Source: an uncultured Spirochaetaceae bacterium (GTDB lineage Bacteria > Spirochaetota > Spirochaetia > DSM-27196 > PWMO01). Taken from it: a stretch of DNA of 54,015 bases. Shown here one piece after another: positions 1 through 54,015 of the stretch; positions within the stretch are counted from its first letter, which is position 1, and each line of letters opens with the position of its first letter. Made by a program: the position numbers and the translations under genes. A model generated the notes under the pieces. The model was not told the origin of the DNA, searched no databases, and saw nothing but the letters and a program-made list of their open reading frames with translations. The stretch is from NCBI GenBank assembly GCA_964616245.1, contig CAZTRQ010000001.1, positions 1 to 54,015 on the forward strand, written 5' to 3'.

Positions 1-946
1 GGGCGGCCGCCTCGGCGTACCCGAGGGCGGCGCTAGTCCCGGAGTCTGGAACCGGTACGACGATATCGCCGATTGGGCCGGAAGCGTCGGGGGATGAGGA
101 GCCCTCCAGGGCATCTTCGTCGGCCAAAGCGGCTCCCATGCGTTTCCGGTCGAGATGGACGTTGGCTCCGAAGACCGTGGAATCCGGTCGGGCGAAGTAG
201 ATCATCTCGAAAACGCACTGCCGCAACGGTCGCTTCGTCTTTAGTTTTTCGCTGTGGACGCCCTTCGGGCCGACAAAGATAATCTCGCCGGGCTCCACTT
301 CGCGGACGTTAGACATGCTTAGAATGTCGAGGGCGCAGGTCTCGGAGGCTACGACAGTTTTTCCGTCCGCTTCGCCGACGTAGAGCGGCCGAAAACCGCT
401 GGGATCCCGGACCGCCACCAAGCTGTCGTCGTGGATCATCACCAGGCTGAAAGCCCCTTCGATTCGTTCGAGGGTCTCTATCAAGGCATCGCGAAAGGTC
501 TTCCGCCGGGATCGGGATATCAGATGGAGAATCAGCTCGCTGTCGGAGCTCGTCTGGAATATCGACCCCTCTTCGAAGAGCTCCTGCTTGATGGCGTCGA
601 CGTTCGAGATGTTTCCGTTGTGGGCCAGGGCGATTTCGCCCTTGTTGCAGGTTACGTGAATGGGCTGAACGTTCTCCAGCCTATTGCCGCCCTTGGTCGA
701 GTAGCGCACGTGGCCGATTCCCACCCGAGAGCGTTTCGGTTGATCGAGGTAGCGTGAGAGGACCGTCGACACCATACCGAGATCCTTGTAGACGACGGTA
801 TGCCCCTCCTTACGGTAGGCTATGCCGGCCGACTCCTGGCCCCGGTGCTGCAGGGAAAAGAGGGGAAAGAAAAGGTCGTAGGGGACGTTCGTTTCCCGTT
901 TGGAGTAGATTCCGGCGATTCCGCAGAAGTGCCGCAGCTCGCTCAA
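1..946 (-). CDS. purF: amidophosphoribosyltransferase, N-terminal ~315 codons (gene continues beyond window start)
   Basis: This gene is not in the M-start track because it runs off the window edge. My reverse-strand translation gives (M)SELRHF-CGIAGIYSKRE..LQHRGQESAGIA..ALAHNGNISN..FEMIYFARPDS..VPVPDSGTSAALGYA. That is the class-II amidotransferase N-terminal Cys after a short propeptide, followed by the PRTase start. The TTG start at 946-944 overlaps the tatD stop (TTGA). Confidence 0.9.
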   Translation of the reverse strand, partial: MSELRHFCGIAGIYSKRETNVPYDLFFPLFSLQHRGQESAGIAYRKEGHTVVYKDLGMVSTVLSRYLDQPKRSRVGIGHVRYSTKGGNRLENVQPIHVTCNKGEIALAHNGNISNVDAIKQELFEEGSIFQTSSDSELILHLISRSRRKTFRDALIETLERIEGAFSLVMIHDDSLVAVRDPSGFRPLYVGEADGKTVVASETCALDILSMSNVREVEPGEIIFVGPKGVHSEKLKTKRPLRQCVFEMIYFARPDSTVFGANVHLDRKRMGAALADEDALEGSSSPDASGPIGDIVVPVPDSGTSAALGYAEAAA

Positions 947-1719
947 CGATCCTCTATCCCGAAGAACGTCAAGGTGTTCTGAAAGATGGTCTCGGTGACC
1001 TCTTCCAGGGGCTCCTCCCGGAGCTCGGCGATAAACCGAGCGGTCTCTTCGAGGTACGATGGCTTATTCCGTTTGCCCCGGTGGGCAGCGGGCACCATAA
1101 AGGGGCTCTCGGACTCGATGAGCATTCGCTCGAGGGGCATGTTCTTTGCGGTTTCGTGGAGGTTCCGAGCGTTTCGGTAGGTGACGTTTCCGGCGAAGGA
1201 GATGTAGATCGGCAATTCGAGAACCTCTTGAGCGTAGGTCCAGTCCTCCGAGTAGCAATGGAGCACTCCTCCCCGCTCGGGAACCCGCTCCCGGAGAATC
1301 TCGAGAACGTCCCGACCGGCGTCTCGGTTGTGGATAACGACCGGGAGATCGAGCTTGTCGGCGAGTTCGAGTTGGCGAATAAAGAGTTCGATCTGGGCGT
1401 CCTTGTTGCCGAATTTCCGGTAGTAGTCGAGCCCGATCTCCCCGACGGCGACGACTCGACTGCGTTTCGAGCCCTCCTCGATCGTCATCGCCCACTCCTT
1501 TCCCGGGTTAGTGACCTCCGAAGGTGACACACCGATGCAGTGGTGGACGTGGGCTGCGGTCTTGAGGTTTTCGTAAACCTGCTCGAAGTCCCGAAGATTA
1601 TTGCAAATGCTGATAATGCCTTCGACGTGGGCCTGCCGGGCTTCTTGAACTACTATGAGCTGCTCAATTGGGTCTTCGTGAATCAGCCCAATATGAGCGT
1701 GAGAATCGAACAATTTCAT
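943..1719 (-). CDS. tatD: TatD-family metal-dependent hydrolase/DNase
   Basis: 258 aa. MKLFDSHAHIG start, later HCYSED and ESESPFM motifs typical of TatD/YcfH amidohydrolase-fold proteins. Confidence 0.9.
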   Translation of the reverse strand: MKLFDSHAHIGLIHEDPIEQLIVVQEARQAHVEGIISICNNLRDFEQVYENLKTAAHVHHCIGVSPSEVTNPGKEWAMTIEEGSKRSRVVAVGEIGLDYYRKFGNKDAQIELFIRQLELADKLDLPVVIHNRDAGRDVLEILRERVPERGGVLHCYSEDWTYAQEVLELPIYISFAGNVTYRNARNLHETAKNMPLERMLIESESPFMVPAAHRGKRNKPSYLEETARFIAELREEPLEEVTETIFQNTLTFFGIEDR

Positions 1720-1770
1720 CTTTCTACCGCTTATATTGAAGAGTCCAGACTTGCTGGCGAACTAATCAAA

Positions 1771-1799
1771 ACAATAGCACACGGGATACCCAACGTCAA
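1771..1799 (-). promoter_or_regulatory. sigma70-like promoter for tatD-purF (TTGACG-N17-TATTGT on minus strand)
   Basis: Reverse complement of 1794-1799 is TTGACG and of 1771-1776 is TATTGT, with a 17 nt spacer. It lies ~50 nt upstream of the tatD ATG. Confidence 0.4.
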
Positions 1800-1830
1800 T
1801 CTGACGCATTTCCATGCAATTGTTATCCGT

Positions 1831-1859
1831 TTGACAAAGAATTTCGTAAGTGTTAATCT
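1831..1859 (+). promoter_or_regulatory. sigma70-like promoter for the M23-bactofilin-yaaR-ricT operon (TTGACA-N17-TAATCT with TGT extended -10)
   Basis: TTGACA at 1831-1836, 17 nt spacer ending in TGT, TAATCT at 1854-1859. It lies inside the 5' end of the longest ORF (GTG 1850), which argues for a downstream start codon. Confidence 0.45.
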
Positions 1860-1918
1860 TCTCACTGCATACGGTTACTGGTTCGCCTGCCGATAGTATT
1901 GGAGAGGAGTCTGTCGTA

Positions 1919-2956
1919 GTGGCATCAGTTCGGAAAGCCTCCGAAGACGGGGGTGCAGGCCGCTCAAGGTCAATTCCGCGCAAAATACTGTCTCATTTTA
2001 AGCGTCTCGCTGGTGGAATAGTCTCGGCGGGAAGGCAACGTTTCACGGTGATGTTCATACCACATACCGAGAAGCGCGTCGTCAATTTTCAGATTAACAC
2101 CGTCACGATCGCCGCCTTCGGAGTTCTCCTCGTTCTCTTAGTTTCTGGGTTCTTCTATCTCTCCACCGTCTTTACCGGATCCTCTCGTCTCCTCTCGGAT
2201 CAGGCGGAGAGCCTGGAGCAGACCGAAGCGAGTCTCGAGGCCGTGCTAAACGAGCTCCAGAACGTCGTCCAGGTGGCCGACCTCTTCGACGAGACGCTCA
2301 CGGGGACGATCCAGGGGCTTGGCCTCGGGAACAGCGCCTCGGTTACCGAGGATGCCACCGGTGGAGACCTGTCGGCCTTTCTCGACGTCCAGGAAATTTC
2401 CCCCGGGGAGCTCCGGGAGATCCAAGAGCTTCGGAGTCTCACACAAACCCTCCGGACATCGATCGAACCCCTCAACCAGATCCGTGAGGTCCTCCAATCG
2501 CAAGAGGACCTTCTTAGAGACATTCCGAACTTTTGGCCTCTCGCCGGAGGGCGGGGGCGTGTAACTATGGAGTTCGGTCCAAACATCCATCCGGTAACCG
2601 GCCAGTGGTACCTCCACAAGGGAATCGATATCGCCGACTCAATCGGTGTCCCCGTCCTAGCGAGCGCCAACGGAAAGGTTGTCGAGCTTGGTGTAGATCC
2701 GGGCTACGGTCTCCACGTGTGGATTCGCCACAAGTACGGGTTCCGAACCCATTACTCCCACCTCCAGAGCATAACCGTTTCCGAGGGCGAGGAAGTCGTC
2801 CAGGGACAGCGTATAGGCACCCTGGGAAATAGCGGAATTTCGACCGGACCCCATGTCGATTTTCAGGTCGTTCTTGGTACGGACGTCGTGGATCCTTCGG
2901 CTTTCCTGAAAATTTCCAACGACTTCCGTCGCTGGTCGCGGCTGACGCGGTATTAG
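1919..2956 (+). CDS. M23/LytM-family peptidase, membrane-anchored, with coiled-coil linker and variant HxD zinc motif
   Basis: One N-terminal TM segment (TIAAFGVLLVLLVSGFFYL). LytM domain with HKGIDI (HxxxD). The usual PHLHF is PHVDF here. The start is uncertain: GTG 1919 has a GGAGAGGAG Shine-Dalgarno 9 nt upstream. Alternatives are ATG 2051 and the track start 1850, which sits inside the promoter. Confidence 0.85.
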   Translation: MASVRKASEDGGAGRSRSIPRKILSHFKRLAGGIVSAGRQRFTVMFIPHTEKRVVNFQINTVTIAAFGVLLVLLVSGFFYLSTVFTGSSRLLSDQAESLEQTEASLEAVLNELQNVVQVADLFDETLTGTIQGLGLGNSASVTEDATGGDLSAFLDVQEISPGELREIQELRSLTQTLRTSIEPLNQIREVLQSQEDLLRDIPNFWPLAGGRGRVTMEFGPNIHPVTGQWYLHKGIDIADSIGVPVLASANGKVVELGVDPGYGLHVWIRHKYGFRTHYSHLQSITVSEGEEVVQGQRIGTLGNSGISTGPHVDFQVVLGTDVVDPSAFLKISNDFRRWSRLTRY

Positions 2957-2971
2957 GTAAAATGAACATTT

Positions 2972-3412
2972 ATGTCAGAAACAACCGATGACGCTTTCGT
3001 AAACTCCATCGTCGGAGAAGGCACACACTTTCGCGGACACCTCGAGTTAGCCGGCCTTCTTCGAATAGACGGTGATTTTTCCGGCTCCATCCGGACGGCC
3101 GGCCGAGTTCTTATCGGGCGGAACGGTCGTGCCGACTGCACCATACAGGCGGGTACTGTGGTCGTCGGCGGAGTCTTGCGGGGCACCATACACTCGACGG
3201 AAAAGGTAATCGTGCTTTCCTCTGCACTGATAATCGGGGATATTTATTCACCCCGACTCATCGTCGAGGACGGTGTTATCCTCGACGGGACCTTCGTCAT
3301 TCGTGGTGTGGAAGCTACTCCGAGAGCGTCGGAGCTCGACGACGTGCAGACCCCGGAATGGCTCGACACCGCAAAAGAGCTCAAAGAGGTCAGCGGAACG
3401 GCAACCCGGTAG
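2972..3412 (+). CDS. bactofilin (polymer-forming cytoskeletal protein, DUF583/CcmA family), copy 1
   Basis: 146 aa. Repetitive beta-helix pattern: IVGEGTHFRGHLELAGLLRIDGDFSGSI..GRVLIGRNGRADCTIQAGTVVVGGVLRGTI..VIVLSSALIIGDI..RLIVEDGVILDG. Confidence 0.9.
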   Translation: MSETTDDAFVNSIVGEGTHFRGHLELAGLLRIDGDFSGSIRTAGRVLIGRNGRADCTIQAGTVVVGGVLRGTIHSTEKVIVLSSALIIGDIYSPRLIVEDGVILDGTFVIRGVEATPRASELDDVQTPEWLDTAKELKEVSGTATR

Positions 3413-3425
3413 GAGAGGCGTTACA

Positions 3426-3908
3426 ATGGCGCGGATCGAACGCGATCGAAACGCACCTCTTTACGGAGACCGAAGCCGCGGCAAGGCTGCTCGTTCGGGT
3501 GCCTCCGTTCCAACGACATCCTTTCATCGTCTCATCGAGTCCGGACCCGAGGTAGTCTCGGCCGGGGCCGGGGTTTCCGACCTTGACACGTCGAGTATCG
3601 AGAGTATGCTGGACGGAATCCATCAGCTCGGCGAAGAGCTTCTAAAGCGACGTACCATGCACGCCCTCCGGGCGTACCGAGAGGCCGTAAAACGGTTTCT
3701 GCGACAGGTCGTCGGCGATGGCCTCGGGATTAAAGAGCAGGAATCCGGCAGCTCCATCGCGACACGGAAACGGTATACCATAATTACAGTGGTCAACGAT
3801 CGTCTTGAACGATTGGTTCACGGTTTGATGCAGAGTCAAGAGGCGCAATTCTCGCTTCTCGACCGCGTCGAAGAAATCCAGGGACTGTTGGTTGACCTTA
3901 CGCATTGA
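3426..3908 (+). CDS. YaaR/DUF327-family protein
   Basis: Internal ATG 3426 preceded by AGGAGAG. The C-terminus LLDRVEEIQGLLVDLTH and the LRAYREAVKRFLRQVVGDGLGIKEQ block match my memory of B. subtilis YaaR (..ILGRIGEIKGLLINLYT). The longer track ORF from 3273 overlaps the bactofilin gene. Confidence 0.85.
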   Translation: MARIERDRNAPLYGDRSRGKAARSGASVPTTSFHRLIESGPEVVSAGAGVSDLDTSSIESMLDGIHQLGEELLKRRTMHALRAYREAVKRFLRQVVGDGLGIKEQESGSSIATRKRYTIITVVNDRLERLVHGLMQSQEAQFSLLDRVEEIQGLLVDLTH

Positions 3909-3917
3909 GGAATCTGT

Positions 3918-4811
3918 ATGTCGAATATGCAAGCAGGATGCTGCAACCGCCCCTTCGCGCTGAAGCCCGAGGTCGTACCGACGGATTCCAGCGTCCTCGT
4001 AAAGGTTATTCATTCGAGCGAATCGCAGCTCTGCCCCTTTCCCGAGTCGGTGGACGAGCTGCAAATCGGGGACGCTGTGGTTACCTCGACCCGGTACGGA
4101 AACGATCTCGGCCGGGTGCTCGGTCCTGTTTTTCCCGATAACGCCGATCTGTGGAAAGAGCGGGGGGTCATTTTTCGTGTCGCGGACGAGAGCGACGTAA
4201 AGCGATACACCGACAACGAAGCCGCCGAGCCCGCTGCCTTTGCGGCCTGCCAGGAGCGGATCCGGAGCCACGGTCTCCCGATGAAGCTCGTCTCCGCCCA
4301 CTACGTCCTCGAGGAGCCAAAGCTCCTCTTCTTTTTTACCGCGGACTCCCGGGTCGACTTTCGAGACTTGGTTCGGGATCTCGTCGGCCACTTCAAGATG
4401 CGGATAGAGCTTCGGCAGATTGGCGTTCGGGACGACGCCCGGGTGCTCGGTGGTCTCGGCGTCTGCGGCCGCGTGCTCTGCTGCAACGGTATGACCGATA
4501 AGCTCAAGCCCGTTTCGATAAAGATGGCAAAGGTTCAGAGCCTGTCGCTCAATTCGACAAAAATCTCCGGCCCCTGTGGCAGGCTTCTCTGCTGCCTCGC
4601 CTACGAGTACGACTACTACGCCGATGAGAAGGGGAAAGTCCCCGGGGAAGGTGCTCGCCTCGAATACGACGGCTCGGGCTGCCGGGTCTGCGAGGTCAAC
4701 CTAATCTCCCATAAGGTCCGGATGGTAGCCGAAGACGGAAGGACCATTACGATTCCGGCAAATCGCTTCGTCTACGACAGTGGGTCGTCGCGGTGGAAGG
4801 TCTCCGAATAG
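3918..4811 (+). CDS. PSP1-domain protein (YaaT/RicT-like)
   Basis: 297 aa. LLFFFTADSRVDFRDLVRDLVGHFKMRIELRQIGVRD..GVCGRVLCC..GPCGRLLCCLAYEY is the PSP1 C-terminal domain with its paired Cys motifs. Confidence 0.85.
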   Translation: MSNMQAGCCNRPFALKPEVVPTDSSVLVKVIHSSESQLCPFPESVDELQIGDAVVTSTRYGNDLGRVLGPVFPDNADLWKERGVIFRVADESDVKRYTDNEAAEPAAFAACQERIRSHGLPMKLVSAHYVLEEPKLLFFFTADSRVDFRDLVRDLVGHFKMRIELRQIGVRDDARVLGGLGVCGRVLCCNGMTDKLKPVSIKMAKVQSLSLNSTKISGPCGRLLCCLAYEYDYYADEKGKVPGEGARLEYDGSGCRVCEVNLISHKVRMVAEDGRTITIPANRFVYDSGSSRWKVSE

Positions 4812-6790
4812 GGTCCCACATACTGCAGCCGGTAAAGCTGAGCGTAGAGCCCCTCGTTTTTTAGAAGCTCCTGATGATTTCCTTCCTCGACGATCTGCCC
4901 CTGGGAGAGGACCACGATTCGGTCGGCGTGCTGGATAGTCGAGAGCCGGTGCGCGATTACGAGGGATGTCCTGTTCTCGAGAACCGCCTCCAGGGCCTCC
5001 TGGATTCGTTGCTCGGTTTCGGTGTCGACGCTCGACGTCGCCTCGTCGAGGATGATTATCGGTGGGTCGTGGGCGACGGCTCGGGCAAAGGAGAGGAGTT
5101 GTCGTTGTCCGACGGAGATGTTCTGGGCGCCCTCGGCTAGATGCGTCTCTAGACCCTCCGGGAGCTCTCGGACGAATCCATCGGCGTGGACGACCCGGAG
5201 TGCCCGCCAAATTTCCTCGTCTGAAAGCTCTTCTCCGAGGCGGATGTTCTCGCCGACGGTGCCCCGGAAGAGAAAAACATCCTGTTGGATCGGTTGAACG
5301 GCCCTCCGGAGATCCCCCAAGGGGAGAGTACGAATATCTTTGCCGTCGAGAAGAATGCGTCCCTCCTGAATGTCCCAGAATCGAGTCAGCAGGTTGGCAA
5401 TAGTGGTTTTTCCCGCCCCGGTGTAGCCGACGAGAGCGACCCTCTGTCCCGGTTGCACCGTTAAGCTCAGGTTGGTCAGAACCGGGTCGTCCTCCCGGTA
5501 CGAGAACGTTACCCCTTCGAAACGAACTTCCCCCCGGATCGGTTCCGTGAGCCTCTCGCCACCCGCATCCGGAATGCGATCCACCTCGTCGAGAAGGGCG
5601 AAGACCCGTTCGCTGCCGACCATAGCGCTCTGAAGAACGACAAAACGCTCCGAGATATCGAGCAACTGCCGGTAGAACTGGCGTATCAGGTTGAGGAAGG
5701 CGATCAGCACCCCGAGGGAAACGACCCCCCGGAGGACGAAGGCGCCTCCGTAGTAGATAACAAAAGCGATAGAGACGCTGCTCAAGAGGTCGATGAGGGG
5801 CCGAAAGGTGGCGAAGACGTACATTTCTCCGAGGTTCGCCTTCATCAACTCGTCGTTCTGCTCCTCGAACTCCCGGTTCGTCCGCTTCTCTTGAACGAAC
5901 ATCTGTACCACCGCTACCCCGGCGAGGTGTTCCGCCAGGAACGCGTTCAGACGGGAGACCCGGTGTCGGACGGCTCGGAAGGCGTCCCGGGCCCGCCGGC
6001 GGAAGACGATCGTTACCAAGAGAACCGGCGGAAGCGTAGCTGTCGCGAGGATACCGAGGCGGGGATTCATCAAGAAAAAAGTGATGATGACCCCGACCAT
6101 TATCGCGAAGTTCTTGAGGAGGTTTCCGATTACGTTGGTAAAGAGCTCGTTGATTGTCTCCACATCGTTCGTAGACCGGGTAACCAGCTTGCCCACGGGA
6201 TTCTGATTCAGGTAGGCCATCGACTGGTTAATCGTATGGGTAAACAGCTGCGTCCGGAGGTCCCGCATCAAGCGTTGTCCTAGATACGCCAAGAGATAGA
6301 CCTGGACGAAGGTAAAGACGAGAATTCCGAAGAGAAGCCCCAAGAAGCCGAGAGCGTTCCTGTTGATGCCTGCGATATCCTCTCGTCGGAGATCGCCCCT
6401 CTCCTCGGGCGAAAGCTCTTCGAATGCACTCTTTGATATCGCAAGGGTTTCGCTGCCCTGAGTAACGACGTAGTACCGGGTCTGATCTTCCGTCGGCCGG
6501 AATACGTTGCCTGCGGTCACCGTCGAGACGGCGCTCTCGAGGACGTAGATGCTCTCGTCCAGGCGCCGGGTAGCTATCTCCCGATTTTCGAGCTCTGCGG
6601 CCGTCTCCTCGTCGACCTCGACATACTCGGCAACGATGTGAAGGTCTACGGTCTGTTGAATAATGACCGGCAAGAGCAACTCGCAGACGGTGGCGCCGAT
6701 CAATCCGAGGATGGCGGCGAGAGTGGTAAGCTTGTACGGCGACAGGTAGCCGAGAAGGCGCCGCATAACCCGGGGGTTGTAGTACTTCAC
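4772..6790 (-). CDS. ABC exporter, fused permease/ATPase (type I exporter half-transporter, MdlB-like) with a ~90 aa insertion in the first external loop
   Basis: 672 aa. Walker A GYTGAGKTT, signature NISVGQRQLLSFAR, Walker B IIILDEATSSVD. GTG start overlaps the upstream stop (GTGA at 6787-6790). Confidence 0.9.
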   Translation of the reverse strand: MKYYNPRVMRRLLGYLSPYKLTTLAAILGLIGATVCELLLPVIIQQTVDLHIVAEYVEVDEETAAELENREIATRRLDESIYVLESAVSTVTAGNVFRPTEDQTRYYVVTQGSETLAISKSAFEELSPEERGDLRREDIAGINRNALGFLGLLFGILVFTFVQVYLLAYLGQRLMRDLRTQLFTHTINQSMAYLNQNPVGKLVTRSTNDVETINELFTNVIGNLLKNFAIMVGVIITFFLMNPRLGILATATLPPVLLVTIVFRRRARDAFRAVRHRVSRLNAFLAEHLAGVAVVQMFVQEKRTNREFEEQNDELMKANLGEMYVFATFRPLIDLLSSVSIAFVIYYGGAFVLRGVVSLGVLIAFLNLIRQFYRQLLDISERFVVLQSAMVGSERVFALLDEVDRIPDAGGERLTEPIRGEVRFEGVTFSYREDDPVLTNLSLTVQPGQRVALVGYTGAGKTTIANLLTRFWDIQEGRILLDGKDIRTLPLGDLRRAVQPIQQDVFLFRGTVGENIRLGEELSDEEIWRALRVVHADGFVRELPEGLETHLAEGAQNISVGQRQLLSFARAVAHDPPIIILDEATSSVDTETEQRIQEALEAVLENRTSLVIAHRLSTIQHADRIVVLSQGQIVEEGNHQELLKNEGLYAQLYRLQYVGPYSETFHRDDPLS

Positions 6791-8535
6791 GAGACCCGCC
6801 GTTCCATCGATTGGAGCGCCGCGATGCGTCGGTAGAGCCCCTCCGCCTTGGCGAGGGACTCGGGGGTCCCCTGTTGAATAACGTGGCCCTGATCGAAGAC
6901 GAGAATCTCGTCGGCGAATTGGAGGGTGGAGACCCGGTGGCTGACGACGATGTTCGTTTTGTCCTTCCGCTGTTCTTCAAGACGCCGGAGAATAATCTCT
7001 TCCGACTCGGTGTCCACCGCCGAAAGGGCGTCGTCGAAGAGGAGTATCTCCGGATCCGTCGCCAAGACCCGGGAGATATCGATGCGCTGCTTCTGCCCCC
7101 CCGAGAGGCTCACTCCCCGTTCCCCAACTTGCGTGTCGATGCCGTCGGGAAAGAGGTCCAAGTCCCGGGAGATCGTCGATATTTCCGCCATCTCCCGAAT
7201 ACGCTCCTCCGTCGCGTTCGGGGCGGCGTAGGCGATGTTATCGCTAATCGTCGCCGAGAAGAGAAAGGTCTCCTGTGCCACGATGCCGAAGACCGACCGG
7301 AGCTCCGCCAAGTCCAGCGTTCGGATATCCTTTCCGTTGAGAAACAGCGTTCCTTCCGGAGGGTCCAAGAGGCGCGGGAGGAGCCACATGAGGGTCGACT
7401 TACCGGATCCGGTGGTTCCGAGAATGCCCAGGCTGCTCCCGGGCTCCAGACGGAAGGAGACGTCGGCGAGGGCGTCTACCTCCATGCCGGGGTAGCGGTA
7501 GCTCAAGCTTCGGGCCTCGAGGGTGTGCGAGTGGGCCCGGCCGACGGCTACCGGCGGGTCGACTACCGGGGTAATCTCCGGCTCGACGTCGAGTATCTCG
7601 TTTATCCGCTTTAGGCTCGCGGCGCCCCGGGCGATCATGTTGACCGTAAACCCGACGCCGAGCATGGGCCAAATGAGCATCTCGAGGTAGCTCATCGTAG
7701 CGACGAACTCGCCGGGTGTAAGGGTGCCACGAATGACGGCCGCGCCACCGAAACGAAGCAGAAGCAGGGTTGTCAGTCCCGAAAGGAAGATAACCAGCGG
7801 GAAAAAGAGGCCCCAGAGGCGGACGTAGGCGAGGTTCCGGCGCTGGTACTCCCGGTTCGTCTCTCCGAATTTTTTAAGAAAGTACTGCTCTTTTACAAAG
7901 GCCTTTATGACCCGAACACCGGCGATCGCCTCCCTTGCTTCCTCGCTCAAATCGCTAAAACCCTCCTGCACCTGCTTGAAGAGCCGGGAGACGATGCGGC
8001 CTGCCGAAAGGATTAGCACCGTCACCAGAGGCAGGGGAAGAATGGTCAGGGCCGCGATCCGGGGGTTCTGCTGAAAGAGTATCCAGAGGATGGCGAGGGT
8101 CATAAAGACGCCGTCGATCGCCGCTACGAGGGCCATGCCCGAGGCCATTCGAATGGCCTGCATGTCGTTCGTGGCCCGGGCCATCAAATCGCCGGACTGC
8201 CGTTCCCGGTAAAAACTGCCCGACAGGGTCAAGAGATGGGAGAAGAGGCGCCGGCGAAGCTTGGCCTCTATTCGCCGGGAGGCGCCGTGGATAAAGTAGC
8301 GCCAGCCGAACCGGGCGATCGAAATGACAACTGCAACGCCGATCATCATGAGGAGCGGGGGAACCAGCTGTGAGAGGGTGAATCCCCTTTGGGTTACGAT
8401 GTCGATGCCCTGGCGGACAAACTGAGGGATAAGTATCTGCCCACCGCTGGTGACGACGAGACAGAGAACTCCGGCGAAATAATGTCCGCGGTACTGCTTG
8501 ACCAGGGGTAGAAGAGTCCGGTATTCCTTTAGCAT
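6787..8535 (-). CDS. ABC exporter, fused permease/ATPase (MdlA-like partner of a heterodimeric exporter)
   Basis: 582 aa. Walker A GTTGSGKST, signature LSGGQKQRIDISR, Walker B ILLFDDALSAVD. Six predicted TM helices at the N-terminus. Confidence 0.9.
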   Translation of the reverse strand: MLKEYRTLLPLVKQYRGHYFAGVLCLVVTSGGQILIPQFVRQGIDIVTQRGFTLSQLVPPLLMMIGVAVVISIARFGWRYFIHGASRRIEAKLRRRLFSHLLTLSGSFYRERQSGDLMARATNDMQAIRMASGMALVAAIDGVFMTLAILWILFQQNPRIAALTILPLPLVTVLILSAGRIVSRLFKQVQEGFSDLSEEAREAIAGVRVIKAFVKEQYFLKKFGETNREYQRRNLAYVRLWGLFFPLVIFLSGLTTLLLLRFGGAAVIRGTLTPGEFVATMSYLEMLIWPMLGVGFTVNMIARGAASLKRINEILDVEPEITPVVDPPVAVGRAHSHTLEARSLSYRYPGMEVDALADVSFRLEPGSSLGILGTTGSGKSTLMWLLPRLLDPPEGTLFLNGKDIRTLDLAELRSVFGIVAQETFLFSATISDNIAYAAPNATEERIREMAEISTISRDLDLFPDGIDTQVGERGVSLSGGQKQRIDISRVLATDPEILLFDDALSAVDTESEEIILRRLEEQRKDKTNIVVSHRVSTLQFADEILVFDQGHVIQQGTPESLAKAEGLYRRIAALQSMERRVS

Positions 8536-8584
8536 AGTAACAGGCTGGCCAGTGTAGCGGTTATCCCCGCCTTTGGAGAAGAGG

Positions 8585-8614
8585 TTGACGTACTCGGCGG
8601 GGATTTGGTAGCTT
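8585..8614 (+). promoter_or_regulatory. possible promoter for rpsT (TTGACG-N18-TAGCTT)
   Basis: Motif match only. It sits in the divergent intergenic region between the ABC exporter and rpsT, and GGAGGA follows at 8627-8632. Confidence 0.3.
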
Positions 8615-8640
8615 GTGCATTCATTTTGGAGGACTAAGCA

Positions 8641-8910
8641 TTGATATCAAAAGGATCTGCGGCTAAGCGCCATCGACAGAGTGAGAAGCGAAGAATTCGC
8701 AACCGGGCGGTCCGGAGCCGCGTCCGAACGACAACCAAAAAGTTCCTCGATGCAGTAGATGCCGGCGACGAAGCAGAAGCCACCAACCAGTTCACCCTGG
8801 TTATCAAGCTTCTCGATTCCGCTGCGGGAAAGGGTGTATTCCACAAGAATACCGCGTCTCGCTCCAAGTCGCGTCTCCACAAGCGGCTCAGTTCTCTCCA
8901 GGCGAAGTAG
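8641..8910 (+). CDS. rpsT: 30S ribosomal protein S20
   Basis: 89 aa. SAAKRHRQSEKRRIRNRAVRSRVRTTTKKF is the typical S20 N-terminus. TTG start with GGAGGA 8 nt upstream. Confidence 0.9.
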   Translation: MISKGSAAKRHRQSEKRRIRNRAVRSRVRTTTKKFLDAVDAGDEAEATNQFTLVIKLLDSAAGKGVFHKNTASRSKSRLHKRLSSLQAK

Positions 8911-8933
8911 CTTCTGCCCGCCGAGGATAGAGT

Positions 8934-9236
8934 GTGCCGGAAAATAAGCTAACGAAGGCCGAGATCGTCGACGCTATTGCAGAGACGACGACGGTCAGTA
9001 AGCGCGAAATTCAACACATCATCGACTCTTTCTTTTCCCAGGTCAAAGGGGCTCTCCTGGAGGACCGGATCATCGAGTTTAGAGGGTTCGGCACCTTCGA
9101 GGTCCGTACACGGAAAGGGCGCGAACGGGCTCGGAACCCGAAAACCGGTGAGACCGTTCGGGTTCAGGACCACGGAGTCGTTGTGTTCCGTCCTGGGAAG
9201 GAACTGAAGGACTCCGCCTGGGCCCTGAGGCGGTAG
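8934..9236 (+). CDS. HU/IHF-family nucleoid DNA-binding protein (Hbb-like position next to rpsT)
   Basis: 100 aa. LTKAEIVDAIAE..FGTFEVRTRKGRERARNPKTGETVRVQDHGVVVFRPGKELK is the HU/IHF arm motif (RNPKTGE). GTG start. Confidence 0.9.
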   Translation: MPENKLTKAEIVDAIAETTTVSKREIQHIIDSFFSQVKGALLEDRIIEFRGFGTFEVRTRKGRERARNPKTGETVRVQDHGVVVFRPGKELKDSAWALRR

Positions 9237-10814
9237 GTGCTAAAGAACGCCCTTCGCAACCTCGCCTTGGTCCTCGGCGGGGCGCTTTTGTACGCCTTGC
9301 CCTTCCCGAGCCCCCTTAGCCAGTGGGGCTGGTTTCCCTTAGCCTACGTCTGTGTGGTACCGGTCTTTCTCATCGTCCGGCGGACCAGCTGGATTGGCTC
9401 GGTGGCATGGGGGTTTCTCTACGGTTTTGCGACCTACGCCACGGTCAACTACTGGCTGATCAACTTTCATCCGCTGTCTATCTTTATCGTGCCGGTTATC
9501 TATGCGGTCTATTTTGCCTTCTTCTTCCCCCTCTTCAAGGCGGCTACGCTTCTTTTTCCCCGGTACGGCTATCTGGTTCAGGCTGTCATCTGGATGGCCT
9601 ACGAGTACTTCCGCATCCAGTTTTTTCTCGGGTACGCCTACGGCATAATCGGTTACTCTCAGTACCTCTTTTGGCCCCTCCTCGGGGTCGCGGAGTTGGG
9701 GGGTGTCTGGATCGTCAGTGCGCTGGTCGTCTTTCCCTCGGCATGGTTGGCTTGGGTCATCGATTCTGCGGCATCCTGGCGGGACGCGTTATCCCGGGCC
9801 CGGGAGCGGATACGGCCGCTGGCAATCTACGCGGTTGTGTTCGTCCTGGCGGTAGGCTACGGCTACCTCTCCGCCGTCGATCTCGACGAGAGCCCAGAGT
9901 GGCGGGTGGCCCTGGTTCAGCAAAACGTAGATCCCTGGCGTGGTGGCCTTCCGACCTACCGCCGGGCTCTGGACATCCTGATGAGGCAGAGTGATATGGC
10001 GCTCGAAGAGGATCCGGATGTCGTCGTCTGGTCCGAAACCTCCTTCGTTCCCTCCATCAACTTCCACACTCGCTACCGAACGAATCCGGAGTCCTACGCC
10101 TTGGTTCGGGAGCTTACCGACTACCTCTCGGAGCAGGAGGTCCCCTTCGTTATCGGGAACGGCGACGGCGAGCTTCGACCCCGGCGCGACGGCTCCCTCG
10201 AGCGGGTCGACTACAACGCCGTCGTACTCCACGACGACGGGGACTACCGCGGGGTATATCGAAAGATCCACTTGGTGCCCTTTACCGAGCACTTTCCCTT
10301 CGAGGCGGCGTTTCCCTGGCTTCACCGTCTTCTGGTCGAGAACGAAACCACCTTCTGGGAAGCCGGGGAGGAGTACACCGTCTTTGAGGCCGCCGGGGTG
10401 CGATTTGCGACGCCGATCTGTTTCGAAGACACCTTCGGGTATCTCTCCCGGAATTTCGTCCGGGAGGGAGCGGAGGTTATCGTAAACCTTACCAACGATT
10501 CTTGGTCCTATTCCGTCCCGGCGGCGATGCAGCACATGGCAATGGCCGTCTTCCGTGCCGTCGAGAATCGCCGCTCGGTTGTCCGCAGCACCAACGGCGG
10601 CATGACGACCGTCGTAGACCCCAACGGTCGCATAACCGCCATGCTCCCGGCTTTTACCGAGGGCTATCTCGTCGAGGACGTTCCGGTCTACACCGATCGC
10701 CGAACCCTCTACACTGCCGCCGGGGACTGGCTCGCCTGGGTCTTCGTTATCGCTGCCGCCGGGTTCCTCGCCGGAGGACTCGCCTACCGGCTCTTAAGAT
10801 TGACACGGCGCTGA
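9237..10814 (+). CDS. lnt: apolipoprotein N-acyltransferase, paralogue 1
   Basis: 525 aa. Polytopic N-terminus plus a CN-hydrolase domain with an intact E-K-C triad (VVWSETSF, YRKIHLVPFTE, ATPICFEDTF). The GTG start directly abuts the HU stop. Confidence 0.9.
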   Translation: MLKNALRNLALVLGGALLYALPFPSPLSQWGWFPLAYVCVVPVFLIVRRTSWIGSVAWGFLYGFATYATVNYWLINFHPLSIFIVPVIYAVYFAFFFPLFKAATLLFPRYGYLVQAVIWMAYEYFRIQFFLGYAYGIIGYSQYLFWPLLGVAELGGVWIVSALVVFPSAWLAWVIDSAASWRDALSRARERIRPLAIYAVVFVLAVGYGYLSAVDLDESPEWRVALVQQNVDPWRGGLPTYRRALDILMRQSDMALEEDPDVVVWSETSFVPSINFHTRYRTNPESYALVRELTDYLSEQEVPFVIGNGDGELRPRRDGSLERVDYNAVVLHDDGDYRGVYRKIHLVPFTEHFPFEAAFPWLHRLLVENETTFWEAGEEYTVFEAAGVRFATPICFEDTFGYLSRNFVREGAEVIVNLTNDSWSYSVPAAMQHMAMAVFRAVENRRSVVRSTNGGMTTVVDPNGRITAMLPAFTEGYLVEDVPVYTDRRTLYTAAGDWLAWVFVIAAAGFLAGGLAYRLLRLTRR

Positions 10815-10829
10815 TGCATTGGGCACAAT
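10800..10829 (+). promoter_or_regulatory. sigma70-like promoter (TTGACA-N18-CACAAT) for the response-regulator/bactofilin operon
   Basis: TTGACA at 10800-10805 overlaps the 3' end of lnt. CACAAT at 10824-10829. GGAG at 10839-10842 precedes ATG 10851. Confidence 0.4.
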
Positions 10830-10850
10830 GACTACACCGGAGACGCGACT

Positions 10851-11594
10851 ATGGACGAGAACAAAGGCAAAATACTCATCGTCGACGATGAGCCGATCAA
10901 CCTCGATTTCTTCGAGGTAATGCTCTCGAAGCTCGGTTTCGAAGTAACCAAGGCGGAGGACGGAGAGGAAGCTCTCGAGCGGATCCGAAACGAACAGCCG
11001 GACCTCATCCTCCTCGACAACATCATGCCGAAGATCTCCGGGTGGGAAGTCACTCGAAGGGTCAAGCAGGCCGAAGAGTACGCCGATGTGCGGTCGACTC
11101 CAATCATCATGTTCTCTGCGATGGACGACGTAAAGGACAAGATCGAAGGCTTCGAGTTGGGCGTCGAGGACTATATCACCAAACCCTTTAATTTTTCCGA
11201 GGTTCTTGCCCGGATTAAGGCGGTCCTCCGGAGCCGCGAGCTCTCGGTGCAGCTTATCGAGCGGGAACGGCGCATCGCACTCGTGGAGTCTCTCAATCAG
11301 TCCGTCGTCTACTTTACTCAGCATCTCCGTACACCGGTCACGGCGCTCCTCGAAGCTGCCCGAAACCTCGACACCTCAGACCCGACGGCCGTCGATACCT
11401 TTGTCCACGACGCCCGACAAGAGTTCGAGACGACTCTCGCGGCTCTCGACGGCCTCGAAGAAGAGATCGACGATCTCCAGACGAAGGGAAACGAGATAAA
11501 GTCCCGGGAAGTTACCCTGGAGATGCTCGAAGAAAAATACCAGAAGCACTTTGACAGCTACCAGAATAAGCAGGGCGCAGGCGAGGTAAGCTGA
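10851..11594 (+). CDS. response-regulator receiver fused to a HisKA/DHp-like helical hairpin with no ATPase domain
   Basis: REC motifs ILIVDDEP, DLILLDNIMP and YITKPF. The C-terminal half contains an H-box-like VYFTQHLRTPVTALLEAARNL followed by a second long helix. No HATPase_c motifs follow. Confidence 0.85.
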   Translation: MDENKGKILIVDDEPINLDFFEVMLSKLGFEVTKAEDGEEALERIRNEQPDLILLDNIMPKISGWEVTRRVKQAEEYADVRSTPIIMFSAMDDVKDKIEGFELGVEDYITKPFNFSEVLARIKAVLRSRELSVQLIERERRIALVESLNQSVVYFTQHLRTPVTALLEAARNLDTSDPTAVDTFVHDARQEFETTLAALDGLEEEIDDLQTKGNEIKSREVTLEMLEEKYQKHFDSYQNKQGAGEVS

Positions 11595-11815
11595 TGGTCT
11601 CTCCGGAAAAGGAAACGGTGCTGAGACACTTCGCCGAGGGGCGTAAGCACTACAAGATGATGGACTTTTCCGGCGCTTTGGGGCACTTTACACAAGCGTT
11701 GTCTATCGACCCCGAGGATGGGCCCTCCCAGGTCTACCACGCGCGGTGCAAACACTATATCGAGAATCCTCCCCCGGAAGACTGGGACGGTGTATTCATA
11801 ATGCAGACCAAATGA
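11594..11815 (+). CDS. 73-aa TPR-like hairpin protein ending in PPPEDWDGVFIMQTK (resembles C-terminal tails of class III cyclases)
   Basis: The start overlaps the upstream stop (TGATG) and the stop overlaps the downstream start (ATGA). Codon usage looks coding. The family assignment is from memory only. Confidence 0.6.
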   Translation: MVSPEKETVLRHFAEGRKHYKMMDFSGALGHFTQALSIDPEDGPSQVYHARCKHYIENPPPEDWDGVFIMQTK

Positions 11816-12228
11816 TCGGAAAAAAAGCGGATACCAAGCCACTACCGAAGACCGACACGCGCCTCGGCGAGGGGACCAGCCTTAAGGGCACCCTGCGGTT
11901 TTCCAAGTCCCTCGCTATTCGGGGGCGCTTCGAGGGAAAAATCGTCTCCGAAGGCTTCCTTTTCGTCGACGAGGGAGCCGAGGTAAAGGCCGACCTGGAA
12001 GTGGGGTCCGTCATAATCGGCGGGACCGTCCGGGGCAACGTGACCGCCCGAGGGCGCCTCGAGATGCTTCCTACCGGCAGGGTTTACGGCAACATTCGCG
12101 CCGGAAAGCTCCGGATCGCCGATGGCGTCGTCTTCGAAGGGAAGTGCGAGATGCTTCGGAACGCGGATTCGCTCGATGTTTTTTCGGCACCGGTCGATCA
12201 ATTAAAACAGTCGGCCCAGGGAGTGTAG
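11812..12228 (+). CDS. bactofilin, copy 2
   Basis: Internal ATG 11812 (ATGA overlap with the upstream ORF). LGEGTSLKGTLRFSKSLAIRGRFEGKIVSEGFLFVDEGAEVKADLEVGSVIIGGTVRGNVTARGRLEMLPTGRVYGNIRAGKLRIADGVVFEG is a bactofilin beta-helix repeat pattern. Confidence 0.85.
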   Translation: MIGKKADTKPLPKTDTRLGEGTSLKGTLRFSKSLAIRGRFEGKIVSEGFLFVDEGAEVKADLEVGSVIIGGTVRGNVTARGRLEMLPTGRVYGNIRAGKLRIADGVVFEGKCEMLRNADSLDVFSAPVDQLKQSAQGV

Positions 12229-12232
12229 TCAC

Positions 12233-13450
12233 ATAAACCACGTATCAATCCTCGGGGTCGGCAACGAGTTGACCGAGGGGAAGACCCTTGACCGTCACGG
12301 ACAGTACCTCTCCACCTTCTTCAACGAGCTCGGGTTTACCGTGCGGCGCATCGCCCTTATCCCCGACGACGAGGAGCTCTACAAGAAGACTCTCCGGGAG
12401 CTCATCGCCGACAGTCAGGTCGTGGTTACGACCGGGGGACTCGGGCCGACCTCCGACGACCTAACCCGGGAGGTAATCGCCGAGGTTGCCGGCGTCGACC
12501 TCGAGTTCAAGGAAGAGATCTGGAAGGCTATCGTCGATCGTTTCAAGCCCCGGGTGGTTCCGGAAACCAACAGGAAGCAGGCCCTAACCCCCGCCGGCTT
12601 CGAGCTTTTCCCCAACCCCAACGGTACCGCGCCTGGGTTCGCCGGGGGCATCGACGGCTGTCATGTGGCGGCCCTCCCGGGGCCTCCTCGGGAGCTTCAC
12701 CCTATGTGCGACACCAGTCTCCGGTCCTACCTCTCCCGGACCTACGACCTGCCGTCGGCGTCGCGCATCCTGGCCACCGCGCTGCTCGTTTCCGAGTCGG
12801 CCCTCGAAGAATCACTCCAGAAGCATCGCCTGCCAGGGATAGAGTGGGGGACCCGGGCGGAGGAATTCCGCATAAGCTTTACCATTCGCGGTGGGTCCGA
12901 CGAGGACCAAGAGACCGTCTTGGGCGCGCTACAGCGGGACCTGGGCGACTTTTACATACGTCGAGGTGAGGTGTCTCCCGAAGGCATCCTAATCGATACC
13001 CTCAAGGAGCGGCAACTTCGGTTGGTGACCGCGGAATCGTGTACCGGGGGCCTCGTGGGTAAGCTGCTGACCGACGTTCCCGGGGCCTCGGAGGTGTATT
13101 GGGGAGGCTTTGTGACCTACGACAACGCCGCGAAGGTACGGTCCCTCGGAGTGCCGCGAGAGGTGCTCGATACCGATGGGGCCGTGTCCGAGCGTACCGT
13201 CAGGGCCATGGCACAGGGGGCCCTCGAGGCGGCGGCCGGTGGGGCCGACGTGGCCATCGCCGTTTCCGGGATCGCCGGACCCTCCGGCGGTACCCCGGAA
13301 AAGCCCGTCGGAACGGTATGGATCGGTATCGCCGGCTCCGACGGTGCGGTGGAAGCTCATGATCTGTCCCTCGGAAGCACGAGGGATCTCATACGTCGCC
13401 GGGCGGCCGTCGGAGCGTTGCTCCTCGGGCACGCCTTTGTGAGCACTTGA
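12233..13450 (+). CDS. cinA: CinA-family protein (MoCF-like domain plus PncC nicotinamide-nucleotide amidase domain); start codon unresolved
   Basis: TGGLGPTSDDLTREV (MoCF domain) and LVTAESCTGGLVG..VSGIAGPSGG (PncC domain). The first canonical start, TTG 12269, would remove the conserved first strand (VSILGVGNEL). ATA 12233 sits 10 nt after AGGGAG. See findings. Confidence 0.85.
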   Translation: MNHVSILGVGNELTEGKTLDRHGQYLSTFFNELGFTVRRIALIPDDEELYKKTLRELIADSQVVVTTGGLGPTSDDLTREVIAEVAGVDLEFKEEIWKAIVDRFKPRVVPETNRKQALTPAGFELFPNPNGTAPGFAGGIDGCHVAALPGPPRELHPMCDTSLRSYLSRTYDLPSASRILATALLVSESALEESLQKHRLPGIEWGTRAEEFRISFTIRGGSDEDQETVLGALQRDLGDFYIRRGEVSPEGILIDTLKERQLRLVTAESCTGGLVGKLLTDVPGASEVYWGGFVTYDNAAKVRSLGVPREVLDTDGAVSERTVRAMAQGALEAAAGGADVAIAVSGIAGPSGGTPEKPVGTVWIGIAGSDGAVEAHDLSLGSTRDLIRRRAAVGALLLGHAFVST

Positions 13451-13475
13451 CACATTATTGGACGGAAACTATATT
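13447..13475 (+). promoter_or_regulatory. sigma70 promoter for rho (TTGACA-N17-TATATT)
   Basis: Near-consensus hexamers with exactly 17 nt spacing. The -35 overlaps the cinA stop codon. This would give a ~90 nt leader before rho. Confidence 0.55.
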
Positions 13476-13572
13476 TCGATAGTACCTCGACAGTAAAGCG
13501 CCTTTCTCTACGCGTCAACGTGCTGCGAAACACTGTGAACAAGCCAAAAAATCATTATCCTGGAGTAACTTG

Positions 13573-15219
13573 ATGGCACACTTGCGAAAGTTACAACACC
13601 CCTCCGATGACGGTGGAGACAACGCTGCCTCTTCGGACACACAAACAGAATTGAATCTTGGGTCCGATAACGCCGAAGATTCGTCGAACAAGAAAAGTCG
13701 CAAGAAGAAGATCCGGGTCGCTCTTATCAAGGACGGCGAGGGGGGCAAGAATAACGGTTCGGCCCCGGAAGACGACACCCCGGAGCCTGAGCCGGAGACT
13801 ACCACCGCCGAACGGAACTCCAGTGAGGGCGGCTCCGATCGCGAGGGCCGCTCTCAGGAGCAGCAGCGCCGTTCCGGGGACCGAGGAAAGCGCAAGCGCT
13901 CCGCCCATCGTCACGGCGGGAACGGATCCGGAGGCGGAGAAGAGAAGAGCCTCTCGATAAACGACCTGACGATGATGAACATGAAGGAGCTGCGGAAGTT
14001 CGCGGTCAAGATGGGCATCAACCAGGAGAACCTGCTTGCCCTCAAGAAGCAGGAAGTTATCTTCGCGGTCTTAAAGGCTCACACCGAGTCCAACGGCTCC
14101 ATCTACGCCTACGGCTCCTTGGAAATCCTTCCCGACGGCTACGGGTTTTTGCGGTCGCCGCAGAACTCCTATCTCTCGGGACCCGACGATATCTACATCT
14201 CGCCGAGCCAGATTCGGCTCTTCAACCTCAAGACCGGCGACACCGTCTACGGCCAGATTCGTCCTCCGAAAGAGGGGGAGCGATTCTTCGCGATGCTTCG
14301 GGTCGAGACGGTCAACTTCGATCATCCCTCGGTGGCGCAGACTCGGATTCCCTTCGACAACCTTACTCCCCTCTACCCCGACGAGCGCCTCGACATGGAG
14401 ATGCCCAACGGCGAGCCGGCAACCAGGATGATCAACCTCTTCTGTCCTATAGGAAAGGGCCAACGGGGGCTTATCGTTTCCCCACCCCGGACCGGTAAGA
14501 CGGTGCTTCTGCAGAAGATCGCGAACGCCATAACGACGAACCACCCGGAAGTCTACCTGATCGTGCTTCTGATCGACGAGCGGCCGGAAGAGGTTACCGA
14601 CATGCAGCGCAACGTCGACGCCGAGGTTGTCGCCTCGACCTTCGACGAACAGGCGACCCGCCACGTTCAAGTTACCGAAATGGTCCTCGAAAAGGCCCGG
14701 CGCCTCGTGGAGCACAAGAAGGACGTCGTTATTCTCCTTGACTCCATTACCCGACTCGCTCGGGCGTACAACCAGACGGTCCCCACCTCGGGAAAGATTC
14801 TCTCCGGTGGTGTCGACTCCAACGCGCTTCATAAGCCGAAGCGCTTCTTCGGGGCGGCACGGAATATCGAAGACGGCGGAAGCCTGACAATTGTGGCAAC
14901 GGCGCTGATCGAAACCGGGAGCCGAATGGACGAGGTTATCTTCGAAGAGTTCAAGGGCACCGGCAATATGGAGATCAACCTGGATCGGCGCCTCTCGGAC
15001 CGGCGCCTCTACCCCTCGATCAACATCAAGAAGTCCGGTACCCGCCGGGAGGACCTCTTGCTGACCGAGGAAGAGTTGCAAAAGATGTGGGTTCTGCGAA
15101 AAGTTATCAATCCTATGGACGACGTCGAGATTATCGAGTTACTTCTTGACAGGATGGGCAAGAGCAAAAACAATGAGGCCTTCCTGCGATCGATGAACAC
15201 CTCGTCGGTCGCCGAATAG
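13573..15219 (+). CDS. rho: transcription termination factor Rho with a ~125 aa charged low-complexity N-terminal extension
   Basis: Rho_N ([18 protein letters not shown]), RNA-binding domain ([29 protein letters not shown]), Walker [11 protein letters not shown] and the RecA-type core through [19 protein letters not shown] 13573 is 7 nt after GGAG; the track start TTG 13570 is the adjacent codon. Confidence 0.95.
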
Positions 15220-15253
15220 AACAGACGTACAAACAGACGGAGAAAATAGAGCA

Positions 15254-15502
15254 ATGAAAAACGAGATTCATCCGGAATACCGACCGGTCGTCTTTCGCGA
15301 TACCGCTTCCGGGACGCTTTTCCTTAGCCGGTCCTCGGTGGCGAGCAAGCAAACCATCACCTACGAGGACGGAAACGAGTATCCGGTCTTCGACGTCGAG
15401 ATCTCAAGCGCCTCGCATCCCTTCTTTACCGGCAAGCAGAAGCTCGTCGATACCGCAGGACGGGTAGAGCGCTTCAAGCGAAAGTACAACATCAAGGACT
15501 GA
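15254..15502 (+). CDS. rpmE: 50S ribosomal protein L31, Cys-less (type B) form
   Basis: 82 aa. [41 protein letters not shown]. The protein contains no cysteine at all, so there is no CxxC zinc ribbon. Confidence 0.9.
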
Positions 15503-15519
15503 GCCGCTCTTTCGGCTCA
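15500..15519. terminator. 7-bp hairpin (TGAGCCG-ctcttt-CGGCTCA) between convergent rpmE and lnt2, with no U-tract
   Basis: The stem is seen directly. A second related hairpin, AGCGCC-tctttc-GGCGCT, follows at 15519-15536 inside the lnt2 3' end. With no T-run, terminator function is uncertain. Confidence 0.3.
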
Positions 15520-17142
15520 GCGCCTCTTTCGGCGCTCCCGCAGTAGAATAAGGGCTAAGAGCGCCCCGGACAACGCCACAAACAGCTGACCCACGTAGTC
15601 TCCGAATCGGGTATAGAACGTCGGGCTCTCCGGGGAATAGATAGGCACATCCACCACAAGATACCCCGCCTCGAACATCGGGAGTTCCTCTCGTCGGCGT
15701 CCCCAGGGGTCGACGACCGTCGTTAGGCCCGAGTTGGTCGAGCGGACGAGGGTTATTCGGTTCTCCACGGAGCGAAACTTCGCCGCAACGTAGTGCTGCA
15801 CCTGGGCCGAATCGGTTTGCGACCAGGAGTTGTTGGTCAGGTTGATCAAGAGGTCGGCTCCTTCCCGGACCATCTCCCGACAGACATAGCTAAACGCGTC
15901 CTCGAAGCAAATGGGTGTAGCGTACCGAAGCGTCCGGCCCTCGGCATCGGTTACTCCGGCAAGCTCGAAGAGGCGGTATTCGGACCCCGGGGTCCAAACG
16001 CCCCCGAGACCGACAAATTTCCGAAAGAAATCGCGTACGAAGGAGAGATCCCAGAAGGGGATGTTTTCGGCGAAGGGAACTAATTTGTTCTTGGCGTACC
16101 ACTGCCGCACCTCTCCCTCCCGGGAGAGCAACAGGGCGCCGTTCCCGACCCGGCGCTCCTCGGCGTCCAGCAGAACCGGAGCACCGGTCAACAGCGGCGC
16201 CGGCAATTCCGCAAGAAAGCGCAAGAAAGGCTGCTCCTCCGGGTTCTCCCGGTAGAAGCCGGTGTTTTCCGGGTAGAGACGTCGGAGGCTCGTCTCGCTC
16301 CAGACGACGAGGTCTACCCCCGATGCATCCTCGTCGGTGGCCGGGGAAACCTCCCGGGCCGCCTCTACCGCCTCCAAGGTAATCTCCTGAGCCCGGGCCA
16401 AGGCGGGGAGCTCGTTTCCCCGGGCCCAGCTGTCGCTGTTCTGCTGAATCAGGACCATCCGTGCCGTCGCGGCCACCGGGCGTTCCTCCCGGAGGGCGAA
16501 GAGCCCGTAGGCGACGATAAGGAGGCTTAGGCCGAGAAAAGCGCCGCCCCCGACGACGATGGCTCGGCGATGTCCGAGGTCGACTGTCGGAGCCGGCGGG
16601 AGCCGGCGGTCTAGGATCTCGAGGATTACCGCGTTTGCGAGGGTCACCACGAATCCTAGGAGCCAGACTCCGGTGATATCGACGTGTTGAATCAAAAGGT
16701 CGATCGACGCCGCCGGATACCCCATGAGGCCCCAGGGGTAGGCCAGAAAGCCGATGGAGCGGAGATAGTCGTACGCGGCAAAGAAGAGGGCCAGAACAAA
16801 AGGCCGGGCCCACCCCGGTAGTCGCCGGTGGGTGCCCAGGATCGGTCCCAGGATGGCGTGGTAGATGCCGAAGCCGAGGGTTACCCCGCCGATGGTCCAG
16901 ACGCTGAACTCTCCGAAGAACATAAGCCAATAGTTGGTCGCAAAGCCGGAAACGACGCCGTAGACCGCGCCGATCGTCGCGTCTTGGCGCCAGCCCCCCG
17001 GAGAGCGGCGGAGCGCGAAGAAGTAAGGGACAAGACAGACGAGACCGAGAAAGAGGTTGCCCTCGAAGAAAAGCTCGTTCGGAAGCGCCGCGGCGGTAAG
17101 AAGGCCGGCGAAAGCCGACAAGAGCAGGGGAATCTTTAACAC
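15517..17142 (-). CDS. lnt: apolipoprotein N-acyltransferase, paralogue 2
   Basis: 541 aa. Polytopic N-terminus and a CN-hydrolase domain with an intact triad (LVVWSETSL, YAKNKLVPFAE, ATPICFEDAF). Confidence 0.9.
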   Translation of the reverse strand: MLKIPLLLSAFAGLLTAAALPNELFFEGNLFLGLVCLVPYFFALRRSPGGWRQDATIGAVYGVVSGFATNYWLMFFGEFSVWTIGGVTLGFGIYHAILGPILGTHRRLPGWARPFVLALFFAAYDYLRSIGFLAYPWGLMGYPAASIDLLIQHVDITGVWLLGFVVTLANAVILEILDRRLPPAPTVDLGHRRAIVVGGGAFLGLSLLIVAYGLFALREERPVAATARMVLIQQNSDSWARGNELPALARAQEITLEAVEAAREVSPATDEDASGVDLVVWSETSLRRLYPENTGFYRENPEEQPFLRFLAELPAPLLTGAPVLLDAEERRVGNGALLLSREGEVRQWYAKNKLVPFAENIPFWDLSFVRDFFRKFVGLGGVWTPGSEYRLFELAGVTDAEGRTLRYATPICFEDAFSYVCREMVREGADLLINLTNNSWSQTDSAQVQHYVAAKFRSVENRITLVRSTNSGLTTVVDPWGRRREELPMFEAGYLVVDVPIYSPESPTFYTRFGDYVGQLFVALSGALLALILLRERRKRR

Positions 17143-17172
17143 GGCGTTAGCATACCGGTGTCATGGTCTTTG

Positions 17173-17201
17173 TTGAATAGCAGAGGACTAAGGGTTAGAA
17201 T
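17173..17201 (+). promoter_or_regulatory. sigma70-like promoter for the surE operon (TTGAAT-N17-TAGAAT)
   Basis: Hexamers at 17173-17178 and 17196-17201 with a 17 nt spacer. GGGAGGGG Shine-Dalgarno precedes ATG 17228. Confidence 0.5.
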
Positions 17202-17227
17202 GGAGAGACGTCGCTAGGGAGGGGACG

Positions 17228-17980
17228 ATGCGCATACTTGTTACCAATGACGACGGGATCGAGAGTCCCGGCCTCCATACCATTGCCCAGGCGCTGTCCC
17301 GGCATCACGAAGTCTGGGTAGTAGCTCCGGAATCGGAGCGGAGCGCGATGTCCCACTACATTTCCGTAAAGAACCCGGTGATAGTCCGGGAGATCGCTCC
17401 CCAACGGTTTACCGCCTCGGGCTCTCCGGCGGACTGTGTCATCGTCGGGATGCTCGGCGTGATGCCCGACGAGCCGGACGCCGTCGTCTCCGGTATCAAC
17501 ATTGGTCCGAACCTTGGGACCGACATTATCTATTCCGGAACCGTCGCTGCTGCTCGGCAGGGCTCGATTATGGGCAAGCCGTCGGTCGCCGTCTCCCTCG
17601 ATACCTTTTCCGAGCCGATGCACTTCGGTCCTGTGGCCGATTTTGTCGCCGAGAACCTGGAAACCATGGTCGATCTCTGGAAGGGTGACCATTTCTTGAG
17701 CATCAACGCCCCGAACCTGTCGGAAGCCCCTCAGACTGTGGAGATTACACGGCCGAGCCACCGGGTCTACCACGACCGATTAGAGGAGTTTGCGTCGCCC
17801 CACGGAGAGGTGTACTATTTTCTTCGGGGGGCACCTGTCGATACCGAGCTCGCCCCGGGAACCGATTGGTACGCGGTATCCCAGGGATCGATTTCGGTAA
17901 GTCCGATCTCGATTCATCCGACGATAACAGAGGAGGACGAGACGTACAAAGCGGCTCAGTTCGTCGTCTCCCCCGTATGA
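17228..17980 (+). CDS. surE: 5'/3'-nucleotidase SurE
   Basis: MRILVTNDDGIESPGL..SGINIGPNLGTDIIYSGTVAAARQG are hallmark SurE motifs. Confidence 0.95.
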   Translation: MRILVTNDDGIESPGLHTIAQALSRHHEVWVVAPESERSAMSHYISVKNPVIVREIAPQRFTASGSPADCVIVGMLGVMPDEPDAVVSGINIGPNLGTDIIYSGTVAAARQGSIMGKPSVAVSLDTFSEPMHFGPVADFVAENLETMVDLWKGDHFLSINAPNLSEAPQTVEITRPSHRVYHDRLEEFASPHGEVYYFLRGAPVDTELAPGTDWYAVSQGSISVSPISIHPTITEEDETYKAAQFVVSPV

Positions 17981-17984
17981 GGAT

Positions 17985-18647
17985 GTGATGGAAAAGGCGG
18001 TGGCGCTCCTAAAAGCCAAACGGTTCCGTCAGGCGATCCAGGCCCTGCTGGACGCGGAGGTCGAGCCCGAAGAGCGGTCCTTGGTCTCCTACTACCTCGG
18101 TCTTTCCTACACTCACCTCGGCAAGTTCGACGAAGCGCTCCTCTACCTGGAGCAGGTTGCCACAGGAGACGTCGATTTTCCCTTCCAGTTCCAGAGCCGG
18201 ATGATTCTCGGCTACATCTACTCGGTAACCAGGCGCCCACGACTCGCAGAGTTCGAGTTTCGTCGCCTTCTCGCCGACGGCTTCGAGTCTACCAAAGTCT
18301 ACTCCGCCCTTGGATACGTGCTCTACGCCCAGGGCAAGAGCGAGGCGGGAATCAAAGCCCTCGAACAGGCACTGGAGTTGGACGGCGAGAACGCCACGGC
18401 GCTGAACTCGCTTGGGTACATCCTGGCGGACGAGGAGGTCTCGTTGGAAAAGGCCCTCGACTACTGCAAACGAGCCGTAAGTCTCCGGCCGGACAACGCC
18501 GCTTGCCTCGACTCCCTCGGGTGGACCCTCTTCAAGCTCGGTAAGTTTAAGGAGGCCAGGAGCTATTTGCGCCGGGCCAAAGATCTATCGCCGGATAGCG
18601 AGGTCATAGCCGGTCACCTCAGAGCGACTATCGAGGCAGGAAGATGA
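17985..18647 (+). CDS. cytoplasmic TPR-repeat protein
   Basis: 220 aa with no signal peptide and several TPR units (e.g. YSALGYVLYAQGKSEAGIKALEQALELDGENATALNSLGYIL). The start is GTG 17985 or ATG 17988. Confidence 0.8.
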   Translation: MMEKAVALLKAKRFRQAIQALLDAEVEPEERSLVSYYLGLSYTHLGKFDEALLYLEQVATGDVDFPFQFQSRMILGYIYSVTRRPRLAEFEFRRLLADGFESTKVYSALGYVLYAQGKSEAGIKALEQALELDGENATALNSLGYILADEEVSLEKALDYCKRAVSLRPDNAACLDSLGWTLFKLGKFKEARSYLRRAKDLSPDSEVIAGHLRATIEAGR

Positions 18648-20665
18648 ATCGCCCCTGGGTTCGGGTGGCGTTTCTCTTGCTTATCGTCCTCCCTGCGGCT
18701 GTCGGACAGAACATCGACATGGCAGCCGTCCGGGGAGAGGAGGAGTTCCAACGGGGAGTCCGGGCGTATCACCAAGCGAGGCTTTCCCAGGCCATTCTTG
18801 CCTTTACCGAGTCTCTCTCCCATCAGCCCCAGGACCCTCGAACGAGGGTTTGGCTCGGGCACGCGTACTACCGTTCGGGGTTCGAGGACGCAGCACTGTC
18901 CCAGTGGGAGTATGCCGGCCGCCTCGGCTCGGACACGGCGTATCTTCGCTTTCTACGGCAGGTCGTAGCGCAGCGGCGGAACGTCGATCTCCAGGCCGAG
19001 GCGGATCGACGCTACGTAGTCGCCGGGGAGCTTTCGGGAACCCCGGGCAATATTCGGGTCTTTTCCCGACCGACCTCCCTGCGGCCCCGGCCCGACGGCT
19101 CCTTCTACCTGACTTCCTTCGCGACCCACGAAGTCCTTGTCCTCGATGTCAACGGCGTCCCTACCCGGCAGCTTTCCGGAGGGGTCCTTGGATTCTCCCA
19201 GCCCTACGACATTATGCCCCTGCCTTCGGGGGATCTGGTGGTCAGCGAGTTTGGTGCCGACCGGGTGGTCCGCCTCTCCCCCGGAGGGCGGCGAATCGTC
19301 GAGATGGGAAGTCGAGGGACCAACGCGGGGCAGCTTCTCGGGCCCCAATACCTCGCCGTCGACGAGGGAGGCTTTGTCTACGTAACCGACTGGGGAAATC
19401 GGCGCGTCTCCAAGTTCTCTTCGGAGGGGGAGTTTCTCCTCTCCTTCGGACGGAGGGCTCCCGGGTTTGACGGCTTCTCGGCTCCAACGGGAATCGTCGC
19501 GGTCGACGGACGTATCTTCGTCGCCGACGCCCGGCGTCGAAGCGTGGCGGAGTTCGATACAAGCGGCAACTTTGTCCGGGAAATTGCGGACATCGGCCTT
19601 CAGCGGCCCGAGATGCTCTCTGTCTACGATTCCCGGAGGCTCCTCGTTGCCGACGGGGATCGGGTTGCCCTTCTCGACGTTGACAACGAGGTGCTCGAGC
19701 CGGTTACGAGCGAAAGGTCCATCGGGAGCCGAATTACCGGGGTTACTCTCGATCAGAACGGAAACATTCTCGCGTCGGATCTTGAAGAGGACCGGGTCTA
19801 TTTCCTCTCCGAGTCGAGTAGCCTCTTCGGCGGGCTCTTCGTCCACGTAGACCGAGTAATCGCCGAAGACTTTCCCCGGATCTTCGTCGAGCTTTCTGTG
19901 TCCGACCGCCGAGGGAACCCAATCGTGGGCTTGCGGAGCAGCAACTTTTTGGCGATGGAAAACGGGCGACGCCTCGACGACGTGCAGCTCGTCGGCGCCC
20001 CGGACCAGGGGAGCAGAACCAGCTTTTCCCTCTTAATCGAAGCCTCGCCGGCAGCCGTGGCGAGGCACCAAGAGCTCGAAGCCGCCCTCGAAGGCACTCT
20101 TGCCGGAATTACCGGGGAAGACCGTCGGGGTCTGATTCTTGCCGCAGACGCTCCGGTAGCCGTTACCGGGAGCGAAGCAGCCGGGTCTCTCTACTCCCGG
20201 CACCGAGGGGTCGCTACTCCGGCCTGGAGCTTCGATCTCGGGCTCCGGGACGCCGCCATGGGACTCCTGACGCAGCCGCAACGGAGAGCCGTCATCTTTT
20301 ACGCCGCCGGCCCCCTTCCGGACCACGCCTTCGACCGATACGGCCTTCCGGAAACCGCCGAGCTGCTCAAGAACAACCAGGTTTCCTTTAGCGTAGTCTA
20401 CCTATCGCCCTCGACTTCGAGCCCCGAGCTCGATTTTCTCGTTCGCGAGACCGGGGGATCGGCGGCCTACGTCTACCAGGAAGAAGGAGTGCGGCCGGTG
20501 ACCGAAGCCGCTCGTAGCGTTCCCGGTGGTCGTTACCTCTTGCGCTACGAGTCTACGAGCCAAACCGATTTTGGCCGGGCCTACCTTCCTCTGGTCGTCG
20601 AAACCTACCTGTTCCGAAAGAGCGGTCGAGGAGAGTTGGGCTACTATCCACCCCTGGAGTTCTAA
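18644..20665 (+). CDS. exported multidomain protein: TPR, NHL-repeat beta-propeller, and a vWA-like domain with degenerate MIDAS
   Basis: Signal peptide VAFLLLIVLPAAVG. NHL repeats include GPQYLAVDEGGFVYVTDWGNRRVSKFSSEGEF and PTGIVAVDGRIFVADARRRSVAEFDTSGNF. The C-terminal part follows the vWA pattern (SFSLLIEASPA in place of DxSxS; LVRETGGSAAYV; GRYLLRYES). ATGA overlap with the upstream gene. Confidence 0.8.
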   Translation: MNRPWVRVAFLLLIVLPAAVGQNIDMAAVRGEEEFQRGVRAYHQARLSQAILAFTESLSHQPQDPRTRVWLGHAYYRSGFEDAALSQWEYAGRLGSDTAYLRFLRQVVAQRRNVDLQAEADRRYVVAGELSGTPGNIRVFSRPTSLRPRPDGSFYLTSFATHEVLVLDVNGVPTRQLSGGVLGFSQPYDIMPLPSGDLVVSEFGADRVVRLSPGGRRIVEMGSRGTNAGQLLGPQYLAVDEGGFVYVTDWGNRRVSKFSSEGEFLLSFGRRAPGFDGFSAPTGIVAVDGRIFVADARRRSVAEFDTSGNFVREIADIGLQRPEMLSVYDSRRLLVADGDRVALLDVDNEVLEPVTSERSIGSRITGVTLDQNGNILASDLEEDRVYFLSESSSLFGGLFVHVDRVIAEDFPRIFVELSVSDRRGNPIVGLRSSNFLAMENGRRLDDVQLVGAPDQGSRTSFSLLIEASPAAVARHQELEAALEGTLAGITGEDRRGLILAADAPVAVTGSEAAGSLYSRHRGVATPAWSFDLGLRDAAMGLLTQPQRRAVIFYAAGPLPDHAFDRYGLPETAELLKNNQVSFSVVYLSPSTSSPELDFLVRETGGSAAYVYQEEGVRPVTEAARSVPGGRYLLRYESTSQTDFGRAYLPLVVETYLFRKSGRGELGYYPPLEF

Positions 20666-20667
20666 CT

Positions 20668-20988
20668 ATGGGGTTCAGGGACCGCCGAGCGCGCCGTCGC
20701 GCCGAGTGGGAGCAGATCTGCAATCGATGCGGTCTGTGCTGCTACGACCGAAAGCGAACGCTTCGGGGGCGGGTCGCTATTCTCTGGAAAAGGCCCTGTC
20801 CCTACCTCAAGATTTCCAATGGCCTCTGTACGGTCTACGATAAGCGCTTCTCGGTCTGTAAGGATTGCCGAAAGGTCACCATCTTCCACGCCCTCTTCGA
20901 TAGCTACATGCCGGAAAGCTGCGCGTATGTCCAACGCTTCCGCCCCTTCGCCCGGCGACGGAAGCCTCCGATCCCCGCCGAAGAGTAG
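20668..20988 (+). CDS. YkgJ-family (UPF0153) cysteine-cluster protein
   Basis: 106 aa. CNRCGLCCYD..PCPYL..GLCTVYDKRFSVCKDC is the CxxCxxCC signature of the YkgJ/FliB-like zinc or iron-chelating family. Confidence 0.75.
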   Translation: MGFRDRRARRRAEWEQICNRCGLCCYDRKRTLRGRVAILWKRPCPYLKISNGLCTVYDKRFSVCKDCRKVTIFHALFDSYMPESCAYVQRFRPFARRRKPPIPAEE

Positions 20989-21018
20989 CCGAAGAGTAAC
21001 AATCGTATCCGGGAGCGC

Positions 21019-21069
21019 GGATCACGTTTGACCCCCCTTGGGGCCTATCGTATCTTTGGGACGTGATCC
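21019..21069 (+). promoter_or_regulatory. clpS promoter (TTGACC-N17-TATCTT, 21028-21056) bracketed by a perfect 9-bp inverted repeat GGATCACGT / ACGTGATCC
   Basis: Arms at 21019-21027 and 21061-21069. The 33-nt spacer begins exactly at the -35 hexamer. Confidence 0.4.
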
Positions 21070-21368
21070 CTGGGAGCATCGAACAGACAAAAGAAAAGTC
21101 AAAGGAAAAGATAAAGGAACCGGAGATGTACCGGGTCCTGCTTCACAACGACGACTACACGACGATGGAGTTTGTCGTCGAGGTCATTATGAAGGTTTTC
21201 AAGAAGCCGGTAATGGAAGCAACCCAGATAATGATGCAGGTCCACAAGGCGGGTAAGGGCTCCGTAGGCGTCTACACCCACGACATTGCAGCCACCAAGG
21301 TCCAACAAGTGCGCGAGCTCGCGCGTCAGCGCGATTTTCCCCTCAAGTGCACCATGGAGAAAGCATAA
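21063..21368 (+). CDS. clpS: ATP-dependent Clp protease adaptor ClpS
   Basis: MYRVLLHNDDYTTMEFVVEVIMKVF..ATQIMMQVHKAGKGSVGVYTHDIAATKV matches the ClpS core. The start is either GTG 21063 (21-aa Lys/Glu-rich N-extension) or ATG 21126, which is preceded by GGAG. Confidence 0.9.
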   Translation: MIPGSIEQTKEKSKEKIKEPEMYRVLLHNDDYTTMEFVVEVIMKVFKKPVMEATQIMMQVHKAGKGSVGVYTHDIAATKVQQVRELARQRDFPLKCTMEKA

Positions 21369-21371
21369 GCC

Positions 21372-23696
21372 ATGCGAATAAACCGCGAATTGCAGGTAAT
21401 CCTCAACGCCGCCTTTCAGGAGGCAAAACAGAGGAAACACGAATACCTGACACCGGAGCACGTCCTCTACGCCGCGCTCCATTTTGAATATCCCCGGGAC
21501 GTTGTCGCCGAATGCGGCGCGGAGCCCGACGAGATCCGCACCGAGGTAGACGGTCACCTTACCGAGAAGGTTCCCGTTGTCGAGGATACGGATCCGTTCC
21601 AGTCCCTCGGTTTCCAAAGCGTCGTCGAGCGGGCGGTGTTTCACACCGAGAGCGCCTCGAAGGAAGAAGTAGATATCGGAGACATCCTCGTCTCCATCTT
21701 CGACGAGGAAGACTCCTTCGGCGCCTATTTCTTGAGGAAAGCGGGGATCAGCCGGATCGATCTTCTTCACGTAATCTCCCACGGTCTATCCAAGGTGGAG
21801 GCGCAAGACGAGAACGGGGCAACCGAAGACGAAGTCGGGGAGGACGCCTTTGAAGAAACCGCCGAGGGCGTCGCCGAGGACGAGGAAGCCGAGGAGAAGG
21901 CGGGGGGGAAGCGCCGTCGCCGGGATCCCTTGAGCCAATTTACCACCGATCTGACGAAGTCTGCCCGGGAAGGACGCCTCGAGCCGCTGATCGGCCGGGA
22001 GGATATTCTCGAGCGGACCATGCAGGTCCTCTGCCGCCGTCTCAAGAACAATCCGATCCATCTCGGAGACCCCGGTGTCGGGAAGACCGCCATTACCGAA
22101 GGTCTCGCGCAGCGGATTGCCGACGGCACCGTGCCTCCGGCCTTGCGGGACTACACGGTACTCGCCCTCGACATGGGGGGGATGATAGCCGGGACCCGCT
22201 ATCGGGGCGACTTCGAAGAACGGATGAAGCAGGTGATGAAGGCGCTGGAAAAGCGCACCGACATTATTCTCTTTATCGACGAGATTCATACCCTCGTTGG
22301 GGCCGGGGCGGTTTCCGGAGGCTCGATGGACGCCTCGAATATGCTAAAACCCGCGCTGGCGAGTGGACGGATCCGCTGCATCGGCTCTACGACCTTTGAA
22401 GAGTACCGTCGCTTTTTCGAAAAGGACCGGGCCCTCTCCCGGCGATTTCAAAAGATCGAGGTCCTCGAGCCAACCGAAGACGAAACCGTCGAGATTCTCA
22501 AAGGTCTCCGGAGCAAGTACGAGGAGTTCCACAACGTCCGTTACACCGACGAAGCCCTCAAGTCGGCGGTTCATCTCTCGGCGCAGTACATAAACGACCG
22601 CCACCTTCCGGACAAGGCCATCGACGTTATCGACGAATGCGGCGCCTTTACCCGGATGAAGCTCGAGGCCTCCGAGGCACAAGGCGAGCCGGTCGTAATC
22701 ACCGAGCAGCAGGTCGAGCGTGTGGTCTCGAAGATGGCCAAGATTCCGGAAAAGAGCGTTTCTGTTTCCGAGAAGGACCGCCTGAAGGGCCTCGAGGGGG
22801 ACCTAAAGTCCGTCGTCTTCGGTCAGGACCCGGCCGTCGAATCGGTGGTGGACGCGGTAAAGCGCTCCCGGGCGGGTTTTCGTCACCCGGACAAGCCGGT
22901 GGCCTCGTTTCTCTTCGTCGGCCCCACCGGAGTCGGCAAGACCGAGCTCGCTCGGCAGCTCTCCGACACCCTCGGAATCTCGCTGCATCGCTTCGACATG
23001 AGCGAGTACCAGGAAAAGCACACCGTCAGCAGGCTTATCGGTTCGCCGCCGGGCTACGTCGGGTACGAGGAGGGGGGACAGCTCTCCGAAGCCATTCGAA
23101 AAGAGCCCCACGCCGTCCTCCTTCTCGACGAGATCGAGAAGGCGCATCCGGATATCTTTAACATCTTGCTTCAGGTGATGGACTACGCGACCATTACCGA
23201 TAACACCGGCAAGAAGGCCGACTTCCGGAACGTCATTCTTATCATGACCTCCAACGCCGGTGCCCGGGAGCTCGGTCGACCGCTAATCGGCTTCGGCGAG
23301 CGACAGATTACCAGCGAGGCGGTAAACGACGCGGTGGAAAAGATCTTCTCCCCGGAGTTTCGAAACCGCCTCGACAAGGTCGTGCAGTTTCAGCGTCTCC
23401 CGGAAGAGGTTATCCAGAACATCGTTCGCAAAGAGATCGCCGCCTTTAACGAGCAGCTCTCCGAAAAGAATGTAAGCCTCGAGGCGACCGACGAATGTAT
23501 CGCCTGGCTCGCGGAGAAGGGCTATTCCGACGAGTTTGGAGCGCGGAACATCGGGCGACTGGTGGAGGAGAAGCTCAAGCGCTACTTCGTCGACGCCGTG
23601 CTCTTCGGCGATCTTGCCGACGGCGGGACCGCCGTCGCGGATATCGAAGACGGAGAGGTGGTCATCCGGACCGAGGTGCCGACGCCCGAGGGGTAA
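21372..23696 (+). CDS. clpA: ATP-dependent Clp protease ATP-binding subunit ClpA
   Basis: 774 aa. Clp N-domain and two AAA+ modules ([20 protein letters not shown]). There is no ClpB-type long middle domain. Confidence 0.95.
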
Positions 23697-23699
23697 GCC

Positions 23700-24404
23700 G
23701 TGTCCTTCCCCTACCTCGACGAGAACCAGAGCGTACGGTTCCCTCCGCTAGAAGAAGCTACCCCCGAGGGAGTCGTAGCCGTCGGGGGCAACCTCTCCCC
23801 GGGAATGCTGCTCTCGGCGTACCGCCAGGGAATCTTTCCCTGGTTCTCGGAAGACGAGGAGCCAATCCTCTGGTGGAGCCCGGACCCCCGGTACGTCCTC
23901 TTCGTGGACGAGCTTTCGGTACCGCGGCGCCTTACCCGGAGCCTCAAAAAGGAACCCTTTGAGATAACCTTCGACAGCGCCTTCGACGCGGTTATCCGTT
24001 CCTGCGCCACGGTATTCCGGCCGAAAGAGATGGGCACCTGGATTACCGGGGAGATGTTCCGAGCCTACACCCGGCTCCACGAGTTGGGGTACGCCCATTC
24101 GGTAGAGGCGTGGCGGGAGGGCGAACTGGCCGGCGGGCTCTACGGCGTCTGTCTCGGGGGCGTCTTCTACGGAGAGAGCATGTTCCACCGGGAGACCAAC
24201 GCCTCTAAGGCGGCGTTCGTGGCCCTGGTTCGGGGCCTCGAGGCCAACGGCATTCGGTTGATCGACTGTCAGATGGAGACCCCGCTCCTCGCTTCCTTCG
24301 GCGCCCGCCACATTCCCCGAGAGGAGTTTGCCGGTCTCCTCCTCGCTCTTCTTGCCGAGGAGACCCGGCGTGGGAGTTGGAAATCCTGGTCCCTCGCCTC
24401 GTAA
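23700..24404 (+). CDS. aat: leucyl/phenylalanyl-tRNA--protein transferase
   Basis: SAYRQGIFPWFSEDEEPILWWSPDPR..GGLYGVCLGGVFYGESMFH. GTG start 3 nt after the clpA stop completes an N-degron clpS-clpA-aat cluster. Confidence 0.9.
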   Translation: MSFPYLDENQSVRFPPLEEATPEGVVAVGGNLSPGMLLSAYRQGIFPWFSEDEEPILWWSPDPRYVLFVDELSVPRRLTRSLKKEPFEITFDSAFDAVIRSCATVFRPKEMGTWITGEMFRAYTRLHELGYAHSVEAWREGELAGGLYGVCLGGVFYGESMFHRETNASKAAFVALVRGLEANGIRLIDCQMETPLLASFGARHIPREEFAGLLLALLAEETRRGSWKSWSLAS

Positions 24405-24426
24405 TTCATTACAAAGCGCGTCAATA

Positions 24427-24927
24427 ATGCACTATATTTCGGGCATGGCACGTTACTGGACCAAACCGAGAATAGTCTTCTTTACCTGGGGCCTCGTCGA
24501 GTTGATCGGATGGCTCGCGACGCACTATTGGCCCGACCCCCGGGTCAACTGGGTCTGGCTCGTTCTGACGATAATTGGTCTAATACCGATGTTCCTCTAC
24601 ATGCCCCTGAAGGCGCAGAAGATGAGGAACATCCTCCTGTTATGGGTTATCACCGTTACCGTCGGCATGGTGGCCTCCTTCGGCGCCTTCGCCTGGCAGT
24701 GGCTCCGGACTCTTCCCGCCTACCTCGGTGCGTTTTGGCTCGTTCTTATGGGGGTGGCCTTTCTGATAAACGCACGATGGTGGACCCCTAAGCTCTTTAC
24801 GGCCGGCGGACTCGCCCAGATAGCCGCCGGAGTTGCGATCTATTTCGTTCCTGCTCTGATGGGGCCCCAGTACCTTATCGCCGCGATTGTCGGTTCGGGG
24901 GCGATGTTCTTGCTTATGGCCAAATAG
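24427..24927 (+). CDS. hypothetical integral membrane protein (~5 TM)
   Basis: Trp-rich hydrophobic segments with no recognisable family. ATG 24427 (or 24445) is chosen because the longer track ORF from 24328 overlaps aat. Confidence 0.6.
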   Translation: MHYISGMARYWTKPRIVFFTWGLVELIGWLATHYWPDPRVNWVWLVLTIIGLIPMFLYMPLKAQKMRNILLLWVITVTVGMVASFGAFAWQWLRTLPAYLGAFWLVLMGVAFLINARWWTPKLFTAGGLAQIAAGVAIYFVPALMGPQYLIAAIVGSGAMFLLMAK

Positions 24928-24946
24928 GGGCCGGCGTAGTTAATTG

Positions 24947-24978
24947 TTGACGTTTATAGTCAATAATACGTATATAAT
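24947..24978 (+). promoter_or_regulatory. AT-rich promoter TTGACG-N18-TATATA(AT) abutting the cupredoxin ATG; 12-bp palindrome ATAATCGATTAT spans the start codon
   Basis: -35 at 24947-24952 and -10 at 24971-24976 (or 24973-24978). The ATG is at 24984 and no Shine-Dalgarno lies between. Confidence 0.45.
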
Positions 24979-24983
24979 CGATT

Positions 24984-25376
24984 ATGAATACAAACAGAGC
25001 ACGATTGTTTTTGGTCTCTTTTTCCCTATTGGTTCTCTTTGCGGTGGCCCCCGCGTTTGCCCAAGAGGTAGTCGACGTCACCGATTCGAACGCCGCCGTC
25101 AAGGAGATTGTCGTCGAAAACGACGGCCTTAGCTTCGTTCCGAACGAGATTCGGGTGAACCAGGGAGACCGGATTCGCCTTACCTTCCGAAATACCGGCG
25201 GGTTTCACGACTGGGTCATCGACGAGTTCGATGCCGCCACGAGCCAGATAACCGCAGGAAACTCGGAGACCGTGGAGTTCGTCGCCGATCAAGCCGGTGA
25301 GTTCGAGTTCTACTGCAGCGTCGGGAACCACCGGGCCAGGGGCATGTTCGGCGCCTTCGTGGTCGTCGCGGATTAG
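24984..25376 (+). CDS. secreted type-1 (blue) copper protein, cupredoxin fold
   Basis: Signal peptide LFLVSFSLLVLFAVAPAFA. Candidate copper ligands are His in GGFHDWVI and Cys-x4-His-x4-Met in FEFYCSVGNHRARGMFG. Confidence 0.8.
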   Translation: MNTNRARLFLVSFSLLVLFAVAPAFAQEVVDVTDSNAAVKEIVVENDGLSFVPNEIRVNQGDRIRLTFRNTGGFHDWVIDEFDAATSQITAGNSETVEFVADQAGEFEFYCSVGNHRARGMFGAFVVVAD

Positions 25377-25381
25377 TCGCC

Positions 25382-27046
25382 TCAGTAGTCGAACCCGCTT
25401 TCTCCGATAAACTCCCGGAGAATCGAGTCGCTAGGAACGTTTCGCTCCGGGATGCCGACAAAATTATCGAGGAATCCCATCAGGCGGATCGCCTCGTGGT
25501 AGACGTCGTGGTGCGGCTTTACCATGGACAGAAGCGGCCAGGCGTAGTTTCTCAAGACCGCCAGCTCGTAATCGAGGGCCGAATTGAAGGCTACGTCGGC
25601 GGAATCCTGGTACGGGAAGATGTTACGGTTTTCGCCCCGGCGAACCGAGGGCCACATGTGCAGAGTATCTAAGGCGCTGTGGCCCCGGAACTGGTAGTCC
25701 CGGACCATTCGGCGGATAAGCCGGTTATCCGTGGTCGGGATCCGGTTGTGGTCGTCGAGGTTCAGTTGGGTTAACGCCGAAACGTAGACCTTGAACTTGT
25801 TCTCCGCGGTTATCCGGGGCGTTAGTTTGTCGTTTAGGCCGTGGATTCCCTCGAGAATCAAGATCCCGTTATCTGGTAGACGAATCGGGGTATCACTCGT
25901 AATCCGGCTCCCCGTCTTGAAGTCGAAGACCGGCATTCGAACCTCTCTCCCTTCAAACAGCTTTAAGAGCTGGTCGTTCAAGAGGGCGACGTCGATCGCC
26001 TCGAGGCTTTCAAAATCGTAGTTTCCCTCTTCGTCCCGGGGCGTTTGCTCGCGAGGAACGAAATAGTTGTCGAGGGCGACGCTTACCGGGATACGGCCTG
26101 CGGCCCGGAGCTGGATCTCGAGTTTCTTCGCGAAGGTCGTCTTGCCGGAAGAAGACGGACCGGCGATCAGAACTACCCGAACGTGGCTCTCGCTTACAAT
26201 TCGATCGCCGATCTCGGCGATCCGTTTGTTCTGAAGCGCTTCGGCGACCCGGATGAACTCCCGAATGCCGCCGGAGACCACGCGATCGTTTAACCGTCCG
26301 GCGGAGCCTACGTCGAGAATACGGCCCCACTCCTTATGCTCTTGATACACCGAGAAGAGGAGGGGGCTTCCCCGGAAGGTACCGAGCTCCCGTGGGCTTC
26401 CTTCTCCGCCGGGAAAGCGAAGGATAAAGCCACCCTCGTAGGTCTCTAAGGAGAAGGTCGAAAGGACCCCGGTTCTTGGCGCCAAGGGGCCGTGAGCCAG
26501 GTCCATGACGTCTCCACAACGGTAGACGGCTATCTTCGAAGCGTTTTGGTGCTCTACCAGAAGTGCCGTGTCGGCCATGCCACTGTCTTCGAAGTAGTCG
26601 ATCGCGTCCTCGTAGGCAAGGTGGCACCGGGTAATATCGAGGTCTTCTTCGACGAGGCCCCGCATCCGCTCTTCGACCCTCTCCAGCGTAGGGGGGGCAA
26701 CGGTCTGTTCCTCCCCGAGGGTATAGTAGTAGCTGTCACCAAGGCTGTGCCCGATAACAAGGCGGATCTCCGGCGCGACTTCGTGAAAAGCCATCGTCAG
26801 CAAAAAGCAGAGGCTCCGGCGGTATACCCGTCGGCCCTCGGTCGAGTCGATCGTAACCGGCTCGAGTCGGGCGTTTATCTCCAAAGGGTAGGAGAGGCTG
26901 GTAATCTCGTTGTTTACCCGCATCGCCATTAAGTTAATGTCCGCCGGATCGGTTCCCGCGGCCCTCATGGCCTCTGAGACGCGAATGCCCGCAAAGGCCG
27001 TAAACGGCCCCGCCGTTCCTAGATGATAGGTGATGTTCGTAGTCAT
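25382..27046 (-). CDS. fusion of a ThrRS-like N-terminal region (TGS plus degenerate N2/SAD editing-like domain) to a PRK/uridine-kinase-family P-loop kinase
   Basis: 554 aa. YRRSLCFLLTMAFHEVAPEIRLVIGHSLGDSYYYTL aligns with ThrRS RHSxAHxL..IGP..GFYYD, but the HxxxH histidines are lost. P-loop GPSSSGKTT and a Udk-like core (DNYF..YDFESLEAID). ATGA overlap with the upstream HD-GYP gene. Confidence 0.8.
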   Translation of the reverse strand: MTTNITYHLGTAGPFTAFAGIRVSEAMRAAGTDPADINLMAMRVNNEITSLSYPLEINARLEPVTIDSTEGRRVYRRSLCFLLTMAFHEVAPEIRLVIGHSLGDSYYYTLGEEQTVAPPTLERVEERMRGLVEEDLDITRCHLAYEDAIDYFEDSGMADTALLVEHQNASKIAVYRCGDVMDLAHGPLAPRTGVLSTFSLETYEGGFILRFPGGEGSPRELGTFRGSPLLFSVYQEHKEWGRILDVGSAGRLNDRVVSGGIREFIRVAEALQNKRIAEIGDRIVSESHVRVVLIAGPSSSGKTTFAKKLEIQLRAAGRIPVSVALDNYFVPREQTPRDEEGNYDFESLEAIDVALLNDQLLKLFEGREVRMPVFDFKTGSRITSDTPIRLPDNGILILEGIHGLNDKLTPRITAENKFKVYVSALTQLNLDDHNRIPTTDNRLIRRMVRDYQFRGHSALDTLHMWPSVRRGENRNIFPYQDSADVAFNSALDYELAVLRNYAWPLLSMVKPHHDVYHEAIRLMGFLDNFVGIPERNVPSDSILREFIGESGFDY

Positions 27047-28206
27047 GATCGTGGGTCGAGGAGCTCCTGACTCTCTTCCGGACTCAGGGTCCGGACTACC
27101 TTGTACTGCTCTTCTACGGTTCTGACACTCGGCTGGTCGGCGTACCGATGCCCTTCGGCGGACGCGATCAGTCGAACGATCGGAGCTCTGGGATTGTCAT
27201 TGTTGCTCTCGACCACCATTCCCCGATAGCCGTTGGTAAGCTCGACATAGGTTCCGAGGGGAAAGATCGACAAGTTGGCAATAAGAGCCCTCAAGACGTG
27301 TTCGTCGTATTTGGTTCCTCGGCCCTGGATCAGCTCGAGAATCGCCTGGTGGGGATCACCAGCCGGCCGGAAGGGCCGTTCGGCCGTCTGGGCGGCGTAG
27401 GAGCCGGCGACCGAGATTATCTTGGCGTACTGGGAGATCCGCTCGGCCGTAAGGCCCCGGGGGTATCCCGTACCGTCGAGGTTTTCTCGGCATTCGAGGA
27501 CCGCGAGACAGACGCTCAAAGGAAAGGAGTACTGCTTGAGAACCTTGAAGCCGAGCACCGTATGAGCAAGGATGGCCTTCCGCTCCTGGGGCGAAAGCTC
27601 TTTCGAAGACATATAGACCTGAGGGGGAAGTCGAATCATGCCGATTTCGTGGAGTATTGCCGCGGTACCGAGCTCGATAAGCTTGTGGGCCGGAATTCTC
27701 AAGGTGGCCCCAATCGCGGTACTCAAAATTGTTGTGCGCACGGAATGCTCTACGATGTAATTCTTGTCGAGGTTCCGCAGGGCGCTAAACCTCAAGAGGT
27801 ACTTTCTGTGCGACTTCACCATCTCGACGAGCTCTTTGATCCGTTCGGAGACGGTCCGCTGGGATAGCTCGTTCTTCGTGACAAAGTTGGTGAAGGTTTT
27901 CTCGGTAAAGCTGAGCATCTGGGCGTAGGTACTCTGGGCTTCCTTGAGGAGCTCCCGTTCTTTGACCCCCTGTTCTAGGTCGATAAGCGGGGCGTCTTCC
28001 GCAGCGTCGGTAATCGGGGCCGTCGGCGATTCGTCTACCGGATTCCCTTCGCAGAGAAGCGAGGCGTAGCCCCATTTAACCAGCCGATTCCGCAGCTCGT
28101 CCGTTAGCGGCGTCTCCGGCGACAAAAGGATATACTTCTCGTCGAGAAAGACAGGCTGAGTGAAGTACTTGCCGCTGGTGGCGTTCTGCAATGCTAGGCG
28201 GTTCAT
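27043..28206 (-). CDS. HD-GYP-domain protein with several metal-ligand substitutions (probably degenerate)
   Basis: The GYP motif is present (LDGTGYPRGL). However HD is HE (LHEIGM), HHE is CRE (LECRENLDG), and the later ADxFDA is AGSYAA. ATG 28206 (MNRLALQ) is chosen because the longer track ORF overlaps the divergent gene at 28270. Confidence 0.85.
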   Translation of the reverse strand: MNRLALQNATSGKYFTQPVFLDEKYILLSPETPLTDELRNRLVKWGYASLLCEGNPVDESPTAPITDAAEDAPLIDLEQGVKERELLKEAQSTYAQMLSFTEKTFTNFVTKNELSQRTVSERIKELVEMVKSHRKYLLRFSALRNLDKNYIVEHSVRTTILSTAIGATLRIPAHKLIELGTAAILHEIGMIRLPPQVYMSSKELSPQERKAILAHTVLGFKVLKQYSFPLSVCLAVLECRENLDGTGYPRGLTAERISQYAKIISVAGSYAAQTAERPFRPAGDPHQAILELIQGRGTKYDEHVLRALIANLSIFPLGTYVELTNGYRGMVVESNNDNPRAPIVRLIASAEGHRYADQPSVRTVEEQYKVVRTLSPEESQELLDPRS

Positions 28207-28216
28207 CCCGCTCCCG

Positions 28217-28245
28217 TTGACCCCCCATATCGTTTTACTTATGCT
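28217..28245 (+). promoter_or_regulatory. possible promoter TTGACC-N17-TATGCT for the divergent membrane-protein gene
   Basis: Motif match in the 63-nt divergent intergenic region. Confidence 0.35.
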
Positions 28246-28269
28246 AGCCCTATTATAGAGCACTTCACC

Positions 28270-29106
28270 ATGAAGTTTAAGATCATCTTCGTCGTCTTCA
28301 ATATCGTCATTGTCGTCTCCTTTCTCTTCATATTTTTTATGCCGGCGATAATTCTCGGTTGGGAGTACGGCCGTCTCTTCTGGTCGAGCAATTGGCTTCT
28401 TGGTGCCGCGTTTGTCGCGGTCCTCGGGGGACTCAACGCCTACTTTCTGTCGAACTGGAAACTCTTCGGCTACCTCGAGCGGGAGGAATGGTCGAGTCTG
28501 ATCGACTACCTCGAAGACCAGGTCTACCGGAAACGACGATTCAATCTCCAGCGGATACGCATCCTGATAAACGCGTACATCGTGTCTTCCAGGACAGAGG
28601 GTATTTCGAAACTGGAAGATTTCCTCCGGGCCGAGAAACCGGAGATTATTCCCCGGTTTTCCCTCGCTCTCGGGGTTCCTCACCTGCTTAGGAACGACCC
28701 GGTCGACATGGAGCTCTATTACGGGGAGTTAAAGGATAAGAAAGAGACCAAGGATCCGCGTTGGGTTCGCTGGAGCTACGCCTTTGCCTTGATGCTTGGA
28801 AAGAAGACGGAGCTGGCTCGGGACGAGCTCTTGAGTCTCGCCGACGAAGCGAAAGACCCTATCCTGCGTCTTCTGACTGCCTACCTCCTCGACGCCTACG
28901 CTACCCAGGATCAAGATGTTCGCAACATCGTGCTGGAAACCGTGCGGTCGATAACGAGGGAATACAGCGTGGGCTCTTGGCGCAAGGAAGTCGAACGACA
29001 GCGGAGCAATATCCAAATTGTCGTACTTTCCAAGCTGATCGACGACGCCACCGCCTGGGCCTTCGAAACCAGGAGCCCCGGCGGCTCCCCCGGCGCGGCA
29101 CTCTGA
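28270..29106 (+). CDS. hypothetical membrane protein (2 N-terminal TM helices plus a helical, TPR-like cytoplasmic region)
   Basis: 278 aa. N-terminus IIFVVFNIVIVVSFLFIFFMPAIILG, with coding-like composition. No family recognised. Confidence 0.65.
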   Translation: MKFKIIFVVFNIVIVVSFLFIFFMPAIILGWEYGRLFWSSNWLLGAAFVAVLGGLNAYFLSNWKLFGYLEREEWSSLIDYLEDQVYRKRRFNLQRIRILINAYIVSSRTEGISKLEDFLRAEKPEIIPRFSLALGVPHLLRNDPVDMELYYGELKDKKETKDPRWVRWSYAFALMLGKKTELARDELLSLADEAKDPILRLLTAYLLDAYATQDQDVRNIVLETVRSITREYSVGSWRKEVERQRSNIQIVVLSKLIDDATAWAFETRSPGGSPGAAL

Positions 29107-29139
29107 TATTCCGAGACTCTCGGTAACAAGGACAAAAAA

Positions 29140-30372
29140 GTGGCGGACACGATTAAACCCGGAACCTACATCAAGTCTCACAAATTGGACGAAGTCCTCT
29201 ACGACATCCGAGGCCCGGTTCTTTCCGAAGCCCAGCGTCTCGAGGAGGAGGGCTTCAAGGTCCTCAAACTAAACATCGGAAACCCCGCGCCCTTTGGCTT
29301 CGACGCCCCGGACGAGCTCTTCCACGACGTTATCGTGAACCTCCGGAACGCCCAGGGGTACAGCGACAGCAAGGGGCTCTTTAGCGCCCGAAAAGCCGTC
29401 ATGCAGGACTACCAGCAGAAAGGGATCCTCGGGGTCGAGATCGACGATATCTACATCGGCAACGGGGTCAGCGAGCTTATCGTCATGGCGATGCAGGGCC
29501 TTCTGAACGCCGGGGACGAGATTCTCGTCCCTTCCCCGGATTACCCGTTGTGGACCGCGGCGGTTACCCTCTCCGGGGGAAAGGCGATCCACTACCTCTG
29601 CGACGAGGCTTCCGACTGGGTTCCGGATATGGAAGACATCCGGGGCAAGATTACCAGCCGGACCAAGGGTATCGTCGTGATCAACCCGAACAACCCCACG
29701 GGAAGCGTTTATCCCCTCGAGATTCTCGAAGAGATTCACAAGACGGCGTACGAGCACGGCCTTATCGTTTTCGGGGACGAGATCTACGAGAAGATCACCT
29801 ACGACGAAGCCGAGCACGTAAGCCTGGCGACCATCTGCGACGACTTGTTCTGTGTAACCTTCAACGGGCTCTCGAAGGCGTACCGTGCCGCCGGTTTCCG
29901 GGCCGGATGGATGGTCATTTCGGGGCGGAAGATGCTCGGAAGCGACTACCGGGACGGCCTCGATCTCTTGGCCAACATGCGCCTCTGCTCGAACGTACCG
30001 GCTCAGTTCGCCATACAGGCGGCATTGGGCGGTTATCAAAGCGTCAAGGAGCTGGTCCTCCCCGGGGGACGCCTCTTCGAGCAGCGCAATCTCGCCCACC
30101 GGATGCTCAACGAGATTCCCGGGGTAAGCTGTACCCTTCCCAAGGGGGCGCTCTATCTCTTCCCGAAACTCGATCCGGGGCGCTTCGGGATTACCGACGA
30201 CGCCCGCTTCGTCTTCGACCTCTTGACCGAGACGAAGGTACTGGTGGTGCAGGGGAGCGGCTTCCACGCCGCGGATCAGCACCACTTCCGGATCGTCTTT
30301 CTTCCGGACACCAAGACCTTGTCGGCGGCGATCGAAGGGATCGCAGACTTTCTCTCCTGGTATCGACAGTAG
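29140..30372 (+). CDS. alaA: PLP-dependent aminotransferase, AlaA (glutamate-pyruvate) type
   Basis: LDEVLYDIRGPVLSEAQRLEEEGFKVLKLNIGNPAPFGFDAPDE..AQGYSDSKGLFSARKAV closely parallels my memory of E. coli AlaA. The PLP lysine is in FNGLSKAYRAAGFR. GTG start. Confidence 0.9.
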   Translation: MADTIKPGTYIKSHKLDEVLYDIRGPVLSEAQRLEEEGFKVLKLNIGNPAPFGFDAPDELFHDVIVNLRNAQGYSDSKGLFSARKAVMQDYQQKGILGVEIDDIYIGNGVSELIVMAMQGLLNAGDEILVPSPDYPLWTAAVTLSGGKAIHYLCDEASDWVPDMEDIRGKITSRTKGIVVINPNNPTGSVYPLEILEEIHKTAYEHGLIVFGDEIYEKITYDEAEHVSLATICDDLFCVTFNGLSKAYRAAGFRAGWMVISGRKMLGSDYRDGLDLLANMRLCSNVPAQFAIQAALGGYQSVKELVLPGGRLFEQRNLAHRMLNEIPGVSCTLPKGALYLFPKLDPGRFGITDDARFVFDLLTETKVLVVQGSGFHAADQHHFRIVFLPDTKTLSAAIEGIADFLSWYRQ

Positions 30373-30398
30373 GGCGCATCCCCCGGAACGAGCTCGCC

Positions 30399-30428
30399 TT
30401 GACCGCAGCCTCGGGGCATCGGTACAAT
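30399..30428 (+). promoter_or_regulatory. sigma70-like promoter TTGACC-N18-TACAAT upstream of gltX
   Basis: Hexamers at 30399-30404 and 30423-30428. AAGGA at 30439-30443 precedes ATG 30447. Confidence 0.5.
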
Positions 30429-30446
30429 GCGCGAGCACAAGGAAAT

Positions 30447-31922
30447 ATGAAGGTACGAGTACGATACGCGCCGTCCCCGACAGGTCTCCAACACATTGGA
30501 GGGGTCAGGACGGCCCTCTTTAACTACTTTTTTGCTCGCAGCGCCGGCGGCGCCTTTGTCCTCCGTATCGAGGATACGGACCAGGAGCGTTTCGATCCCC
30601 GGGCCCTCGAGGACATCTACGAGACCTTCGCCTGGCTCGGGATATCCTGGGACGAGGGGCCGGATGTCGGCGGTGACTACGGTCCCTACGTCCAGTCCGA
30701 GCGGGTGGAGCTCTACCGGAAGCACGCCGACCGGCTCGTCGACGCCGGAAAAGCCTACTGGGCCTACGATACCGCCGAAGAGCTCGAAGCAATGCGGGCC
30801 GCCCAGGGAGGAAAGGGGCCGGGGTACGACCGCCGGGGGCGCGACCGGAGCGCCGAGGAAAACGAGCGAAGAAAGGCCGACGGCGTCCCGGGGGTTGTGC
30901 GCTTTAAGGTGCCCCTCGAAGGCACGACCGAGACGCAGGATCTGGTCCTCGGCCGGATTAAGCGCAAGAACGCCGACATCCCGCCGGATCCGGTCCTCCT
31001 GAAATCCGACGGCTTTCCGACCTACCACCTTGCCAACGTCATCGACGATCATTCGATGGAGATAAGCCACATCCTCCGGGCCCAGGAGTGGGTCCCCTCG
31101 GCGGCCCTCCACGTGCAACTCTACCGCGCCTTCGGCTGGGAGCCGCCGCATTACTGTCACCTCCCGATGGTTCTCGGGAAGGACGGGCAGAAGCTCTCCA
31201 AACGCCACGGCGCCACCCAGGCCCTGGAGTTTCGAAAAGCAGGCTACCTCGCCGAAGCGGTTCTGAACTACGTCACCCTCCTCGGATGGTCCTACGACGA
31301 CAAGAGAGAGTTCTTCACCAAGTCCGAGCTCGAGGGGCTCTTCTCTCTGGAAAAGATCAACAAGGCGCCTGCGGTCTTCGACTACAAAAAGCTCGAATGG
31401 TTCAACGGCAACTACATCCGGGAGCTTTCTCCGGAAGAGCTCTACCGGCGGATACTCCCCTTCCTAGTCGGGGCGGAGTTGGTGTCGGACCCGCCGACCG
31501 AGGCAGAAGAAAACACAATTATGGGAGCACTCCCCTTGATCCACGAGCGGCTAAAGCTGCTCTCGGACGCCCCGGATCTCCTTCGCTTCATTCTCACCGA
31601 GCCGGCGACGGCACCGCCGGAAGAGTTTCTCGGCAAAAAGATGACCCTGACAGACGCCTACGAGTATCTTAAGATTGCTCGAGAGCTCATCGTCGACTTC
31701 GACTCCCGGACCCAGGAAGAAAACGAGGAGCTCTTCCGGCAGAAGGCCGAGGAAATCGACGCAAAAATCGGACAGCTCTTAACGCCCCTCCGGGTGGCTG
31801 TTACCGGTTCCAAGGTCTCACCGCCGCTCTTCGGCTCCATAGCACTCTTGGGAAGCGAGGCCGCCCTCCGGCGGGTCGACGCAGCCCTTACCATCCTGAA
31901 AAACGAGGAATTAGATGGCTGA
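30447..31922 (+). CDS. gltX: glutamyl-tRNA synthetase
   Basis: MKVRVRYAPSPTGLQHIGGVRTALFNY (HIGH motif) and KLSKRHG (KMSKS motif). The 790-aa track ORF is an in-frame upstream run-on that overlaps alaA. Confidence 0.95.
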   Translation: MKVRVRYAPSPTGLQHIGGVRTALFNYFFARSAGGAFVLRIEDTDQERFDPRALEDIYETFAWLGISWDEGPDVGGDYGPYVQSERVELYRKHADRLVDAGKAYWAYDTAEELEAMRAAQGGKGPGYDRRGRDRSAEENERRKADGVPGVVRFKVPLEGTTETQDLVLGRIKRKNADIPPDPVLLKSDGFPTYHLANVIDDHSMEISHILRAQEWVPSAALHVQLYRAFGWEPPHYCHLPMVLGKDGQKLSKRHGATQALEFRKAGYLAEAVLNYVTLLGWSYDDKREFFTKSELEGLFSLEKINKAPAVFDYKKLEWFNGNYIRELSPEELYRRILPFLVGAELVSDPPTEAEENTIMGALPLIHERLKLLSDAPDLLRFILTEPATAPPEEFLGKKMTLTDAYEYLKIARELIVDFDSRTQEENEELFRQKAEEIDAKIGQLLTPLRVAVTGSKVSPPLFGSIALLGSEAALRRVDAALTILKNEELDG

Positions 31923-33261
31923 ACAGGTTACCAACGATACAAAGACCATGGAGAGCATCGTCTCCCTCTGTAAGCGGCGAGGATTCGTCTTCCAGAGCTC
32001 CGATATCTACGGCGGGCTCTCTTCCGCGTGGGACTACGGTCCGATGGGCGTCGAGCTCAAGAACAACATCGAAGCCTTCTGGTGGAAGGAGATGACCCAG
32101 CTCCACGATAATATCGTGGGACTCGACGCGGCCATCATGATGCACCCTCGGGTCTGGGAGGCCTCGGGCCACGTCGAAAGCTTCTCCGACGTCATGGTCG
32201 AAGACACCGTAACCAACGAGCGTTACCGCCTCGACCTTCTGACCGAAGAACAGCAACGGACAATGACCAGTCCGAACGGCAACCCGCTTTCGGAGCCGAA
32301 GCAGTTTAATCTTATGTTCAAGACCCACCTTGGGCCCGTGGTGGATTCGGGGTCCGTCGTCTACCTCCGGCCGGAGACCGCCCAGGGTATCTACGTCAAC
32401 TACAAAAACGTCCTCCAGACCGCCCGGGTCCGAGTTCCCTTCGGGATCGCCCAGGTCGGAAAGGCCTTCCGCAACGAGATCGTCACCAAGAACTTTATCT
32501 TTAGGACCTGCGAGTTCGAGCAGATGGAGATGCAGTACTTCGTCCACCCTTCGGAAGACCAGAAATGGTTCGATTTCTGGAGGGAGGCGCGGATGGACTA
32601 CTACAAGCGAATGGGCGTCCGGCCGGAGAAGCTCCGGTGGCGGGAACACGGGCCCGACGAGCTCGCGCACTACGCCAAGGCGGCCTTCGACATCGAATAC
32701 GAGTTTCCCTTCGGGTGGAAGGAGCTCGAAGGCGTCCATAACCGGACCGACTTCGACTTAAAGCGCCACATGGAATACTCCGGGAAGGACCTGGAATACC
32801 TCGACGACCAGAGCCGGGAGCGCTACGCCCCCTACATTATCGAAACCTCCGCGGGGCTGACCCGGAGTGTGTTGATGGTCCTCGCGGACGCCTACGAGGA
32901 GCAGGAGATCGGCGAGAACGATGTTCGGACAGTGCTGCATCTTCATCCCCTGGTGGCTCCCGTAACCGTCGCGGTCTTTCCCTTAGTGAAGAAGGACGGC
33001 CTCGCGGAGAAGGCGCAGGAGATTCAGAAATCGTTGAAGGCTCACTTTATGACCTTCTACGATCAGAGCGGCGCCATAGGCCGGCGTTACCGTCGGCAGG
33101 ACGAAGTCGGCACGCCCTTCTGCGTTACCATCGACTACGAGACCATGGAGAAGGGCACGGTGACAGTTCGCCACCGTGACTCGATGGAACAGACCCGGGT
33201 TCCCGTCGACGAGCTGGTCCCGACCATTCGGGCGGCGATCGATGCCTACCGGCGAACCTGA
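31915..33261 (+). CDS. glyQS: glycyl-tRNA synthetase, single-chain alpha2 type
   Basis: LCKRRGFVFQSSDIYGGLSSAWDYGPMGVELKNNI..GKAFRNEI..FEQMEMQYF. The ATG overlaps the gltX stop by 8 nt (ATGGCTGA). Confidence 0.95.
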   Translation: MAEQVTNDTKTMESIVSLCKRRGFVFQSSDIYGGLSSAWDYGPMGVELKNNIEAFWWKEMTQLHDNIVGLDAAIMMHPRVWEASGHVESFSDVMVEDTVTNERYRLDLLTEEQQRTMTSPNGNPLSEPKQFNLMFKTHLGPVVDSGSVVYLRPETAQGIYVNYKNVLQTARVRVPFGIAQVGKAFRNEIVTKNFIFRTCEFEQMEMQYFVHPSEDQKWFDFWREARMDYYKRMGVRPEKLRWREHGPDELAHYAKAAFDIEYEFPFGWKELEGVHNRTDFDLKRHMEYSGKDLEYLDDQSRERYAPYIIETSAGLTRSVLMVLADAYEEQEIGENDVRTVLHLHPLVAPVTVAVFPLVKKDGLAEKAQEIQKSLKAHFMTFYDQSGAIGRRYRRQDEVGTPFCVTIDYETMEKGTVTVRHRDSMEQTRVPVDELVPTIRAAIDAYRRT

Positions 33262-33273
33262 GGCGTCGCAAAG

Positions 33274-34536
33274 ATGATTCTCCAAGAGCTCCGGGCTCGG
33301 GGTTTTTTCCAGCAGTGTACCGATTTCGAAGCCCTCGGAGCCGAGCTAGAGAAACAGCCGACCACGGCCTACGTCGGCGTAGATCCGACGGGTCCGAGCC
33401 TCCACGCCGGCCATCTGGTCCCGATCATGGCGATGATCCACCTTGCCCGAGCAGGGCACAAGCCGATTATCCTGATCGGTGGTGGCACCGCAAAAATCGG
33501 CGACCCCTCGGGGAAGACCGAGATGCGCAAGATGCAGACCGAAGAGACCATCGCCGGCAACGCCGCCGCGATCCAAAAGCAGATCGAGGATCTCTGCAGA
33601 AGCCTCGACGTGGAACTTACGTTTCTGAACAACGCCGAATGGCTCGACTCGCTGAATTACATCGCTTTTCTGCGGGATATCGGGCGCCACTTTTCGGTAA
33701 ACCGGATGCTCTCCTTCGAAACCTACAAGCGGCGATTGGAGACGGGCCTCTCCTTTATCGAGTTCAACTATCAACTGCTCCAGTCCTACGACTTTTTGGT
33801 GCTCCACGACCGGCACGGCTGCAGCCTCCAGGTAGGGGGGGACGACCAATGGGGCAATATCGTCGCCGGGGCGGACCTGATACGCCGAACTACCGGGGAC
33901 GACAACGTGTACGGACTGACCTTTCCCTTGGTCACCCGGGCCGACGGGAAGAAGATGGGCAAGACCGAGGAAGGCGCGGTATTCCTCGATCCGGTTCTCT
34001 TCCCGCCGTACGAGTTCTTCCAGTATTGGCGGAATGTACCGGATTCCGACGTCCGGCGCTTCCTCGCCCTCTATACTTTCCTTGCGATGGAGGAGATTGA
34101 CGAGCTTACCGGTGGCGCCGGGGGTTCGGGCGCCGGCGACATTAACCAGGCCAAAGAGCGCCTCGCCTTCGAGCTGACCCGGCTGATTCACGGTGAGACC
34201 GAGGCCACCGCGGCACGGGACGCGGCGAGGGCCGCCTTTACCGACGCCGCCGGCGGCGATCGCTCCGCGATTCCGGCGACCCCGGTCGACGCCGGAGAGC
34301 TCGACGGGGGAATAGCGGCTCTAGAGGTCTTTACCCGTTCGGGGCTTTCCGCCTCGAAATCCGAAGCCCGGCGGCTGATCCGCCAAGGGGGCGCCCGGAT
34401 CAACGACCGTAAGATCGAGAACGAGGAGACCCTTGTCGACGCGTCCTGGCTCGAATCCGGGGAGTTGCTCCTTCGGGCGGGAAAGAAGCGGTACCATCGG
34501 ATAGTTGTCGATTCGGAACAGACCGGCGGAAGGTAA
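33274..34536 (+). CDS. tyrS: tyrosyl-tRNA synthetase
   Basis: YVGVDPTGPSLHAGHLV (HIGH-type motif), KKMGKT (KMSKS-type motif), and a C-terminal S4-like domain (RRLIRQGGARINDRK). Confidence 0.95.
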   Translation: MILQELRARGFFQQCTDFEALGAELEKQPTTAYVGVDPTGPSLHAGHLVPIMAMIHLARAGHKPIILIGGGTAKIGDPSGKTEMRKMQTEETIAGNAAAIQKQIEDLCRSLDVELTFLNNAEWLDSLNYIAFLRDIGRHFSVNRMLSFETYKRRLETGLSFIEFNYQLLQSYDFLVLHDRHGCSLQVGGDDQWGNIVAGADLIRRTTGDDNVYGLTFPLVTRADGKKMGKTEEGAVFLDPVLFPPYEFFQYWRNVPDSDVRRFLALYTFLAMEEIDELTGGAGGSGAGDINQAKERLAFELTRLIHGETEATAARDAARAAFTDAAGGDRSAIPATPVDAGELDGGIAALEVFTRSGLSASKSEARRLIRQGGARINDRKIENEETLVDASWLESGELLLRAGKKRYHRIVVDSEQTGGR

Positions 34537-34537
34537 G

Positions 34538-35356
34538 ATGTCTCCGGGTGGCCGCCGAAGCGCCGGGTTGAAAAGCTCCGTGCTTTTTGGTGTCTCCATC
34601 GGTGCCCTTGGAGCGGTCTGGTTTCTTGCCGCGCGGCTCCTCGGTTCTTCCATACTGCTTCCGGGGCCACCTGAGGTGCTCCGGACAACGGTAAGCCTTC
34701 TGCAGGAGACCGTATTTCTCGAGCACGTTGGGGCGACGCTGTGGCGGTCCCTGGTGGCCTTTTTTCTCGCTACGGCGGGTGCCGGCATCCTCGGTATAGC
34801 CGCCGGGGTCTTCCCTTCCCTCGAGCTCTTTCTTCGACCCTGGGTCATGATCGTCCGGTCCACCCCGGTAATCTCGATCATTCTCTTAACCTTGGTCCTG
34901 CTCCGGAGCAGCGTGGTCCCCTCGGTTGTCGCCCTTCTGATAACCTTTCCGCTTATCTACGTAACCGTCGTCGAAGGGGTAAGCTCCGTCGACCCCGCTC
35001 TGGAGGAGATGAGCGATCTCTACCGCGTCCCGCTGGGGCGAAAGATTCAACAACTCTATATTCCGTCGGTTGCCCCGTTTTTTCTTTCCGGGCTCCACGC
35101 GGCCCTGGGACTAACCTTTAAGGTCGTCGCCGCCGCAGAGGTTCTTGCCCAGCCCCGCTGGGGAATCGGTAGCGCGATGCAGGAAGCCCGAATCCTTTTG
35201 AAGACCGCGGAAGTACTCGCCTGGACCGTAATCCTCCTTCTGCTGAGCGGCTTCGGGGAGCTTGCTTTCCGGGGGCTTCGGCGAGCCATGGCCCGCCGTC
35301 CTGTGTCGGGACCCTCCGATATTCCTCGCCGGTCCGAGACGGTTCGGGAGCTTTGA
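34538..35356 (+). CDS. ABC importer permease, NitT/TauT (SsuC/TauC-like) family
   Basis: ATG 34538 lies 1 nt after the tyrS stop, with GGAAGG upstream. Six hydrophobic segments and an EAA-like loop (EEMSDLYRVPLGRKIQQLYIPSVAP). Confidence 0.85.
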   Translation: MSPGGRRSAGLKSSVLFGVSIGALGAVWFLAARLLGSSILLPGPPEVLRTTVSLLQETVFLEHVGATLWRSLVAFFLATAGAGILGIAAGVFPSLELFLRPWVMIVRSTPVISIILLTLVLLRSSVVPSVVALLITFPLIYVTVVEGVSSVDPALEEMSDLYRVPLGRKIQQLYIPSVAPFFLSGLHAALGLTFKVVAAAEVLAQPRWGIGSAMQEARILLKTAEVLAWTVILLLLSGFGELAFRGLRRAMARRPVSGPSDIPRRSETVREL

Positions 35357-35357
35357 C

Positions 35358-36065
35358 ATGAGCGATCCGACCGTCGGCTTCCAGGGCGTGCATAAGGCGT
35401 TCGGCTCTACCCCGGTTCTCGACGACCTTACCTTGAATCTCGTTCTTGGAGGCATTACCGTCGTTCTTGGTCCTTCAGGCTGCGGCAAGACGACCCTTTT
35501 GCGCATCGCCGCCGGGCTGCTTTCTCCGGACCGAGGAGCTCTTCCGGGGATAACGGAAAGGGCGGTAAGCTTCGCGTTTCAAGAGCCCCGCCTTCTGCCC
35601 TGGCTCTCCGCCCGGGAGAACCTGCGTTACGTCCTACGCCGGGCCGACGAAGAGACTATCGACGAGGTCCTGTCGATTCTGGAGCTGACGGAGTTCGAGC
35701 GCTTTCTTCCCGGTCAGTTAAGCGGCGGAATGCAACATCGGCTGTCCCTCGCCCGGTGTTACCTCTACCCCAGCGACCTCGTGCTCCTCGACGAGCCCTT
35801 CCGAGGTCTCGACCTGCCGAGGAAGTTGCGCATGATGGAAGTTTTTTCGAGGCTCTGGTCCCGGGACCGTCGGACGGTGGTGATGGTAACCCACGACGTC
35901 CAGGAAGCGTCCGCATTGGGGGACCTCGTTGCGATCCTTACCGACCGGCCGGCGCGGGTCCGGGCGCTGGTCGTTCCCGATATCCCCCGGGACGAGCGCA
36001 GCATCGGGGGTCAGAGGGTCGAAGTGCTCCAAAGAGAGCTGACCGCGCTCCTACTCGGAGAGTAG
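35358..36065 (+). CDS. ABC transporter ATP-binding protein (NitT/TauT family)
   Basis: Walker A GPSGCGKTT, signature LSGGMQHRLSLAR, Walker B LVLLDEPFRGLD. ATG lies 1 nt after the permease stop. No substrate-binding protein gene is adjacent. Confidence 0.9.
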   Translation: MSDPTVGFQGVHKAFGSTPVLDDLTLNLVLGGITVVLGPSGCGKTTLLRIAAGLLSPDRGALPGITERAVSFAFQEPRLLPWLSARENLRYVLRRADEETIDEVLSILELTEFERFLPGQLSGGMQHRLSLARCYLYPSDLVLLDEPFRGLDLPRKLRMMEVFSRLWSRDRRTVVMVTHDVQEASALGDLVAILTDRPARVRALVVPDIPRDERSIGGQRVEVLQRELTALLLGE

Positions 36066-36090
36066 CCGGCGCGACCGGGAGTGGGCCTGG

Positions 36091-36738
36091 TTAGTCCGCA
36101 TGCCCATTACCCTGGATGCGCAGCTTTACCGAAAGGACGGCGTATCCGGAGGAGAGATCCTCCTTCTGCACGACGATGTGATCGGGAACCTTCAACTTAA
36201 CATTGGTAAAGTTCCAAATTGCTTCGACGCCCGCCTTGATCAGAAGGTCCGCCACAGCTTGGGCGTGGGAGGAGGGAACCGTCAGGATCGCGATCTTAAT
36301 CGATAGCTCCTGGATCTTCTCCGCCATTTGATGAAGCGTGAACACCGGTGTTTCGTGGATGCTCTTTCCGATCTTCTTCTTGTCCATGTCGAAGGCGGCG
36401 ACAATATTTAGACCCCGACGGCGGAACTCCCGGTAGCCGATCAGTGCGGTTCCAAGGCTGCCCGCCCCAACGATCGCCGCGCGGTGGTCTTTGTGCCACT
36501 CCAAGAACGAATAGATCGATTCAATAAGCTTGTCGACGGGAAAACCGATCCGAGGCTTTCCGACGATGCCGGTAACCGCGAGATCCTTCCGGACTTGGAT
36601 TGGCTCGAGCTCCAGCTCCTCGGCAATGGTGGTGCCGGAAATAAACTCTCTGCCGTCTCGTTGTGCGTTCTCTATGACATGCAGATAGGAAGGAAGCCGC
36701 TTGATAGTCGGCTGGCTTCCAAGCTTGGGTCTAGTCAT
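36091..36738 (-). CDS. rex: redox-sensing transcriptional repressor Rex
   Basis: TIKRLPSYLHVIE (winged-helix start), IVGAGSLGTAL Rossmann motif, and the typical C-terminal WNFTNVKLKVP. Confidence 0.9.
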   Translation of the reverse strand: MTRPKLGSQPTIKRLPSYLHVIENAQRDGREFISGTTIAEELELEPIQVRKDLAVTGIVGKPRIGFPVDKLIESIYSFLEWHKDHRAAIVGAGSLGTALIGYREFRRRGLNIVAAFDMDKKKIGKSIHETPVFTLHQMAEKIQELSIKIAILTVPSSHAQAVADLLIKAGVEAIWNFTNVKLKVPDHIVVQKEDLSSGYAVLSVKLRIQGNGHAD

Positions 36739-36802
36739 AGAACGAACCTCCAGAGAGTACGGTTATTCCGGTCGTAACCGGTGCGTCTTCGCTATGCAAC
36801 AA

Positions 36803-36820
36803 ACGCCGGGAACCCGGCGT
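36803..36820. promoter_or_regulatory. perfect 18-bp GC-rich palindrome ACGCCGGGAACCCGGCGT in the rex / PQQ-HEAT divergent intergenic region
   Basis: Seen directly. Its function (operator or hairpin) is unknown and it does not resemble the AT-rich TTGTGAA-type Rex box. Confidence 0.3.
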
Positions 36821-36869
36821 GCCGTCAAAGAGTATAACGCAGTGTGCTGGTTTTTGGTAGGATCAGGCA

Positions 36870-38555
36870 ATGGTGAAGCGGCATCTTTCGGTAGCGACGT
36901 TCGTCCTGGTTTTTTCGGCGTTTTTCCTCGGCGCCGCTGCCGAACTCTACCCCGATGTCCTCCGCTACGTTACCGGGGGGCTCTCACCGGGGCCTCCTGC
37001 ATCCACGGAGGAGCTTCTCTACCTGGTATCCGAGGACCGCTACCTCTACGCTTTCGCCTATAACGGCGAGCGCCTCTGGCGTCGGGATCTTCGGCGACGC
37101 CCCTTAGGGCCCGCGATACTCGGTCCCGACGGCACGATATACGTTTCCCGGGACGGTCGGGGAGTCTCTGCGTATAACCGGCGGGGTATCCGCCTGTGGG
37201 ACGCAGATATTCCGGATGTAACCCTTCCGCCGACGGTTACGCCCCGGGGTCTTTTGGTAGTTCCTCGAGCCGAGGGGACGATCTCCGTCTATTCACCTTC
37301 CGGCCGTCTCTTGAACTCCTTTAGGGGGCCGGGCACACTCGTTGCCGAACCGGTTCTCCTGTCCAACGGATACCTCCTCCTCCTCGGAGAGGACGGTGTC
37401 GTCTCGGCGGTGGACGGTGCGGGTAACCGCCTGTGGCAGCTATCGCTCCGCCGCGTTCCGGTGAGTGTCGCCGCCGGGGAAGGGGGATCGGTCGTCTTGG
37501 GTCTGGACGACGGACGGATCCTTATCCTCGGCCCGGAGGGCCGGGTGGCCGCCGAATGGCAGGCTACCGCCGGAGTCCGGCAGGTGCGCAGCGGCGGGAC
37601 GACGATTGCCGCGACCCTCGCCGACGGCAGGCTCTGGGTACTGGACCGGGAGGACGACCGGGTCTGGGTTGCAGGACCGCCGGGCGAATTCCTAACCGGG
37701 GTAACCCTCACAGAGGATTGGATCGCCTCGGTTTCCCAGGGTGGAAAACTCTACCTTTTCTCTCCGGAGGGAGCTCTTATTCGGGAATATCGCCTTCCGG
37801 AGAAGGCGGAGCTTAGCGAGCCGACGGTTCTCGCCGGGGGCGGAGTGGCTGCGGTGGGGTCGAACTGGGTCGTCTACCTCTTTTCGGCGCCGGAAGGTGG
37901 CTGCCGGGCACCCTGGGGCTGTTATCGAGGGGGGCAATCGCTCGCCGGTAGAAGCGCCTCCGAGGATGCCCGCGACTTGGTGCTGCCCCGGGGAACCGGG
38001 GGAGGGAGCCTCGAGCGCATCTATTTCGAGCGACTGCTCTCCTCGGCCGACCCCGAGGAGCGAGGCAAGGGGCTCGACGAGGTTCGCCGGAGACTCGAGG
38101 AGGGCCGACTGGGATCCCTTCGGGTCTACGTAGTGCCGTTGCTCCGGGGGATCGCGCTGCGAAGAAGGGCCCCCGGCTTGTCGCCGGAGGATCAGCGCCA
38201 AGCGGTCCGTCTTCTCGGCCAGATTGGCACCTATGAGGCCTCAGGGGCGCTCTCGGACCTCGCAGCCGGAGCCGGCCCCGATCTTCTCGAAACCGTGGCC
38301 GAGGCCATAGGAGGGCTTGGGAGCGATCCTAACCAGACGGCTGCCCGGGCACTTCTGCGAATTCTCCAACGGAGCTCGGACCTTCAGGTGGTGGAAGCGG
38401 TGGTGCGTGCTTCACAGCGACTCGTGGGTTACGCCGGAGGGCGCTACTCACCGGCCTTCGAAGGCATCGTCGGCTACGTGTCGGAGGGAGACTATCCTAT
38501 GGAACTCAAGAGGCGCGCCCTGGCTCTCGGCTCCCTTGAATCCTTCCGTCCCTGA
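36870..38555 (+). CDS. exported PQQ-like (BamB-type) beta-propeller fused to C-terminal HEAT/PBS-lyase-like repeats
   Basis: Signal-like N-terminus VATFVLVFSAFFLGAAA. Repeated ..YLYAF..G..LW / GTIYVS..G.VSAY blades. The C-terminal helical repeats include QRQAVRLLGQIGTYEASGALSDL and VAEAIGGLGSD. Confidence 0.75.
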   Translation: MVKRHLSVATFVLVFSAFFLGAAAELYPDVLRYVTGGLSPGPPASTEELLYLVSEDRYLYAFAYNGERLWRRDLRRRPLGPAILGPDGTIYVSRDGRGVSAYNRRGIRLWDADIPDVTLPPTVTPRGLLVVPRAEGTISVYSPSGRLLNSFRGPGTLVAEPVLLSNGYLLLLGEDGVVSAVDGAGNRLWQLSLRRVPVSVAAGEGGSVVLGLDDGRILILGPEGRVAAEWQATAGVRQVRSGGTTIAATLADGRLWVLDREDDRVWVAGPPGEFLTGVTLTEDWIASVSQGGKLYLFSPEGALIREYRLPEKAELSEPTVLAGGGVAAVGSNWVVYLFSAPEGGCRAPWGCYRGGQSLAGRSASEDARDLVLPRGTGGGSLERIYFERLLSSADPEERGKGLDEVRRRLEEGRLGSLRVYVVPLLRGIALRRRAPGLSPEDQRQAVRLLGQIGTYEASGALSDLAAGAGPDLLETVAEAIGGLGSDPNQTAARALLRILQRSSDLQVVEAVVRASQRLVGYAGGRYSPAFEGIVGYVSEGDYPMELKRRALALGSLESFRP

Positions 38556-38597
38556 GCTATAATCGAAGTACGAAGAACGCCGAGGAGGCTCCGGACA

Positions 38598-40118
38598 ATG
38601 TCCATCAGACAATCAATCGAACGTGTTACTCTTCTCACCGCCCTCGTGGTGCTCTTGTGGCCCCTAGCGCTGTACGGCCAGACATCCCTCGATGTCGACC
38701 AGGAGGAGCTGGAGTCTCAGATAGACCGATCCGTCGAGTTTCAGAACTACACCGGTCCCTACGAGCGGATCGACCCGGCGGAAGAGATTTTCGGAATCGG
38801 GCGATCCCTCGCGGCGCAGATCGACGGCCCCGGTGGTCGCGGACGCATCGGAAACAGCTACCAGATTGTCCGAGCGGCGGACCCCGACGTCCTCGACGGT
38901 CTCGACGCCGACATTCTCTACATCCTTCCCCAGGGACGGGTGGACCACATCGACAATGTCCGGAGAATCCTCGCCGGCTATCTCGAGGCTGCCTACGACT
39001 ACAGCCGATCCGACGCCCTTCTTCTGGCGGAGCTCGTGACCATCTACAACGCGATATATCGGGGTAATCTCGACTTTTATCGGGGACGGTATAAGGACGT
39101 TGTCTTGCGCAACCTATCGGCCGGCGACGTTGGCATCTCGACGCTCTATTCCGATTGGCCCGGCGCAACGGAGTTGGTCACACCCCTCGACAGCGGTGCC
39201 GAGCCCGGGCGACTGCGGTCCATCGATCCTATAGAGCTTACCGATGAGGGCGTCGAGGATCGTCTGCGAGAACGCGAAGATCGAGGCATCGAGACCCGAG
39301 AAGATGCGGTCGACCTTATGGAGCGCGCTATCGACCAGGAAGAGGAAGGCATCGAAGAAGAGGAAGAGGCCATTGCCGAGGCGGAGGAGGAGCTTCGGCA
39401 AAGGGAGGAGGAGCTTCAGCAGCAGGAGGAGGAGGCGACAACCGACGAAGAGCGGCGGCAGGTCGAGGAAGAGGAGGCAGAGATTGAAGCGGAGCGGCAA
39501 GAGCTCTCGGAGCGCCGAGAAGCGGTGCAGGACCGGCGAGAAGACGTCGAAGAGCTAACCGAGGCGGTCCGGGAACGCCGGGAAAGCGTCGCCGAAGACC
39601 GACGCGAATTGCTCGGCGCCGAAGGCCGAATTGCCGAGCCAGGGCAGGTGCTCTTCTTACGGGTACGAGAACGGAGCGAGGGCCCCCTCGGGCAGCTTGT
39701 CTACGTCGACGCCGAGAGCGGCGCAGTCGAAGAAGAATCGCCGGTAGCCACCGTAACGAGTCGAAGCTACGAGCTCGTCTCCGGCGACCTTCTACTCGTC
39801 GGAGAGACCGAAGGGCAGTCACGCCTCTTACTCGTCGGTCCCGAGGACCTGGAGGTCCGTATCTCGGGGGAAGACGAGATCTTTCCTCAGAGCATCCTTC
39901 TATCGAGAGACGGGGGGCGGGAGATCTATGCGGTCGTTCGAGCCGGGGGAGGGTGGCATCTCGGGCGCTTTGACGATCGATTGGTCCTGAGGGAGCGGTC
40001 GACGACGGAGGTTACTCCGTATACCACCGTTCAGTTCGCCGAAAACCGCGTGTGGGTACAGCTTCTAGACGGTAGCATCGTCGGCCTCGACGCAGCGACC
40101 CTCGACCGGCTTCGATAG
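38598..40118 (+). CDS. P83/100-antigen-family protein with a central hyper-acidic coiled coil
   Basis: Signal peptide. VEFQNYTGPYERI..IFGIGRSLA, NVRRILAGYLEAAYDYSRSDALLLAELVTIYNAIYRGNLDFYRGRY and YSDWPGATELVTPL parallel my memory of the Borrelia P83/100 N-domain (EFVNYKGPY.., LRRILTGYL.., ITIYNAVYRGDLDYY). Confidence 0.8.
   Translation: MSIRQSIERVTLLTALVVLLWPLALYGQTSLDVDQEELESQIDRSVEFQNYTGPYERIDPAEEIFGIGRSLAAQIDGPGGRGRIGNSYQIVRAADPDVLDGLDADILYILPQGRVDHIDNVRRILAGYLEAAYDYSRSDALLLAELVTIYNAIYRGNLDFYRGRYKDVVLRNLSAGDVGISTLYSDWPGATELVTPLDSGAEPGRLRSIDPIELTDEGVEDRLREREDRGIETREDAVDLMERAIDQEEEGIEEEEEAIAEAEEELRQREEELQQQEEEATTDEERRQVEEEEAEIEAERQELSERREAVQDRREDVEELTEAVRERRESVAEDRRELLGAEGRIAEPGQVLFLRVRERSEGPLGQLVYVDAESGAVEEESPVATVTSRSYELVSGDLLLVGETEGQSRLLLVGPEDLEVRISGEDEIFPQSILLSRDGGREIYAVVRAGGGWHLGRFDDRLVLRERSTTEVTPYTTVQFAENRVWVQLLDGSIVGLDAATLDRLR
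39250..39620 (+). repeat. GAR-rich low-complexity coding tract (Glu/Arg coiled coil) inside the P83/100-like gene
   Basis: Runs of GAG/GAA/GAGGAGGAGCTTC-type units encode EEEGIEEEEEAIAEAEEELRQREEELQQQEEEATTDEERRQVEEEEAEIEAERQE.. Confidence 0.6.
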
Positions 40119-40143
40119 CCGCCTTAGTAGGGGGACCCTAAGC

Positions 40144-40602
40144 TTAGTTTTTGCCCCGGGGTTTTTTCCGTCCGAAAATTTTGCGAAGCAACCGCAGGAG
40201 GGCGTTCCAAACTCGCTTGAATATGCCGGGGTTCTTGAGTCGGTCGAGTCGAACGTAGGCGTCCGCCAACTCGTCGGTGCTCAGATTCTTCCGTTGCGTA
40301 TTCTCGTCGATTTCCACCTCCAAGAGAGCAGTCTCCTGCGTGGTATCGATTATCGACGCGGTAATGCGTTGCCAGCCGAGGCGTCTGGCGGCTTCCAGAC
40401 GGCGATGCCCCGCTACGAGCTCCCGGTCTCGGGTAATGACGATCGGATTTAACAGACCGTGGCGACGCAAGCTATCCATCAGCAGTGTCAGGTCGCCGAG
40501 GTTCTTTCGGATTCGTTTTCGGATTACCACGTCTCCTACCCCTATCTGGACGAGCTCTCTCCCCGAGGGTGAGACGTTGTTTCGTGCCGGTTGCTTCTTC
40601 AT
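40144..40602 (-). CDS. stand-alone ParB/Srx N-terminal (CTP-switch fold) domain protein with a basic amphipathic C-terminal helix
   Basis: 152 aa. LLNPIVITRDRELVAGHRRLEAARRLG (ParB box II GxRRxxAA) and EIDENTQRKNLSTDELADAY (box III ENxQR). No HTH or dimerisation domain. The tail is GIFKRVWNALLRLLRKIFGRKKPRGKN. Confidence 0.8.
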   Translation of the reverse strand: MKKQPARNNVSPSGRELVQIGVGDVVIRKRIRKNLGDLTLLMDSLRRHGLLNPIVITRDRELVAGHRRLEAARRLGWQRITASIIDTTQETALLEVEIDENTQRKNLSTDELADAYVRLDRLKNPGIFKRVWNALLRLLRKIFGRKKPRGKN

Positions 40603-40619
40603 ACTATCTCCGATGGCTC

Positions 40620-43154
40620 CTAGTCGAGAAGTGGGTTACCCTCTTCTGAGTTTCTGCTCTCCCCGCCGGAACCAAGGTCGGCGTCCAGATCCAGAGTAAA
40701 GTCGAGGTCGAAGGAGCCGCGGTCGAACTCCTCCCCGAATTCCGGAGAGCCGGTGCTCAGGGAGAAGTTCTGATTCGTAATGCTCCGCCGGAGCCGGTCG
40801 ACGAGAATAGGCTGTTGCTCCCGCTCGAAATCTTCGAGGCGGTCGAACTCCCGGGGTTGGGTTCCCGCCAGAAACACCTCTTCGATAATCCGACCGCTGT
40901 AGTTTTCCGTCGGCAGCAGACCCGATCGGGCGGTGACTCTCGCCCGGGTTATCCCGGAGGCCGGTTCCGGAAACTCCCGTCGATCGAGGCCGCGGTGGAT
41001 TTCCTTCATGTAGCGCGCCCATACGGGTCCCGCGGTAACCGCTCCGGTCTGGTTGGTTCCCAGCGAGTTTCCTCCACCGCGGTCAAAGCCGAACCAGACC
41101 GCCGTGGTGTAGTAGGGCGTAAAGCCCAGGGTCCAGGCGTCGGCCCAGTTTTGGGTCGTCCCCGTCTTTCCCGCGGTCGGTTGATCGAAGCCATCCACCA
41201 ACGATTCTGCCCATCTTAGAGTTCCGCTCTCGACGGTCGACTGGAGCATATCGGTCATGATGTAGGCGGTTTGGGGGCTGAGAACTTGGGCATCTTGCCC
41301 TTTTCGTTGCTGGGCAAGGCGGACTTCCTGCTCCGGCTCCATAATTATGCGTCCGTTGCGATCCTCGATATAGCGAATACCGATAGGGACAACCTCTCTC
41401 CCTTGATTGGCGATCGTCGAAAAGGCCTTCGCCATTTCGATGGGAGCAACCTCCACGATGCCGAGTCCCACGGGATACCGGCGCACCAGGTTGCGCCGCA
41501 CCATGTCCTCTTCGGGAATACCGAGAAGCCGACGAGCGGTCGTTAGGGCCTCGGTAAACCCAACCCGCTCGAGAATCCTCAAGGATGGCACGTTCATCGA
41601 GTGCGCCAAGGCGTACCGGGCGAGAACGGGCCCCTGCCATTCGCCCCGATAGTTCCGCGGGGTGTAGGGCGTGCCGTCATCGTTCCAGAAAACGACCGGA
41701 GAGTCGTAGATCATCGTCGCAGGCGTAATGACGCGACTCTCTATCGCGGCGGAGTAGTAGAGGGGCTTAAAGGAGGATCCCGGTTCGACCGCCGCATCGA
41801 CGGCGCGGTTAAACTGGTTCCGGGCTTCGAAACGGCTTCCACCGACCATCGCCAGGATACGCCCCGTGCCGTTCTCCAGCGTAATGAGTGCTCCCTCTAC
41901 GGTTGTCCTCTTCGCCTGGCGGTCGGCTGTTGCGTAGGAGGTCTTCACTGCGTCTCGGACTTCGCCCTCCGGGGGGCCAAAGAGCAGTGCGACGGCATCT
42001 AACACCGGATTGATTTCCTGCCGGTAATAGGCCTTCGCGTTCTGGAGCTGTTTTGCGTTTCCGACCCGGAACTCGCCGATATCGAAGGTCAGCGATAACA
42101 AGTCGATTATCGGGATCAGGTCGTTCCCTTCGATCGATCGTCGGGCAGAGTTGCTCCGGTAGATTCTATTCGCCGACTCGAGACCTTCTTGCATGTAACG
42201 GTCCGCCGCGGCCTGATAGTCCAGATTCAGAGTCGTATGGACGGTAAAGCCGTCGCGGTTTATATCGAGACTACCGAGGAGCAGCTCGTTCTCCAGTTGA
42301 TAGCGGACGTACTCACTAAAGTACGGTGCCCTGTCTTCTCGTTCGAAAAATGCCGTCGAGGTGCTTGTCCGGGTAAAATCGTAGTTGCTCCAGTACTCCT
42401 CGAAGGATTCGTCGACTCGCTGCCGGGTCGTGTAGCCCAACTCTACCATTTGGTCGAGAATCGTTCGCTGCATTCTCCGGGCCTCGTTGGGACGCCGAAT
42501 GGGCGAATAGAGGGAAGGGTTAGCCAACTGGATGACCAAGAGCGCAGATTCGGCGATGGTTATGTCTCGAGCCGAGTGCCCGAAGTAGTACTGGCTCGCC
42601 GCCTCGACACCGTAAGTCCCGTGGCCGAAGAACATCGTATTGAGGTATTTCTCGAGTATTTCGTACTTGGTCCAGTGCCGCTCTAGTTGGAGTGCCCACC
42701 AGAGCTCCCGGAGCTTTCGCGTTACCGAGAAGTCGCTCCGGTCGGCGTAGAGGTGCCCCGCGAGCTGTTGGGTGAGGGTGCTCCCCCCGCCGGAATAGGA
42801 CCCTCTAACCAGGTCGAAGGCAGCCTTGGACGTCCTGACGAAGTCGAATCCGTTATGCTCGAAAAACCGCCGGTCTTCTCGGGTAATCAGAGCGTAGACC
42901 AGGTGCTTCGGGAGCTCGTCGATCGTAACGAGCTCCCGGTTTTCGTCGGAGAAGAACTCGGTTATCAGGCGACCGTTTACGTCTAGAATCTGGGACGGGA
43001 GCGCGGCAACCTGAGTTCCGACGCTCTCGAGGTTTCCGACATTTCGTACGGAAGCTATGGCTAATCCGGTGGTAATCCCGACGGTCAATGCCACGGCCCC
43101 GGCAACGGCAAGGGCAACGCGGAGAACCACTCGTCGTTTTCTCTTTGGACTCAT
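40620..43154 (-). CDS. class A penicillin-binding protein (PBP1A type, glycosyltransferase plus transpeptidase)
   Basis: GT51 motifs EDRRFFEHNGFD and GGSTLTQQL. Transpeptidase motifs SSFKP, SMN and KTGTT. ATG 43154 (MSPKRKRR plus TM) is preferred over the track's TTG 43181, which lies inside a -35-like TTGACA. Confidence 0.95.
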   Translation of the reverse strand: MSPKRKRRVVLRVALAVAGAVALTVGITTGLAIASVRNVGNLESVGTQVAALPSQILDVNGRLITEFFSDENRELVTIDELPKHLVYALITREDRRFFEHNGFDFVRTSKAAFDLVRGSYSGGGSTLTQQLAGHLYADRSDFSVTRKLRELWWALQLERHWTKYEILEKYLNTMFFGHGTYGVEAASQYYFGHSARDITIAESALLVIQLANPSLYSPIRRPNEARRMQRTILDQMVELGYTTRQRVDESFEEYWSNYDFTRTSTSTAFFEREDRAPYFSEYVRYQLENELLLGSLDINRDGFTVHTTLNLDYQAAADRYMQEGLESANRIYRSNSARRSIEGNDLIPIIDLLSLTFDIGEFRVGNAKQLQNAKAYYRQEINPVLDAVALLFGPPEGEVRDAVKTSYATADRQAKRTTVEGALITLENGTGRILAMVGGSRFEARNQFNRAVDAAVEPGSSFKPLYYSAAIESRVITPATMIYDSPVVFWNDDGTPYTPRNYRGEWQGPVLARYALAHSMNVPSLRILERVGFTEALTTARRLLGIPEEDMVRRNLVRRYPVGLGIVEVAPIEMAKAFSTIANQGREVVPIGIRYIEDRNGRIIMEPEQEVRLAQQRKGQDAQVLSPQTAYIMTDMLQSTVESGTLRWAESLVDGFDQPTAGKTGTTQNWADAWTLGFTPYYTTAVWFGFDRGGGNSLGTNQTGAVTAGPVWARYMKEIHRGLDRREFPEPASGITRARVTARSGLLPTENYSGRIIEEVFLAGTQPREFDRLEDFEREQQPILVDRLRRSITNQNFSLSTGSPEFGEEFDRGSFDLDFTLDLDADLGSGGESRNSEEGNPLLD

Positions 43155-43161
43155 CAAGGGT

Positions 43162-43191
43162 AGGGTAGGGAGAGCTGTCAAGCTTTGTCAA
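43162..43191 (-). promoter_or_regulatory. possible PBP1A promoter: tandem TTGACA boxes (43191-43186, 43181-43176) and TACCCT -10 (43167-43162)
   Basis: First TTGACA, then N18, then TACCCT. The -10 ends 7 nt before ATG 43154. The -10 match is weak. Confidence 0.3.
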
Positions 43192-43196
43192 GCGAA

Positions 43197-43229
43197 GGAA
43201 AAAAAGAGGGCCGGCCCGAAGGCCGGCCC
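43197..43229 (-). terminator. intrinsic terminator: GGGCCGGCC-UUCG-GGCCGGCCC stem-loop followed by UCUUUUUUU (minus strand)
   Basis: 9-bp all-GC stem with a UUCG tetraloop at 43208-43229 and an A7 run at 43199-43205 on the plus strand. It lies downstream of the last gene of the long minus-strand operon. Confidence 0.8.
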
Positions 43230-43333
43230 AGATGATCGGTTATCGGCTAATATAGTAAACTGGGAGGGGAACTATATTAAGTAACCGACATTCTATTTAT
43301 CGTCTCACGACGACACTTGCTTAACAAAGATCT

Positions 43334-44329
43334 TTACTCTTCTCTTATCATTATATCAAGAGACAGAACAATTTCGTAGTCTTTCTTTGGCTCGACTTGA
43401 AATCTTCGGCTAATCGAGAAATCCCCGAGCTCGAAGAGGATGGTGTGATCCCCGGGGTCCAGCGAGAGGGTCTCGTTCCGATTCCATGGAACGCCGTTCA
43501 CGAAGAGCTCTGCGTTCCGAGGGGCGTCGACAGTTATCTCCGACCTCGGCCGCTCGAGCTCGATGGCTATCTCTGCGACGGTACCCCGCTCGACCCCGAA
43601 GGTAACGGTCTCGTTTTCGAAGACCTGGGACTCGAGGGAAAGGCGATGGAGCCCGGTTGCGAGAAGAATCTCTTCTCCGGTGTACTCCACTTCTTCCCCG
43701 TCGATCGTAAGAGAAAAATTGCGAAAGGCTCCTTGGGCCTCTCGGATCTCGGCGCCTTCGGGGGTCAGGACCGACAGCCGAAGAGCTCCCCGGTCCAACA
43801 GGAGTGGTCGGGCTATCACCGCGAAACGCCCTTCGGCGGCTGCGGGGGAAATTCCCTTCATAACCGGGATAATCGAAAAGACCACGGGGTAGGCTTCGGT
43901 TCCCAGGGATTGCGGCGCTACGCGAGCGTCCACGGTGGAACGAAGCTGGTGCTCCGACACCGCAGGCATGCTGTAAAAGAACCGAGCGCCGGGGGGCAGG
44001 GGCTCCAGGGCCACTCGGCTACCCTGGAAGGTCATCACCGCGAGCTCCGGCTCCGGCGAAACGTCGCGTAGAATGTAGAGCGCGAAGCTGCCGGGGAATT
44101 CCTGAGCCGAACCCGGTACCTGCACTTCTAACTGGACTCCTCGGAGGAATCGAACGTCGCCCTCGAGCTTCAGCGCTCCGAGGTCGTCCATTCCCAGCTC
44201 GAAGCGGCGCTGCGAACCCGCGGCAATCGGAAGGGTCTCGACCTGTTCAACGCTACCCCGAAGGGTCTCACTGAATCCGGCCTGGATCGAAGAAAGGAGA
44301 AATAGGGTAAGGAGAGCGAACGACTTCAT
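43334..44329 (-). CDS. hypothetical exported protein with a PEGA-like C-terminal beta domain
   Basis: Signal peptide MKSFALLTLFLLSSIQAG. C-terminal ITVDAPRNAELFVNGVPWNRNETLSLDPGDHTILF resembles PEGA. ATGA overlap with the upstream M23 gene. Confidence 0.7.
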   Translation of the reverse strand: MKSFALLTLFLLSSIQAGFSETLRGSVEQVETLPIAAGSQRRFELGMDDLGALKLEGDVRFLRGVQLEVQVPGSAQEFPGSFALYILRDVSPEPELAVMTFQGSRVALEPLPPGARFFYSMPAVSEHQLRSTVDARVAPQSLGTEAYPVVFSIIPVMKGISPAAAEGRFAVIARPLLLDRGALRLSVLTPEGAEIREAQGAFRNFSLTIDGEEVEYTGEEILLATGLHRLSLESQVFENETVTFGVERGTVAEIAIELERPRSEITVDAPRNAELFVNGVPWNRNETLSLDPGDHTILFELGDFSISRRFQVEPKKDYEIVLSLDIMIREE

Positions 44330-45249
44330 CGATTCAGGCCCGGTAGATGCAAGAGCGGATCCCGCGGTATCCCGCCCTGTCGAACTTCAAAGTGAAGATG
44401 AGAACCCGTCGAAAGACCGGTATTCCCTACGGTGCCAATAATACTACCCGAAGACAGTCTATCATTCAACCGTACGTCGACACGGTCGAGATGGCCGTAG
44501 AATGTTTGGTAACCTCCGTCGTGCCCCAGGAGGACAAAGTTACCCATTACGGGGTCTACCCCGGTTTCCTCGACGACGCCGGACCGGGCAGCGAGCACCT
44601 CAGTTCCGATAGGGGCCGCGAAATCGACGCCCGCATGTACCGTCATGAGCCCCGTAAAGGGACTCCGCCGGGGACCGAAGTAGGAGGAGATCCGCACATT
44701 CTTTACCGGGCGACGGAAGAGAATCCCGAGAAAGGAGAGTCTCTCGACCCGATCGAAGTCGGACCCCGGGTGGAACTCGTAGCTAACCGCACCGTCGGGG
44801 CGGTGCACCCGTACTTCCACCGACTCGGGGTCGCCGGCGGTCCTCAGCTCTCTCATCAGTCGCTCGAGGTCCGTCTGTGGCTCTCGGGGAACGAATATCC
44901 CGGGAATGCTCGGAATCAAGAGCTCCTCCACCCTTCCCGAGAGCTCCGCCGAGGGAAGGCGGTTCAAGCTGGCGAGGGCGCCGTAGGAAATCGAAAAACG
45001 GGACGCTACCTGGATAAGGCTCTCTTCCGGTTGGGGATGATAGGTATAGATTACCAGGGGCGGGAGAGGACCGCCGCTGCGCTCCGCCGCGTAGAAGCGT
45101 CGCAGAGATTCTTGGTGCTGTCGAAAAAGGACATCCTGCGGCGAGGTTCGCCCGATAAGAGGGTAGTCGGCGTGCAGGTAAACCGGGATAAGAAAGAACA
45201 GAGCCAGAACGATGGGCCTCAGAGCCCGCCGTTGACTAGCTTGGGTCAT
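44326..45249 (-). CDS. LysM-domain M23/LytM peptidase with canonical active site
   Basis: ATG 45249 (MTQASQRR plus signal/TM). LysM-like SLIQVASRFSISYGALASLNRL. HAGVDF (HxxxD) and GSHLHFEV (HxH). Confidence 0.85.
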   Translation of the reverse strand: MTQASQRRALRPIVLALFFLIPVYLHADYPLIGRTSPQDVLFRQHQESLRRFYAAERSGGPLPPLVIYTYHPQPEESLIQVASRFSISYGALASLNRLPSAELSGRVEELLIPSIPGIFVPREPQTDLERLMRELRTAGDPESVEVRVHRPDGAVSYEFHPGSDFDRVERLSFLGILFRRPVKNVRISSYFGPRRSPFTGLMTVHAGVDFAAPIGTEVLAARSGVVEETGVDPVMGNFVLLGHDGGYQTFYGHLDRVDVRLNDRLSSGSIIGTVGNTGLSTGSHLHFEVRQGGIPRDPLLHLPGLNR

Positions 45250-45709
45250 CGGCTTCCCGCCTCGGCAGAGGACTTCGCTTGCGTCCGACGGAGGCACCGA
45301 GCCATACAAGGTAGATCGCCCCCAAGAACACGGCGCCCACGGTATAACCCTCCCAAACCAGAATCGCAAAGGCGTACACTCCTCCCAGGCCGACGATACC
45401 GACGCCGGTCTTTCTTAGTATCGGCAAAAGTGATCGAGAGGTTTGTCCCCGAAGCTTTCCGACCAGCCAAAAAAGAATCAACCCGATAAGAGTTAGCCCC
45501 ACCAGGCCGTTATACGCCTCGGTCGCCCGAGAAGCCAAAAGCCAGAGGGGAAACACGATCGCGCCCCCGAGGGCTCCAGCGACGAGAACCCCCAGGGCGA
45601 TGCTCCCGAGGATCCGTGCAAGCCCGAGCCAGCCGGAGACGACGCGGCTCGAGAGCCCGGAGAGCCCTCTATGCGTCTTCAAGACGTTCCCGCTGACGAC
45701 GATACTCAT
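45236..45709 (-). CDS. hypothetical small integral membrane protein (~4 TM)
   Basis: 157 aa, Gly/Leu/Val-rich TM segments. ATG 45709 has GGGAGGA 9 nt upstream. It overlaps the upstream gene by 41 nt and the downstream gene by 14 nt. No family recognised. Confidence 0.6.
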   Translation of the reverse strand: MSIVVSGNVLKTHRGLSGLSSRVVSGWLGLARILGSIALGVLVAGALGGAIVFPLWLLASRATEAYNGLVGLTLIGLILFWLVGKLRGQTSRSLLPILRKTGVGIVGLGGVYAFAILVWEGYTVGAVFLGAIYLVWLGASVGRKRSPLPRREADDPS

Positions 45710-46595
45710 CCGCTTCGTCCTCCCGTCCTGCGGCCCGGGAAAGCGTTTCGAGCTCCCGGAGCGTCTCTATCGTCTCCCGCGCCATATTGAGGGCAACATA
45801 GACCTCGAGGGCCCGGCGCGTGTAGTCCAGGGCAACCGGCCATTCTTGCATCCGGGTGTGAATGACGCCGAGGGCTTCGAGGTCCTTTGCAATACCAAGG
45901 GAGTTCTCCATCTGCTTGTCGAGCTCGAGGGCGCGACGGGCGTAGACCGCCGCCTCGGGGTAGTCGCCCTCCCGTGATCGGAGTGCGGCAAGCATGTACC
46001 AGTTCGCCGCCTGCTCCGACTTTCGGCCCTCGGCTTCGTTCAAAGCGAGGGCGGCACGGAACGAGGCTTCTGCATCTTCGAGGCTGTCTTGTCGGAGGAG
46101 CGCAACCCCCAGGTTATGCCGGATGATGGCTTCGCGGCTTCGGTCCCCGGAGTCTGTGAAGCCTAGAGCCCGGCCGAAGGCCTCGGCGGCTTCGGCGGTT
46201 TCCTCCCTTCGGAGTGACAACTCGCCGATGTTGTTGTGGCTTAGAGAAAGAAGCGCCGGGTCCTCGAGCTTTTCGGCAAGAGCGAGAGCGTCGGCAAAGT
46301 TGCGTTCAGCCGATTCGAGACGACCCGCGGCAAGGTAGACGCTTCCGATGGAATTGAGACTTCGACAGACGCCTGCTTCGTTGTCAACCGCCTGGTGCTC
46401 GTTGAGAGCCAACTGAAAGAAGTAGAGCGCCCGAGGGTACTGACCTTGGGCGAAATAGGCGTTTCCGAAATCGGCGTACGTCGCGCCCTGGTTCTGTCGC
46501 TTTACGATTTCCTCCGGCGGGTCCGGAGCGCTGGAACACCCGGATACGGCGAGAAGCACCGCGGCTAGGGCCACGAGCGCATTGAGCCTTCTCAA
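45669..46595 (-). CDS. TPR-repeat lipoprotein
   Basis: MRRLNALVALAAVLLAVSGCSS has a lipobox (LAVSGC). At least six TPR units follow. The TTG start overlaps the mlaD-like stop (TTGA). Confidence 0.8.
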   Translation of the reverse strand: MRRLNALVALAAVLLAVSGCSSAPDPPEEIVKRQNQGATYADFGNAYFAQGQYPRALYFFQLALNEHQAVDNEAGVCRSLNSIGSVYLAAGRLESAERNFADALALAEKLEDPALLSLSHNNIGELSLRREETAEAAEAFGRALGFTDSGDRSREAIIRHNLGVALLRQDSLEDAEASFRAALALNEAEGRKSEQAANWYMLAALRSREGDYPEAAVYARRALELDKQMENSLGIAKDLEALGVIHTRMQEWPVALDYTRRALEVYVALNMARETIETLRELETLSRAAGREDEADEYRRQRERLEDA

Positions 46596-47593
46596 AACGC
46601 CGAATCCCTATAGCTCTGGACGGTAGTCGGTTGCTCCAAGGTCTCCGGGATTCCTCCCCGCAGAAGCGGGTTGTTTCGAAGACCGACCAGAACCTCCTGG
46701 CCCGTCGAGATAGCCTGCCGCCCCTCCTCGAGAAGACCGGCGAGCTGGGGAGTCGAATCGTTGAAGAACTCCGTAATCTGCTGAACCTCACCGACGGTCT
46801 GATTAAGCCCGACCAGAATGCCCTCGATTTGGTCGTAGAGGGCATTGTTGTCGTTCAACAGCGTTTCCAAGGAGCCTTCGGCGTCGAGAAGCATTGGAAC
46901 CATCCCCCGGGGATCCCTCAATTCGGTCGTCGTCGCTGCTAAGTTGTCGCTGATTATGGTGATGTTCGCGAGAGCCTCATCGGTCTGCTCGAGAATGCTC
47001 GCGACGGGGCCCACCCCGGTTCCGGCGAAGGCCTCGGACATCTGGTTCATCACTTCGTCGAGAGAGATAAGTACGCGGTTTACGTTTCCGAGGACCGGCT
47101 CAACTTGAGCGAGAATCGACGCTATTTGGTCGTCCTGCCGCGGTACGACGACGAGGTTCTGTTGGATGAGGGCTCGGGCTTCCTTGGTGTTCAACGAAGG
47201 AATCGTCGTGCCCTCCGGCGGGGGCTCGCTGGGCACTCTCCCTTGGTGAAAAATCAGACCACCTCCGAGACCAAGGGGATTGGACACCAGTTCAAGGATC
47301 GAGTGTTCGTAGACCTTGTCGATGTAGTTGTCTTGGATGTAGAACCGCACGTCGACGAAGTTCTTGTCGTTCAGCGTAATACTGCGAATCTTCCCGATCT
47401 CAAAGCCTCTGAATTGAATCGGCATTCCGACGCTGAGTCCGTTGGCCGAGGGAAAGGTGCTTTGGTAGAAGTAGTTCTTGGCAAACCAACGTTGATTCGC
47501 CCCAATCGAGATCAGAATGACAACGAGGAAACCAACGGCGGCAAGAATGAAAGCCCCGACCACCTGATTAGCGAAACGGATCCGAAACTTCAT
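46592..47593 (-). CDS. mlaD: MCE/MlaD-family protein with a long C-terminal helical extension
   Basis: N-terminal TM, MCE domain (ANGLSVGMPIQFRGFEIGKIRSITL..VRFYI), then ~200 aa of predicted helix. At 333 aa it is much longer than ~180-aa MlaD. Confidence 0.85.
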   Translation of the reverse strand: MKFRIRFANQVVGAFILAAVGFLVVILISIGANQRWFAKNYFYQSTFPSANGLSVGMPIQFRGFEIGKIRSITLNDKNFVDVRFYIQDNYIDKVYEHSILELVSNPLGLGGGLIFHQGRVPSEPPPEGTTIPSLNTKEARALIQQNLVVVPRQDDQIASILAQVEPVLGNVNRVLISLDEVMNQMSEAFAGTGVGPVASILEQTDEALANITIISDNLAATTTELRDPRGMVPMLLDAEGSLETLLNDNNALYDQIEGILVGLNQTVGEVQQITEFFNDSTPQLAGLLEEGRQAISTGQEVLVGLRNNPLLRGGIPETLEQPTTVQSYRDSAF

Positions 47594-47628
47594 CCCGGCG
47601 CTACTCTAGTCGAAAGCTCGCTCGTTGG

Positions 47629-48420
47629 TCAATTGTCGTCGTCGTCGAGGAGAGAAAGAATGTCGCCGTCGTAGGTCGCCGCTTGGCTCAACACGTCGGT
47701 CAGAATGCTCGAGATCTCGTGATCGGTGGACCGGACGACTTCGTCGAACCGATCGAAGACCAGGACACGACCGTCTTTTATAATCAACAGATAATCCGCC
47801 AACTGGGAGGCGAGCTGCGGACTGTGGCTTGCCGAGACGATAGTCCGCCCCTGCTTCTTGAGATCCCGTATCGAGGCGATAATCTTCCGTCCTGCCTGAT
47901 AGTCCACGCTCGAAAGGGGTTCATCGAGGAAGAGGACCTCCGGCTCGAGCACGAGGGCTCGAAGATACGACACGATCTTCCGCTCCCCGGCGGAGAGATC
48001 CGAGGGGCGAAGGTTCTGCGCCGCCGCCATACCGTAGGGTTCGAGCATGTTGAAGACGCTGCGGCGGAGCCGAACATCCGTGATGCTCGAGTCGTGGTAT
48101 CGAATAGGCAGAGCAAGATTCTGATAGACCGTCATGTTCTGCCAGAGAGCCGAATCCTGAAAGTCAAAACCTGTTCTCTTCCTCGTCTCGACTTCGTCGC
48201 GCTTCGACAGTCCGACGAGGGAGCGTCCGAACTGCTCGACGCTGCCCCAGGTCGGCGGGATCAAGCCGCAGGCCACCTTCAATAGTACGCTCTTCCCGGA
48301 CCCGGAAGGCCCCATGACGAGGGTAAAGCTCCCCCCGGGGATCGCGAGCGAGATATCGTCGAGCACCGTCTCTTCCTTGTTCTCGAGACGGACGTTTCTG
48401 AGAACGATCGGCTCAGACAT
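47629..48420 (-). CDS. mlaF: ABC ATPase of the MCE/Mla-type transporter
   Basis: Walker A GPSGSGKSV, signature LSAGERKIVSYLR, Walker B VLFLDEPLSSVD. 8-nt overlap with the upstream permease gene. Confidence 0.9.
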   Translation of the reverse strand: MSEPIVLRNVRLENKEETVLDDISLAIPGGSFTLVMGPSGSGKSVLLKVACGLIPPTWGSVEQFGRSLVGLSKRDEVETRKRTGFDFQDSALWQNMTVYQNLALPIRYHDSSITDVRLRRSVFNMLEPYGMAAAQNLRPSDLSAGERKIVSYLRALVLEPEVLFLDEPLSSVDYQAGRKIIASIRDLKKQGRTIVSASHSPQLASQLADYLLIIKDGRVLVFDRFDEVVRSTDHEISSILTDVLSQAATYDGDILSLLDDDDN

Positions 48421-49222
48421 AGTAGACCAGCGTTAGAAGAGCGTTGGCGATGATCAGAAGGGTAAAACCTTGGCCAACCGATTTGATCGCCATCTGAGGA
48501 ACCTCGGTGTAGGAGCGTTCGACCTTGAATCCGTAATAGGTAGCCACCGTCGATACGATCGCACCGAAGACCACGCTCTTTATCAGAGAGGAAACGACGT
48601 CGACGACCGTGATGGCACTCAAGAGGCTCGAAAAGTACTCGACAAAGCCGATCGAGCGAACGAGCTGGGTTACGACGTAACTCCCGAGAAGACCGAAGAT
48701 GTTGAAGTAGAGATTCAAGACGACCATCGATATCGTAACGCCCAAGAAGCGGGGTACCACGAGGTAGGAGATCGGGTCGATGCCCGTGGCGACGTAGGCT
48801 TCGATTTCGTGGCTCGTGACCATGTTGCCGAGCTCCGTAGCGATCGCGGTACCAGACCGGGCGGCGATAATAAAGGCGGTAAGGATGGGCCCGAGCTCCC
48901 GGGTAATCACGGTTATCAGAATGCTGTAGATTAGGCGTCCCTGGCCGAACTGCGGCAGAAGGCTCAGCCCCTGCACGATGATGACCGCTCCAAGGGCCAC
49001 CGACAGGACTGCCACGACGCTCAACGCCTCGACGCCGGTAAACAGTATCTGCATCGTAAGAACCCGGTTTCCCAGTGGATTCTTTCGAAGGAACCGGAGG
49101 GTCTCCACGACGACCCGGAAAAAGAAGCCCGTTGCGTAGAGTGCCGCGCGGAAACGGGCAATCCATCGGGCTCCGAGGCGTTCGACGAATCCCTGTTGTA
49201 CCCCTTCGTGGCTGTGGATCAA
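48413..49222 (-). CDS. mlaE: MlaE-family ABC permease
   Basis: ITRELGPILTAFIIAARSGTAIATELGNMVTSHEIEA is the MlaE signature region. The TTG start at 49222 overlaps the PHP-gene stop (TTGA), giving ~270 aa. The track's 342-aa ORF runs into the PHP gene. Confidence 0.85.
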   Translation of the reverse strand: MIHSHEGVQQGFVERLGARWIARFRAALYATGFFFRVVVETLRFLRKNPLGNRVLTMQILFTGVEALSVVAVLSVALGAVIIVQGLSLLPQFGQGRLIYSILITVITRELGPILTAFIIAARSGTAIATELGNMVTSHEIEAYVATGIDPISYLVVPRFLGVTISMVVLNLYFNIFGLLGSYVVTQLVRSIGFVEYFSSLLSAITVVDVVSSLIKSVVFGAIVSTVATYYGFKVERSYTEVPQMAIKSVGQGFTLLIIANALLTLVYYV

Positions 49223-50055
49223 TTCACATGCTCCACAAAAGGCGCGGCGAAGCGGTCTTCTATCAGCCGCCCACCGGCGGTGTGACCGAGAGCGCGGTCC
49301 TTTCGATACGGTCCATGGTAATCCGAGCCCGCGGTGGAAAGGAGCCCGTGCTTTACCGCGAGGCGCTCGATTTTGAGGCATTCCTGCCATTTTGCGTTGG
49401 AGTGATACGCCTCTACGCCGTCGAGCCCCTGTTCTTTCCATTCGGCGAGGGCATCGTCAAGGCCTCCGAGGGATAGTCCGAGGGTCATGGGATGAGCGAT
49501 GACCGCCTTACCCCCGACGGAGTGGATAAGCGCCGTGGCCTCTTCCACCGGGAGACTCGGTTTCGGTACGTAGGCCTCTTTGCCGTTCCCGAGGTAGCGA
49601 TAGAATGCCTCCCGGATGTCTTTGACGGCTCCGATCGAGACAAGGTACCGGGCGAAATGGGGGCGGCCTACGACGGTGCCTCCGGCTTCTCGAGAGACCT
49701 CTGCATAGTCCGCGGGTATGCCGATGTCCCGGAGCTTTTCGACCATTCGAAGGTTGCGCTCGGTGCGCCTCTGCCGGAGTTCTGCGAGGGAAGCCGAAAA
49801 GGCGTTGCCTACATCGGTCAGCCCCAAACCGAGCATGTGGAACACCCCGGGGCGGAAGGAGATTTCGAGCTCGATGCCGGGGATCAGAGTAATCCCGCTT
49901 CGGGCTGCTTCTTCGAGTGCTTCAGGGACGCCTTCTATGGTATCGTGGTCCGTCAGGGCCAAAACCCGGATAGACAGCCGCCGTGCTTCTCGCACGAGCT
50001 CGGTTGGGGTCAGGGTGCCGTCTGAACGTGTAGAATGGGTGTGTAAATCGACCAC
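49219..50055 (-). CDS. PHP-domain phosphoesterase (TrpH/YciV-like)
   Basis: MVDLHTHSTRSDGTLTP..LALTDHDT..AHP are PHP metal-binding motifs. GTG start. Confidence 0.9.
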   Translation of the reverse strand: MVDLHTHSTRSDGTLTPTELVREARRLSIRVLALTDHDTIEGVPEALEEAARSGITLIPGIELEISFRPGVFHMLGLGLTDVGNAFSASLAELRQRRTERNLRMVEKLRDIGIPADYAEVSREAGGTVVGRPHFARYLVSIGAVKDIREAFYRYLGNGKEAYVPKPSLPVEEATALIHSVGGKAVIAHPMTLGLSLGGLDDALAEWKEQGLDGVEAYHSNAKWQECLKIERLAVKHGLLSTAGSDYHGPYRKDRALGHTAGGRLIEDRFAAPFVEHVN

Positions 50056-50115
50056 CGAGGGTGATCTTCCGGCTTTTTTCGGCCGATGGTCAATACTGAT
50101 GCCGATTCGACTTGC

Positions 50116-50145
50116 TTGAACTAATGGTCTCAGTCGTTTTAGAGT
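50116..50145 (+). promoter_or_regulatory. possible promoter TTGAAC-N18-TAGAGT for the CNB-TPR / Crp-like pair
   Basis: Motif match. GGAGGA at 50153-50158 precedes GTG 50164. Confidence 0.4.
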
Positions 50146-50163
50146 TTACGCCGGAGGAAACTA

Positions 50164-51186
50164 GTGCCACGGCCAATGCAGTATAAGGCCAACTCGGTTA
50201 TCTACTTTAAGGGAGACGTCGGGGACAAAATCTTTATCCTCAAATCCGGCCGGGTCAGCCTGACGTCGAACGACATAGAGACGGGCCAAGAGATCCACGA
50301 CTATATCCAGACCGGTGAGTTCTTCGGTGTCAAATCGGCCATGGGACGCTATCCCCGGGAAGAGAATGCCGTCGTCCTATCGGACGCCCACGTGGTTATG
50401 TTTGCCGTGCCGGAGTTCGAGACCATCGTCGCCCAGAATACTCGGGTTATCATGAAGATGCTCAAGGTCTTCTCGAACCAGCTGCGTCGCCTTCACGTGA
50501 AGGTTCGGAGTCTTCTCTCTCAGGACGAGCAGGTCGACCCCGAAGAGGGGCTCTTTCGGAATGGGGAGTACTTTATGAAGCGCAAGCAGTACTCCCACGC
50601 CCTCTACGCCTTCAACAAGTATCTAACCTACTACCCCTCCGGTCGCTTCCATATGGATGCGAACAAGCTCGCCCAGACCGCCGAAGACTACTCTCAGCGA
50701 TACGGCCCCGGAAAGGGCCCCGCAGCCCCGGGACTCGCGGACGGCGCCGGTAACGGTGGTGACGCCGGAGCTTCCTCTACCTCGAGTAAGCCGAAGTTGA
50801 CCGACGCCGCAAAACGCTACTACGAGGCAGTGAGTCTCTTCTCCCAGCAGCGTTACAACGACGCGCTCCGAGAGTTCAAACACATCGCCAAGGAATCAGA
50901 CGACGAGGAGTACCACGTTAAGTCGCTCTTCGAGATCGGCCGCTGTCTCTACAGCATGACTCAGTACGATGCTGCGATTAAGCACTTTACCGGGGTAATC
51001 CAGCGCTATCCAAAGCTTCCGGACCTCAAGGATGCGCTCTATTACGTCGGGCAGTGTTATCAGGCCAAAGGGGACAATGCCAAAGCGGAAAGCTTCTACC
51101 GGAAGATTCTCTCGATGCCCCAGGTGGAAGAGGGGCTCAAGCGCAAGGTCAACAAGGCCATACGGACGCTGGAGGCGGCGAGCTAG
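50164..51186 (+). CDS. cyclic-nucleotide-binding-like domain (degenerate phosphate-binding cassette) fused to TPR repeats
   Basis: The CNB fold is present (IYFKGDVGDKIFILKSGRVSL..GEFFGVKSAMGRYPREENAVV), but the canonical FGE..RSA cassette is GV..REENA. A Gly/Ala-rich linker is followed by TPR units (YYVGQCYQAKGDNAKAESFYRKIL). Confidence 0.75.
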   Translation: MPRPMQYKANSVIYFKGDVGDKIFILKSGRVSLTSNDIETGQEIHDYIQTGEFFGVKSAMGRYPREENAVVLSDAHVVMFAVPEFETIVAQNTRVIMKMLKVFSNQLRRLHVKVRSLLSQDEQVDPEEGLFRNGEYFMKRKQYSHALYAFNKYLTYYPSGRFHMDANKLAQTAEDYSQRYGPGKGPAAPGLADGAGNGGDAGASSTSSKPKLTDAAKRYYEAVSLFSQQRYNDALREFKHIAKESDDEEYHVKSLFEIGRCLYSMTQYDAAIKHFTGVIQRYPKLPDLKDALYYVGQCYQAKGDNAKAESFYRKILSMPQVEEGLKRKVNKAIRTLEAAS

Positions 51187-51824
51187 TGGAGCCGAACCTT
51201 CAAGCATTCGAACGCTTCGCGGTCAATTTTCCCAAGGGCGACCTAATCTTCTGCGAGTACGAGCCCGGGGATTCCTTTTATCTTATCCAGGAGGGTAGGG
51301 TGCAGATCTCCCGAATCATGGGGGACATCGAAAAGACGATCGACATTCTTCACCCCGGGGAAATCTTCGGCGAGATGGCTATTCTCGAAGAGGCCCCTCG
51401 GTCGGCGAACGCCATCGCCCTCGATCCGGTAAAGGCCCTCGAGTTCAACCGGGAGAACTTCGAGATTCTGATGCGGGGGAATCCTCAAATCGCCCTGAAG
51501 CTCCTTCGCCTCTTTACCAAGCGCATCTACGACCAGCGTCGTCGCTTCATGATCCTGACCCTCGACGACGTCCAAGCAAAGGTCGCCGATGTCTTCCTGA
51601 TGTTGAACGAGCTGAAGCCGGAGCCGGACGAGGACACCGGGGAACGGGAGTTTCACACCACCGTAGAAGACATCGCCCACTGGGCCGGGATTTCTCCGGA
51701 GCAGAGCAGAAGCGTCTTGAGCCACTTCAATTCTCAGCGCAGGATCGAGATAAGCAACGATAAGATCGTCGTAAAGAATATCAACGACTTTGCCCGGTTC
51801 GTGAATAGCCGCCGTAAGACCTAA
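51186..51824 (+). CDS. Crp/Fnr-family regulator (canonical CNB domain plus C-terminal HTH)
   Basis: GTG 51186 overlaps the upstream TAG by 1 nt. FGEMAILEEAPRSANAIA is a canonical cassette. The HTH region is TVEDIAHWAGISPEQSRSVLSHF. Confidence 0.85.
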   Translation: MEPNLQAFERFAVNFPKGDLIFCEYEPGDSFYLIQEGRVQISRIMGDIEKTIDILHPGEIFGEMAILEEAPRSANAIALDPVKALEFNRENFEILMRGNPQIALKLLRLFTKRIYDQRRRFMILTLDDVQAKVADVFLMLNELKPEPDEDTGEREFHTTVEDIAHWAGISPEQSRSVLSHFNSQRRIEISNDKIVVKNINDFARFVNSRRKT

Positions 51825-51859
51825 AGGCGAAACCTTTCTATGCCCCTATCGTCATACAC

Positions 51860-52426
51860 GTGGACATGACATCGAATGCTACCTACAAATCTCTCCACCA
51901 CTGGGTGTTGAGCTACGTCCAACGCAGGGTCTCCTCTCCCGACGAAGCCGAAGACCTCGCGCAACAGGCTATTACGAAGCTCTTGTCCACCCTCGCCGAA
52001 GGCCGAAGGGTGAGGGACATGGCGGCGTTCTTGGCGACGACCACGAGAAACGTCGTAATTGACCACTACCGAACATCGAAGCCGACCGCCGAGCTTAAAG
52101 ATTTGCCGGACGACCGATTGTCGGTGAGCGACCCGGAAGAGACGAGACGGGAAATTGCCGGGTGGATGCGGCGCACCGTCGAAGGGCTGCCGGAACCCTA
52201 CCGAAAAACCCTCCGAATGACGGAAATCGAAAACGTGCGCTATGCGGTCGTAGCCGAAAGGTGCGGCGTTACCCTCTCGGCAGTAAAGAGCCGGGTCCGC
52301 CGAGGCCGCGAGCTGATGAGGCAGAACCTCCTCCGGTGCTGTCGGTTTACCTTCGACGCCGCGGGTCGGGTCATCGACTACGAACCGCTCAGGGCGCGGG
52401 CGTGCGGAGCGGGGCGCCGGCTCTAG
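51860..52426 (+). CDS. ECF sigma factor, SigZ-like, with a C-terminal Cys-containing tail
   Basis: Region 2 (DEAEDLAQQAITKL..VVIDHYR) and region 4 (LPEPYRKTLRMTEIENVRYAVVAERCGVTLSAVKSRVRRGR), then LLRCCRFTFDAAGRVIDYEPLRARAC. No anti-sigma gene is adjacent. Confidence 0.85.
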   Translation: MDMTSNATYKSLHHWVLSYVQRRVSSPDEAEDLAQQAITKLLSTLAEGRRVRDMAAFLATTTRNVVIDHYRTSKPTAELKDLPDDRLSVSDPEETRREIAGWMRRTVEGLPEPYRKTLRMTEIENVRYAVVAERCGVTLSAVKSRVRRGRELMRQNLLRCCRFTFDAAGRVIDYEPLRARACGAGRRL

Positions 52427-53193
52427 ACCGGACGCCTGCCGCGAATAATCGCCGAATACACCGCCGTCTCCGGCGCCCCGTCGTTCCAATCGGGATTGGC
52501 ACCTTTCGACGAAGTCTCGATGGCGATGTCGGCAAAGCCGGCTTCCTTCATCAGCGTCGTAATGGTTTCCGCCGTCTCCGCTCCGGTAATACACTCGGAA
52601 TAGCGGCTCGCGTCGGCCCGTTCGGCCTCGGAGAAGGGGCGTCGCGCCACAAGGTCCGCTACAGCGAGGCGGCCGCCGGGTTTGAGGACGCGAAACGCCT
52701 CAGCGAAAACGCGCTCTTTCTCCGGTGAAAGGTTGACCACGCAGTTGGACACGATTACATCGATAGTCCCGTCCTCTAACGGTAGCGCTTCGATGAGTCC
52801 CTCGCGGAACTCCACGTTCTCGAGGCCCGCAGCGTCTGCGTTCTTCCGGGCCCGGAGGAGCATTTCGGACGTCATGTCGACGCCAATAACTCGGCCCTCC
52901 GGTCCGACCCGCCGAGCCGCCAAGAAACAGTCGATACCCGCACCACTGCCGAGATCGAGGACGACCTCACCGGGGTTTAACTCCGCGACGAGGGTAGGGT
53001 TACCGCATCCGAGACCGAGGTCGGCGCCCCCGGGTACCAGCGTGAGCTCCTCGGCGGTATATCCACCCCCGCAGGACGAGGTCTTGGTCGAAGAGCAGCA
53101 TTCCGGGGCACAGTTATCCGGGGAGACTTCCTCCGCCGCCCTGGCAGCGTAGTGTTCCCGGACGGTATCGCGAACGGTATTGTGTTGATTCAT
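52423..53193 (-). CDS. arsM: arsenite S-adenosylmethionine methyltransferase
   Basis: VREHYA..CC..GLGCGNP..VLDLGSGAGID..VSNCVVNL..SECITGA. The SAM motif and the conserved ArsM cysteines are all present. GGAGGA Shine-Dalgarno. Confidence 0.9.
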   Translation of the reverse strand: MNQHNTVRDTVREHYAARAAEEVSPDNCAPECCSSTKTSSCGGGYTAEELTLVPGGADLGLGCGNPTLVAELNPGEVVLDLGSGAGIDCFLAARRVGPEGRVIGVDMTSEMLLRARKNADAAGLENVEFREGLIEALPLEDGTIDVIVSNCVVNLSPEKERVFAEAFRVLKPGGRLAVADLVARRPFSEAERADASRYSECITGAETAETITTLMKEAGFADIAIETSSKGANPDWNDGAPETAVYSAIIRGRRPV

Positions 53194-53287
53194 GTGTTTC
53201 CTCCGTCCTTACTGACGACGACCGCTGCAAAAGGTTTCGCCCCTACCGACGCGTCGGACCGCCGGATCGATTGGTCGGGTCCTTGAC

Positions 53288-53731
53288 TCAGAGCCTTCCC
53301 GCCGCAAGCTCCCGGCAGAACTCCTCTACCTTTGCCTTAATCTGGTCCCGTATCGGACGCACGTAGGCGACCTTCTCTTCCATCGTGCCTTCGGCTTTCG
53401 ACGGGTCCGGGAAGGGCCAATGAAGCCGCTTCTTCTCCGCCGGAAAGATGGGGCACCGTTCAGCCGCCTCCGGGTCGCAGACCGCAATAACGTAGTCGAA
53501 AGCCTTCCCCGCAGCGTGGAGGTCGTAGACGCTTCGGGTCGCCTTGCCGGTAATGTCGATGCCGTCTTCCTTGAGAAGCTCGACGACCACTGGGTTAAGG
53601 TTTCCCGGCTCGATACCGGCGCTCTCTACCTCGAGTTCGGCGCTTCCACACGCCTGTCGGAGGTACTCTTCGGTCATTTGGCTGCGAGCGCTGTTGTGTA
53701 TACAGATTGCGAGAACGCGTGTCTTAGACAT
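53288..53731 (-). CDS. arsC: arsenate reductase, LMW-PTP (thioredoxin-coupled) family
   Basis: VLAICIHNSARSQM (CX5R P-loop) plus downstream Cys in IAVCD and ERCPIF. AAAGGAG Shine-Dalgarno. Confidence 0.9.
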   Translation of the reverse strand: MSKTRVLAICIHNSARSQMTEEYLRQACGSAELEVESAGIEPGNLNPVVVELLKEDGIDITGKATRSVYDLHAAGKAFDYVIAVCDPEAAERCPIFPAEKKRLHWPFPDPSKAEGTMEEKVAYVRPIRDQIKAKVEEFCRELAAGRL

Positions 53732-53842
53732 TCGCTTGCTCCTTTGGTTTGTTCTGTTCTCTCATTCGATGCTACGAATCGTCGAACTTCCTCTTTTATC
53801 ATTACTCGTATCTACCACGTCTTGTCGAGTACTTGAGAGTAT

Positions 53843-53953
53843 CAATAAGCCTGTTGATGAAAACTCGAATAGCGTACTGCTCCATAAATCCGGGTTATGG
53901 AGAGAAGAAACTACGGCGGAAGGATTTAGAACGAAAAATCAACAGGCTTGTTG
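53843..53953. repeat. 16-nt inverted repeat (CAATAAGCCTGTTGAT / ATCAACAGGCTTGTTG, 15/16 complementary) enclosing 79 nt with an internal 7-bp hairpin (53881-53901)
   Basis: Arms at 53843-53858 and 53938-53953. The internal hairpin is TCCATAA-atccggg-TTATGGA. It lies in the AT-richer 229-nt spacer between arsC and tRNA-Thr. Confidence 0.6.
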
Positions 53954-53954
53954 A
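53932..53954 (-). terminator. weak intrinsic terminator after tRNA-Thr (UCAACA-agcc-UGUUGA plus UUUUU on minus strand)
   Basis: 6-bp stem at 53939-53954 and an A5 run at 53934-53938 on the plus strand. It starts 7 nt past the tRNA 3' end. Confidence 0.45.
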
Positions 53955-53960
53955 CACGTC

Positions 53961-54015
53961 AGCCAAGACGGGGATTCGAACCCCGGACCTGCTCATTACG
54001 AGTGAGCTGCTCTAC
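53961..54015 (-). tRNA. tRNA-Thr (anticodon CGU), 3' 55 nt; the 5' ~20 nt lie beyond the window end
   Basis: The reverse complement reads GTAGAGC-A-GCTCA-CTCGTAA-TGAGC-AGGTC-CGGGG-TTCGAAT-CCCCG-TCTTGGC-T. These are the D-arm end, a 5-bp anticodon stem, a loop with CGT at positions 34-36, the T-arm with TTCGAAT, the acceptor 3' strand and the discriminator. CCA is not encoded. Confidence 0.9.

Follow-up and report, generated by a model that had tools for sequence, protein, structure and literature searches.

What does a ParB nucleotide-binding domain do when it is encoded by itself, ends in a cationic amphipathic helix and lies directly behind the gene of a class A penicillin-binding protein? 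The question is raised by a complete open reading frame (ORF) of 152 aa in the window, i.e., the whole stretch of 54,015 nucleotides from an uncultured Spirochaetaceae bacterium that was analysed here. A preliminary description placed this ORF 17 nt downstream of the PBP1A gene, on the same strand and with no terminator between them; both the coordinates and the terminator scan, which gave no terminator-like site on the minus strand between the two genes, agree. The locus is organized as follows:

43176..43229, minus strand: terminator-like hairpin followed by two TTGACA hexamers, just upstream of PBP1A (terminator scan and sequence)
40620..43181, minus strand: PBP1A, class A penicillin-binding protein with Transgly and Transpeptidase domains, first gene of the pair
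40603..40619, minus strand: 17-nt spacer between PBP1A and the ORF, with a GGAG Shine-Dalgarno sequence at 40608..40611
40144..40602, minus strand: the ORF, a ParB N-domain-only protein with a C-terminal amphipathic helix (ORF list, Pfam ParB_N, homologues, dN/dS)
40119..40143, no strand assigned: 25-nt gap to a convergent P83/100-like gene, containing a short palindrome at 40128..40140

The encoded protein belongs to the ParB/Srx fold, as first proposed. Pfam assigns residues 36–103 to ParB_N (PF02195; 37.0 bits against a cut-off of 26.3, E 3.6e-9) and finds no other domain in the 152 residues. PDB sequence searches match the N-domains of Noc and ParB with E values as low as 8e-10, and residues 33–119 match two NCBIfam models, TIGR00180 (52.6 bits, under the cut-off of 58.45, covering profile positions 24–115 of 186) and the Noc model TIGR04285 (55.8 bits against a cut-off of 315). 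An AlphaFold2 (AF2) model with a mean pLDDT of 79 retrieves the N-domains of Noc, pNOB8 ParB-N, PadC, ParB and KorB in Foldseek with a probability of 1.0 and E values of 1e-7 to 1e-5; CTP-bound ParB is among these matches, at E about 1e-7. The closest solved structures are the CTP-binding N-domains of chromosomal ParB and Noc. The peptides quoted earlier for the protein, LVAGHRRLEAARRLG, DENTQRKNL and IFKRVWNALLRLLRKIFGRKKPRGKN, are all present in the translation, which is divided into the following parts:

40552..40602, minus strand: residues 1–17, N-terminal extension, predicted to be disordered (alignment A1, AF2)
40234..40551, minus strand: residues 18–123, ParB/Srx (CTPase-fold) domain (Pfam, NCBIfam, PDB, AF2, Foldseek)
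40507..40515, minus strand: R30-I31-R32, at the site of the ParB Gln-Pro-Arg motif (alignment to H. pylori ParB)
40399..40410, minus strand: box II, or P-motif, G65-H66-R67-R68, GHRR and not GERR (reverse complement GGG CAT CGC CGT)
40291..40305, minus strand: box III, E100-N101-T-Q-R104, aligning with ENLQR of Noc and ParB
40225..40233, minus strand: N124-P125-G126, hinge between the last helix of the domain and the tail helix (alignment A1, AF2 helix break)
40165..40224, minus strand: residues 127–146, cationic amphipathic helix, candidate membrane-targeting sequence (hydrophobic moment, AF2)

The domain ends right after the helix that follows box III; the Asn-Pro-Gly hinge comes next, and then the cationic helix. 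Alignments to ParB and Noc stop at residues 119–123 of a protein that ends at 152, so that both the helix-turn-helix (HTH) and the C-terminal dimerisation domain are absent, just as described before. At the other end, the N-terminal extension is restricted to the closest relatives, most family members beginning at the position of residue 18 (alignment A1). It is polar and disordered (pLDDT below 50 over residues 1–8) with no amphipathic helix, and reading of residues 1–20 revealed no LG[KR]GL-like ParA-binding motif.

The ORF belongs, as a functional and vertically inherited gene, to a family centred on Spirochaetota. Relatives are present in 229 species genomes, nearly all of them Spirochaetota. 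The 261 homologues are short in every case among the matches listed, family members being about 125–150 aa long, and about 100 clusters at 50% identity share this same short length. Measured against the closest relative, dN/dS is 0.07 over the full gene and 0.05 within the tail. A phage, plasmid or defence origin is ruled out, since the neighbours are housekeeping and envelope genes, which upholds the earlier statement that no plasmid or phage context exists. PADLOC returned a generic ParB-domain match within a methyltransferase model and nothing else. On the viral contigs that were kept, identity is at most 46% where the match covers most of the domain; the products of the two viral loci that were read, L100 and L115, are long ParB-like forms with 305 and 372 aa, and the short tailed form is absent from the viral contigs examined. 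The whole 54-kb window holds no second ORF with a ParB_N domain, and, in keeping with the reported lack of parA, the annotation of the syntenic locus L001 shows no ParA-type gene up to about 6 kb away. In the literature, we found no description of the family in connection with spirochaetes, penicillin-binding proteins (PBPs) or membrane targeting.

The upstream gene encodes the two PBP1A domains Transgly (5.7e-57) and Transpeptidase (7.5e-27). Its true start is probably the ATG at 43154; the mechanically assigned TTG start at 43181 falls within a TTGACA hexamer. Upstream of the gene, a hairpin of nine G-C pairs occupies 43229..43208 and is followed by a T-run, TCTTTTTTTC, and two TTGACA hexamers lie at 43191..43186 and 43181..43176. 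The hexamers were found by inspection, the consensus promoter scan having given none upstream of PBP1A, and from their sequence they would act as the promoter of the pair. The terminator-like hairpin together with the hexamers suggests that PBP1A and the ParB-fold gene form a two-gene transcription unit of their own, whose end is the 25-nt gap at 40119..40143. The spacer between the two genes reads GAGCCATCGGAGATAGT on the minus strand, with GGAG 5 nt ahead of the ATG. An Rfam scan of 39000..44500 gave as its sole match a sub-threshold SorY over the terminator region (28.6 bits against 111), which we take as chance.

In Spirochaetales-type genomes, this pairing is conserved and tight. Of the 76 species genomes that could be assessed, 73 have PBP1A immediately upstream of the gene and on its strand, with a PBP1A identity of 46–91%, and the spacer ranges from -8 to about +35 nt in most related genomes. 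The pair survives differences among the downstream neighbours as well as the insertion of a GcvH gene between its two members. An apparent PBP1A-ParB fusion was flagged at L027 and L028, where the ParB-fold frame is open all the way through the upstream PBP1A; at L028, the locus that was read, a stop codon and a 12-nt spacer separate the two genes. The conservation of the pair, put forward at the outset as a point to check, stands for these 73 genomes and fails elsewhere, the linkage to PBP1A being lineage-specific: it is missing in Brevinematales, in a metagenome-assembled genome (MAG) labelled Spirochaetales with a citrate synthase neighbour, in MAGs labelled deltaproteobacterial or Thermodesulfobacteriota, on an unassigned contig where the gene lies beside csgG and leuS, and in the one transmembrane-fused member whose context was examined. 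None of seven contexts outside the PBP1A-linked genomes contains a PBP; the neighbours there are OmpA genes with an unknown 660-aa protein, citrate synthase, CsgG/FMN_bind/LeuS, PilB/PilC-like genes, an NMN transporter, and two peptidase-like genes with a radical-SAM-like gene.

How much the linkage says about function is a separate matter, since it may in part be plain synteny. It is possible, if rather doubtful, that the protein is a genuine membrane-associated ParB-fold protein with some other role, e.g., as a nucleotide sensor or adaptor, and that PBP1A is next to it by inheritance. The entire neighbourhood, M23 peptidase, PEGA-like gene, PBP1A, ParB-fold gene and convergent P83, is syntenic in the clade, which is what such an origin would leave, as are the seven contexts devoid of a PBP. 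Moreover, the cytoplasmic N-terminus of PBP1A comprises only about 8–10 residues and is strongly basic, and a segment so short and basic would make a poor docking site for a partner. Nevertheless, in most of the 73 linked genomes the two genes overlap or are separated by a very short spacer, the pair seems to be framed by a terminator and promoter-like hexamers of its own on one side and by the end of a convergent gene on the other, and the adjacency outlasts both the changes of downstream genes and the GcvH insertion, all of which argue against mere inheritance.

The C-terminal tail is the second feature that sets the protein apart. An 18-residue window in the tail has a hydrophobic moment of 0.78, the maximum of the protein and a value reached by only 2 of 5,000 tail shuffles, and a net charge of +6. 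In the AF2 model, a helix spans residues 125–143 at moderate confidence (pLDDT about 74–77), and the helices break at 123/125. Within the hinge, P125 is invariant and N124 nearly so (alignment A1). The strongly basic amphipathic tail noted at the outset therefore exists, and its character is kept in the family: the moment of the C-terminal 14-residue window exceeds 0.6 in 91% of 223 members, with a median net charge of +4. In having a short cationic amphipathic helix of conserved character at the extreme C-terminus, the protein matches the class of C-terminal membrane-targeting sequences. In five relatives (P0127, P0129, P0144, P0151 and P0191), the tail is followed by a two-helix hydrophobic hairpin with a 19-residue Kyte-Doolittle mean of 2.3–2.9, and basic residues flank this transmembrane hairpin, which places the ParB domain in the cytoplasm. 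As judged from their sequences, these relatives suggest, as an independent pointer, that the family acts at the membrane.

A short heptad pattern can also be read from the hydrophobic positions of the tail, so that protein–protein packing may be an alternative to membrane binding. The helix might thus serve for oligomerisation or partner binding, or as a basic nucleic-acid-binding arm of a soluble protein, which we consider distinctly unlikely. In its favour, positions 128/131/135/138/142 show the 3–4 spacing of heptads, Arg/Lys-rich helices are capable of DNA or RNA binding, the AF2 confidence for the helix is moderate, and the nearest long relatives continue at this place with an HTH-like stretch and then Glu/Lys-rich coiled-coil-like regions. 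Two and a half heptads, which is all that the tail offers, are too few for a stable coiled coil, however, and five relatives place a bona fide transmembrane hairpin after the same helix. The aromatic side chains of W132, F128 and F143 and a net charge of +4 to +6 likewise form a combination typical of interfacial lipid-binding helices.

The nucleotide pocket keeps its predicted binding residues. In Caulobacter ParB, CTP binding is lost on substituting R60, S74, G79, R103, R104, N136 or R139 (PMC8367383). The counterparts of these residues, R32, S44, G49, R67, R68, N101 and R104, are invariant in both family alignments, seven out of seven, and the loop that contacts the base, GLLNP, is similar to the GLLQS/GLQEP loops of CTP binders. 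Invariance extends to R30 alongside R32 (alignments A1 and A2), to the G, R and R of box II, and to E100 next to N101 and R104 (alignment A1). By contrast, two of the three ParB hydrolysis residues are replaced, the Gln by the invariant R30 and the Glu of GERR by H66; only E100, the Glu of ENxQR, is kept. Substitution of the catalytic Gln and of the following Arg has distinct effects in Caulobacter ParB, where Q58A abolishes hydrolysis and R60A abolishes CTP binding (PMC8367383). The His in place of Glu in box II, to which attention had been drawn early on, is correct for this protein (GHRR) and is not a family constant: of 223 members, 136 have His at position 66, 27 have Tyr, 19 Glu, 15 Phe, 12 Gln, 6 Gly and 8 another residue, and nine residue types (H, Y, E, F, Q, G, R, A and M) occur there across the family. 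An invariant Arg for the catalytic Gln and a variable Glu position make ParB-type CTP hydrolysis doubtful, and the protein, judging by these residues, may be a binder instead of a cycling switch. As for the ligand, NTP specificity of the ParB fold is not predictable from sequence, and of 28 ParB-fold proteins that were purified, 17 showed no NTP binding in vitro (10.1101/2025.10.10.680097).

Could the fold instead be that of an enzyme of the ParB/Srx superfamily, i.e., a nuclease, a SerK-like kinase or a sulfiredoxin-like repair enzyme, and not a binding switch? In PHROG, the nearest relatives carry the label 'ParB-like partition nuclease'; SerK (E 0.0068) and sulfiredoxin (E 0.31 by sequence, 2e-4 by fold) were matched weakly, and the catalytic Cys of the sulfiredoxin GCHR motif corresponds to His66. 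Since position 66 varies across the family, it cannot be catalytic for the family; the sulfiredoxin position lacks Cys, as does the whole 152-aa translation, no substrate-binding domain is present, and the CTP-binding ParB and Noc domains are far more similar than sulfiredoxin or SerK. We therefore regard an enzymatic function as improbable. Even less probable is a decoy or tether, in which the N-domain would form a heterodimer with the full-length ParB of the cell and thereby attach the origin complex to the membrane. The protein is indeed about 30–35% identical to the N-domains of Noc and chromosomal ParB, box III with its link to dimerisation being part of the match, and membrane tethering of origins is a known theme (10.64898/2026.03.06.710092); yet this identity is low for a specific heterodimer, neither ParB nor ParA is encoded nearby, and the constant operon partner is a cell-wall enzyme. 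That the gene is a decaying remnant of a longer ParB or nuclease gene is practically out of the question, for although the nearest longer relatives (about 240–440 aa, four sequences read) enter an HTH-like stretch exactly at the point where the tail begins, the spread over 229 species genomes and about 100 clusters of one short length, a dN/dS of 0.04–0.07 that includes the tail, the conserved hinge and tail, and a Shine-Dalgarno sequence of its own all speak for an entire gene, conserved and under purifying selection.

From what is established here, namely the fold and its motifs, the conservation, the character of the tail and the structure of the operon, we infer the identity of the nucleotide, the dimerisation, the membrane binding and the link to PBP1A activity as follows. 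The ParB-fold domain would bind a nucleoside triphosphate, most likely CTP, and binding would bring two N-domains together face to face as a dimer, as happens in ParB, Noc and PadC. The dimer would present two amphipathic helices and so gain avidity for the cytoplasmic face of the inner membrane, nucleotide-driven dimerisation turning on peripheral membrane binding in what amounts to the logic of MinD executed with the chemistry of Noc. With two of the three hydrolysis residues replaced, turnover is probably slow or absent, and the protein may be a sensor of nucleotide levels or an adaptor and not a fast-cycling switch. In Spirochaetales-type genomes, it would be co-transcribed with PBP1A as a dedicated two-gene unit, and it is this operon that suggests a part in placing or regulating class A peptidoglycan synthesis at the membrane. 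Taken together, a conserved ParB-domain protein that is paired with PBP1A and binds the membrane upon NTP-driven dimerisation is the best overall explanation, one to which we give about an even chance. The stronger version, an unrecognised minimal CTP/NTP-gated membrane switch that positions or regulates PBP1A and couples wall growth to the nucleotide pool, is offered tentatively and appears unlikely.

Comparison with known systems shows which parts of this architecture have precedents. Noc of B. subtilis and Geobacillus is the best match in both structure and sequence (7nfu, 7ol9), with a ParB-type CTP-binding N-domain, and it binds the membrane through a short amphipathic helix under CTP control (PMC8429893). 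The helix of Noc is N-terminal, whereas that of the window protein is C-terminal. An HTH and a C-terminal dimerisation domain are retained in Noc, which requires NBS DNA for loading, whereas the window protein lacks any DNA-binding part. Box II is GERR in Noc, a CTP hydrolase, and GHRR in the window protein. CTP-controlled membrane binding by a ParB fold is thus already known from Noc, and the initial suggestion that a membrane-associated ParB switch would be a new use of the fold was overstated in view of that precedent (PMC8429893). The new elements are the minimal architecture, the C-terminally placed helix and the partner in the operon. ParB/Spo0J (TIGR00180) shares the N-domain with its C-motif loop, the GxRR box II, the ENxQR box III and the seven CTP-binding residues; the window protein differs in lacking the ParA-binding motif, the HTH, the C-terminal domain, a parA neighbour and parS, and in the family Arg stands in for the catalytic Gln, while the place of the catalytic Glu is taken by His or varies.

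Two further systems resemble one half of the protein each. MinD and FtsA also carry a short amphipathic helix at the extreme C-terminus, and in MinD nucleotide-dependent dimerisation doubles the helices and thereby switches on membrane binding. Their folds are unrelated (P-loop ATPase and actin), and the helix of the window protein is longer (about 18–20 residues) and more cationic. PadC of Myxococcus xanthus (6ryk), a ParB/Srx domain without a DNA-binding domain (Foldseek E 4e-7), shares about 21–22% sequence identity with the window protein. PadC is a larger adaptor that joins ParA to bactofilin filaments and is not known to have a membrane helix or a cell-wall gene context. It binds CTP without noticeable CTPase activity (quoted in PMC8367383).

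Stand-alone ParB folds have been surveyed as independent units of about 100 aa, a property shared by the present domain; the short forms are mainly from phages and some archaea, bacterial single-domain matches mostly being at least 300 aa, and spirochaetes, PBPs and amphipathic tails receive no mention (10.1101/2025.10.10.680097). Unlike the surveyed forms, the window family is bacterial and chromosomal. The nearest relatives in sequence are uncharacterised ParB-like proteins of the phrog_12047 type (about 240–440 aa; 88 bits, E 1.7e-24, residues 20–112), with which it has the xRIRKDxGD motif, GxRR and ExxEN in common. They differ in that the four sequences read continue with an HTH-like segment and Glu/Lys-rich coiled-coil-like regions, carry no amphipathic tail, and in most cases have GERR.

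To our knowledge, every characterised bacterial CTP-dependent switch except PadC acts on DNA, and the field is young. If the proposed reading is true, the protein would be the simplest CTP switch known, with the CTP pocket whole and the DNA-binding half swapped for a membrane anchor, and it would provide a clean system for what the ParB fold does alone. The family, at about 130 aa, is easy to express and has cultivable carriers such as Marispirochaeta, and it fits the standard assays of the field, i.e., DRaCALA, cysteine crosslinking and liposome pelleting. The two-gene unit with PBP1A, found in about 70 species-level genomes, is also a lead into the organisation of class A peptidoglycan synthesis in spirochaetes.

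The ParB-fold gene encodes a 152-residue protein on the same strand as the PBP1A gene that precedes it, and the features around the pair are as follows:

36091..36738, minus strand: 215-aa ORF; its equivalents in related loci have Rex-type Put_DNA-bind_N and CoA_binding domains
36870..38555, plus strand: 561-aa ORF; ORFs in the corresponding place in related loci give PQQ-like beta-propeller matches
38598..40118, plus strand: P83/100-like gene, homologous to Borrelia P83/100 (Pfam E 1.7e-84); its central region is long and rich in Glu/Arg
40144..40602, minus strand: ParB-fold ORF, 152 aa (ORF translation)
43229..43208, minus strand: strong terminator-like hairpin upstream of PBP1A (nine G-C pairs, then a T-run)
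43334..44329, minus strand: 331-aa PEGA-like protein upstream of PBP1A (weak PEGA match, E 0.0058)

The position and size of the ORF agree with the preliminary description, every peptide string quoted there is present in the translation, and the window sequence likewise upholds the 17-nt spacing, shared strand and lack of a terminator after PBP1A that it reported. PBP1A, containing glycosyltransferase and transpeptidase domains, ends at 40620; the coding-strand sequence of the spacer is GAGCCATCGGAGATAGT, in which GGAG precedes the ATG by five bases, and no terminator-like site was found between the two genes on that strand. At its other end, the ParB-fold gene is separated by 25 nt from the P83/100-like gene, which converges on it. 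Upstream of PBP1A, the hairpin is followed on the minus strand by two TTGACA hexamers and the probable PBP1A ATG at 43154, and the mechanical TTG start (43181) falls within the second hexamer. Given this hairpin and these hexamers, a putative promoter, the ParB-fold gene and PBP1A would appear to form a two-gene unit of their own. The ATG has no obvious Shine-Dalgarno sequence upstream, and PBP1A may therefore have a leaderless or almost leaderless mRNA. An Rfam match to the SorY sRNA in the PEGA–PBP1A intergenic region (43201..43290, minus strand; 28.6 bits, below the gathering score of 111) overlaps the hairpin and is probably due to chance.

The proposed ParB N-domain is borne out by Pfam ParB_N, which matches at 37 bits against a gathering score of 26.3. 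The NCBIfam models TIGR00180 (ParB) and TIGR04285 (Noc) match residues 33–119, both below cut-off because the N-domain part alone of each profile is covered. The best relatives of solved structure by sequence are Noc and the ParB proteins of H. pylori, Thermus (Spo0J), B. subtilis, M. xanthus and Caulobacter, and all these alignments end at residues 119–123, in line with the claimed absence of an HTH and a dimerisation domain; both of these, the latter C-terminal in ParB, and a ParA-binding motif are missing from the 152 residues. An AlphaFold2 model built from 24 family members (mean pLDDT 79; core 80–96) places the last domain helix at 109–123 and a separate helix at 125–143. By Foldseek it matches Noc (7nfu), the pNOB8 ParB N-domain, PadC, CTP/CDP-bound ParBs and KorB with probability 1.0, with sulfiredoxin and SerK far behind, which supports the proposed ParB/Srx fold. 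The protein thus classifies within the ParB/Srx superfamily and as neither a canonical ParB nor a Noc.

Mutagenesis of Caulobacter ParB shows that R60A, S74A, G79S, R103A, R104A, N136A and R139A abolish CTP binding (Jalal et al., PMC8367383), that Q58A and E135A bind CTP without hydrolysis, and that E102A retains binding and dimerisation but loses hydrolysis (PMC8367383). Mapping by motif and spacing through HMMER alignments equates the seven binding residues with R32, S44, G49, R67, R68, N101 and R104, which are invariant in both the close-family and the divergent-family alignment, and the base-contacting loop, GLLNP, closely resembles those given for CTP binders. One of the three hydrolysis residues is retained (E135, as E100); the Q58 position is an invariant Arg (R30), and the E102 position is His66, occupied by H, Y, E, F, Q, G, R, A or M among 223 members. 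The nucleotide pocket therefore looks intact and ParB-like, and hydrolysis of the ParB type is unlikely. Nucleotide specificity of the fold cannot be predicted from sequence (10.1101/2025.10.10.680097), so CTP is to be regarded as the most likely ligand and nothing firmer.

Beyond the domain, an Asn-Pro-Gly hinge (P125 invariant and N124 nearly invariant in the close-family alignment) leads into a cationic amphipathic tail. Amphipathicity within the protein peaks at residues 127–146, with a hydrophobic moment of 0.78 (18-residue window, Fauchere-Pliska scale), a value reached by only 2 of 5000 shuffles of the tail, a net charge of +6, and a hydrophobic face of I127, F128, V131, W132, L135, L136, L138, L139, I142 and F143. 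The tail described earlier proves to be conserved: in 223 short members, taking the best 14-residue window at the C-terminus of each gives a median moment of 0.79 (above 0.6 in 91%) and a median charge of +4, the sequence drifting while its character stays constant, and tail dN/dS against the closest relative is 0.05. The strongest independent clue to a membrane role comes from transmembrane-anchored cousins. Five relatives of 185–205 aa (P0127, P0129, P0144, P0151 and P0191) retain the ParB domain and the first part of the amphipathic stretch and continue into two clearly hydrophobic helices with basic flanks (Kyte-Doolittle 19-residue mean 2.3–2.9), a transmembrane hairpin that would keep the ParB domain on the cytoplasmic side. 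The sole context examined for this variant (L087 3755-4357) contains an NMN transporter, an aminotransferase, LspA and IleS, and no PBP. With some members integral to the membrane and the rest carrying a cationic amphipathic helix, the family most probably works at the membrane.

That the gene is a remnant of a longer one can be rejected: relatives occur in 229 genomes of a species-level collection, the family is uniformly short, and whole-gene dN/dS against a 92%-identical relative is 0.07. A word-indexed search returned 261 relatives, of which all 120 listed are 111–153 aa, their named sources being Spirochaetota MAGs; an exhaustive profile search gave about 100 clusters (50% identity) of short proteins matched through the tail, ahead of longer ones. 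Among the genera named are Marispirochaeta, Salinispira, Sediminispirochaeta, Alkalispirochaeta and Spirochaeta; Treponema is represented by a single MAG. With divergent members as seeds, a second search also brought in Brevinematales and a small number of MAGs that bear a deltaproteobacterial label. The closest relatives of greater length, at ~240–440 aa, are uncharacterised ParB-like proteins (best match phrog_12047, 88 bits), which have the RIRK box in common with the short family. The four of them that were read pass, exactly where the short family's tail starts, into an HTH-like stretch and into regions that are rich in Glu/Lys and resemble coiled coils. The family is thus "truncated" in an evolutionary sense, anciently and productively. 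Among relatives in viral contigs, identity does not exceed 46% in matches that span most of the domain, both viral loci read encode long forms, and a PADLOC scan gave a generic domain match and nothing further.

Eighty genome loci were kept, four of which have too little upstream sequence, leaving 76 assessable. The proposed pairing recurs in 73 of these, with PBP1A (46–91% identity) directly upstream on the same strand, at a spacing in most of −8 to about +35 nt, forming a tight operon in one large clade. It is not universal, however: seven contexts contain no PBP near the ParB-fold gene. Three are in MAGs that carry the label Thermodesulfobacteriota or deltaproteobacterial, one is a locus of Brevinematales type that has flaA in the vicinity, one is a MAG labelled Spirochaetales in which the gene follows citrate synthase, one is an unassigned contig with csgG and leuS adjoining, and one is the transmembrane variant described above. 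In two non-PBP contexts a large ORF of unknown function lies close downstream of the ParB-fold gene, one of 503 aa that overlaps it (L070 5356-6867) and one of 660 aa that lacks a Pfam match (L094 4914-6896); these ORFs might be alternative partners. In six lineages a GcvH-like gene lies between PBP1A and the ParB-fold gene. This insert (glycine-cleavage H/lipoyl carrier, ~131 aa; L016, L036, L049, L061, L076, L088/L089 and probably L047) makes a three-gene arrangement with no apparent reason for the association.

Related loci place an M23 peptidase upstream of the PEGA-like gene, and these two genes ahead of PBP1A give it a conserved surrounding of envelope genes; one lineage retains M23, PEGA-like, PBP1A and ParB-fold genes with the downstream neighbours entirely replaced (RsmJ, ClpB). 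Most related loci have P83-like sequence downstream on the opposite strand, and the 561-aa and 215-aa ORFs, whose domain names are taken from loci L001 and L003, are both conserved neighbours. In two loci (L003 6377-7951; L005 6397-7968), a single gene with PyrB-type (OTCace) and PyrI domains, which looks like a fused catalytic and regulatory aspartate carbamoyltransferase, lies between the ParB-fold gene and P83; this pyrimidine (CTP-pathway) enzyme beside a putative CTP binder may be a coincidence.

By analogy with ParB, Noc and PadC, binding of an NTP, probably CTP, would drive N-domain dimerisation, and a dimer with two helices would bind the inner membrane with higher avidity, following the logic of MinD. 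With hydrolysis slow or absent, occupancy may track nucleotide concentration or a partner protein, and in Spirochaetales the protein would act with or on PBP1A. Direct cytoplasmic contact, as first proposed, is not obvious, because the cytoplasmic part of PBP1A is ~8–10 residues (MSPKRKRR...) and strongly basic like the tail. Taken together, this scheme has in our judgement about an even chance of being correct, the membrane part being more likely and the PBP1A part less so. A ParB-fold membrane switch is not the new use of the fold it was taken for, since Noc already controls membrane binding via CTP (PMC8429893), and PadC shows that the fold can function without DNA binding and without hydrolysis. 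The survey of the fold by Kaljevic et al. reports that short forms of it stand alone in phages and archaea (10.1101/2025.10.10.680097) and makes no mention of the present family, spirochaetes, PBPs or amphipathic tails. The family would offer a clean, testable lead for both the CTP-switch field and spirochaete cell-wall biology.
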